From contig OZ024747.1 of the NCBI GenBank assembly GCA_964016885.1, positions 25,606,001 through 25,670,000 of the forward strand: 64,000 nucleotides of DNA. Direction: 5' to 3'. Below are positions 1 through 64,000 of this stretch, piece after piece. Origin of the DNA: Eledone cirrhosa. Taxonomy: Eukaryota. A program made the translations under genes and the position numbers. Numbering within the stretch: the stretch's first letter is position 1; every line of letters begins with the position of its first letter. The notes under the pieces were generated by a model, which did not search any database, was not told the origin of the DNA, and saw nothing but the letters and a program-made list of their open reading frames with translations.

Positions 1-35
1 ACGTCAAAATTATTTATAAAACTGTTTATATATTG

Positions 36-100
36 TATTTTGTCTGATGAAGGCATACCATGTTTTAATTTGGTATCCCTGAAATATGTATAATGAAATA
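36..100 (+). ncRNA. Minimal type-I hammerhead ribozyme (family A)
   Basis: Stem I TATTTTGT (36-43) pairs with ATGAAATA (93-100). Core CTGATGA at 44-50. Stem II AGGCATACCA/TGGTATCCCT. GAAA at 81-84, quasi-palindromic TATGTA, then UA (predicted cleavage after 92). AATAAA at 97-102; (TA)n follows from ~145. Confidence 0.8.
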
Positions 101-139
101 AATATGGTTTTATAAATATAGTTTCCATTTATTAATATC

Positions 140-196
<57 letters not shown>

Positions 197-345
197 GCTT
201 TCTGATTTAGGCCAAATATTTTAGGGGAGGAGAAAGTCGATTAAATCGACCCCAGTGCGTTTCTGGTACTTTATTTTATCGACCACGGGGTGAACGGCAA
301 AGCTAACCTCGGCGGGATTTGAACTCAGAACGTAAAGAGCTGTAC
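197..345 (-). mobile_element. tRNA-derived SINE (abundant family 1)
   Basis: GGGATTTGAACTCAGAAC is a B-box (GTTCAAATCC) on the minus strand. The shared body GTCGATTAAATCGACCCCAGT...TGGTACTTTATTTTATCGAC recurs many times in the window. Confidence 0.7.
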
Positions 346-561
346 AGAGGCACAGGCATAAGCATGAAGATATATATAAGCACACAAATGAAGACATAAT
401 CATGCAAATACGAATAGATACACATACAGGTAAATATATATATAGGTAAATGACATAACTGGTATTAGTTCAAGGAGACAACAAACAGAGGTACAAAAAG
501 TCTTATTAGTTTGACGCTTTATATTGGAAAGAGGAAAGAAAGTTCAAGGTGTCAGGCCTAT

Positions 562-606
<45 letters not shown>

Positions 607-1179
607 GATATAATATAATTAATTGAAGTGAAAAACTATTTTCAGCCTAGCATGAGTTGATGGGTTAGCATGGGCCAAGTCATTACTTAATTGGAGATAC
701 TGTCCTCTCGTAGACAAGTCAAGTACCCACATTCCGCTTACATACGTACAGAGATGAAGACGAGGATTATATAGAGTAATACCCTGCTTAGTACTACCCT
801 ATCTTGCATTGATTCACGACTACGCTCTTTTAAGTGACATATAGTCCTACATTGATATCAGATATTACGAGTCACACTCATGCACACTCTCATATATACC
901 TGAATTGTTCACAAAATCCAGGTATATCCCTCATGACTAGAAAACAGTTGTAACTCAAAGTTCATCTAAGAAAATTCATCTAAGGTGTTGAAAAAAAGCA
1001 TCAAACTGCTTGCAGAGCTGTCAACTCTTTCCACTTTGGGGGTGGGTGAGAGATGTCTTCTCTTGTGAAAATGGGTATAGCTTTCATTATGTAAAATCTT
1101 TTCATTTTGCCTCATTTTTCCCCGTTTTGGAGTACTTTTTTTTTTCACGGTACTCCCCGTTTGGGTTTTTAGAGGTTGG

Positions 1180-2100
1180 ATGTAAAACTGCTAGTATTGA
1201 AACAATTGGTAAGCCTTGAAAATTGGCCATACCAACAATTAGAAAAATGTAGAGAAAATAAAAACTTCTGCCATGACTATCTCATTGTTATCAACAAAGG
1301 TGGCTTGATAGAAGGTGTATCTGCTATATAAGTGAATGAAGAAACGAAATGTAACATACCACTAAGTCAAACCCTAATCCACTTACAAAAGAAAGAGATA
1401 ATACTGAAGCATTCACAGCAAGCTGAGGCAGGTTTTAAAAATTCAAACGACAGCATAACCTACACATAATTATATCCAGTGAATTTACAGGTGCAAACAC
1501 TAAGGCAGCTTAGAAAACTCCCCCAGTTTCTTAAGAGTATAATCAAGCATTACAACTACCCTAAAAAAAACTTGTATTGGAGCCAGATGAAACAGGTCTT
1601 TCTGGAAAAGAATGCCATTCTGCATTTTCATCAACAGAGAACAAATAATGTGCTTCTTGTTTCAAGGTGAGAACAGACTGTTTACACAACTTTTTGGTGT
1701 GTGCTCATTTATCATTCAGAAACATCATAGCCAATGAAGGAAATATCATAAATGCATGTGCTCGTGATTTGGAAATTAAACAAGAAAGCCTGGTTGACAA
1801 TACTAATTTTCACACGGTGTTTTCTTTTTTTTATCATACATTTTCATATAGTAAAATTTTATCTGTTGAAGATCTGCATGAGTTCGCTCAACAACACATC
1901 TTGAATGAACCTAAAGACCTTACTGTGGAATCAATGGTATCAGAGAAAAATACTTAGTACTGAATTCCTCAGTACCTGCATCACCAAAATTAAGGAAAAC
2001 AAGACCCAAGTTTCCGAAAATTACTCTGATTGGAAGAGAAGCAGCAAGGCAAACAGAATTAAAAAAAAAAAAATAATATCTTGCTACCATGATTGCTTCG
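1180..2100 (+). pseudogene. Decayed Tigger/pogo-family transposase remnant
   Basis: Fragments across stops and frameshifts read EAFTAS*GRF*KFKRQHNLH, FLKSIIKHYNYP, DETGL and WKRMP. These resemble Tigger FxASxGWFxxFKxR and DETGLFWKxMP motifs. Ends are approximate. Confidence 0.65.
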
Positions 2101-2219
2101 TGAGAGTAGGCTCAGTAATATGCACACGATTTGGTCCCTCTTTTGGGATATGACCTCTTCTATCCTATTTCTCACTGCTTTTTAACTCAATGCTGAATAG
2201 CTCTCAGTACTCAATTAGC

Positions 2220-2382
2220 AGTATCGGTAGAGAGTTGGACGCCATGCTTTCTAGCATAGTTACGCCCCTTTACGGTCTGAGTTCAAATCCCGTTGAAGTT
2301 AACTTTGCCTTTCATCCTGATGGGATCGATAACAAAGTACCAGTAATGTACTGGCCTTGTGCAACAAATTAGAAACAATTAT
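2220..2382 (+). mobile_element. tRNA-derived SINE (family 1)
   Basis: GAGTTCAAATCCCGTTGAAGTTAACTTTGCCTTTCATCC B-box and body; a partial copy lies at ~2575-2665. Confidence 0.65.
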
Positions 2383-2864
2383 TAAAGATGATGAAATTAA
2401 CTGATTCAAAATTTTATTATGACACTGGATCTTAAATAATTCAAGAAGTTTTCTAATCTTATCACAACTGTTAATCAGTGTGACATCACACTATGTGACA
2501 TCACACTATGCCATCACAGTGTGTGTGTGTGTGTGTGTGAGAAAATAATGTGACAACATTGTGGGATATAACAGTATGCCTTTCATCCTTACGGGGTCGA
2601 TAAAATAAAGTACCAGTAATGCACTGGTGAATTGCTGGCCTTGTGCCAAAAGTAGAAACAGTTATCTAAAATTAGGTGCTTGGAAGGATCAACAGTTTCC
2701 ACATTTTACGATTGTTTTGAGATGTCTATCATCTTTATTTGTGTCCATATCATTGTAAAAAATATCCTATCAAGCTGATATCTCTATCTATGCTATAAAA
2801 TGACTGTATAGTGCGGTTACGTCTATTGCTGCAGTTTAAATAGCATATCTTGAGCACTGTTAAT

Positions 2865-2896
<32 letters not shown>

Positions 2897-2941
2897 TAAA
2901 GTTAAATAAAGTCAAATGATTAAAATTTAGCTTCGTTTATT

Positions 2942-2996
2942 ACTGCTATATATATTTCAGTGACAGCCATCTTTGGCTGTGACCTCTTCAGGCAGT
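2942..2996 (-). ncRNA. Minimal type-I hammerhead ribozyme (family B, left arm)
   Basis: Exact reverse complement of the motif at 3422-3476. Confidence 0.85.
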
Positions 2997-3421
2997 TTGA
3001 ATTAGTATGGTATAGACAAGTACATATGTTGTTTAGGTGTATGATATTGTCAATACTCTGATATGCCCAGTTCCTTGTTGGGTTGTTAATTCACTGGGGA
3101 ACTGGAGTCATATGAATTCAAACAAACGAATTTTCGTGTCACAGGTCCCCTTCTCCTCTCATTGGTCAGTTATTAGAACATTCCTCATTCTAAGTGTTGT
3201 TATTGTTGGAGTTAACAATAACAACACTTAGAATGAGGAATGTTCTAATAACTGACCAATGAGAGAAGGGGACCTGTGACACGAAAATTCGTTTGTTTGA
3301 ATTCATATGACTCCAGTTCCCCAGTGAATTAACAACCCAATAAGGAACTGGGCATATCAGAGTATTGACAATATCATACACCTAAACAACATATGTACTT
3401 GTCTATACCATACTAATTCAA

Positions 3422-3476
3422 ACTGCCTGAAGAGGTCACAGCCAAAGATGGCTGTCACTGAAATATATATAGCAGT
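3422..3476 (+). ncRNA. Minimal type-I hammerhead ribozyme (family B, right arm)
   Basis: ACTGC-CTGAAGA-GGTCACAGCCA-AAGA-TGGCTGTCACT-GAAA-TATATA-TA-GCAGT, followed immediately by AATAAA (3477-3482). Confidence 0.85.
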
Positions 3477-3640
3477 AATAAACCAAGCTAAATTTTAATC
3501 ATTTGACTTTATTTAACTTTATTTTACACTACTCCGGAGTAACCAAACCAACCTGCGCACTTCGTCGAGTGCTCCAGCCTGCATACTGAGGTGTTGGTAT
3601 ACAACCAACATAAACTCAAAATCTATATATATATATATAT

Positions 3641-4127
3641 TTGATTTTATATGTTCTGGCTTGTTAATCTATTAACTTGCCATTGAACCACACTGGCATA
3701 TGGTCGGACTATACTTGTATCCCTGTGTGTATTTATTACATGTAGGAACACATACTTTTATTATTATTCTCCCCAATGGTAGAGAAACCTTTAGTCGTCT
3801 GAATGGCTGCTATTTTTAGCAGTACAGGATTGACTTGTCCATCGTGCTTCGCCTTTGCACGCGGTACCATGACAAAACTTCTTTATTATTCATTTGCTCT
3901 CATTCTGAGGCAGTTTGGAATGGCGCGAGTTTGTAATTTTTAACTCAGGAATTTTATATTCTCCGGGAGAGAAATGTCTTCTGACGATAATCTCTTTCTC
4001 AATGGAAATCCACCTGGATTATCTATTCGTTTGGGATTTGAAACCGCGGTAAAGGTACATATAGTAAGTACAGTGAATTTTTTAAAATTTATTTGAAATT
4101 TTTTCTATATTTGCTTTCCCTTGATTT
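3641..4127 (+). mobile_element. Non-coding TA-flanked element carrying a hammerhead (family C)
   Basis: About 490 bp of unique sequence between two (TA)n tracts, with no ORF and a hammerhead near the 3' end. Confidence 0.55.
3975..4057 (+). ncRNA. Type-I hammerhead ribozyme with extended loop II (family C)
   Basis: TGTCTT-CTGACGA (3981-3987). Stem II AATCTC/GGGATT with a long loop; the closing pair is U-U. GAAA (4040-4043), palindrome CCGCGG, TA, then AAGGTA. GUA cleavage triplet. Confidence 0.7.
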
Positions 4128-4202
4128 TATATATATATATATATCCGACGTATGATTTTATATATATATATTCAACGTATGATTTTATATATATATCCGA
4201 CG

Positions 4203-4433
4203 TATGAGTGTCCAACAAAAGTTCAGCTCTCTGGATGGCAGTGTCTCATGTGACATTTCAATCCCGCAAAAGACCGGCGGAAATGTGAGAAAGTGAACTG
4301 ATGTTGAACTACCCACACAAAGTTTTGTTTTAAGTGGTGAAGGCTTGTGTAGGACCAACCACACTTTTTGGAACTGACGACACATATCTTCGGTGCAAAT
4401 GTTTGCCACGGAAAATACAATCACAGCCCTCAA
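4203..4433. mobile_element. Possible decayed mariner-type MITE
   Basis: Ends TATGAGTGTCCAACAAAAG and (reverse complement) TTGAGGGCTGTG loosely resemble TACGAGGG-type mariner TIRs; the element is TA-flanked. Confidence 0.25.
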
Positions 4434-4451
4434 TATATATATATATATATA

Positions 4452-4778
4452 TTTCGTTTTTGAATTTGTTTTGCAAGATTTCTTATCTGAAAACGTGTGT
4501 TGAAACAAATATTGTTATACTTTGGGAGGGTCATGCTGCCAATAAAACACACGCACCTGTTGGTTTTCACTTCAATTTATTATAAATTTCCGATTGATTG
4601 GTTAGTTCGATAACCGGATGGTTGTTTATATATTGTCAAAGCTCTTTCGTCACACATTCTGTGACCTCCTCAGTGACTAGGTTTTTATTTTGTGTCCCTC
4701 CTTTGTTCTGTCCTACGCCATCTTGCACACAAACATTTTTTGCGTGTGTTTTTACTGGCAGCATGACCCTCCCAAAGT
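4452..4778 (-). mobile_element. Hammerhead-bearing element (family D) with a ~38 bp internal inverted repeat
   Basis: 4519-4556 and 4741-4778 are inverted repeats enclosing the hammerhead. 4465-4570 is homologous (reverse complement) to ~37640-37775. Confidence 0.6.
4635..4677 (-). ncRNA. Minimal type-I hammerhead ribozyme (family D)
   Basis: Minus strand reads GTCA-CTGAGGA-G-GTCACA-GAATG-TGTGAC-GAAA-GAGC-TT-TGAC. There is one extra G before stem II and the stem III palindrome is imperfect. Confidence 0.6.
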
Positions 4779-5102
4779 CACGGGTACAAGCCGAAGCTGA
4801 AGCATATAGACAATATGCCCCCACACCCTCCCACTGCAAAGTAGTCCTTGAGGTGCTACGGCAAAAAAAGGCACCCAGCCCACACTGTAAAGTGGACGTA
4901 TAGGCGCCACGGAAAAAAAGCACCCAGCACTCCTGTAAATGAGGTTGGTGTTAGGAAGGGCATCCAGCTGTAGAAATCAAGCCAGCATCAGTTCCTGTAT
5001 GAGTAAGACAAGGTCAGCCGACCGGCTACTGCCCATAACAGGACAACCCGTCTAACCCATGCTAGCATGGAAGAACGGACGTAAAACGGTGATGATGATG
5101 AT
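4779..5102 (+). mobile_element. RTE-related non-autonomous retroelement/SINE
   Basis: Contains ~48-bp AAAAAGCACCCAG..ACTGTAAAG units, GGGCATCCAGCTGTAGAAA, and an RTE-type 3' end CATGCTAGCATGGAAGAACGGACGTAAAAC with a (GAT)n tail. Confidence 0.65.
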
Positions 5103-5129
5103 ATATATATATAGTGATAGTTCATATAT

Positions 5130-5400
5130 AGCCTGGAGACTTCTGGTGTCATTGACCTTAGGGCCACCTCCCTACTCACCACCATCGACACAGAGTTGGC
5201 TACCCGCAGTCTGAGCCTCACCAGCTGGAATGGCCCTTCCAGCGCATCTCCCTCACCACTCTCCGGGGAAACGCATTTCTATTGTCTGCCGGGGTCACGG
5301 GGCGGCCAGCACGTGGGCCCCCATTTGCTCTTAATGGGAAGAGCCGGAGAGAGGGAGGCGAAGACAGTGGGAGTTTGGTTCCTTTGTGTTGGGACCTGGT
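5130..5400 (+). mobile_element. 3' fragment of a CRE-like (restriction-like endonuclease) non-LTR retrotransposon
   Basis: Translates SLETSGVIDLRATSLLTTIDTELAT-(frameshift)-EPHQLEWPFQRISLTTLRGNA, resembling the C-terminal ETxG...FQRxSxxxxRGNA motif of CRE-clade ORFs. A second copy is at ~9950-10185. Confidence 0.55.
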
Positions 5401-5484
5401 GTATATATGTTTCACAGACACACTCATACTGAGTAGTACCTGTGTTTTTTTACTAAAACATTGTTACTCAGTTTCATACTCATA

Positions 5485-6112
5485 TCATCATCCTTTTAAC
5501 ATTCACTTTTCCATGCATGGGTTGGACAGGTCTTTACCAGCACAGCTTCCCTCCACTCGTTGCATTCTTTCATCATATCCTCTCTGATATCCGGAGATTT
5601 CATATCAGCTCTTATCACTTCTACCTAAGTCTTCATGTGGGTCTCTTGGTCCTTCCTCACCTACAAATCCCCATCCATTTGCATCACTTCTCCATATCGG
5701 AGCAGTCTGCTATCTTGCACACAACAACTGATTCCTTTTATTATATCTAGTATTTTCCCTCTCAAACTATCTGTGCTTCAATGTTCACGGACATTAACAA
5801 TGCGGAGAGGAGGGCCATACGATGCAGCACTGCCTTGGTTGCCCTCTACTACCCAACCAGTGCAGCTTAAAAGATCTCGCAGAATTTAATAATAATGCAA
5901 AGGACTGTGTAAAGAAATGGGAAACTGTCATATAACCACATGCTTCGAAGAAACTAAAAGAAAAAAAACAACAATACACATCCAACAGATCATGCTCACT
6001 TCATTTTTCTTCAACCTTCGATTATCCTTTACACTTACTGCCCATGTTTTACTGCCATGGAGCATCGCACTTTGCATGCAGGCATCATATAACCTACCCT
6101 TAGAAACATTCT
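5485..6112 (-). mobile_element. Degenerate RTE LINE 3' fragment
   Basis: RTE-type tail at ~5485-5530. Minus strand near 6040-6100 reads GRLYDACMQSAMLHGSKTWAV, homologous to the 41.4-41.6 kb copy. Confidence 0.6.
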
Positions 6113-6231
6113 GTTGTCAACTGAGGTAGTATATTTGAGTAATGATGTTTTTGTCTATATAAGGACGATATATATATATATATATATACTTCACTATCTA
6201 TTTGTATCACGTACTTTTTTTATTTGTGTAA

Positions 6232-6321
<90 letters not shown>

Positions 6322-6893
6322 GGAAAAAGAGAATGTGGGCTAATGAAAGAGAATTGTGATACATAGAGAGATAGGAAAAGAGGGGAAGAAGAGTCAGAGA
6401 GTGTGTGTGAGAGAGACACAGAGAGAGAGGGTGTGGTGGGAGAATCAGATATAGGTTAACAGAAAATAAAACAAGAAAGAAAAGTAGTCAAAATGTGTTT
6501 ATAACATCAAAGGAACTATGTCTACCTGTCTGTCTACCTGCCTGTCTGCCTTTTATAATCACCAACTCTCCATTGTACATAAACAATACTGTGATGTTTT
6601 AGAGACAACACTGCAGCAACAACAACACCAACATCAACACCACCACAATCAAGACCAGCTACACCACCACCACCAACACAATCAACACCACCAACACCAG
6701 CCACACCACCAACACCAACACAATCAACACCAGCCACACCACCAACACCAACACAAGCCACACCACCAACACCAACACAATCACAATCAACACCAGCCAC
6801 ACCACCATCACCAACACCAGCCACACCACCATCACCAACACCACAATCAACACCAGCCACACCACCACCAACACCACAATCAACACCAGTACC

Positions 6894-8065
6894 CAGGGGC
6901 GGATTGGCCTATCGGGCAACCGGGCAAATGCCAGAGGGCCGGTGCTGCTGCGAACATTTTAAACAATATTTTGGTCACTGACACTGCAGCTTGCAGTGTG
7001 GCCGGCCTTCCTGTATGCCGAAGAATGTTAGTACTATGTTGTGTAGCACGAGGTTCACGATAACTGAAGTGCAAAACACAGAGAGATGTAGAAGGGGTTC
7101 ATCGTGCTGTGTCAGAATTTATTGACTGGACTTCCAAAGAACTGGAAGAACGTTGTGAAGCTGATGGGATTGAAACTGTTTTGACGCCTCAAAACTCCTT
7201 TCCAGTAAACAGAGTGAGAAGAAAAAAGAGAATGCCAGGAGAAAATGGAAAAGACGAACCAATAGCCGACGCAATGGAAGATTTTACTGTGATTGTACAT
7301 AATAAGATCACAGATCAAGAAGTCCAAAGCTTGAAATCGAGATTTGAATCGAATGGTTCAATTTACAGAGATATGGCATGTTTATCGCCACTGAATTTTA
7401 GTGATATAGCCACCTGTCTGCCTCAGGATGCGTTGGAAACATTAAGTAGCCTACTTCTTCGTTTTGAACCGAGTGCAACGAAAGAGAACTTACAACTTGA
7501 ACTGATTAATCTTGCAAAAAATTGGAGCAGCCTTCGCAAAGGACTTCCTGAAGAATATGCCGCTGCCACTGCCAGACAATATGATGAAGATGAAGGTGAG
7601 CAAGTGGTTTCAACGGTTTGTAAGCGTTGTAAAAATTGTGCAGTGTGCGTTTATCAGACTCTGCAGGCTTACAACCTTTTGACTGATGCGTATGGACTAA
7701 TAGGATTAGCTTATAAATTGATGCTGACTCTATCAACGACGCAAGTTGCCTGTGAACGTTCCTTCTCAACTTTGAAGTTTGTGAAGAACCGTCTAAGAAG
7801 TACACTAACTGAAAAGCATTTGGATGCTCTCATGCTCATGTGTGTAGAAAAAGATGTACTTAGTGAGGTGGACTGCCAGGATGTTATTGACAAAGTCGCT
7901 GAAAACAGTGACCTACTTAAGAAAAACTTGACTTTTCAACTGCTTTGTGTAAATTATTTTCTTTTAAAAAATATTCTTTTTCAAAAAAACGTTTATTTAA
8001 TTTTGTTTATAGGGCTGGTTGCTTCGGATTTGCCAGGGCCGATTTTAAGTCCCAATCCGCCCTTG
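6894..8065 (+). mobile_element. Internally deleted hAT DNA transposon
   Basis: TIRs CAGGGGCGGATTGG / CCAATCCGCCCTTG. Degenerate 8-bp TSD CCAGTACC / ACAGCACC. Retains the transposase C-terminus. Confidence 0.9.
7109..7935 (+). pseudogene. hAT transposase C-terminal fragment with hATC dimerisation domain (ZMYM1-like)
   Basis: LTLSTTQVACERSFSTLKFVKNRLRSTLTEKHLDALMLMCVEKDVL. The N-terminal two-thirds is missing, and the computed ORF runs on through the TIR into the minisatellite. Confidence 0.85.
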
Positions 8066-8610
8066 ACAGCACCACCACCAACACCACAATCAACACCAGC
8101 ACCAGCCACACCACCACCAACACCACAATTAACACCAGCCACACCAGCACCACCACAATAACACCAGCATCACCACCCACACTACCACCACTACCACTAC
8201 AATCAACAACATCACCATCACTACAGTCAACAACAACGACGACGACAACAACAACAACAACATTTCCTAGAATAAGTATTAAAAAAGAAAGAACTTTCCT
8301 AGAAAATAACCACAAACAAGAAAGTTGAAAGTAAACGACCTGATTGTAAATTGCAAGGGATTGGTAAACACCTACATTATTTAGTGTCACACATTATTGT
8401 TCTGAATTGGAAGAAGCATGAATGTGACAATATTTTAACCAAGCCCCACGCCACACCAATGTAATACTTCATATACAAGTTTTTTTTATTGTTGAGTAGG
8501 AAGTGCATTGGAAAAGTCCTTAAAACATCAGATAAAATAATTTGTGGTATTCATTCTGGTTCTCTGTATTCTGAGTTCAAATCCTGCCAAGGTCAACTTT
8601 GCCTTTCATC

Positions 8611-8770
8611 CAGTGCTGGATTTATTATTGTGCCTAGGTGCACAGGGCCCCATTTGCCAGAGGGGGGCCATCTTCTTGTCAACATTTTTTTTTTACCTCC
8701 TTCAGGATCCAAGTAAGTGGCCTCATAGCTTAATTACCATAGGGCCTCATTTGTCCTAAATCCGGCACTG
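8611..8770. mobile_element. hAT MITE nested in a SINE
   Basis: TIRs CAGTGCTGGATTTA / TAAATCCGGCACTG; 8-bp TSD CTTTCATC / ATTTCATC. It interrupts a family 1 SINE at GCCTTTCATCC. Confidence 0.8.
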
Positions 8771-9661
8771 ATTTCATCCTTTTGAGATAGATAAAAAAAA
8801 GTACCAGTCCAATACTGGGATAGTTTCTTTCTCTATATATCCCCCCCCCTCTTTATCTCTCTCTTTCTCTACAAGAAAGCTGTATTCCTGCTTGGAGAGG
8901 ACATAGGCTCCGTTAGTTTTAAAAGACCAAGACATACAGTATATCATGATAGTGCTATACCATGATAGTGCTTCTACGACTCCATCAAGAGTTACGGGTA
9001 GATACATTATTTAGTGTCACACATTATTGCTCTAATTCGGAAAAGGTATGGCTGACACAACATTTAACCAAGCCTCTTATTTCACCCCACTCAACCGCCC
9101 CCCATATCAATATCAAACTTCACATACAAATTTTTTATTATTATTAATATTATTATTAATGCACTGGAGTAATTGCTGGCCTTGTGCCAAAAGTAGAAAC
9201 GTTATTATTATTATTATTAATAACACAGAGGCTTGGAGTTCAAATACCACCTAATGGTTCAACTTCATATTTGATTAAATAATTTATCAATAATATATGT
9301 AACCCTCTCCCACTTCCTTGTTCCTCTTTTCGTAGTTCTCTGCCTTGTTTGATTCTCATGATCTGAACACACCTAAAGGAGAGAATTTGTCTTGAAACTG
9401 TGAGGAGAGTCTCAATTGATTGAAGCATTTTCCCCACTCAACATATCCAGAATACGAGACTGTATGTGTGTGGGGGTGGGGTGGGGTGGGGGTGGGGTGG
9501 GGTGGGGGTGGGGTGGGTGTATGAATATTGGTTGAATTTTTTAAAAATCAGGCAAAGTACCCCTGGATATTTTACCTGATTTTTTCAACTATTATTTATA
9601 GTGATTGATTATTATTATTATTATAGTCATTTACGTTGAGTCTGCTACATTTCAGATTGCG

Positions 9662-9925
9662 TGGAGGCATGTGGCCTAGTGGTAAGGGTGTTGGATTTAT
9701 GATCATAATGTCGTGGGTTCGATTCCTGGGCTGAGTTGCATGTTGTGTTCTTGAGCAAAACATTTCATTTCACGTTGCTCCAGTATACTCAGCTGAAAAT
9801 GAGTACCAGCAGCAATAGCTGGCTGTTTAACCCTGCGATGGATGGCATCCTGTCCAGGGGAGAGTCTTGTACTCTCAGTTGCTTCATGCCATGACATCAG
9901 GTTAAGCACCAGCCTAACAAGCCTT
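9662..9925 (+). mobile_element. tRNA-derived SINE (family 2)
   Basis: A-box TGGCCTAGTGG, B-box GGTTCGATTCC, body CTTGAGCAAAACATTTCATTTCAC...GCGATGGATGGCATCCTGTCCAGGGG. A related minus-strand copy is at ~40470-40740. Confidence 0.7.
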
Positions 9926-9949
9926 AAATGGTTTAAGACAGACTTTAGA

Positions 9950-10185
9950 CTTAGACTAGACTGTGGAGAGGACGTTGGTGGTTCCGACAATAAGTGTTCC
10001 AGTGTATTATGAGCAAATTGGGTCCCACGTGTTACCCGCCCCCACAGCCCTGGCAGACAGAATGGAGAAGTTTCCTCGGAGGATGGTAAGGGAGATACGC
10101 TGGAAGAGCCACCCCATCTTGCGAGGCTCACACCCGTGGCTAGCCAGCTCAGCACCTATGGTGGTAAGTAGTGAGGTAGACCTAT
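9950..10185 (-). mobile_element. 3' fragment of a CRE-like retrotransposon (second copy)
   Basis: Minus strand reads RSTSLLTTIGAELASHGCEPRKMGWLFQRISLTILRGNFSIL; homologous to 5160-5330. Confidence 0.55.
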
Positions 10186-10707
10186 GAACAACAGGACAGC
10201 CTGCTCATCATATTAACATGCAAGTGGCTAAGCTTCCCACAGATACGTGCACTCTTAACGTGACACACTGTACAACTGGGATGGCTTTTTGAATAACAGG
10301 TACAAGTCATTTTTCCCCAGCTGAGTGAACTGGAGCTTCGTGAAATTCAAGTATCTTGCTCAAGGACCCAACACACTGTTGGAAGTCAAACTCACAACTT
10401 ACAATCACCAACCAAACACCTTAACCACTAAATTTCACGCCTTCACAACACACTCACTCAGATACATATAAAAACAACAGTGTGGAATAGCTTACAAGGA
10501 TTCTGATCACTGACATTTGCCTCCCTCCTCTAACTAAGCACTAAATAAATAAGTAATTAGTATATATTAATTAATATATAAAATATGAAAACACGACTGT
10601 AATCAACAACAAACAAACTTGGAAATATAATACGAATGACCAATGTAATGCAAACATCAATGTTGTAAACTTCACGAAAAACAGATGTTACATCTGCATC
10701 AGAGGCA

Positions 10708-13700
10708 CCACTGCCACTGCACATCAGTTTCCTAGTACCAGAGATACCACCACCACCACTGCTATGTACCACAGTTTCCTAGTACCAGAGATACCACCAC
10801 CACCACTGCTATGTACCACAGTTTCCTAGTACCAGAGATACCACCACCACCACTGCTATGTACCACAGTTTCCTAGTACCAGAGATACCACCACCACCAC
10901 TGCTATGTACCACAGTTTCCTAGTACCAGAGATACCACCACCACCACTGCTATGTACCACAGTTTCCTAGTACCAGAGATACCACCACCACCACTGCTAT
11001 GTACCACAGTTTCCTAGTACCAGAGATACCACCACCACCACTGCTATGTACCACAGTTTCCTAGTACCAGAGATACCACCACCACCACCACTGCCACTGC
11101 ACATCAGTTTCCTAGCACGAGAGATACCACCACCACCACCACCACCACCACTGCTATGTACCACAGTTTCCTAGTACCAGAGATACCACCACCACCACCA
11201 CTGCCACTGCACATCAGTTTCCTAGCACGAGAGATACCACCACCACCACCACCACCACCACTGCTATGTACCACAGTTTCCTAGCACCAGAGATACCACC
11301 ACCACCACCACCACCACCACTGCCACTGCACATCAGTTTCCTAGTACCAGAGATACCACCACCACCACCACCACCACCACTGCCACTGCACATCAGTTTC
11401 CTAGTACCAGAGATACCACCACCACCACCACCACCACCACTGCTATGTACCACAGTTTCCTAGCACCAGAGATGCCACCACCACCACCACCACCACCACT
11501 GCCACTGCACATCAGTTTCCTAGCACCAGAGATACCACCACCACCACCACCACCACCACCACCACACATCAGTTTCCTAGTACCAGAGATACCACCACCA
11601 CCACCACCACCACTGCCACTGCACATCAGTTTCCTAGTACCAGAGATACCACCACCACCACCACCACCACTGCCACTGCACATCAGTTTCCTAGCATCAG
11701 AGATGACACCACCACCACCACCACCACTGCCACTGCACATCAGTTTCCTAGTACCAGAGATACCACCACCACCACCACCACCACTGCCACTGCACATCAG
11801 TTTCCTAGCATCAGAGATGACACCACCACAGACATCATCACCCCAGCACATCAAGACACCACCATTACTACTATACCATCAGTTTCTTAGTATCAGAAGT
11901 GGTACCCCCACCAAACCACCACCACCACAGACATCACCACCAGTTTCCTAGTATCAGAAGTGGTACCCCCACCATCACCACCACCACAGACATCACCCCC
12001 AGTTTCCTAGTATCAGCAGTGGTACCCCCCCACCACCACAGACATCACCCCCTGTTTCCTAGTATCAGAAGTGGTACCACCACCACCACCACCACCACAG
12101 ACATCACCCCCTGTTTCCTAGTATCAGAAGTGGTACCACCACCACCACCACCAGACATCACCCCCTGTTTCCTAGTATCAGAAGTGGTACCCCCACCATC
12201 ACCACCACCACCACCTCAGACATCACCAGTTTCCTAGAAATCAGAAGTGGTACCCCCACCATCACCACCACCACCACCACAGACATCACCCCCTGTTTCC
12301 TAGTATCAGAAGTGGTACCCCCACCATCACCACCACCACCACCTCAGACATCACCAGTTTCCTAGAAATCAGAAGTGGTACCCCCACCATCACCACCACC
12401 ACCACCACCACAGACATCACCACCAGTTTCCTAGTATCAGAAGTGGTACCCCCACCATCACCACCACCACCACCTCAGACATCACCCCCAGTTTCCTAGT
12501 ATCAGAAGTGGTACGCACCACCACCACCACCACCACAGACATCACCACCAGTTTCCTAGTATCAGAAGTGGTACCCCCACCATCACCACCACCACCACCA
12601 CAGACATCACCACCAGTTTCCTAGTATCAGAAGTGGTACCCCCACCATCACCACCACCACCACCACAGACATCACCCCCAGTTTCCTAGTATCAGAAGTG
12701 GTACCCACCACCACCACCACCACCACAGACACCACCCCCAGTTTCCTAGTATCAGAAGTGGTACCCACCACCACCACCACCACCACAGACATCACCCCCT
12801 GTTTCCTAGTATCAGAAGTGGTACCCACCACCACCACCACCACCACAGACACCACCCCCAGTTTCCTAGTATCAGAAGTGGTACCCACCACCACCACCAC
12901 AGACATCACCCCCAGTTTCCTAGTATCAGAAGTGGTACCCCTCACCATCACCACCACCACCACCTCAGACATCACCCCCAGTTTCCTAGTATCAGAAGTG
13001 GTACCCACCACCACCACCACAGACACCACCCCCAGTTTCCTAGTATCAGAAGTGGTACCCACCCCCACAACCACCACCACAGACACCACCCCCAGTTTCC
13101 TAGTATCAGAAGTGGTACCCACCCCCACCACCACCACCACAGACATCACCCCCAGTTTCCTAGTATCAGAAGTGGTACCCACCACCACCACCACCACCAC
13201 AGACATCACCCCCAGTTTCCAAGTATCAGAAGTGGTACCCCCACCACCACCACCACCACAGACATCACCCCCAGTTTCCTAGTATCAGAAGTGGTACCAC
13301 CACCACCACCACCACAGACATCACCCCCAGTTTCCTAGTATCAGAAGTGGTACCCCCACCATCACCACCACCACAGACATCACCCCCAGTTTCCTAGTAT
13401 CAGAAGTGGTACCACCACCACCACCACCACAGACATCACCCCCAGTTTCCTAGTATCAGAAGTGGTACCCCCACCATCACCACCACCACAGACATCACCC
13501 CCAGTTTCCTAGTATCAGAAGTGGTACCACCACCATCACCACCACAGACATCACCCCCAGTTTCCTAGTATCAGAAGTGGTACCCCCACCATCACCACCA
13601 CCACAGACATCACCCCCAGTTTCCTAGTATCAGAAGTGGTACCACCACCACCACCACCACAGACATCACCCCCAGTTTCCTAGTATCAGAAGTGGTACCA

Positions 13701-14050
13701 CCACCACCACCACCACAGACATCACCCCCAGTTTCCTAGTATCAGAAGTGGTACCCCCACCATCACCACCACCACAGACATCACCCCCAGTTTCCTAGTA
13801 TCAGAAGTGGTACCCCCACCACCAGTTTCCTAGCACAACGTACACCACTACAATTTCCTAGCTTAGCATAGGAGACACCACAACCACTATTACACACTGT
13901 AGACACCACCACCACCACCACCACCACCACACTTTCTTAGTACCAGAGATCCCACTACTACTACTACTACTACTACTACACATTACTCTTCCCTAGCACC
14001 ACAAACACCACCACCACCACCACCACCACCCTTTCTTAGTACCAGAGATC

Positions 14051-14084
<34 letters not shown>

Positions 14085-14155
14085 ACATTACTCTTCCCTA
14101 GCACCACAAACACCACCACCACCACCACCACCACACTTTCTTAGTACCAGAGATC

Positions 14156-14195
<40 letters not shown>

Positions 14196-14260
14196 ACATT
14201 ACTCTTCCCTAGCACCACAAACACCACCACCACCACCACACTTTCTTAGTACCAGAGATC

Positions 14261-14294
<34 letters not shown>

Positions 14295-14455
14295 ACATTA
14301 CTCTTCCCTAGCACCACCACCACCACCACCACCACCACCACACTTTCTTAGTACCAGAGATCCCACTACTACTACTACTACTACTACTACACATTACTCT
14401 TCCCTAGCACCACAAACACCACCACCACCACCACACTTTCTTAGTACCAGAGATC

Positions 14456-14486
<31 letters not shown>

Positions 14487-14551
14487 ACATTACTCTTCCC
14501 TAGCACCACAAACACCACCACCACCACCACACTTTCTTAGTACCAGAGATC

Positions 14552-14582
<31 letters not shown>

Positions 14583-14917
14583 ACATTACTCTTCCCTAGC
14601 ACCACAAACACCACCACCACCACCACACTTTCTTAGTACCAGAGATCCCACTACTACTACTACTACTACTACACATTACTCTTCCCTAGCACCACAAACA
14701 CCACCACCACCACCACACTTTCTTAGTACCAGAGATCCCACTACTACTACTACTACTACTACTACACATTACTCTTCCCTAGCACCACCACCACCACCAC
14801 CACCACCACCACACTTTCTTAGTACCAGAGATCCCACTACTACTACTACTACTACACATTACTCTTCCCTAGCACCACCACCACCACCACCACCACACTT
14901 TCTTAGTACCAGAGATC

Positions 14918-14948
<31 letters not shown>

Positions 14949-15193
14949 ACATTACTCTTCCCTAGCACCACAAACACCACCACCACCACCACACTTTCTT
15001 AGTACCAGAGATCCCACTACTACTACTACTACTACTACTACACATTACTCTTCCCTAGCACCACCACCACCACCACCACCACCACCACACTTTCTTAGTA
15101 CCAGAGATCCCACTACTACTACTACTACTACACATTACTCTTCCCTAGCACCACCACCACCACCACCACCACACTTTCTTAGTACCAGAGATC

Positions 15194-15224
<31 letters not shown>

Positions 15225-15289
15225 ACATTACTCTTCCCTAGCACCACAAACACCACCACCACCACCACACTTTCTTAGTACCAGAGATC

Positions 15290-15320
<31 letters not shown>

Positions 15321-15577
15321 ACATTACTCTTCCCTAGCACCACAAACACCACCACCACCACCACACTTTCTTAGTACCAGAGATCCCACTACTACTACTA
15401 CTACTACTACTACACATTACTCTTCCCTAGCACCACCACCACCACCACCACCACCACCACACTTTCTTAGTACCAGAGATCCCACTACTACTACTACTAC
15501 TACTACTACACATTACTCTTCCCTAGCACCACCACCACCACCACCACCACCACCACACTTTCTTAGTACCAGAGATC

Positions 15578-15614
<37 letters not shown>

Positions 15615-15679
15615 ACATTACTCTTCCCTAGCACCACAGACACCACCACCACCACCACACTTTCTTAGTACCAGAGATC

Positions 15680-15713
<34 letters not shown>

Positions 15714-15874
15714 ACATTACTCTTCCCTAGCACCACAAACACCACCACCACCACCACCACCACACTTTCTTAGTACCAGAGATCCCACTACTACTACTAC
15801 TACTACTACTACACATTACTCTTCCCTAGCACCACCACCACCACCACCACCACACTTTCTTAGTACCAGAGATC

Positions 15875-15905
<31 letters not shown>

Positions 15906-15970
15906 ACATTACTCTTCCCTAGCACCACCACCACCACCACCACCACCACACTTTCTTAGTACCAGAGATC

Positions 15971-16001
<31 letters not shown>

Positions 16002-16147
16002 ACATTACTCTTCCCTAGCACCACAAACACCACCACCACCACACTTTCTTAGTACCAGAGATCCCACTACTACTACTACTACTACACATTACTCTTCCCT
16101 AGCACCACCACCACCACCACCACCACACTTTCTTAGTACCAGAGATC

Positions 16148-16181
<34 letters not shown>

Positions 16182-16333
16182 ACATTACTCTTCCCTAGCA
16201 CCACAAACACCACCACCACCACCACCACACTTTCTTAGTACCAGAGATCCCACTACTACTACTACTACTACACATTACTCTTCCCTAGCACCACCACCAC
16301 CACCACCACCACACTTTCTTAGTACCAGAGATC

Positions 16334-16370
<37 letters not shown>

Positions 16371-16438
16371 ACATTACTCTTCCCTAGCACCACAAACCCC
16401 ACCACCACCACCACCACACTTTCTTAGTACCAGAGATC

Positions 16439-16475
<37 letters not shown>

Positions 16476-16540
16476 ACATTACTCTTCCCTAGCACCACAA
16501 ACACCACCACCACCACCACACTTTCTTAGTACCAGAGATC

Positions 16541-16574
<34 letters not shown>

Positions 16575-16642
16575 ACATTACTCTTCCCTAGCACCACAAA
16601 CCCCACCACCACCACCACCACACTTTCTTAGTACCAGAGATC

Positions 16643-16676
<34 letters not shown>

Positions 16677-16927
16677 ACATTACTCTTCCCTAGCACCACA
16701 AACACCACCACCACCACCACCACACTTTCTTAGTACCAGAGATCCCACTACTACTACTACTACTACTACTACACATTACTCTTCCCTAGCACCACCACCA
16801 CCACCACCACCACCACACTTTCTTAGTACCAGAGATCCCACTACTACTACTACTACTTCTACACATTACTCTTCCCTAGCACCACAAACACCACCACCAC
16901 CACCACACTTTCTTAGTACCAGAGATC

Positions 16928-16961
<34 letters not shown>

Positions 16962-17122
16962 ACATTACTCTTCCCTAGCACCACAAACACCACCACCACC
17001 ACCACCACCACACTTTCTTAGTACCAGAGATCCCACTACTACTACTACTACTACTACACATTACTCTTCCCTAGCACCACCACCACCACCACCACCACCA
17101 CACTTTCTTAGTACCAGAGATC

Positions 17123-17156
<34 letters not shown>

Positions 17157-17599
17157 ACATTACTCTTCCCTAGCACCACAAACACCACCACCACCACCAC
17201 CACACTTTCTTAGTACCAGAGATCCCACTACTACTACTACTACTACTACTACACATTACTCTTCCCTAGCACCACCACCACCACCACCACCACCACACTT
17301 TCTTAGTACCAGAGATCCCACTACTACTACTACTACTACTACTACACATTACTCTTTCCTAGCACCACAAACACCACCACCACCACCACCACCACACTTT
17401 CTTAGTACCAGAGATCCCACTACTACTACTACTACTACTACACATTACTCTTCCCTAGCACCACAAACACCACCACCACCACCACCACACTTTCTTAGTA
17501 CCAGAGATCCCACTACTACTACTACTACTACACATTACTCTTCCCTAGCACCACCACCACCACCACCACCACCACCACACTTTCTTAGTACCAGAGATC

Positions 17600-17633
<34 letters not shown>

Positions 17634-17884
17634 ACATTACTCTTCCCTAGCACCACCACCACCACCACCACCACACTTTCTTAGTACCAGAGATCCCACT
17701 ACTACTACTACTACTACTACTACACATTACTCTTCCCTAGCACCACCACCACCACCACCACCACCACCACACTTTCTTAGTACCAGAGATCCCACTACTA
17801 CTACTACTACTACTACTACACATTACTCTTCCCTAGCACCACCACCACCACCACCACCACCACACTTTCTTAGTACCAGAGATC

Positions 17885-17915
<31 letters not shown>

Positions 17916-17983
17916 ACATTACTCTTCCCTAGCACCACCACCACCACCACCACCACCACCACACTTTCTTAGTACCAGAGATC

Positions 17984-18014
<31 letters not shown>

Positions 18015-18079
18015 ACATTACTCTTCCCTAGCACCACCACCACCACCACCACCACCACACTTTCTTAGTACCAGAGATC

Positions 18080-18110
<31 letters not shown>

Positions 18111-18175
18111 ACATTACTCTTCCCTAGCACCACCACCACCACCACCACCACCACACTTTCTTAGTACCAGAGATC

Positions 18176-18206
<31 letters not shown>

Positions 18207-18271
18207 ACATTACTCTTCCCTAGCACCACCACCACCACCACCACCACCACACTTTCTTAGTACCAGAGATC

Positions 18272-18302
<31 letters not shown>

Positions 18303-18367
18303 ACATTACTCTTCCCTAGCACCACCACCACCACCACCACCACCACACCTTCTTAGTACCAGAGATC

Positions 18368-18416
<49 letters not shown>

Positions 18417-18478
18417 ACATTACTCTTCCCTAGCACCACCACCACCACCACCACCACACTTTCTTAGTACCAGAGATC

Positions 18479-18512
<34 letters not shown>

Positions 18513-18667
18513 ACATTACTCTTCCCTAGCACCACCACCACCACCACCACCACCACACCTTCTTAGTACCAGAGATCCCACTACTACTACTACTACTACT
18601 ACTACACATTACTCTTCCCTAGCACCACCACCACCACCACCACCACACTTTCTTAGTACCAGAGATC

Positions 18668-18701
<34 letters not shown>

Positions 18702-18769
18702 ACATTACTCTTCCCTAGCACCACCACCACCACCACCACCACCACCACACCTTCTTAGTACCAGAGATC

Positions 18770-18803
<34 letters not shown>

Positions 18804-18868
18804 ACATTACTCTTCCCTAGCACCACCACCACCACCACCACCACCACACCTTCTTAGTACCAGAGATC

Positions 18869-18902
<34 letters not shown>

Positions 18903-18967
18903 ACATTACTCTTCCCTAGCACCACCACCACCACCACCACCACCACACTTTCTTAGTACCAGAGATC

Positions 18968-19001
<34 letters not shown>

Positions 19002-19351
19002 ACATTACTCTTCCCTAGCACCACCACCACCACCACCACCACCACACTTTCTTAGTACCAGAGATCCCACTACTACTACTACTACACATTACTCTTCCCT
19101 AGCACCACAAACACCACCACCACCACCACCACCACACTTTCTTAGTACCAGAGATCCCACTACTACTACTACTACTACTTCTACACATTACTCTTCCCTA
19201 GCACCACAAACACCACCACCACCACCACCACCACCACCACACTTTCTTAGTACCAGAGATCCCACTACTACTACTACTACTACTTCTACACATTACTCTT
19301 CCCTAGCACCACAAACACCACCACCACCACACTTTCTTAGTACCAGAGATC

Positions 19352-19385
<34 letters not shown>

Positions 19386-19450
19386 ACATTACTCTTCCCT
19401 AGCACCACCACCACCACCACCACCACCACACTTTCTTAGTACCAGAGATC

Positions 19451-19484
<34 letters not shown>

Positions 19485-19824
19485 ACATTACTCTTCCCTA
19501 GCACCACCACCACCACCACCACCACCACACTTTCTTAGTACCAGAGATCCCACTACTACTACTACTACACATTACTCTTCCCTAGCACCACAAACACCAC
19601 CACCACCACCACCACACTTTCTTAGTACCAGAGATCCCACTACTACTACTACTACTACTTCTACACATTACTCTTCCCTAGCACCACAAACACCACCACC
19701 ACCACACTTTCTTAGTACCAGAGATCCCACTACTACTACTACTACTACTACTTCTACACATTACTCTTCCCTAGCACCACAAACACCACCACCACCACCA
19801 CACTTTCTTAGTACCAGAGATCCC

Positions 19825-19856
<32 letters not shown>

Positions 19857-19923
19857 ACATTACTCTTTCCTAGCACCACAAACACCACCACCACCACCAC
19901 ACTTTCTTAGTACCAGAGATCCC

Positions 19924-19955
<32 letters not shown>

Positions 19956-20022
19956 ACATTACTCTTCCCTAGCACCACAGACACCACCACCACCACCACA
20001 CTTTCTTAGTACCAGAGATCCC

Positions 20023-20054
<32 letters not shown>

Positions 20055-20525
20055 ACATTACTCTTTCCTAGCACCACAAACACCACCACCACCACCACAC
20101 TTTCTTAGTACCAGAGATCCCACTACTACTACTACTACTACTTCTACACATTACTCTTTCCTAGCACCACAGACACCACCACCACCACCACACTTTCTTA
20201 GTACCAGAGATCCCACTACTACTACTACTACTACTACACATTACTCTTCCCTAGCACCACCACCACCACCACCACACTTTCTTAGTACCAGAGATCCCAC
20301 TACTACTACTACTACTACTTCTACACATTACTCTTCCCTAGCACCACAGACACCACCACCACCACCACCACACTTTCTTAGTACCAGAGATCCCACTACT
20401 ACTACTACTACTACACATTACTCTTTCCTAGCACCACAGACACCACCACCACCACCACACTTTCTTAGTACCAGAGATCCTACTACTACTACTACTACTA
20501 CTACTCCTCCTCCCTAGCACCACAA
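10708..20525. repeat. ~9.8 kb compound satellite with three successive unit types
   Basis: Roughly 40-55 bp units (10708-11820), roughly 55-60 bp units (11880-13825) and roughly 80 bp units with (TAC)n and (CAC)n (13900-20525). All share TTTC(C/T)TAG(T/C)A(C/T)CAGA. Confidence 0.95.
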
Positions 20526-20811
20526 ACACCACCATCGCTACTACAAACCACAGTTTCCTATGTAGACTAATTACAACATGCAGTAAGAAGATATCCCATG
20601 TATTGCTTTTAAAACAACAACAAGGTAGTATGGGTGGCTATCAATAGAAATGTTCTTGAAACATGCAATAGCATTATGTAAGAAAGAAAACCTAGCCTTG
20701 GAATCGATATTAATAACTCAACATAAACCCCCCCCCCCCCCCCTCCCCTCTCTCTCCCGCCCAACAACTCAACATAACTCTCAATCCCCCTCTCGCCCAA
20801 ACCCTCCACCA

Positions 20812-20930
20812 CCCTCGCCAAACAAATCAACATAACCCTCCATCTCCCCTCCCTCGCCAAACAAATCAACATAACCCTCCATCTCCCCTCTCTCGCCAAA
20901 CAAATCAACATAACCCTCCATCTCCCCTCC
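20812..20930. repeat. 39-bp tandem repeat, 3 copies
   Basis: CTCGCCAAACAAATCAACATAACCCTCCATCTCCCCTC repeated three times. Confidence 0.85.
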
Positions 20931-21259
20931 CGCCCAGCAACTCCCAAAACATTAAAAAAACATGAGGAAGCATTAAAACTTTTCCCACATACATACATAC
21001 ATTACATACGTACATATACACACATACATATATTACATACTTACATACATACATTATATACATGCATTACATATGCAAATATATGTATATATATTATATA
21101 TAATACACATGCTCACTTAATAGAAAGGGGCATTGCCGAGATACATATTGTGTGTTGGGCATTTTAAACCTGGCAGAGTCCATCTCTCTGCAGACACACA
21201 CACACATATTATATGCATGAATATGCAAATATGTGTATGTGTTATAAATATACATATAT

Positions 21260-21565
21260 ATATTTGATAAAAGGAAAAGAATGACTTCACTTGTTGTTCT
21301 AAACAATTTGATTTAATTTTATAATATTATAATTTTACAATTTAGTTTTGTAGATCTAGTAAGTCCTTTGTTAACTTTGGTGGGAAGATTTTGACAATCG
21401 CCACTGATGAATGCGAGAAAGTTCTCCAGGAAAGTTAACCAGGAATCTTTAAAAATCTTCCCACTGAAGTTAACAAAGAACTTACTAGATCTACAAAAGT
21501 AAATTCTAAAATTATAATAATATAAAACTACAAGTGAAGTCATTCTTTTCCTTTTTTCAAACATA
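21260..21565. mobile_element. Diverged fold-back element (~115-130 bp arms, ~58 bp spacer)
   Basis: AAAAGGAAAAGAATGACTTCACTTGT...TTTTGTAGATCTAGTAAGT..TTTGTTAACTT..GTGGGAAGATTTT (to 21392) is mirrored from 21451 to 21565. It lies next to a TA tract. Confidence 0.75.
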
Positions 21566-21600
21566 CCTAACTGTACCAAGGTTTTCACACATTTTCCGCC

Positions 21601-22424
21601 AGGGAAATGGCCATGTTCGATATGTAGAAAAGGAACTGGCATAAATTCTATAAAATGTACACAATACAGATCTTGGGTACACAAGAGATGTAGTGGGATA
21701 GCGGGCGAACTAACAGGTAGGGAAAACTACGTATGCAGTAGATGTACAGGGAAATTTAACAGTAGAAGTCGCAGTGATAGACACATTTTTCAAATGCAGG
21801 TAGGTTCTATAGAAGTGGTTGATAGCTTCCGGTACCTAGGTGATCAGATTAGCATGGGAGGGGGGGGGGGGGTTCTGAGACCATAGTATCTAGAATAAGG
21901 ATGGGTTGGAAGAAGTTTAGGGAGCTTCAAAAAGAAGGGTTTCTTCCTGTATAGGAAAGGCCGGTTCTATGATGCCTGTGTGAGATGCGCGATGTTGCAT
22001 GGTAGTGAGACATAGGCAGCAACTGCAGAGGATATGCAACGGCTGGAGAGAAATGAAGCAAGCATGCTCCGTTGGATGTGTAATGTCAATGTACATGAAC
22101 GACCAAGCATGGATGAGTCGAGAGAGAAACTGTGTATAAGAAGGATAAGTTGTAGTGTGTGGGAGAGAAGACTGCAATGGTATGGACATGTGATGTGCAT
22201 GGTGGATGACGGCTGGGTAAAGAAGTGCCAAGAAATCCCAATAGAAGGAAGACACAGTAGAGGAAGACCACAAAAAACATGGGCGGAGGTGGTGAGAGCA
22301 GACCTCAGATCGCTGAAGCTCACGGAGAAAATGACAAAGAACCGTGACGAATGGAGAGATGCTGTGCTGAATAGGACCTGTTCCACCCTTGCAAGCAGGG
22401 AAAAGCGGACGTAAAATGATGATA
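21601..22424 (+). mobile_element. 5'-truncated RTE LINE (same family as the 41-44 kb copy)
   Basis: GKWPCSICRK..., RLERNEASMLRWMC..., GRPQKTWAEVV...; ends GCAAGCAGGGAAAAGCGGACGTAAAATGATGAT. Confidence 0.9.
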
Positions 22425-22884
22425 CATAATCATCATCTCTGTTTCTATGCTAGCATGGGTTAGACAAGTCAGAACTGTTTCTGACTTGGTTTCTATGGCT
22501 GGATGCCCCTCCTAACGCCAAGAATATACATATATATAAGGTTACAAAGGACTCTACAGTCTGGACAAACAAAACAGAGAGAGAGAGAGAGGGAGAGAGA
22601 TAGAGGGAGAGAGAGAGAGAGAACTCAATAGAATGCAGGTACGCATGTAAGTGAGATGCTGCTCTCAGCCCAATGTGGGATCACTAGTTTCCCTTGAGTG
22701 CTGGCAACACAAAGAAAACGAATGTTAAGGGTGGTAAATAGGCAGAATCATTAGTGCGTCTGACAATGTTTGGCAGCATTTAGTTACAGCCCACTATGTT
22801 CTGAGTTTAAATCCTACTGAGGCCAACTCTATTTTCTATCTTTCCAGGATGTAACAGGCAAGTACTTGGGAGAATATAATAGAC

Positions 22885-23155
22885 TTTTGCTCGCTCTCAT
22901 CCCATATCTAAGGGGCGGGAGTCATGGACTTATAGACCAGCACTCTCCATCTTTTCCTGTCTCTTACTATTGCCGTACATTCTGCCAAACTCCTGTCCAT
23001 TTCTTAATATCATCTGTCCATCTCCTTTTCTGCCGTACCCTGGCCCTTTTCCCCTGTATTCATCCTTCAAGGATGTGGGTAATCAAATTTTTGGCCCTGA
23101 TGACATGACCAAAATACTGAAGTTTCCTTTTCCTTACTGTTTCAACCAACTGTCA
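22885..23155 (-). mobile_element. 3' fragment of another RTE/BovB-like LINE
   Basis: Minus strand reads RKLQYFGHVIRAKNLITHILEG and GKRARVRQKRRWTDDIKKW. Confidence 0.7.
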
Positions 23156-26100
23156 ATTTAACCCCCCCCCCCAAAAAAAAACTACTGGCCTTGCACCTAA
23201 GTCAAAAACCATGTAGTAAACTGATATACACCACATAGTAACTGGATCCTCCATTGATTTCAATGATATAGATGCACACATACAATCCTGCACACTGCCA
23301 AGGGGATTTTATCATGACACCAGCATGAGGGAGATTGTCATGTCTTTGACTGAAAAGATCTCAACCGTGGCAGATTTTCTACAGCTGGATGCCCTCCCTA
23401 TTATCAATCACTTTACAGGCTGTACTGGATGCATTTATTGCGTAAATCACTTCCACTAGGGAGGTTAAGCTGAAGAGTCCTTATGATTTCTAATTTTGGC
23501 ACAAGACCAGCAATTGTTTTGAAGGGGTAGGGGCAAATCAATTATATTGACCTCAGTACTTGATTGGTTCTTTATTGGCCTCAAAGAATGAAAGTTAAAG
23601 TTAACTTCAGTAGGATTTGAACTCAGAACGTAACAAGCCAGAATAAATACAGCTAAGTTGTCCGAAGCTCTAACTCATCTGCCAATCCTTCATCCTCACT
23701 GTCCAAACAATGCATACACATCTAATAAGGATGGGATTGGAGGAAAGATAGAATTTAGTATAAAGTTTACTGAATTACAGTAATTTAGACGTAACATTTG
23801 CTAAATTGATTCAACACACTACAGACTTCAGCAAGAGATCTTTTCCTAATGGAGGAAGTATGTCAATCTCAACTCCTGGATGATTGCACATAGAGATATA
23901 TTGTTGTTGTTGTTGTTGTTGGGCCTTTGTCAGTTCTAATGACGAGTGTTCCAGTTGTTCGAGCAATGGAACAGCCTGTGCAATTAATGTGTAAGTGGCT
24001 CAGCATTCAATGGTCACATGTACCCATAACATAGTTCTCAAGATTTAGCATGACAATATGCAACAAGGCTGGTCCTTTGAATTATAGACACAGTCCATCG
24101 TGTATAATAGTGTAAGTGACTGAGCATTCCACAGACGTGTATCCATACACATGTGCATCTATCTCAGGGAGATTTGTATGTGACAAGGATGGATCTTTCA
24201 ATTACAGGTACAATCCAGAGATATTGTACCTTTAACATGGTTCTCCGGGAGATTCGAAATAACTGTGTGTGACTAGGCTATGTCTTTGAATTACAGCTCA
24301 TTTTTGCCAGCTTAGTGAACTGGAGCAATGTAAAATCAAGTGCCTTGCTCAATGATAGAACACACCACCAGGAATCAAACTCACAACCTTAAGATTGTGA
24401 GCTGAACACCCCAAATATTAAGCCACATACCTTCTCATACAAATAAATACACATACATAGATGAGTTAATATATAGCTATAAAGGCTATATATGTGTGTA
24501 GATAGATATGAGGTTACTTGTTTAAATATATACATATGAGAATATGTGCTAGATGGATCTGGAATTGTACCCACACCCTTATGATCATGAGTCCAACACC
24601 CCTAACCACTAGGACACTGTAGCAACATGAATTGAACAGGGCCACTAGGAATAGAAAACAGTTCATAGACCTTGAGATATTAATGCTTCTGCTACCAATC
24701 CACCCAAAACTACCTCTGTTTCAATCAAACAAAAACGCCCATGTTTAAAGGGTTCTTATTTAAATGAAAATCTTCCAACATAATTTCATAAAAGAACTCT
24801 GTTAGGTTACTATCTTCATAATGAAATAATTAATAATTTTAGTAAATCCCTCAAAACTCTTTGTTAATTAATTGAAACACTAGAAATAGGGCTAGGAAGA
24901 GTTAATTAATCAGCAGGACAGCATAGTAAGATATAAAATAGTAGATCAAATATTAGAAGTGTTTACATTACTGGGATGAACAGCTAGGTCAATTAAATGT
25001 TGGCTAATTGTCCTGGAATGATGTCTACAAGACCATGACATAGTTCACTGTATCTCTTCACACACATACACACAGATAGGAGGAGGCACACACACAAATA
25101 AGAGGAAGTACATACACACACACACAAAGAAGGAGGAGGCACATACACACACAAGTAGGAAGAGGCACGCACGTCTCTTTTTCACACACACAAGTAGGAG
25201 GCACACATACATTTTCTTTTTCTCACGCACATACGTTTTGTCTCCCTCTCTCCCACACACATATTCTCTCTCTCTCACACATTCTCTTTCTCTCTCCCAC
25301 ACACACAAGTAGGAGACACACACACATTTTCTTTAACTTTCTTTCACACAAGTTTTCTCTCTCTCATACACACACAAAAGCAAACATACTCACAGAGAAG
25401 CAGGAATACACATATATACACTGCAAACCATGCATACTCTACACACACACACACAAATACATAACACTGAGATGGACATAAATAAACACGCATGAATAGC
25501 TCACAAGTACACACACACACAGACAAACACATTTGCACAGGCACGTATGCATGCATGAACACAGAAACATATAGACACATAACAGGGGCAAGCAGACAGG
25601 CGCATCCATAAGGAAGCATGTACACAGACTGTTACAAACACATGCATAAACAAGTCTACACACACCCTCACATAATCAAGTACACATGCACGCACACACA
25701 AGCAAGGATACAAGCCCACACATAAGCAAACACTGACAAGCAAACCCACCTACGCACATATTACAGCAGACACACAGAAACGAATACCAACACATTCATA
25801 CAAACAAACATTTATACATACCCAATACACCTGCACCCACATACACATACACACACACTGCCACAACACACATTGCCACACATACACAACCAAAACACAC
25901 ACAAGTTGCCACAACACAAACAGCCACACAACACAAGCTGTTGCGCAACACAGAATAATTCAAAATTAACTAAAGTTAGGGCAGAGAAACCTCACAATTG
26001 GTAGAGAGCAGAAGGCGATATTTTACAATCCTGTACCACATGAAAATGTGTTAAGATATTCTTAAAAAATATAAAACAGCACTATGACTGCTTTCTCTAA

Positions 26101-27834
26101 TACTGTAGATTTTCACAGTGATCTGTCTACTAGTAAAGATACTATAAACATTTGAATTAACAAATCACATGAAACCACATTAGTAAAGCATTCTTGAAAA
26201 GTATTAAACAATACTACAACTGCATCACATTAAATATCGATGTCATTAGTTTATACCAAATTTTCACAACAATCTGTTTACTAATAAAGACAGTCTAAAC
26301 ATCTGAATTAACAAACTACATGAAACAACATTAACAAAATCTTCTTGAAAGTACAAAACAGCACTATAATTGGATCACATGAAATATTGAAGTCGTTACT
26401 TAAATACTGCAAATTTACACACATTTACTAATAAAGATACTATAAATATTTGAATTAACAAACCTGCTTTAAGATATTTTCTGTTAAATCATTACAAGAT
26501 ATTACGAGTTTAACTTTGTTTCCCAGTTTCCTTAATGACATAAATCACTGTATCAAAGATATGAAAATCCATATTATATTCCAGTAGAAGATAAGGTTTC
26601 AATTTAATTCAATCTTCACCATCCTTACTGATTGGCAGAATTATTAGGGTACCAGGCAAAATATCTCACAGTATTTAGTTATGGCTGTTTATTTTCTGGG
26701 TGCAAATCCAGTGGGGGTCAAGTTTACATTTCATAGTTCAGGGCTTGTAAAATTACTGACCTTGTGCTTAAATTAGAAACCATCATTATTATGGCTGAGC
26801 AGATAAAGTAGTAAAGTACTGGATCCAAAGATTATGAATTCATATTCTGATGCCTGCTATGAGGTATCATATATACAAACAGGATAACTCATCTAACCCA
26901 TGCCAGCATGGAAAAGTGGACGTTAAAAAGTGATGATGATGATTATATATATATATATATATTAGTCAGTAGGCAATGACATACTCCAGAAAGGAAGAAT
27001 GACCAATATACTACACCAAAGTAGAAGAAATAGAGCTTGTGTTACTGTTTGTAAAAAAAATGTTAAGTGAATGCTCTAAACAGTAGTAGTAGTAGTAACA
27101 GCAATGGTGGTGGTGGTAGCATTAATATTTTTTGAATGAAAGACAATTGGCCAATAGAAGGAAGTTGTAGGACATGTTAAGGGTGTTGCTAATTGTGATG
27201 GTGGTGGTGATGATGTCGATGACTATGATGAGAAGAAATGAAGAAGAAAGACCTGTTTTATTAAGGCACTGGGGGTGACTAAAAACCCAGAGCACAGGAA
27301 GAATGAAACACTGTTGCATTTATGAGAGAAGAAAAAGAAAAGAAAAAAAAACACCATAGAAAGAAAGACCCAATTTTCCTGTTTCGGTAAATACTATCAC
27401 GATTTAAATACATACAAAATAATAATAATAATTACAAACTGGGACACTGATGCTTGTAACGTGGAGGAGAGCAAGCTAGTCAAATACCGGCATTGACCGA
27501 CCACTTCCTTGACATGCCCGTCCCTGTCAGAATCTCTGGTGTCTTCAGTCCCCAAACTGATGTTTTCTGCAAAATCAGGAGCGAATTCCACCAGGCAAAG
27601 AAAAAGCATAACGAGTCAGAGTGGCTGATGCAGTGGGTGTCACTGGCTATTCTCTACAGCATTGCTTCTGTCAGTTTGTCTGCAGAGGCAGATGAGATAT
27701 AATGTCTAACCTGGGGTGTAAAGTCTACCGCTTCCTGCCCTCTTTCTCTTACCTCTGCTGTTTAATTTTACCTACTTCTTTTGTCTTTTTTTTTTAAATA
27801 TGCAAGCATTGATCAATTGTAAATATAATCTTTC

Positions 27835-28390
27835 CATAACTGTTTCTAACGTTGGCAGAAGGCCAGCAATTTCGGGGGGACGGGGGGGGGGGGGGGGGAT
27901 AGGAAAGTTAATTATATTGATCCCAGTTCTTAACTGGTATTTTATTTTATTGATTTCAGAAGAATGAAAAACAAAGTTGATTTCAGAAGAATGAAAAACA
28001 AAGTTGATTTCAGCAAGACTTGAACTCAGAACACAGAAAGTTGTAACTAAACACTGTAAAGCATTTTATCTGACACTCTACCAATACTGTTAATCTACCA
28101 ATAATAATTGTTTCTATATTTGGCAAAAGGCCAACAATTTGAAGAGATGGGGAAAGTCGAATATACCAATCCCAGTACTTTACTGGTGCTTTAGTTTCTT
28201 GACCCAACAAAGATGAAAGGCAAAGTTATAATAACAATAATTTCTGATTTAGACACAAAGCCACAAATTTTGGGAGGGGGAAGTTGATTAAATCGACCCC
28301 AGTGTTTTACTGGTACTTTAGTTTATTGACCCTGTAAGGATAAAAGGAAGAGTTAACTTCAGCAAGATTTGAACTCAGAACATAAAGTCC
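27835..28390 (-). mobile_element. Three tandem family 1 SINE copies
   Basis: The TTTCTA..TTGGC..AAGGCC(A)GCAATTT...GACCCCAGT...TGGTA module occurs three times; two copies retain TTTGAACTCAGAAC. Confidence 0.65.
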
Positions 28391-29227
28391 TTCCAGATGG
28401 GATTGCGAGGTCTCACATACATACATTTCAGTTTTGGTATGGTCTCTATACCTAGATGCTTTTCTTAATATCTATCATTATAGAGTGTACTAGGTGCATT
28501 TTAACATAGCACCAGTAATAGGGACAGTGTTGTGACGTTGACTCAACTGAATAATCTCTCAAGTCTGTTTAACATGGTTTCTATAGTCAGATACCCTTCT
28601 TAACACCAACCACTTTACAGGGCACACTGGGTGTATTTTATCATGGCATCAGCTATAGGGAGGTTGTTGTGTTCTAAACACAATTGAAGAACCTTCTCAA
28701 CCCTTTGTTTGGTTAAAATTCTATAGCTGGATGCTCTTCCTAACACCAACCCCTTTACAGACTGTATTGGTATGTATATAGTGGAAAAATTAAAAGGTTA
28801 GAAAATTATAGAATTCTATACAAATCATGATATATATATAAGGAAAATAAGAGTTAAACATGCAGGTAATTTTTTTTTTTTTAATATATACACGCAAATT
28901 TGCAGTACACAATGAAAAGAAATTCGTTCATACAAAATAAATTATAAACCCTTTCTAAACATGTAAAAAAATACACAATTCCAGCACAAATGAAGTTTTG
29001 AAATGCTACCTACTGGTAAAACCAATTAGTACAAAGACTAATAAGATAACCATGATTATTTCTACAAACCCCACTTAAAGAAAAACTATCATATTTTGTA
29101 TGAACTAATTTCCTTTCATTGTGAACTCTAAATTTATATTTATATATAAAGAAAAAGCATTAGGCACATCTTCAACTCTATTATATTATATTATATATTT
29201 ATATATATATACATATATATAAGAAAG

Positions 29228-29263
<36 letters not shown>

Positions 29264-29889
29264 GACATAAGAAAGGATTGTCACAGCCGGAGTACTTTTG
29301 AATACAAGCTTGCTTGATAAGAGCTGACTTGGAGCTAAACAATAAAAGAACATCACCACAAATACCACCATGACTACCACCAACGACACCACTACCATGC
29401 TCTAATCCTGCTTTTAGGACAGATTCTGTAAATATTTATGTCAAGACTGCAGGGTCACAGAAACATTTACACAACACCACAGTGTATATATCAGTAATTA
29501 TATATGTATGTGTGTGTGTATATGTATATATGTGTGTGTATATATATATATGTGTGCATGTGCATATATATATGAGTGTATGTGTGTGTAAAATAGATAT
29601 TGCCTAATTTTCTTGAAAGAATGGTTGGGGAGAGAGATGGGAATATATATATATTGATGGTGAGTGTGTAAGTAGATAGACAGCTAGATATAGAGTAAGG
29701 AGATAGATAAAAAGATAGAACGAGTCAAAAAGTAAGGAACTACTCCCACACTATCACACCTTACCCCCACCACAACCACAACACACCAGGCCACATATTT
29801 AACAAGTACCATTTGTTCAGAGAAAAGATATGGTATGGTAAATGTGTGACATTATAAAACAAATGTGCTCACACACACAACTATATATA

Positions 29890-30224
29890 TCATCATTTCA
29901 TTTTACGTCCACTTTTCCCTGCTTGCAAGGGTGGGACGGGAACTGATTCTGGCTTGATTTCTACAGCTGGATGCCCTTCCTAACACCAACCTCATTTACA
30001 GTGAGTGCTGGGTGCTTTTTTGCCGTGGCACCTCCACGACCACTTTGCAGTGGAATGATAGGGACCCCAGTCCCTATCATCTCATTTCTACAGCTGAGTA
30101 AACTGGAGCAATGTGAAATAAAGTGTCTTGCTCAAGGAAACAACACATCACCCGGTCTGAGAATTGAACGCACAACCTTTCGATTGCAAGGCCAATGCTC
30201 TAACCACTAAGCCATGTGCCTCCT
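29890..30224 (-). mobile_element. Young composite SINE (tRNA head plus RTE tail)
   Basis: Near-identical reverse complement of 45230-45570. Confidence 0.85.
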
Positions 30225-30835
30225 ATATACATATATATATATATATATACATATATATATGATTAGAGCAAACATCACGAGCGCTCTATCTCAAAATTAT
30301 TTTTGAAAAGCATTAGAAATGCGCAACCGGTAAAAACTTAAAACTAAGACTGAATACTAACCAATACTTATTACTAATTTATACTTATTACTAATTTATA
30401 CTTATTCCTAATTAACTATTTTTCACTGGGAAAAATTTGTCAGCATTTTCTTTTCCTTTTTACTAATACATATATATATATACATACATATGTGTGTGTG
30501 TATATGTGTGTGTGTATATATATATTTATATATATGTACGTACATTCAAGAGATACAGGCAGCGGCGGGGAAGGGCGATACCTAGTAGGTGTCGCTGTCC
30601 ACTCTTTTCTGCTTCTATTTGAAGTATTATTTGCAGTCATGTGCTGCGTTTGGGATGCTCACATTTTCATGAAAGATGAAACATCTTGTCTAAGAACACA
30701 ATGTGCTACCCAGTCCATATGTCCAACTCCATCACTTTGAATATTTCCACAATGTTGCTATATGGTAAAGATGTTTAGTGATTTATTTAGTGATTGCAGA
30801 GATTATTATACAAATTTGCATTTGTGATCCTTTAA

Positions 30836-31052
30836 CTCTTTAGCATTTACATTACTCTATATTTACTATTGTATTTTCATGGTGAAGGCTTTACCTCACT
30901 TAATTATCTCACATAATAACGAATCTATGAGTTTTTGATATTTATTTTGAGAACAATACCTTAACATCAGTATGAGTGACCAGTAACAGCTGGTTTGAAC
31001 AGAAAAAGTGAGAGAATTCTGGCCTGATTTGGCTGGTTTAAATGCTAATAGG
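30836..31052. mobile_element. TTAA-flanked MITE (piggyBac-like)
   Basis: TTAA|CTCTTTAGCATTTA ... TAAATGCTAATAGG|TTAA. Confidence 0.55.
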
Positions 31053-31767
31053 TTAAGGTTCAGTAATGTGCCTCTCTAAAGCCTGTGCTTTATGTGGCTA
31101 CCTAGTTGGCTCTAATGGTAGTGCCATCCATGCCTCAGACTAAACTTTATATTGTGAATGGATATATTTCCCGGTTGCAGAGATCATCATCATCACCGTT
31201 TAATGTACATTTTTCCATGCTAGCATGGGTTAGATGGGTTGTCCCGTTTGGGGCAAGTTGGGTCAGGTGACCCGGTCTTGCTCACAGTTTCTGGCTTGAT
31301 TTCAACAGCTGGATGCCCTTACTAATGCCAACTACATTTACAGTGTCGGCTTGGTCCTTTTTGCCATGACACCTACACGATCACTTTACAGCGTGGGCTG
31401 GGTGCTTTTTGTCATGACACCTACTACTTTACAGTGTGAAATCATCTTCCAACAGTGGTATTGTGCTGCCCTCTGAACAAGGGGACTTAAATACACTTCT
31501 GCCACAACCCTGCCAAGAGCTTATCATGTATGCAGTAGTGGCTATAGTGGAATCTATATTATATATGATATAATAACTGTACAGCCTGTTTACCTGTCTG
31601 TCACACAAATTATATGCTTTGTCAAAAACGTTCTGAAATGTTTATTTATAATTCATAAAACACAAATCTAAGACAAGAAAGGAAAGTGGTGGTGGTGGCA
31701 TATGTTCTAAAATGCTCTCATTAATTTGTGTTGTGTCAACAACACTGTCTGTCTGTCTGTCTCCCCT

Positions 31768-31858
<91 letters not shown>

Positions 31859-32105
31859 ACGTAGGATTTGAACTTAGAGCACGGTGAGTTGGAACAAATA
31901 CTGTGGCATTTAATCAATGTTCTATTAACTGTCTATTTGTTTGCTTTTAGAAAAAATGAGCAAAAAATGTTGAGCTCAGCAGGATTTGAATTCAGATTGT
32001 TGGGAGCTGGAGCAAGTACTGAGGCATTTAATTCACAGCTCTTTTAGAGCACTGTTTATCACCTCTGAAATGATGAAAGGCAAAGTTGGTTCTGCTAATT
32101 TACTG

Positions 32106-32136
<31 letters not shown>

Positions 32137-33697
32137 AAGGGGAATAAGGAAAGAAGCCAACCATTAAATTGGACCAAATAAACTGTTTCCATTGGTCTTT
32201 AATAATTGATACTATCTGTTGGTGGCAGAAAGGAGAAAGGATTTGAACTCAGAATCTAGAGAACAGGATAGGATAACGTAAAATATCTGCCTGATTCTTT
32301 AACAATTCCACCAATCTACAGTCCTTGAATTGGCACTGTTTATCACCTCTGAAATGATGAAAGGCAAAGTTGGTCTCAGCGGGAATTGAACTCAGAGCGC
32401 AGAGAGCCAAAACAAATATCACGGCATTTAATCTGAAGCCCTAGTGATTCAACTGTAACATAAATAAAAGAAGAAAGCTGTGGGCTGATCTAGTTAAGAC
32501 ACTTGAGAGATCTAGGTTTGACAGTTTGATGTTTGGTTGGTAGGTCGGTAGGTTGGTTGGGTTGCAGTAGAGAGAGAGAGATGTCAAAAATTATCTAAGC
32601 TTATTTGACATGTCCTTCCAGTCCCCACCACTACAGCCAGAGTAACTAAGACTGATTCTAAAAGACTATTTTTTTTTTTTACTCCAACTGTTTTAAATGT
32701 TAAGCCTGATGGTTGTTAACATTTAAACCAGCTGTCTCTTTTCACCATCCACCACTGCCCTTCATTCTTAATATATATATATATATATATATATATAACA
32801 AAAGAAGATATTTAATTTTATCTTTAGCAACTTTCACTAATACATATTACACATTCAGATTTTATTAATATCAGGTTTAACTCTTTTTGTACCAAACTGT
32901 CCCTAGTTCTATGATATAAAACCGTTTAGTTCAAAGTGTTTTTAATAATCTAAAAACCTCCCAACATAGTTTAATAGAAGAACATGTTAAGTTATGTTCC
33001 AAATACCAGCTTAATAATGAGGAAGTTAGTTATGTTACTAAATCATTCTAAATTCTTGATCATAGGTAATGTCTTTTATTGGAAATATGGTAAAAACAAG
33101 TTTGCATCATAATTATACCTAAGAAACCTTGCTATGGTTCAAATATGAAATAGATAACAAGAAAGTTATTTATATTACTAAATCATAAAAAATATGTTAA
33201 CAAAAGGGTTAAACTTTTTGATAGCTACCCAGCTTTAGTTCTATGAAACAAAACCACCCATTTTATAGAGTTCCTTTTTAAATTAAATTCTTCCAACATA
33301 TAAGAGCCATAGATTAGGTTACTATAGTAGTAATGAAATGAATAATAATTTTAGTAAATCTCTCAAAACTCTTCATTAATTAATTGAAATAGTGTGTAAT
33401 TCATTAGAAATACTGTCACGAAAGGGGTAAACCAGCTGTTGCTTTTCACCACACCACACCACACCAGTCCTGCCTTTTGCTATAATAATATTATTAATAA
33501 TAATAAAACAAGAAAAGATATTTCATTTAATCTTTGATAATTACAAAGCAGTTTTTAGTAGTTTCCACTAATACATGTTACAGATTCAGCTTTTAAAATA
33601 TAATATAAAAAAGTTGTTAATTAAAAAAAAAAGAAGGAAGAATATTTCACTTTCTTTTTAATTTTTTGTTGTTTTTGTTTATCAGTAGTGAAATTAA

Positions 33698-33911
33698 CCC
33701 TTTCATTACTATCTTTATAATGAATGCACTGTATTTCAATTAATTAATGAAGACTTTGCAGGGATTTACTAAAATCAATCATTTCATTATTAAAATAGTA
33801 GTTATATATATCAAATTATCTTGAGAGATTTTAATTCAAATAGGAACCCATTAAAACAGGTTTAGTTTCTTAGAACCAGAGGCAGTTTTATCTGGGTTGT
33901 TTTGAAAAGGG
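33698..33911. mobile_element. TTAA-flanked MITE (piggyBac-like)
   Basis: TTAA|CCCTTTCA ... TGAAAAGGG|TTAA. Related copies in the opposite orientation are at ~33210-33430 and ~24690-24905. Confidence 0.6.
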
Positions 33912-34839
33912 TTAAAAAGTAGTTTTTTTAAGATGGAAAGGAGGAATATGTCTTGCTTTTTTTTTTTTTTTTCTTCAATATTTTGTTATTTTCATTTATC
34001 AAGTAGTGAAGTGAAATTAGAATTAAGTTCATTTTTATATAGCCTGAAGCCCCTCTCTGTGTTATTCTTAAGAATATTCCCATGACATTCAAGGAAGGAA
34101 TATATATTTATATATTTTTTCTTTATAATTTTTGCTTTAAAATTTCAAAAAAATGGTTGACAAGTTATTTTAACTATTACTGATTTCAATCATTAGACTG
34201 TGGCCATGCTGGGGCACACTGCCTTGAAGGGACTGTCTCTCATATCGGCCCTATTACTTATTCCCACCCCCGATCTGGTACTTATTTTATCAAATTCTTT
34301 GACAAAATGCTAAGTTATGGTTATGGGGCATAAACAGACATTAAATGTAAATACAGACACAGAAAAAATACATACACATGGGCTGAAAGAGGAAAAAGGG
34401 CATATACACAGTGTCTACCAAATTTCACTCACAAGGCAATTGGTTGACCTGAAGCTATAGAAGATAATCGTCCGAGGTGCCATACAAGGGAACTGAACAC
34501 ATGGTGGTGAAGCAAACAAATTCTTTAACTGCACAGCCATATCTAAGCTTACAGCAGCCAAATTTTTCATTGAGAAATTCATTGAGAAATACAAACTGTA
34601 TTGTGCTGCTCTTTTAATGATTGCACCTAAAGTGCAAGATATTGTTGTTTGAAAGAGTTGTGATGTATCAGTGATGGTCTTAGTATGTAAATATTGGTTT
34701 TAGTAAGTAAGTAAAGAATGGTTTAGTAGAGTATATGAGGGTGAAAGACCTGGTAGGATGAAAGAAAAAAACAACAACAAAAAAAAACAACAGAATGGTA
34801 TATTAATTTCATCACAAGCTATAATTAGTGGAAGATATG

Positions 34840-34884
<45 letters not shown>

Positions 34885-35180
34885 GTGGCTGTTTGAATGC
34901 TGTCTGTGAAAGAGTGTATGTGCAGATGTATAGAAACATATGTATAAGTGTATTATATACATAAGAACTCCACCCACATCACTAGAGCATGCTTGATAAT
35001 GTGTGTGAGTGAGTCTGTGTCTATATACAAATGCTAACATAAATATACACTTACATTTAATCACGAAAATCTATGAACATCTGTATACATACACATACAC
35101 ACACAATCTATGAACATCTGTATACATACACATACACACACGTTTATAAATTTTGAAACATAACTACTCACACGTTTTCT

Positions 35181-35251
<71 letters not shown>

Positions 35252-35637
35252 ATGTGTATGTGTGTGTGTATATATATATATATAATGTGTATGTGTGTGT
35301 ATATATATATATATATATAATGTGTATGTGTGTGTGTATATATATATATATAATGTGTATGTGTGTGTGACTGTGTGTATGTTTATATATATATGTGTAT
35401 TTATGAATTGCATATGTGAACAAACTTTAGGATTATTTCAAGAAGGAATTTTAAGCAGGAGTGAGTAGGGACACAACAACAACAACAAACAGAGTTTTTG
35501 TTTGTTTATTTGCTTGTTTGAAGCAGGAAGTTGTTGTTGATTGTAAGGTAGAGTGCGAGGAAGAGGTTATCAGAGTAAAACAGAGGCCCTTATTGTGATA
35601 GGGGTGGGCTTAGAAACCTTGATGTTATTAAAGACTG

Positions 35638-36038
35638 CTAACCAGCCAGCCAAATAGCCCTCCAGCCCACTAGCCAGCCAACCAGTCCACCAACCAACCC
35701 ACCAGCCAGCCAACCAACCCACCAACCCACCAGCCAGCCAACCAACCCACCAACCCACCAACCCACCCACCAACCAACCCACCAGCCAGCCCACCAACCC
35801 ACCAACCAACCCACCAGCCAGCCCACCAACCAACCAACCCACCAGCCAGCCCACCAACCAACCAACCCACCAGCCAGCCCACCAACCCACCAACCAGCCC
35901 ACCAACCCACCAACCAACCCACCAGCCAGCCCACCAACCAACCAACTCACCAGCCAGCCCACCAACCCACCAACCAACCAACCCACCAGCCAGCCCACCA
36001 ACCCACCATCCAACCAGTTCACCAGCCAGCCAGCCAGC
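35638..36038. repeat. (CCAA/CCAG/CCAC)n tetranucleotide-derived repeat
   Basis: Directly visible in the sequence. Confidence 0.9.
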
Positions 36039-36554
36039 CTTAGGAGCAGTAAACATTATAAAGTATTCTAAGATTCTCACACATGTAAACCAACCAAAGA
36101 TTATTACTGCCAAAGAAAAAAAAAAACCTTTCATTCATGAATATTTAAAAAATAAGTGACAAGTGTTGAATAAAAAGATGAACTCCTTATAAGCTGGGTG
36201 GTGTGTTGTGTTCTTGAGTAAGATGCTTCATTACACATTGCTCTTCATAAAACTGGGAGCCTCTATCATTCAAATACTCAAGCAAGCTCATATGAAATGA
36301 AACTTTGTAGGAGCCCAGCTTTACCTACAGAGGTGCGAGCAGTAAATTGATATTATGGGCTCAGATTATTAAAAAAACCCAAAAAACAAAGTCATTTCAT
36401 TTCATTTTCATATGTGGAGGTTATACTGTGTAGTGGATATTGTGTTGCTTCATGATTGTAAAGTTCTGAGTTCAGCTCCTGAACCAAGAATGGTTTGTAT
36501 CCTTGTTACTCCAGTCCACTCAGCTAGAAAAAATAAGTACCATGCTTTGCTTAT

Positions 36555-37262
36555 ACAGAACTGATTTGGGCTTGGTTTCTACAACTGGATGCCCTTCCTA
36601 ACGCCAACCTCATTTACAGTCAGTACTGGGTGCGTTTTGTCGGGACACCTACACGACCACTTTATAGTGTGGACTGGGTGCTTTTTGTTGTGACACCTAC
36701 ACGACCACTTTATAGTGTGGACTGGGTGCTTTTTGTTGTGACACCTACACGACCACTTTACAGTGTGGACTGGGTGCTTTTTGTTGTGACACCTACACGA
36801 CCACTTTACAGTGTGGACTGGGTGCTTTTTGTTGTGACACCTACACGACCACTTTACAGTGTGGACTGGGTGCTTTTTGTTGTGACACCTACACGACCAC
36901 TTTACAGTGTGGACTGGGTGCTTTTTGTTGTGACACCTACACGACCACTTTATAGTGTGGACTGGGTGCTTTTTGTTGTGACACCTACACGACCACTTTA
37001 TAGTGTGGACTGGGTGCTTTTTGTTGTGACACCTACACGACCACTTTACAGTGTGGACTGGGTGCTTTTTGTTGTGACACCTACACGACTGTGGACTGGG
37101 TGCTTTTTGTTGTGACACCTACACGACCACTTTACAGTGTGGACTGGGTTCTTTTCTTCGTCATACTTACACAACCCCTATACAGTGGAAGGGTGGGATA
37201 GGGCATACTGTATATATGCTTCAGCTTCAGTCTGTGCCCATGGGAAGTCGGGTCTTATGTAT
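36555..37262 (-). mobile_element. RTE-related SINE with an internal 48-bp unit amplified to about 11 copies
   Basis: CTGGGTGCTTTTTGTTGTGACACCTACACGACCACTTTA(C/T)AGTGTGGA in tandem over ~36625-37150. The flanks match the 4779-4985 element in reverse. Confidence 0.8.
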
Positions 37263-37319
37263 AACTGCATATATACACATATATAAATGGTGATGATGAT
37301 TATATATATATATATATAT

Positions 37320-37785
37320 ATATTGTTATACTTGGCGAGGGTCATATTTGTGTAATAATATTGCCAGAATTAATAACATAACACACTCACTGTTTGGTTG
37401 GTTTTCGCTTCTGTGTCTTTTATATCGGTTAGTTTAATTTATTCGGTCCTCGATGTTACCATTGACTGACCAATGGTCAAAAATACAGATATAATATAGA
37501 CACAAACATATATATATAGTCTAATGTTAGACTATATATATGTGTTTGTGTCTATATTATATCTGTATTTTTGACCGTTGGTCAGTCAATGGTAACATTG
37601 AGGACCGAATAAATTAAATTAACCGATATAAAAGACACACAGAAGCGAAAACCAAACAGTGAGTGTTTTGTGTTATTAATTCTGGCAATATTATTACACA
37701 AATATGACCCTTGCCAAGTATAACAATATTTGTTTCGACACACGGTTTCATATCAAAAACCTCGCAAAACTAATTCATCGCCGTT
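37320..37785. mobile_element. Fold-back palindromic element (family D-related) in (TA)n
   Basis: Arms 37320-37524 and 37527-37729 with a 2-nt spacer (CTAA-TG-TTAG). The right arm extends ~55 bp further to a TA tract. Confidence 0.85.
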
Positions 37786-37794
37786 ATATATATA

Positions 37795-38066
37795 CATCCG
37801 GGAGCTTCCAACAGAAATGGTCGCATTCTTTAAGGGTATGTCAATATTTATTTATTAAACTGCTCTATATTATATTTTATCTGATGAAAGCACACCATAA
37901 TTTAACTTGGTGTCCTTGAAATATGTATAATGAAATAAATATGGTTTTATAAATATAGTTTCCATTTGTTAATATATCGTATTTTTACTCCAATAATTTG
38001 TTGAGTGCTTTATATCAGTTACAAAAATATTTGCTTGTTGTATCCCAACAATTTAAATAGAACTTT

Positions 38067-38067
<1 letters not shown>
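37795..38067 (+). mobile_element. TA-flanked hammerhead element (family A; homologous to 1-140)
   Basis: 37838-37980 aligns with 1-140; (TA)n lies on both sides. Confidence 0.75.
37873..37937 (+). ncRNA. Minimal type-I hammerhead ribozyme (family A)
   Basis: TATTTTAT-CTGATGA-AAGCACACCA-TAATTTAACT-TGGTGTCCTT-GAAA-TATGTA-TA-ATGAAATA. Stem changes relative to the 36-100 copy preserve pairing. Confidence 0.85.
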
Positions 38068-38111
<44 letters not shown>

Positions 38112-39375
38112 GTATATTCATATATATACATATAGGTATGGTTGTGTATTTAAGTTTTATTCACTCCCACAGTGTGACACCTTAGGCAAGTTTCTTCTAT
38201 TCTGAAAAATATGCTACTTATTTATTTTTGTACATTGTTAATGAAGTGTTGAGGATTCCATGAAGCAGTAGGGGGGGGGGGATAGTTTAGAACGTTTGGG
38301 GATCCCAGCTTTTAACATTAATGATGATTTCTAACAAGATAATTGACTGAATTGGTCCAGTATGTCACTGGTACTCATTTTGAAACCAACACTTGAAACA
38401 GCTGCCTACTTCTATGATGCAAAACAATGTTTTAGAGTGTTTACATAAAATTATTATAAAATGTTTTTAGATATAAAGGACCTTCGTTAAGCTATACTCC
38501 CAACAGCTTAATAATTGTTTCTACTTTACGCACAAGGCCAGCAATTTCAAGGGGAGGGGGAAGTCGAATAAATCGGCCCCAGGGCATTACTGGTACTTTA
38601 TTTTATTGACCCTGTACGGATGAAACGCAAAGCTAATCTCAGTGGGATTTGAACTCAGGACGTAAAGGGCCTGAGAAAGTTAGTTATTATTACTAAACCC
38701 TCCAACTTCTGGATTATTTTCAAATAATCAGAAAATCATAGGCAAGCCAAAACACATTTTTACCCATTTATAGAAATATGGTAATGTAAGAGTTAATCAA
38801 CCCTGGAGATATAAACTGGCAAAGTCTGATAGTATTTGAACTCAGAATGAAGAGAAACAAAACTGAATACTGTAATACATTTAGACTGGTGCTCTACTGA
38901 CTGCTATTCCAAACACTTACAATTGAAAAAAATAATAATAATAATATATGCCAATGCACACACACACATCAACATCGTAAACCATACATCGTGCTGCTTT
39001 AAAGTATTAATACATCCTTAGTTACCTCCCTTACATTGTTTTCAGGATTATGAAAACTATTGTCCGACTGCTTTCCAAAATAGGGACATACACGGTTCAC
39101 AGAAGTTAAAATATATCACAGATCATCTATCTAGCTATCTATCAGGTACAGGCATGGCTGTGTGGTTAAGGTGTTCACTCAGTATCCAGGTGATTGTGGG
39201 TTCACTTCCACTATATGGCACTTTGGGCAAGTGTCTTCTTATAGTCTCGGGTTGATCCCTGCCTTGTGAGTAAAATTTAGAAGACAGAAACTACAGAAGT
39301 CCATCGCGTGTCATATCAAATATTAATGATAATTTGATAAATGAAAAATATATTTCAGAACCATTATTATTATTA

Positions 39376-39727
39376 GAATGGCCCGTGTGAGTGGGCCTAC
39401 TCTGACCATGCGCCTATAGGCTGGCTAATTTGAGCAGGAGAGGAATGCTCTCCCTGGGTACCCTAGAAGCACAGGGTGGTTCAGGATTGGTGGGGTACCT
39501 GAGTCACCCCTGGGTCATCCACGCCCCTATTGGGGAATTTATTTTGTTATATTTATGTATAGTTTATTTTATATTTTTTATATTTTCATTGTTAAATTAG
39601 TCTTGCCATTGTGCACTTTTACTCGACCTTATTGTAAACCCCCACTGTCCCTGTCTTTGTATTGTCCCCTACATGTCAGCCAATAAATGAAATATGGCCA
39701 ATAAATGAAATCATTATTATTATTATT
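39376..39727 (+). mobile_element. Probable 3' end of a non-LTR retroelement inserted in (TTA)n
   Basis: GC-rich segment ending MARVSGPTLTMRL*, a U-rich UTR, duplicated AATAAA and an (ATT)n tail; (TTA)n also lies upstream. Confidence 0.4.
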
Positions 39728-41107
39728 GTTTCTATTTTGGGCACAAGGCCAGCAATTACTCAGTGTATTACTGGTACTTTATTTTTTTCGACCCCCGTAA
39801 GGATGAAAGGCAAAGTTAACCATGGCAGGATTTGAACTCAGACCGTAAAGGGACGTAACTATGCTGCAAAGCATGGCCATCAACCTAATATTTAATGTGT
39901 TCTTATTGCTATTGCTGAGTCCCACTCCTTTTACTCAATCTAATGTCCCCCATAGCTCCTTGTTGTTTCTCGTATACATTTCACTCCCATACCGTCCCTA
40001 ATATAGGTGGTAGTGCTGGTGCAACAACAAAAAGCTCCCAGTCCACTCTGTAAGGTGATAGTGCCGGAGTCACGATAATACGCTCCCAGAGCGCAATGTA
40101 AAGTGATTGGCGTTAGAAACCCTGTCAGCCCCATATAAGCAAGGAAAAAAAGACATTAAACAGTGATAATTATGATGTTGTGTATGACCCTTTGATTGGT
40201 GGTATGATGACGGTATCTCCAGACCTAGACCTGGCTGGAATATTTGCAGCAGAATTGCTCCTACATTTTATTTTTGGCATGATTTCTACAGCTGGACACC
40301 CTTTCTAATGCCAACCATTTTACAGAGTGTACTGGGTGCATTTTATAGTGGCACCAACACTACTACTAGAGTGATCATAATAATGATATTAATAGTTCTT
40401 TCTAACATTGGTACAAGGCCAGCAATATGGGAGAAGGAGAAAGTCAATTAAATCAACCCCAGTACTAATAAAGTTTGTCTTGAGCCAGAAGGCTTGTTAG
40501 GCTGGTACTTATCCCGGTTTCATGACGTGAAGCGACTGAGTACAAGAGGCCCCCCTGGACAGGACACCAGTCCATCACATGGTTAAACCCCCAGCTATTG
40601 CTGATACTTATTTTCAGATGAGTATACTGGAGCAATGTGAAATGAAATGTTTTGCTAAAAAAACAGAACATGCAACCCAGCCCAGGAATCAAACTCACAA
40701 CATTATCATCCTAAGTCCAACACCCTTACCACTAGCTTATTTCAGTTTTATCAGACTTTACGCAACTAAGAGTACACGACATACCTCTTGCATGGGACAC
40801 CCATTCATCAGGTATTTAATCTCTCAGGTAGTATTTTTTCAGCTAAGTGCTCTGTAGCAAAATGAAATGAAGTAAACTACCTGATCGAGGCATCCAACCC
40901 ACAACATTACAATCATGAGCCTAACATCTTAACCACTAGGCCACGTGCATTCACATATCTCCAGTATGAACCAACAAAAATCTTATCAGTTTTACCAAAC
41001 TTGTATTGATACTTAGAATTACAGGAAAATTAGTTGTATAAGATCCTGTGTGCATGTGCGCGCATATACATTCAAACACTATATATATATATAGCATGTA
41101 TATATAT

Positions 41108-44100
41108 ATCATCATCATCATCATCATTTTACGTCTGCTTTTCCCTGCTTGCAAGGGTGGGACGGGTCTTATTCAGCACAGCATCTCTCCACTCGTCACG
41201 GTCCTTCGTCATCTCCACTGTTTTCACCACCTCCGCCCATGTTTTTCGTGGTCTACCTCTACCACGTCTTCCTTCAACTGGCATTTCCTGGCACTTCTTC
41301 ACCCATCGGTCATCCTCCATGCGCATCACATGTCCATACCACTTCAGTCTCCTCTCCCGTACACTACATTCTATCCCTCTCAGACAGTTTCTCTCTCAAC
41401 ACATTTATGCTGGGTCGTTCACGCACATTTACACTGCACATCCAATGGAGCATGCTTGCCTCATTTCTCTCCAGCCGTCGCATATCCTCTGCAGTTGCTG
41501 CCCATGTCTCACTACCATAAAGCATCGCGCTCCTCACACAGGCATCATACAACCGGCCTTTCGTACGCAGGGAGAAACCCTTCTTCGTCAACAGAGGAAG
41601 CAGCTCCCTAAACTTCTTCCAACCCGTCATTCTAGATACTATGGCCTCGGAACACCCTCCTCCCATGCTAATCTGATCTCCTAGGTACCACTTCTATAGC
41701 ACCCTCCTGCATTTGAAAAATGTGTCTATCAATGCGACTTCTACTGTCTAATTTCCCTGTACATCTACTGCATACATATTTCTCCCTACCTGTTAGTTTG
41801 CCTGCTATCCCGCTACATCTCTTGTGTACCCAGGATCTGAATTGTGTGCATTTTATAGGATTTATGCCAGTTCTTTTTCTGCATATCGAACATGGCCATT
41901 TCCCTGACGGAATCAGGGTTTTGTCCTCTTTTCTACTCATCAACACTTTTGTCTTAGCTAGGTTCACTCTCAGTCCTCTTGCTTCCAACTGCTGTTTCCA
42001 TAGCCAGAATTTATTCTCTAGCTCCTCTACTGATTCTGCTATAAGAACCAGATCGTCAGCATAGAGAAGTTCCCATGGACAGCCAGTCTTAAACTCCTCT
42101 GTTATGGCTTGGAGGACTATAATGAACAAGAGCGGGCTGAGGACCGAACCCTGATGTACTCTTACTTGTATCTGAAATTCCTCCCCTGACTTTACTGAGA
42201 GTACCTCTGTACAAAGTTTGCACTGTCCTCACAAGCCATTCCTCAACACCTAGCTTCCTTAGGGACCACCAGATGACAGATCGGGGTACCCTATCAAAGG
42301 CCTTCTCTAGGTCAACAAAGGCTAAGTATAGTGGCTTATTCTTCTCTAAGAACCTCTCTTGCAATTGTCTCACCAAGAAGAGGGCATCTGTTGTACTCTT
42401 CCCAGGCACAAAACCAAACTGCATCTCATCTAGTTTGACCCTTTCTCTAATTAGTTGTGCTAAAATCCTTTCTGCCACTTTCATAACCTGATCTATCAGT
42501 TTTATACCCCTATAATTGCTCCTCTCCAGAGCATCCCCTTTACCTTTGTAGCAATTTATGAGAATACTGCTGCACCAGTCTTTGGGTATGACACCACCAT
42601 ATATAGCCTGATTGATGGTGCGTGCAACCAGTTTAGTGCCTACGTCCCCTGATGCCTTCAGCATCTCAGCAACTATTCCCGATGGTCCGGCAGCCTTACC
42701 ATTTTTCATTTCCCTAATCGCCTCTTGGACCCTATATTCGTCAATCTCAATAGCTGGTCCCTCTGTCGGATCTACCAAGGGTAATTTCTCTCTCTCCCAT
42801 TTGTTCTCCACATTCATCAGTCTCTCATAATGACATTTCCAGGCCTCCTTTTTCTGATCATTCGTGACACTAAGTACACCGGCATCATCCCGGACACATT
42901 TATCTCCAACAACATCCTGATTTGCATTGACACACTGCCTTGCAATGTGGAACACCGCACCCCTCTGATCTTCCTGTCGCAGAACATTGGCAAACCTCCT
43001 ACTCTCTGCCTCCCTGCGTGCTAAGTACACCTGACGTCTAGCTTCTCTATTAGTGGCTGTATATTCTTCCCTACTCCCACCCTTTTTCCAAGCCTTCCAT
43101 GCTAGTCTTTTGTCTCTAAAAACCTTATCTACTGTGCTGTTGCACCACCAGGTCACTCTCTGTCTGGTTGGAGGTCTGCTCCAGCCACAAGTTTCATCAG
43201 TAGCCTGCAGCAAGTTATCACGTAAGAAATTCCAGTTATTATCTATGTCATACGTCTCTAAATCGTCTTCTTTTTCGTCATATACATCTTGAAGGGCTTT
43301 CCTAAATTTGTATTTTAGTGAAAGGTCTTTTAGCTTCCAGACCTTTCTTCTCCACACCTTCCTATATGTCTCATTCCATCTCTTGCTTACTGAGATATCA
43401 CTAACAACTAACCTATGCTGTGGGGTACATTCTTCCCCAGGGTATGCCTTGGTATTAGACACTATCTGCCTGTCCCGCTGCCTAACTAGTAAGAAGTCAA
43501 TCTGGCTTGTGTGCTCACCAGATTTGTAGGTTATTAGGTGATTGGCAGGTTTCTGGAAGTTTGTGTTGCAAATAGTCAATGTACATGCATCACAAAATTC
43601 AAGAAGTCTCACTCCTTCATTTCTTGAACCGTAACCGTGCCCACCATGTACCCCAGTGTAACCATCCTGGAGCTGTCCAACATGACCATTGAAGTCTCCT
43701 GCTAGCATAACGATGTCTCCGTCCTCTGTCATTGCAGTTGTTTGTAAAAGTTGCTCATAAAAGCAGTCTTTCTCATCTTTGTCTAGGCCTGCTTGGGGAG
43801 CATAGACCGAGATGATTGTCAGTAGTCTCCTGCCTACAACTAATCTAAGCTTAATTATTCGATTACTAACTCGAACTACCTCTATTGTCTTATTGATCCA
43901 TTTCTCAGCCAGGAAAATGCCTACTCCCCCTAACCCATCATCCTTACCTACCCAGAATAGCTTATAGCTAAGACGTTTGCCTACGACTAGTCTCGCAGAG
44001 GCACCTCTCCATCTCACCTCTTGCACGCAGCACACATCCACCTGCCTTCTCTCCAGCATCTCCGCTATTTCAGCAGATCTACCTCCGAGAGTGCCAACAT

Positions 44101-44208
44101 TAAGTGTTGCAACTCTGAGATGCGACGTCTTCATATTTTGTTGTTGTTCCTATTTATTGCTGTGCTGATAAGCGTCTTGGCATTGATACACTGGTTGGAT
44201 GCCCTGGT
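41108..44208 (-). mobile_element. Near-full-length RTE-clade LINE (frameshifted)
   Basis: Single APE+RT ORF broken into pieces (44134-42089, 42129-41668, 41666-41364, 41329-41129). (GAT)n tail at 41108-41127; TA tracts on both sides. Confidence 0.95.
41129..44134 (-). pseudogene. APE endonuclease plus reverse transcriptase (RTE ORF), disrupted
   Basis: APE motifs VATLNVGTL, CVQEVRWRG, GDFNGHVG, QIDFLL, HRLVV. RT motifs GKAAGPSGI, NYRGIKL, QFGFVPGKST, AFVDLEKAFDRV, LYADDLVL. Confidence 0.93.
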
Positions 44209-45042
44209 TGTATATATATATATATATATATATATAGTTTACCTCCGGCACTCGCGGTCCCATTTATTCATGGAATTTTCCTTAGAACCTAATTAACAAT
44301 TATTCATGGAAACCACCATATATTCGCAGAATTATAAATATCTTCGGCAATATTTCTTTTTTTTTTTTCGTGACATATATTTCTTCACGCTTTTTAATGC
44401 TAAATTATTAACAACAATATACTGTATTTGTCGGCTTATATTTTACATTATGTATCGACATTTATAGGCATTTTTATGGACCATTTCCAATATTCGTAGT
44501 TTTTCACTCTTCGCGGGTGCTCTAGGAACATAACCCCAGCGAATATGGGGGGGGGGGGGGACAACAGTATGTATGTATATGTATATATATATAAATATAT
44601 ATCATATATCGAGTTAGAAACTCAAAATAGTCTTTTACAATTAAATAGCTCAAAGAAGGAAATCTTTCTGAGCCGTGTAATAAATATATATATATATTAC
44701 CCACTCTACTACCCTAAGTATTGAGTACTCTGGTGCGTTATGGTCCACCTGGTTCCTTACCACACTTCCTTCGTTATATATATAATATAAATATATGTAT
44801 ATATATATTTATTTTACGATTGACTTTCATCAAATCGGACCGAGGAAACAATGTTTCCATTGGTCTTTCCAATTGCTAATACTATCTATTGGTTGCAACT
44901 CCAGGTAGAAGGAGCAATGGGAAATAAAGTGCCTTGCTCAAAGACATAACGCATCGCCCGGTCCGGTAATCAAACTCACAACCTCACGATTGCGAATCCA
45001 ATTCTCTAACCACTCAGCCACACGCCTTCACAATATATATAT

Positions 45043-45097
<55 letters not shown>

Positions 45098-45229
45098 GAC
45101 TTAGAGTCTGGTCTTGGGTGGCAACCCAGATCACGAGCCAGCTGCTTGCGGAATATTTGTAACCAGGATTGAGCAATAAATCTATGTAGCACCTCCACTT
45201 TGTTGTTGTTCTTATATATATATATATAT

Positions 45230-45572
45230 GGAGGCACATGGCTTAGTGGTTAGAGCATTGGCCTTGCAATCGAAAGGTTGTGAGTTCAATTCTCAGACCG
45301 GGTGATGTGTTGTTTCCTTGAGCAAGACACTTTATTTCACATTGCTCCAGTTTACTCAGCTGTAGAAATGAGATGATAGGGACTGGGGTCCATATCATTC
45401 CACTGCAAAGTGGTCGTGGAGGTGCCACGGTAAAAAAGCACCCAGCACTCACTGTAAATGAGGTTGGTGTTAGGAAGGGCATCCAGCTGTAGAAATCAAG
45501 CCAAAATCAGTTCCCGTCCCTCCCTTGCAAGCAGGGAAAAGTGGACGTAAAATGAAATGATGATGAATGATG
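45230..45572 (+). mobile_element. Young composite SINE (tRNA head plus RTE tail)
   Basis: A-box TGGCTTAGTGG, B-box GAGTTCAATTC, middle GGGCATCCAGCTGTAGAAA, and 3' CCCTTGCAAGCAGGGAAAAGTGGACGTAAAATG nearly identical to the RTE 3' end. Confidence 0.85.
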
Positions 45573-45692
45573 ATACCCCGAAATATTGAAATATAAGGTA
45601 AAAATGTCCACAGTTGTTTTGTTTTGTTTTACTTTTCTGTTTTCACTCCATTTCTAACTCGCATTGAACAGGTATACATACATACACACACA

Positions 45693-46507
45693 TCTATATA
45701 TATAAAACTGTGGTTGTCTGTCTGTCTATAGATTTTTGGCACACATCTCCTCTTAGAATCTCTGACGGAATTGCACCGAAATTGCTATACTTGTACATTG
45801 AGCCCTAGCGAAGACATCGGAAAAAAAATATTTCAAATTGACCCACCCTATGTGATGAAATCGAATATAATGTATCGATTTTTGAGCGTAAGTTATCAGT
45901 TATTTCCCTTTGTTATGTTTACATTGAGCGTCTTACGTAAAAAATTACGCTGGCTTTCTCAGCGTTTAAAATGACATTAACACAATACACGAACAGTTGT
46001 CGAGCCAGCAAAATATTGACCTGCAAAATTCATCAGTTCGAACACTAAGCTTCCGTTTTGCTTCATTTCCATTTAAAAGCATTTTAAAACAATATTTTTA
46101 CTTGAAAACAAGTCTATTTAAAGACTACGTAAAACAAGCAAATATTTCAGGCGTGCAGACAGACAGTCGTGCAGAGAGGTGATATAGGCGTGCAGACAGA
46201 CATAACTGATAATTTGGTTACGCTAATGTTTTTCTCTGCGTTGCAGTGTTTACATTTTCGATCTTTGTTAATAAATAACCAGTGCAGTTTCTATCCCCAG
46301 CATCCTCTTTTGTTATAACATTCGGGTTATCGTTATGTTTTCTTAACTTCATAAGGCATATTGTTGGTTGAGGGAATATTAATCAAAAACACCACATGCA
46401 AGTCTGCACAGTAGACATTACAGTTTTTAAGCCAAAAAAGAAACTTAACATTGTAACTTTAACACAGCTACTGAGCGACCCCGAGCAACGCCGGGCTTTA
46501 CTGCTAG
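45693..46507 (+). mobile_element. Non-autonomous Helitron
   Basis: Inserted at A|T. Starts TCTATATATATAAAA followed by (GTCT)n. Ends with the hairpin CCCGAGCAACGCCGGG about 9 nt before a terminal CTAG. No TSD. Confidence 0.85.
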
Positions 46508-48493
46508 TACAATATAAATACATACATGACAGGCTTCCACATAATTTCCATCTACCAGAAGACAGTCATTATGCTACATACTGAGATCAAACCTGGAATC
46601 ACATGATTTCAAACAAACTTCTTAATCACACAGTCATGCTTTAATCATTGTGATGGTATGGCTATTATTAACTGTACCATAGACACAAAGATCCAGAAGT
46701 AACTAACAGATAGTGTTGTTTAATTCTATTAAACATTGATTAAAATACAGGTATGTTATGAATTGAAACAGCTATGCATCTGTCTATGTGTATTTTATTT
46801 ATTCAACTATTTTACATTCATTTTATCTTAAAGCCAGTATGCATGGATAGGTTTGTAAATTTGGAATATTTACACATAACTTGTTGTGGGCAAATATTTA
46901 AATAGCCTTCGTATTGTTATCAACACAACTGTGGTGAGAGATGTTGCCAACCAGGCAGACTGAATCAATTACTAATTCACAATACATTGGCTGTGACATG
47001 GTTTTGTCAGTATGACCATACTGCTCATGCTAGTGAAGTCTTGTGGCTGTGTGGTTAGGCTATTCAACTCACGATCATAAAGTCATGAGTTCAATTGCCA
47101 GTGGATTGCTTTGTCCTTGTGCAAGATATTATATTTCATGATGATCCAATTCATTCAACTGGAAAAAATGAGTTGTAATTCAAAGGGCCAGCCTTGTTAC
47201 ACACTGTGTCATGCTGAATGTCCTTGAGAACTCAGTTAAGACTACATGTGTCTATGGAATGCTTAGCCACTTGCACATTGATTTCATGAGCAGATTGTTA
47301 CATTGATCAAATCAACTGGAACATTTGTTGTCAGAACTGATGGAGGTACAACACTGCTTACACTGGTATCCTGGACTGCATCCAGAAAAAATGTCAGTAC
47401 ATCAATTGGTTTAAAGTCATTTTCTGGCTCTCTTCAATGTTAGGCCCACAGTTATGCTGTTTCTCGCCTCTGCCTCTTCTACCATTAATACAATGGTCTT
47501 GGCTCGTTAGAGCTAGCTGAACTCTTAGCACCTCCACTTAGGCATAATTCACTCACTCATCTATCCTCCTCTAACCACTCAGGTTGTATGCATTTTTTCA
47601 TCTACCAAGTTTTACTCACAAGAAATTAGTAAAAGGTGAGGCTATAGTAGAAGACACTTGCTCAAGGTGCCACGTAGTAGAGCTAAAACAAAAACCACAT
47701 TGTTTCAAAAAAACTCCTTAACCACATAGCTATACCTGCACCTATCTATTCATTTATTGTGCTACAATGAAAACAACATAGTAGATGTTTGCTTAAGATA
47801 CACAGTACAACATGGAGAGACCAGATCAGCTACAAGGAAGTGATGAGAAAAGCAGGGATGATATGTTAACATGATATCAGGGAGAGAGAGAAAATAAGGA
47901 GGCTAGCAACAAACTTTCTTTGAGTAATGAGGTCTGTAAAGATAGCACTGGAATAATTCCAAAAGTTGATAAATAATAACAAGAGAAGGCTAAGGAAGAC
48001 CTAGTGAAAAGTATTTTCAGAGAAAGTTTCAGACAGATAGACATCAACAGGAGCAACATGTACAGGGTTGTTTCATGTGGCAGGAATTGCTGGAGCAATG
48101 ATACTTGATTTCCAATACTCCAGTGGAAGCCAGAGAAAGAAAAAAGTATATATCATATTGTATGGTCCCGTAACTCCTGGGGGAGTCATGGTAGCATACA
48201 GCATTTCTTGGGCATTTTAAGCCTGGCAGAGCCCGTCCCTCTGTAGGTCTGGATACAGTAGTAGATTTCTTCCATAGAAAGATAGAAAGTGAGAGAGAGG
48301 AAGTGAGAAAGAGATACAGAGGAGGTACCGACCCAGTACTAGGCTGGTACTTTTTTTTTATCGACCGCAAAAGGATGACAGGCAAAGTTGACCTCAGCGG
48401 AATTTGAACTGAGAGAGCAGAGAGCCAGAATCAATACCGCAAAGCATTCTATCCAATATTCTAATGACTCAATTCACTGCCTTAAAATGTATA

Positions 48494-48707
48494 TATAGGA
48501 TGTCTCAAATGACATGACCCATAGGTATTTGTTTTCCATATATGAAATTCGTCTTTACATATAACATCAGTTCTATTACATTAAGTTTTTATATTCAGTG
48601 CATATGCAAGTGTCTCGAAATCTAAAGCCATCAATTTGAGCATTTGCTACAATATAACTTTTAATACTGTTTTGCTAAAGGACTCTGATTATTGGAGCAT
48701 CTTGTAT
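48494..48707. mobile_element. Possible Tc1/mariner MITE
   Basis: TATAGGATGTCTCAAAT ... ATTGGAGCATCTTGTATA form imperfect TIRs with TA ends. Confidence 0.35.
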
Positions 48708-51700
48708 AATAGGGTAAACTAACTGTACTACCCAAGGAAATGAGTATTAAGCTGCATTGGCAATAAGATGTAAAATGGCATCATCATTTTACATCTGTTG
48801 CCCATGGTGGCATGGGTTGGATGAGTCATCACAGTCCAAGACAAGACAGTCAGATAAGCATGTCTTGCACATACATTCCATATTTGGCATAGTTTCTATG
48901 GTGGCTGGATGTCCTTTCTAACACTAACTGCTTTACTGAGTTTACTGGATGCATTTTATTATAGCACTAGCACTACCACTTTACAGAGTATACTGGGTGC
49001 ATTCTATAATGACACCAGCACTACGACTTTATAGAGTTAATTGGGTGCATTTTATTAAAGCACCAGTACTACCTGCAAATCTTACATTATGTTATGAAGC
49101 CAACTGTGAAAACAAGTTTTATCAATTCTCTGCTAATACATCAACAAATGCATCCATTTTTGCAATATCTAAACGTTTCAGCCAAAAGAGAAAAAAATAA
49201 ATAAAACTCAAAACCAATTTCTTCATTGACAGATTTGTAAGCAAAAAAAAAAAAAAGTAAAAATAATAATAATAAATCAATTTCTGCAGTGGTTGCTTTA
49301 AGTATCTTTATTCCTTCTTTACCTAGCAACTAACAGATAAAGAACTGGAAAAAGCTAAAAGGAAAACCGAAGGCCAGGGGAATTCATTGCACAATGTTGA
49401 AATACATTTAGATATTAAAGTATTTCTTACTTAATAATGAAACCTCGTTTTTATAGAAGGAATATAACAAGGTTTTTAATGTTTTTCTTTTTTCTTAAAA
49501 ATGTATGTAAGACTCCATCATTCCTGATAGCTGTAGGGGCACCATCGGGACATGCAGTGTGTCTTAGGCACTTTAAACCTGGTTGAGCCCATATCCTCTC
49601 CAGGTCTGAACACAGCTGATTTCTTCCAGAGAAGAGGAGAGAGGGGAAACCAGAAAGAGATATAAAGGAAGAAAGTACTAGACTAGAACTTTTTTTATTG
49701 AACTTGAAATGATAAAAGGCAAAGTTGACTTCAGTGGGATTTGAACTGAGAGAGCTGGAACAATTACTGTATTACCAATTACCAATGTTCTGCTAATTTG
49801 CCACCTTAAAGTAGCTTATAATTGAAATCAAAATATGGTTGCAGGAACTTACCAAGAATTTACTGTTGCTCAGTAACCAGTAAGAAAAATAGAAATTTCT
49901 TTTACAGGCACATTTTCCATTCTGTTCTTTTATTTTTTTACTGATTTCAGTCATTAGAATGCAGCAATGTTAAGGCACTGCATAAACTCTTGGCTTCCGT
50001 CAATGATTTAGCAGAAAATATTTAAAAATAGGGTTGTTAATTTAAATGGTCACAGTATCTTTACGAGTGGACAGATTGCTGTGAAAATTTGCAGTGTTAG
50101 AATAAAGATTTTATATCTTTTAATGTTATGCAATCATAGTGCTGTTTTGTAGTTTTTAAGAATGTTTTGCTACTGTGGTTTCATACAGCTTGTTAATTTA
50201 ACTTTTTATAGTATCTCTACTATTGGACAGATTGTAGTGTAAATTTGCAGAATTAGAGTAACCATTAACATTTTTAATGTAATGTAGTCTTAGAGCTGTT
50301 TTGTACCTATTTTACTGTTGCAGTTACATGCAGTTCAGGATGTTAAGTGTTAAAGAGCTTTTCTACATTGGATTTTATACTGTGAAATATATTATATTTG
50401 AAATATAAATATGTATTATAAACACATCTAGTATGGATCTCTACGTTTTTCTGCAAACTACATATCAAAAGAGAAACTGTCCCCATCCCATCTATCCTAA
50501 CAAACACTAGATCAACTTTACCTCAGTGATAATCATATTTCTAATGAGATATACTGTATTTGAATTAATAAATGAAGAATTTAGAACAATTTACTAGATG
50601 ATGATGATTTTATTGTTTAGATGATATCTGAAACATAACAAAAGGTTCTTATATTCAATTATGTTAGAAGATTTTAATTTAAACTTTTCATGACTGTATT
50701 TCTAATTCAGTACACTCTATTTCGATTAATTAATGAAAAATTAACGTAACAAATTATATTGAAAGATTTTGATTTAAATAGGAACTCTATAAATGGGTGG
50801 TATCAAAAGAGTTTTAAAAATGTTGGAGAGGAGACTCATGTTTAACATTGTGAGAACAAGCTCCAGATAACTAATTTGATAACTCTGAAAGTATGTTGTG
50901 TTGAACCTTCGTCAGTTACAAGTGTTCCAGTTATTTTGATCAATGGAACAACCAGCTCCTGAAATTAACAGGCAATTAGCTGAGCATTCCACAGACCCAT
51001 ATATCCATATTGTAGTTCTCAGGGAGATTCTGTACAACACAGAATGTGTCAAGGTTGTTCCTTTGAATTACAGGTACAATTCATTTTTGTCAGCTGAGTT
51101 GACTGGAGCAATGTGAAATAAAGTGTCTTGCTCAAGGATACAACATGTTGCTGGGAATCAAACTCATGACTTTATGATATAAGCCAAACAATCTAACTAC
51201 TAAGCCACATGACTTCATTAATCTAAAAGTAGGACACTTTGAAAGCAAAACCAGTTTCTCTTGTGCCTTCTCTCAATAGAGTGGCAATAGTAAAGGTCTT
51301 TAGCTATGAAATTCCCATCACTCAAATAATACAGATGAATGAAGCCTGAAATTTATGGAGATATTGAGACCCAGATGTTAATCTGAACAAGACAATCTAT
51401 ACATGAAGAAATATTGTATTACCGTTGTTTCTAAATATACACACAAGGTTGAATGACCATCAATCTCACCATTGTACAAAAGAGATAATTGAGAGAAGTA
51501 TTAAGTATACAACCCACTCAGAATCTATACATGAAAGGCAGCAAATTGACAGACTTGTTAAAAATGTCTGATAGAATGATGTGGTATTCAGTCCAGCTCT
51601 CTGAGTTCAGATCACACCGAGATCAATTTTGCCTTTTATTTTTTCAAGGTCAATAAAAAAGTACCAGTCCAGTATTAGGGTAAATTCTTTCTCTATATTT

Positions 51701-52415
51701 CTTTCTCGTTTCCTCTCCTTATCTGAAAGAAACAAGATAGGCTTAGCCAGATTTAAATTGCCCACTGTGGTTTCCCGATGACTCCATTAGGAGTTACAGG
51801 CCTGTACATACATTTCCCACATTTCTATGTTTTGCTCACTTTTCACACAACGTTGGATGACCTTCACTCTCACCATTGTATAAAAGAGAACAATTTGTGG
51901 GATTATGGATGGCATGCCGGAAGTAACAGGAGGAGTGACATCATATGAATGGAAGGGCAACATGATTGGGTCTCTTTCCTCGTGGGGATTGGTAGCTAGC
52001 ATGTGTGGATCAATGAGCTTGTGGGAAACCCAGAATTTCTGGCAAGAATTTGGCTGAGTAGGGTTCGTGAATTACACAACTAGACAACAGTGATGTTGGA
52101 GCAGGACTGGCAATTTAAGTGATTTTACATCTCCCATCTACATTGACTCAGCTAGAATTTATGCATGAAGAAATATTGCACTGACCATGTATTACCCATC
52201 TTTCAAGATGTTTCTAAACACACACACAAAGTTTCGTGACCCTGAATCTCACCACATACAACATAGAATCTATTATGTATTTGACCCAACCACAATCTAT
52301 AGCACTTTTCATATAACTACTAATGTTTTCTAGCTTCTATTCAGAGTTAGCATGAATCGCAGCAGCTAATCAAATATTAAGTCTTTTATGTATATGTGTA
52401 TATATGTATATATAT

Positions 52416-52450
<35 letters not shown>

Positions 52451-52582
52451 CACACACGTGTGCGTGAGTGTTTGTACATGTATGTGTGTGCATTTACACA
52501 CATACAGTAATTAACATCATTATTATTGAAGTCTTTTATATGTGTAAGTATATATATAAATATATATATATATTTATATATT

Positions 52583-52619
<37 letters not shown>

Positions 52620-53808
52620 AGAGAGTGCGAGCAAGAGGGAAGATCAATATATAACATTGCAGAGAGAACAGAGAAAGAGATGTAAAAATGAAAAGAATGA
52701 AAAAATAAAATAAAAAAGAAAAGTCAGAAATGAGAGAGAGAGATAGAGAGAGAGAGATAGAGAGAGAGGGGGGGGGGATATGGGGAGACACAAGGCAAGG
52801 CCATTTTTTTTTTATCAATTGATTAGAGAAATCTAATCAATAGCTAATGTGATCCTGATTTCTGATCGATGGGATGAATCATTTTAATTCACCAATATTT
52901 CACATAAAATCTAACAAAGCAACCAATAACACTGGAGATGGTGGTGGGTGCTGTGGTCGTGGGAAGTTGGGCCTTATCCCATTGTAGTGCTGGTGGTGAT
53001 GGTGGGGTATTTGGCCTTATCTCACTGGCAACAACTTGAGCTATGTTTCAGCTTGAATTTGTTTAGTTTTTTCCTCAATATACTTCATTTAACAATAAAC
53101 TAGTCTCAGATTTAGAGACACAAAAAAAAAAAAATCACAGAAGCTATCGTGAAATTTAAGAAATATGGTCAACTTTAGATAGAAAATATAGTCTTTAAAT
53201 GATAACTTCCTCTTCCTCCAAACCTCCTTTATAGAGAGAATTGAGCAGATAATGTCATAAGAGTTTGTGGGAATACCTATAAATAAGGAGTTGTGTGAAG
53301 ACTGGGGTGACAGTGTACAGTGTTTCCAGTAGAGGTGGGGTGTCATAGATTTGTAGCTAGATCCAGTATACCCTGCCTTGCTGTTATTATTGGACTTTGA
53401 AAGGAGAATAGACTAGTGATTCAAGAACTGAAGTTGAATGCAGAAAATGCTTCATTATGGATGTGGCAGAATCATTTGAAAGAAAGAACCAATGCTGAGT
53501 CAGCAAGGAGTAAACATAATTCTTCAAGGGTGGGAGTGGTTATATCAGGATGGATAAGAAAAGGAAAAATTGTGCTACTGAGTGAACCATAAAACTTGGA
53601 ACACTCCCTGGTAGCATCAATGTTGTTCAGTACTACCAAAGGGAGCAATACTGTTGAAATTATATGAGCTTAACAGCCAATGAGTTCAAAGGTCAATTAA
53701 CCCAGTATGCACACTGTCATATTTTATCTGGAAACTCTAGGATGAAGACAGCAACATCTCCAACATGAAGACAGCAACATCTCCAACATCAAATAGAGTT
53801 TCCTCGAC

Positions 53809-54018
53809 CAGGCAGGTCAAACTGAAAATCCCCCCCCCCCCCCCGAGGGCCACATGGGTCACATATGTGCTGTCTGTGGGCCACACACGACAACTAATTA
53901 CGCACATTACTACTAATTAAAAATTTTTTTATTATGAAGATAAAACATGCTCGCACTGTAAGAACCTTTGTGCAGGCCACAGGTGTGCTTGTAAGGGACC
54001 GCATGTTTGACATACCTG
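53809..54018. mobile_element. hAT (Charlie-like) MITE
   Basis: TIRs CAGGCAGGTCAAAC / GTTTGACATACCTG; 8-bp TSD TCCTCGAC / TCCTAGAC; internal GGGCCAC/GGCCAC motifs. Confidence 0.75.
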
Positions 54019-54868
54019 TCCTAGACAGGGCAACACTGTACCACACCGGGAGTCATTATAACCAGCTTCTGTGTAAGGTTGTATCCTCCAATATCCAGCA
54101 ACAGGAAAACTAGCCTAAGATTTTGCTGTCACTGGTGAAACACTTTCTTAGCCAACTTCAAACCACTGACCCCAGACATTCTGCAAGAGTTACTTCAGCT
54201 CCTCAAAGTCTTGTGTATTCACAGAGCAGACAGCCCAATGAGCTAACACACCAAAAGAACATCTGCATCAATTCCCAGCATATACACACCAGATGAACAT
54301 TATTGCTCAACCTCAGGCCAACCTCACATCAGCAGTGGAGACACTAGAATGCTACATGCATTAACATCAGAACACTGCTTATAGACAACTATCAACTTTG
54401 TTGGAGGAAATGATAGGGCACAAGAATAGGGCACAATTAGCCATCGTGTTACCATCTCGAATTACAATTATGGATATACCACCATATATTCTGAGTATAT
54501 AATATATAATTTATATATATATATATAATATATAATTTATATATATATATATAATATATATATATATATAATATATAATTTATATATATATATATATTAT
54601 ATATATATATTATATAATATATAATTTATATATATATATATTATATAATATATAATTTATATATATATATATAATTTATATATATATATATATATATAAT
54701 TTATATATATATATAATATATAATTTATACATATATATATATATTATATATATAATTTATATATATATATATATATTATATATATAATTTATATATATAT
54801 ATATATATTATATATATAATTTATATATATATATATATATTATATATATAATTTATATATATATATAT

Positions 54869-54925
<57 letters not shown>

Positions 54926-55121
54926 ATATATATAATATATAATTTATATATATATATATTATATATATAATTTATATATATATATATTATATATATATAT
55001 ATATATATATTATATTTATATATATATATATATATATTATATAATATATAATTTATATATATATATATATATTATATAATATATAATTTATATATATATA
55101 TATATTATATAATATATAATT

Positions 55122-55154
<33 letters not shown>

Positions 55155-55441
55155 ATTTATATATATATATATATATATTATATATAATATATAATTTATA
55201 TATATATATATATATATTATATATAATTTATATATATATATATATATATTATATAATTTATAATTTATATATATATATATATATATATTATATAATTTAT
55301 AATTTATATATATATATATATATATTATATAATTTATATATATATATATATTATATAATTTATATATATATATATATATTATATAATTTATATATATATA
55401 TATATATTATATAATTTATATATATATATATATATTATATA

Positions 55442-55563
<122 letters not shown>

Positions 55564-55618
55564 ATTTATATATATATATATATATATTATAATATATAAT
55601 TTATATATATATATATTA

Positions 55619-55651
<33 letters not shown>

Positions 55652-55941
55652 AAAACAAATAACGAAACGAAATTAAATTTCGTTTCTTGTAACTCACTTT
55701 TGTATGACTGACGCTTAAACAATTAAGTTAAAAATGTACATCCACATATGTATACTGAAATACTAGTATGCATATGAATACACACACGTATACATATGTA
55801 GATGTACCGAGTTTTTCACTGGTCACTTTACTGTGAGTGTCCAGCTATTCTGTATGTAAACACACAGACAAACCGGTTTTTAGAGTCATACTGGTTTTTG
55901 AGGAAACACCTTTCGTCTATTCTCCAGAAAGCCAGACAAGG

Positions 55942-55986
55942 AATATTGAACTAGTTTCGATGTTGTTACATCTCATCAGCAATATT
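55942..55986 (-). ncRNA. Minimal type-I hammerhead ribozyme (family E)
   Basis: Reverse complement of 56275-56319. Confidence 0.85.
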
Positions 55987-56274
55987 TACCTATCTTCCGG
56001 CCCTTTCTAGAGAATCGTAAAAGCACATATCGTTATATACTTTTTCTATGAAAATTAGTAGTGGGCAGACTAATTTGCATAGAGCGTGAGAACGTACCGG
56101 TTCAACGGAGACGATAAAAACAAATAACGAAACGAAATTAAATTTCGTTTCGTTTGTAACTCACTTTTGTATGACTGACGCTTAAACAATTAAGTTAAAA
56201 TGTACATCCACATATGTATACTGAAATACTAGTATGCATATGAATACACACACGTATACATATGTAGATAGGTA

Positions 56275-56319
56275 AATATTGCTGATGAGATGTAACAACA
56301 TCGAAACTAGTTCAATATT
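56275..56319 (+). ncRNA. Minimal type-I hammerhead ribozyme (family E)
   Basis: AATATTG-CTGATGA-GATGT-AACA-ACATC-GAAA-CTAG-TT-CAATATT: perfect 7-bp stem I, 5-bp stem II, palindromic CTAG, GUU triplet. Confidence 0.88.
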
Positions 56320-57035
56320 CCTTGTCTGGCTTTCTGGAGAATAGAGGAAAGGTGTTTCCTCAAAAACCAGTATGACTCTAAAAACCGGTTTGTCTGTGTG
56401 TTTACATACAGAATAGCTGGACACTCACAGTAAAGTGACCAGTGAAAAACTCGGTACATCTACATATGTATACGTGTGTGTATTCATATGCATACTAGTA
56501 TTTCAGTATACATATGTGGATGTACATTTTTAACTTAATTATATATATATATATATAATATATATATATATAATATATTATATAATATATAATTTATATA
56601 TATATATATATATATTATATAATATATAGTTTATATATATATATATTATATAATATATAATTTATATATATATATATATTATATAATATATAATTTATAT
56701 ATATATATATATATTATATAATATATAATTTATATATATATATATATATATATTATATAATATATAATTTATATATATATATATATATTATATAATATAT
56801 AATTTATATATATATATATATTATATAATTTATAATTTATATATATATATATATTATATAATTTATAATTTATATATATATATATATTATATAATTTATA
56901 TATATATATATATAGTATATAATATATAATTTATATATATATATATATTATATAATATATAATTTATATATATATATATATATTATATAATATATAATTT
57001 ATATATATATATTATTTATATATATATATTATATA

Positions 57036-57074
<39 letters not shown>

Positions 57075-57370
57075 TATATAATATATATGTATAATATATA
57101 TATATAAATTATATAATATATATGTATAATAATATATATAAATTAATATATTATATAATATATATGTATAATGTATATATATAATATATATATATAATGT
57201 ATATATATAATATATATATATAAATTATATATTGTATAATATATTGTATAATATATATAAATTATATATTATATAATATATATATATAATATATATATAT
57301 AAATTATATATATATAATATATATAATAATATATATATATATATATATATTATTTATATATATATATATA

Positions 57371-57401
<31 letters not shown>

Positions 57402-57696
57402 TATTTATATATATATATTATTTATATATATATATTATTTATATATATATATATATAATATATATAATATATATATATATATATTATTTATATATATATA
57501 TTATTTTATATATATATATTATTTATATATATATATTATTTATATATATATATTATTTATATATATATATTATTTATATATTATTTATATATATATATGA
57601 TATATATATAATATATATAATATATATATATATATATTATTTATATATTATATTATTTATATATATATATTATATATATATTATTTATATATATAT

Positions 57697-57907
<211 letters not shown>

Positions 57908-57921
57908 ACTATATATATATA

Positions 57922-57961
<40 letters not shown>

Positions 57962-58989
57962 TATATATATATATATATATTATATATATATAATATATAT
58001 ATATAATTTATATATATATATTATATATATTATATTATATAATATATAATTTATATATATATATTATATAATATATAATTTATATATATATATTATATAT
58101 ATATATTATATAATATATAATTTATATATATATATTATATATATATATTATACAATGTATTATACAATATATAATTTATATATATATATTATATATATAT
58201 ATATTATATATATATATTATACAATATATTATACAATATATAATTTATATATATATATTATATATATATTATACAATATATTATACAATATATAATTTAT
58301 ATATATTATATATATATATTATAATATATAATTTATATATATAATATATATATATATATTATACAATATATAATTTATATATATATATTATATATATATA
58401 TTATACAATATATAATTTATATATATATATTATATATATTATACAATATATAATTTATATATATATATTATACATATATATTATATAATATATAATAAAT
58501 AATTTATATATATATATATTATATATATATATATTATATAATATATAATAAATAATTTATATATATATATTATATACATATATATTATATAATATATAAT
58601 TTATATATATATATTATATAATATATAATATATAATAAATAATTTATATATATATATTATATATATATATATTATATAATATATAATATATATATATATA
58701 TTATATAATATATAATATATAATTTATATATATATATTATATATATATATTATATAATATATAATTTATATATATATATTATATAATATATAATATATAG
58801 TTTATATATATATATTATATAATATATAATTTATATATATATATTATATAATATATAATTTATATATATATATTATATATATATATTATATAATATATAA
58901 TTTATATATATATATTATATATATATATATAAATTATATATTATATAATATATATATATAATATATATATATAAATTATATATTATATA

Positions 58990-59020
<31 letters not shown>

Positions 59021-59390
59021 ATTATATAATATATAATTTATATATATATATATTATATAATATATATATTATATAATATATATATATATATATTATATAA
59101 TTTATATATATATAATATATAATATATATATATTATATAATATATATATATATTATATAACATATATATTATATATATATATATATTATATATATATATA
59201 TATTATATATATATATATATTATATATATATAATATATAATATATAAATATAATATATATATATAAATATATAAATATAATATATATATATATAATATAT
59301 AAATATAATATATATAATATATATATATAATATACATAATATATATATATAATATATAAATATATTATATATATATAATATATATATTAT

Positions 59391-59556
59391 ACATGGACAC
59401 ACTAGAGCGGAAGACCAAGGTTAACGTATGTTGACGCCCTAAGGACAGACACTGGTCTGTTGGAGACGCAGGACATGGCAGCGATAATGATTGACAGAGA
59501 CTGCTGGAGAGAACTCGTCCATGGATCTCGGCAATTTTACCTGCCTTAGATAGATA
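59391..59556 (+). mobile_element. Extreme 3' fragment of an RTE-like LINE within (TA)n
   Basis: GRPRLTYVDALRTDTGLLETQDMAAIMIDRDCWRELVHGSRQFYLP*, followed by a (TAGA)n tail. Confidence 0.65.
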
Positions 59557-59927
59557 TAAATAATATATATATATATATAATATATAATATATAATATATA
59601 TATATATATAATATATATAATATATATAATATATAATATATAATATATATATATATATAATATATATAATATATATTATATATATATATATAATATATAT
59701 AATATATATTATATATATAATATATATTATATATATATATATAATATATATAATATATATATATAATATATATATATAATATATATATATATAATATATA
59801 TATATCTAATTATATATATATATAATATATATATATATATAATATATATAATCTATATTATATATATAATATATATAATATATATTATATATATATAATC
59901 TATATTATATATATAATATATATAATA

Positions 59928-61538
59928 TCATCATCATCATCATCATCATCAGGTTTAGCGTCCGTGTTCCACGCTTGCATGGGTTTGGACGGGGGTTTTC
60001 CCACTTGAGGCAAGAGTGGTTGTCTTGCTCGCATAGGACTGTCTGGCGGGTTTTCTACAGTTGGATGCCCTTCCTAACACCAACCACATTTACAGTGTGG
60101 GGCTGGGAGGTTTTTACCGTGTTGCCTACACGGCCACATTTACAGCGTGGACTGTGTGTTTTTTGTCGTGACACCTACACGATCTCATTTGTTTCGGCCT
60201 GGATGTTGTGGGACCAACATAACTTTACATTGAAAGGGGCAGTGTGGATGGGGTGGGGGTGGTGGGACGGGGGTGTATTTTGTTAGAGATGCCTACTGAC
60301 TGTAGTAGGTTTTACTTTGTATTTAGGTAAGGCGGGTCTTCTCTATTACTGAGTACCGCTAAAGGTCTCGGTCCAGTAACATTGTCTTGGAGAGGTGTAA
60401 GTGTGTGAGGTCAGAATTTATCAGCTCGTCCCAGGTTTTTCTGGGTCTTCCTACTCCGTGGCTACCATCTATCTTTATTGCCCTGCACTTTGTTATACAG
60501 CTGTCGTCTTTCATGCACATCACGTGACCATACCAACGTAGCCTTCTCTCGAGTAAACAACATCTGATCCCTCTTATTTCTAATTTTTTCCTTAGTTTGT
60601 TTATGCTTTGCCGTTCACGTATATTACTATTACACATCCAGCGTAGCATGCAAGCTTCGTTCCTCTCTAGTCTGCGTATATCCTCTGCACACAATGCCCA
60701 GGTCTCACTGCCATGCAACATTGCTGTTCGTATGCAGGCATCATACAACCTGCCTTTCATTTTTAGGGAGAACCCTTTAGTGGCTAATAGTGGTATAAGC
60801 TCTCTGAACTTTTTCTATCCAGTTCTGACTCTAGCTACTGTACTTTCAGAGCACCCTCCCCCACTGCTTATTTTGTCACCCAGGTAACGGAACCTATCCA
60901 CTATTTCTATAGAACCCTCTGCGCAATTGAAAGAGCTAGTATTTAGTGGGCACTTGCTGCTACTTATTGCACCAGAGCACCGGCCACATGTAAAATCTGT
61001 GTTCTGAGTTAGCTTACCTGTGATCCCACTACATCTTTTATACACCATACTTTGCATTTGGGACATAAAATGGAGTTTCCTACCTACGCATTTCCTACAC
61101 ACTGAGCATGGCCATTTCCCGGAAGGGACCGGCGCCTTATTTTCTTTCCTACAAACTAGAACTTTAGTCTTAGCCAGGTTAATTTTAAGGCCTTTTGATT
61201 CTAGGCCGTGCTTCCATTTTTGGAATTTCTTCTCTAGCTCGGCCATTGATCATCTGCGTATAGGAGTTCCCATGGGCAGCCGGTCTTGAACTCCTCTGTT
61301 ATAGCCTGAAGGGCAATAATAAATAGTAGGGGGCTAAGAACAGAGCCCTGATGGATACAACTTTACGCTAAACTCTTCACTATATTCGTTGTTAATTCTA
61401 ACCTTGCTGACTGTTTCTTTATACATGGCTTGTATAGCTCTCACAAGCCATTCGTCAACACCTAGTTTTCTAAGAGCCCACCAGATAATGGAATGGGGGA
61501 CTCTGTCGAAGGCTTTCTCCAAGTCGACAAAAGCTAAG
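59928..61538 (-). mobile_element. 5'-truncated RTE LINE (divergent family) with a long SINE-like 3' region
   Basis: LAFVDLEKAFDRVP, GKWPCSVCRK, FRYLGD, LRWYGHV, GRPRKTW. 59928-60190 carries the 48-bp-unit / GGGCATCCAACTGTAGAAA module and a (GAT)n tail. Confidence 0.88.
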
Positions 61539-61554
61539 TATATATATATATATA

Positions 61555-61643
<89 letters not shown>

Positions 61644-61659
61644 TATATATATATAATAT

Positions 61660-61692
<33 letters not shown>

Positions 61693-61711
61693 TATAATAT
61701 ATATATATAAT

Positions 61712-61845
<134 letters not shown>

Positions 61846-61862
61846 ATATATAATATATATAT

Positions 61863-62053
<191 letters not shown>

Positions 62054-62149
62054 TATATATATAATATATAATATATATATATAATATATATAATATATAT
62101 ATATATAATATATATATATAATATATATATAATATATATATATATATAT

Positions 62150-62189
<40 letters not shown>

Positions 62190-62214
62190 TATATAATATA
62201 TATATATTATATAT

Positions 62215-62248
<34 letters not shown>

Positions 62249-62313
62249 ATATTATATATAATATATATATATAATATATATATATATTATATATATATAT
62301 ATATAATATATAT

Positions 62314-62688
<375 letters not shown>

Positions 62689-62698
62689 ATATATATAT

Positions 62699-62742
<44 letters not shown>

Positions 62743-62743
62743 T

Positions 62744-62861
<118 letters not shown>

Positions 62862-62862
62862 N

Positions 62863-63061
62863 NNNNNNNNNNNNNNNNNNNNNNNNNNNNNNNNNNNNNN
62901 NNNNNNNNNNNNNNNNNNNNNNNNNNNNNNNNNNNNNNNNNNNNNNNNNNNNNNNNNNNNNNNNNNNNNNNNNNNNNNNNNNNNNNNNNNNNNNNNNNNN
63001 NNNNNNNNNNNNNNNNNNNNNNNNNNNNNNNNNNNNNNNNNNNNNNNNNNNNNNNNNNNNN
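62863..63061. other. Assembly gap
   Basis: Run of N. Confidence 1.
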
Positions 63062-63299
63062 AGAAAGCCCTGACAAGGGCTAGGGGTTCTTCACTCCCAG
63101 TGGTTTAACTGCGCGATCGGGCATCCAGCCCGATTATTTCTATGTCCCCCGGCGCAAAAAAAAAAATAAAAAAAAAAAAATTACTTATTGACACTTATAC
63201 GTACGACATACACACACACGCATACATATGCGTGCACACAGCAACACTCACACACACAACAAACACACACACACGCTACTCTACTCACTTACACGCACA

Positions 63300-63427
63300 C
63301 ACACACACATATATATATATATATGTGTGTGTGTGTATATATATACATACATATATATATACATACATATATATATATATACATACATATATATATATAC
63401 ACATACATATATATATATATACATACA

Positions 63428-63458
<31 letters not shown>

Positions 63459-63616
63459 TATATATATATACATACATATATATATATATACATACATATA
63501 TATATATACATACATACATATACATCATATATATATACATATATATATATACATACATATATATATATATACATACATATATATATATATACATACATAT
63601 ATATATATATACATAC

Positions 63617-63647
<31 letters not shown>

Positions 63648-63668
63648 CATACATATATATATACATAC

Positions 63669-63699
<31 letters not shown>

Positions 63700-63724
63700 C
63701 ATACATATATATATATATACATAC

Positions 63725-63755
<31 letters not shown>

Positions 63756-64000
63756 CATACATATATATATATATACATACATATATATATATATACATAC
63801 ATATATATATATATACATACATATATATATACATACATATATAATATATACATACATATATATATATACATACATATATATATATATACATACATATATA
63901 TATATATACATACATATATATATACATACATATATATATATATACATACATATATATATATACATACATATATATATATATACATACATATATATATATA
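63300..64000. repeat. (TA)n/(TACA) compound microsatellite
   Basis: Directly visible in the sequence. Confidence 0.95.

Follow-up and report, generated by a model that had tools for sequence, protein, structure and literature searches.

A 466-nt repeat, one insertion of which lies in the window (the whole stretch of 64,000 nucleotides of Eledone cirrhosa DNA that was analysed), was found to be inserted as two inverted arms whose outer ends are fixed at two different positions of the repeat unit. The element is of a known kind, a metazoan non-LTR retrozyme, and its insertion record is unusually informative on mechanism. Considering all the evidence, we estimate at about two in three the probability that the repeat is inserted by a Penelope-like reverse transcriptase which primes both cut strands of the target, at two fixed sites, on one RNA that is likely circular.

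The element (55651-56540) is enclosed by TA arrays that begin near 54500 and finish near 59350-59385 (some 4.9 kb, element included), and its parts are summarized in Table 1, where the unit is numbered 1-466 from the left end of the window copy. This copy is a typical short case, made of 619 nt from site 1 (arm 1, 1.33 units) and 275 nt from site 2 (arm 2, which terminates at unit position 347). An earlier note, made from the letters alone, had described this arrangement inside the TA array, with an inverted copy of about 275 nt joined through AGAT, and the analysis agreed with it: arm 2 differs from the inverse of 55721-55995 by 1 mismatch in 275, and the microhomology of 4 nt is exact. What had been called an inverted copy of segments B' and A' is present, minus the first 70 nt of segment A, a 'tail' that is confined to the outer end of arm 1. 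The terminal redundancy of about 153 nt is also there as a direct repeat (55649-55803 and 56114-56269, 98% identical over 157 columns, period 465-467), although it is merely the beginning of a second unit. Since arm 2 is contained within arm 1, the window copy taken alone fits equally well the folding back of one cDNA and priming on two strands; in its TA array the target duplication is unresolvable. As it has one hammerhead per strand, the window copy is probably an ordinary daughter, dead and unable to release a monomer.

Table 1. Features of the retrozyme insertion and its surroundings (positions of the window)
Feature	Positions	Strand	Remarks
Left (TA)n-type array, target site	54500..55650	n/a	
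Arm 1 (cDNA sense)	55651..56269	+	from site 1 (unit position 1) to unit position 155
'Tail', 70 nt between start sites 1 and 2	55651..55720	+	long predicted hairpin
One full retrozyme unit, RNA sense	55651..56115	-	465 nt in the window copy, 466 nt in most copies
Type I hammerhead, arm 1	55926..55997	-	predicted cut after GUU, between 55949 and 55948
Octamer ATGCAAAT	56073..56080	-	5' arm of predicted hairpin
Beginning of second unit	56114..56269	+	two small deletions separate it from the first copy
Type I hammerhead, arm 2	56264..56335	+	predicted cut after 56312
AGAT microhomology between arms	56266..56269	n/a	exact, 4 nt
Arm 2 (cDNA sense on minus)	56266..56540	-	from site 2 (unit position 73, at 56540) to unit position 347
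Right (TA)n-type array	56541..59385	n/a	

The hammerhead reported in the earlier note is borne out by matches of both arms to the Rfam family HH9 and becomes two motifs on opposite strands, with 37.4 bits (E 7e-6) for arm 2 and 36.5 bits (E 1.4e-5) for arm 1, both under the Rfam gathering score of 52; the GUU triplet is located as it had been claimed (56310-56312). The arm 2 motif, read by eye, is made of stem I AAUAUUG/CAAUAUU, CUGAUGA, stem II GAUG/CAUC and GAAA, with a stem III of 2 bp, the short palindrome ACUAGU, and in the window copy position 17 is U. The hammerhead alone folds no better than shuffled sequences (z -1.5), and a whole sister unit folds far better than its shuffles (z -11.4). 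Among 27 chosen units, stem II displays a compensatory change (17 A-U, 10 U-A), and 9 of 139 predicted pairs have changes on both sides. The cleavage triplet at unit position 301 is polymorphic in the non-overlapping locus set (GUU 245, GUC 112, GUG 2). The GC content of the unit is 35.5%, and the longest ATG-initiated reading frame in tandem units has 50 codons.

The octamer ATTTGCAT that had been noticed at 56073-56080 is present, and it is kept in 490 of the 507 units of the 466-nt family. It would fit a promoter of the snRNA type. This role is putative and unproven, because the octamer belongs to a predicted hairpin, as part of its 5' arm, and one of the two copies aligned from a related family has it disrupted. 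According to the passages of the source seen, newt satellite 2 is also a hammerhead tandem repeat, with an internal promoter of the snRNA type (PMC2220036), and it is in the hairpin location of the octamer and the putative character of its promoter role that the retrozyme departs from it.

Other features of the window deserve mention. Motifs resembling type I hammerheads, from other families and with a palindrome as stem III, occur at positions 44, 2991, 3427 and 37881, and an inverted repeat at 37320-37729 resembles another two-armed insertion in TA. Large tandem arrays with periods of 47-59 and 96, rich in CAC/ACT and probably satellite, occupy 10706-20505; in this array region, the minus strand holds a stop-free frame of 2,204 codons (13903-20517). 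There are also a hAT transposase fragment (7064-8161), a LINE fragment with an endonuclease and reverse transcriptase frame (42089-44149) and another LINE piece, which we take to be RTE-like, at about 59930-61540, ending in CAT repeats inside TA. Rfam microRNA matches in the window were caused by the TA repeats and were discarded.

Concerning the size of the family, the TA-joined end at site 1 gave 2,667 matches in the 3.0 Gb genome, with slight double counting (95 distinct among the first 100 matches listed), and from this it is concluded that there are roughly 2,500 insertions, mostly in (TA)n. A 45-nt stretch of the hammerhead has 921 exact matches (0 for the control); a 72-nt DNA search of the genome gave nothing, and copies were found by pattern search. 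With a 321-nt query, 139 candidates were obtained, of which the 40 scored were 98-100% identical, and there are subfamilies as low as 88% identity. In size, the insertions go from less than one unit up to about 70 units (arrays, by span), or from about 100 nt to more than 14 kb. Arms reaching some 30 to 70 units, at L061-L063 (C1:5.74 Mb), at C1:81.85-81.88 Mb and at L228-L230, may mark source loci or may have been amplified locally at a later time. In two other organisms (runs X5 and X6) there are 495-nt contigs of the family, about 97% identical, one of which wraps round by 467 nt. A second retrozyme-like family, with a period of about 423 nt and about 68-74% like the 466-nt family, was seen at L242:1390-1965 (G000 C28) and also at L165, L023, L011, L096, L068, L088 and L209; it has the stem III word and the octamer hairpin in common with the 466-nt family, forms inverted arms and has one end that coincides with the equivalent of site 2.

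The ends of the insertions follow a simple rule. Both arms read inward in the cDNA sense, one from unit position 1-3 (site 1) and the other from 68-78 (site 2), with the inner junction falling anywhere. In 68 of 107 complete clusters site 1 is paired with site 2, and 11 more do the same with a very short second arm, called by motif only and therefore weaker; 3 pair site 2 with site 2, 3 pair site 1 with another end, 22 are single-armed, and none of the 107 pairs site 1 with site 1. Clusters running off a locus were left out of this count, and the three site-2/site-2 insertions had been fetched on purpose. As most loci had been sampled from contig C1 by TA-junction patterns, two less biased sets were examined. 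Hand reading of 26 insertions found by internal sequence alone showed 19 that pair site 1 with site 2; in all 26, one end or both fall at site 1 or 2, and none pairs a site with itself. The other set consisted of the 80 distinct site-2 ends among the first 100 matches listed. Of these, 59 pair with site 1, while the rest, in a hand tally, are 6 ends belonging to the three site-2/site-2 insertions, 11 that are single or unclear and 4 unresolved. Site-2/site-2 insertions are thus 3 in 62, to be compared with the one third expected under free choice (P 6e-8). The exceptions to the pairing rule are these three (L248, L249 and L250, two of them with extra internal switches) and the roughly 1 in 5 clusters that are single-armed. 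Both flanks are TA in 66 of 74 insertions, and target duplications of 11-12 bp were found at the non-TA sites L013, L103 and L111, with similar ones at L172 and L205. The circular permutation of outer ends that the earlier note had proposed to look for was not seen, the outer ends being fixed.

The nature of the template was approached through the changes private to each insertion. The difference between the two arms of an insertion has a median of 0.6%, versus 3.3% between insertions (49 insertions), and an arm has its own partner as the nearest in 24 of the 49 and within the nearest three in 40. Private substitutions in 83 insertions were distributed as follows: 25 in all units of both arms, 9 in all units of the sole arm covering them, 157 in single units, 8 in some units of one arm and 1 in some units of both arms, the last not being index-matched. 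Clusters of A>G changes occur in only 2 of the 83. In L187, 5 private changes are A>G in the RNA sense and recur in each unit on either arm, and the 22-nt word carrying them occurs 4 times in the genome, always at L187 and on both arms; L188 has 8 such changes in all units of one arm, with a word found twice in the genome, both times at L188. Clustered A>G changes in double-stranded RNA are the signature of ADAR. Identical clusters in every unit are what would be expected if one circle were copied repeatedly, and, as far as sequence can tell, the L187 cluster points to one edited circle as the template. No general excess of A>G was found in the 83 insertions outside L187 and L188 (all-unit private changes, 2 A>G versus 6 U>C), nor any unit with at least three private single-unit A>G changes. 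The predicted cut site is crossed by 96 of 126 arms, and 303 crossings contain 1 indel, which is not above the level of 12 control sites. Since the cut site bears no scars, jumping from one end to the other of a cleaved, linear monomer is disfavoured. The scarless passage of units through this site, together with the private changes common to the units of an insertion, upholds the earlier reading of a retrozyme copied from a circular or tandem RNA. It should be considered that units would share changes in much the same manner if the template had been a homogeneous linear multimer or if a donor locus had been lost, and that L012 and L091 mix two subfamily types, so that some insertions used two templates.

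Several other explanations were weighed against priming of both strands on one circle. A single target-primed cDNA could fold back or switch onto itself, with the endonuclease trimming the far end. This would suit the microhomology of at least 2 nt in 14 of the 20 cleanly resolved joins (null, 18%; of 63 junctions, 41 gave negative values in which inserted bases are mixed with reference mismatches, and 2 failed), as well as the 56 of 83 insertions, the window copy included, in which one arm may be nested in the other. However, neither arm is contained in the other in 18 of 63 insertions and in 9 of 20 in a second sample, and the arms of these 27 in 83 cannot be mutual copies. In addition, the arm ends are uncorrelated (no more than 20 nt apart in 4 of 63, with 5.5 expected), and the longer arm can be either (34 versus 29). 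It follows that each arm started on its own. So, folding back is contradicted as a general mechanism, for which we hold it very improbable, and survives only for individual copies. The same applies to the template switch by which the earlier note explained the inversion: the second arm has its own fixed start, and the 27 insertions carry sequence that the other arm is without. A template switch is likely at the last step only, joining two cDNA ends via microhomology. Arms end at the predicted cut (positions 297-300) in 6 of 126 cases (1.1 expected) and in 0 of 40 in the second sample. Another possibility retains priming on two strands and dispenses with the circle, the templates being one or two molecules of long linear multimeric transcripts of arrays. 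Arrays of 30-70 units do exist, the two insertions of mixed subfamily type would be easily accommodated, and hammerhead cleavage was dispensable for insertion by a Penelope-like protein in vitro, according to the passages seen of PMC11167929. On such a template, edits should be specific to a unit, yet the clusters of L187 and L188 are identical in all units and the arms show no index-matched sharing, so that we regard this alternative as unlikely.

It could also be thought that the repeat is the detached pseudo-LTR of an autonomous Penelope-like element, which left truncated stubs and was later amplified as a satellite by unequal crossing-over. The relation of retrozymes to pseudo-LTRs in Xenopus, described in the part seen of bioRxiv 10.64898/2026.07.22.740005, would agree with it, and so would the longest arrays, which are probably locally amplified. 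It is nevertheless improbable, considering that no copy among the loci examined runs on into a reverse transcriptase frame, that neither a pseudo-LTR match nor any sequence link to an autonomous partner was found in 47 GIY-YIG loci of the 150 scored (10,597 candidates), and that multi-unit arms point inward from both target ends. Finally, it is scarcely credible that the element is a MITE or other DNA transposon, or that it arose as an artefact when the TA array was assembled. The outer ends are indeed fixed, as the earlier note had said of transposons with terminal inverted repeats and target duplications, but they correspond to two distinct internal start sites, the duplications are of 11-12 bp, there are no terminal inverted repeats and the length is variable. 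The conserved hammerhead with its compensatory pair and the dozens of loci with a like plan and different junctions also speak against it. With respect to an artefact, no piece across the window junction was present in the contigs of 4 runs, which is neither support nor refutation, and comparable joints between arms were seen in independent contigs of run X1.

Returning to the preferred reading, priming of both cut strands on one likely circular RNA, its steps may be pictured as follows. Tandem arrays elsewhere would be transcribed, and their hammerheads would release monomers to be ligated into circles, as in known retrozymes. A Penelope-like GIY-YIG endonuclease would nick the two strands of a target rich in TA, with about 11-12 bp between the nicks, a distance suggested by the duplications at non-TA sites. 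One DNA end would then prime at site 1 (1-3) and the other at site 2 (68-78), in line with the paired ends observed. Each polymerase would circle the template, covering as little as a fraction of a unit or as much as tens of units, which is consistent with the variable arm lengths, and the two cDNA ends would be joined via short microhomology or a few extra bases, such as those seen at the junctions.

Concerning a possible enzyme, GIY-YIG sequences are abundant in the genome (10,597 candidates, with 150 scored above the cut-off). The locus L231 has a frame with reverse transcriptase and GIY-YIG between pseudo-LTRs, and a CxxxxCxxC motif precedes its endonuclease; such a motif is of the kind described for the Neptune and Nematis clades in the passages seen of PMC8557442. 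The family of L231 has two sites, separated by 60 nt, at which its copies end in TA, and one site is paired with the other in 11 of 11 two-armed copies among the 32 loci listed. This family follows the two-site rule of the retrozyme, with no detected sequence in common; by pattern search, no hammerhead was found in its pseudo-LTR. It is a young Penelope-like family (L231:2281-7260, L236, L242, L232, L239, L240; 92-97% between copies), with long reading frames, TA targets and many short two-armed stubs. A match at L242, considered as an autonomous partner, turned out to be the second retrozyme family adjoining a Penelope-like copy. In a more specific version of the proposal, a Penelope-like dimer would prime the two target strands on a single RNA circle, with one dedicated site for each strand, and would roll round that circle, an idea on which we would bet neither for nor against.

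As far as the parts seen of the sources go, the family resembles metazoan non-LTR retrozymes in being a non-coding tandem repeat with a type I hammerhead, a GC content below 50%, target duplications of more than 4 bp (here, 11-12 bp at non-TA sites), a highly self-paired predicted RNA and Penelope-like elements in the same genome; no LTR-flanked interior was seen in the loci examined. The unit of 466 nt is slightly above the 150-450 bp given by Cervera and de la Pena 2020 (PMC7229834) and inside the 51-972 bp given by Li, Clavereau and Pollet 2026 (bioRxiv 10.64898/2026.07.22.740005). In the portions at hand, the former proposes circles and Penelope-like mobilisation for these retrozymes, and the latter ties retrozymes to pseudo-LTRs and reports that only 1 of 9 predicted retrozyme dimers was cleaved in vitro; these portions of both make no mention of inverted two-arm insertions, two fixed starts or edits in all units.

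Penelope-like elements are known to form tandem and inverted copies with a one-sided tail (Craig et al. 2021, PMC8557442), and a Penelope-like protein cleaves and extends both strands in vitro, with two adjacent internal starts (Frangieh et al. 2024, PMC11167929), always within the passages seen of both papers. The retrozyme insertions are like those of the endonuclease-bearing elements in the partial tandem with an adjoining inverted copy, the tail at one end, the two adjacent internal starts, the extension of both strands and the TA or AT-rich targets. They are unlike them in the length of the tail (about 70 nt versus 30-40) and in the many units per arm, and the retrozyme has no reverse transcriptase and GIY-YIG frame, so the likeness is limited to the manner of insertion. 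Those same passages do not state for Penelope-like elements the pairing of one site per arm. A search limited to titles and the start of abstracts found no published one-site-per-arm pairing or edited circles in retrozyme insertions, although supplements might hold such figures. In the twin priming of L1 that Ostertag and Kazazian are said to have put forward in 2001, both target strands reportedly serve as primers on the RNA, and an inversion results when the two cDNAs are joined through microhomology; the arms are said to be adjacent, non-overlapping parts of a linear RNA, with a variable second site. In contrast to that process, both sites of the retrozyme are fixed and its arms overlap by entire units.

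The way in which animal retrozymes are copied into the genome, and the origin of the tandem and inverted structures of Penelope-like elements, are open questions in the literature, as far as the parts seen of it go. If the proposed mechanism, in its more specific version, is true, it would explain the tandem and inverted structure of Penelope-type insertions and would prove that retrozymes are mobilised through circles. The 466-nt family offers young natural products by the thousand, their start sites being defined to the base, on a template small enough for in vitro tests, and the same genome carries a candidate enzyme family with a matching footprint. Under that version of the mechanism, each genomic insertion would record a single circle, A-to-I edits included, and, if edits of the circle are written into DNA, past RNA editing in the germ line would be preserved in the genome as a fossil record.
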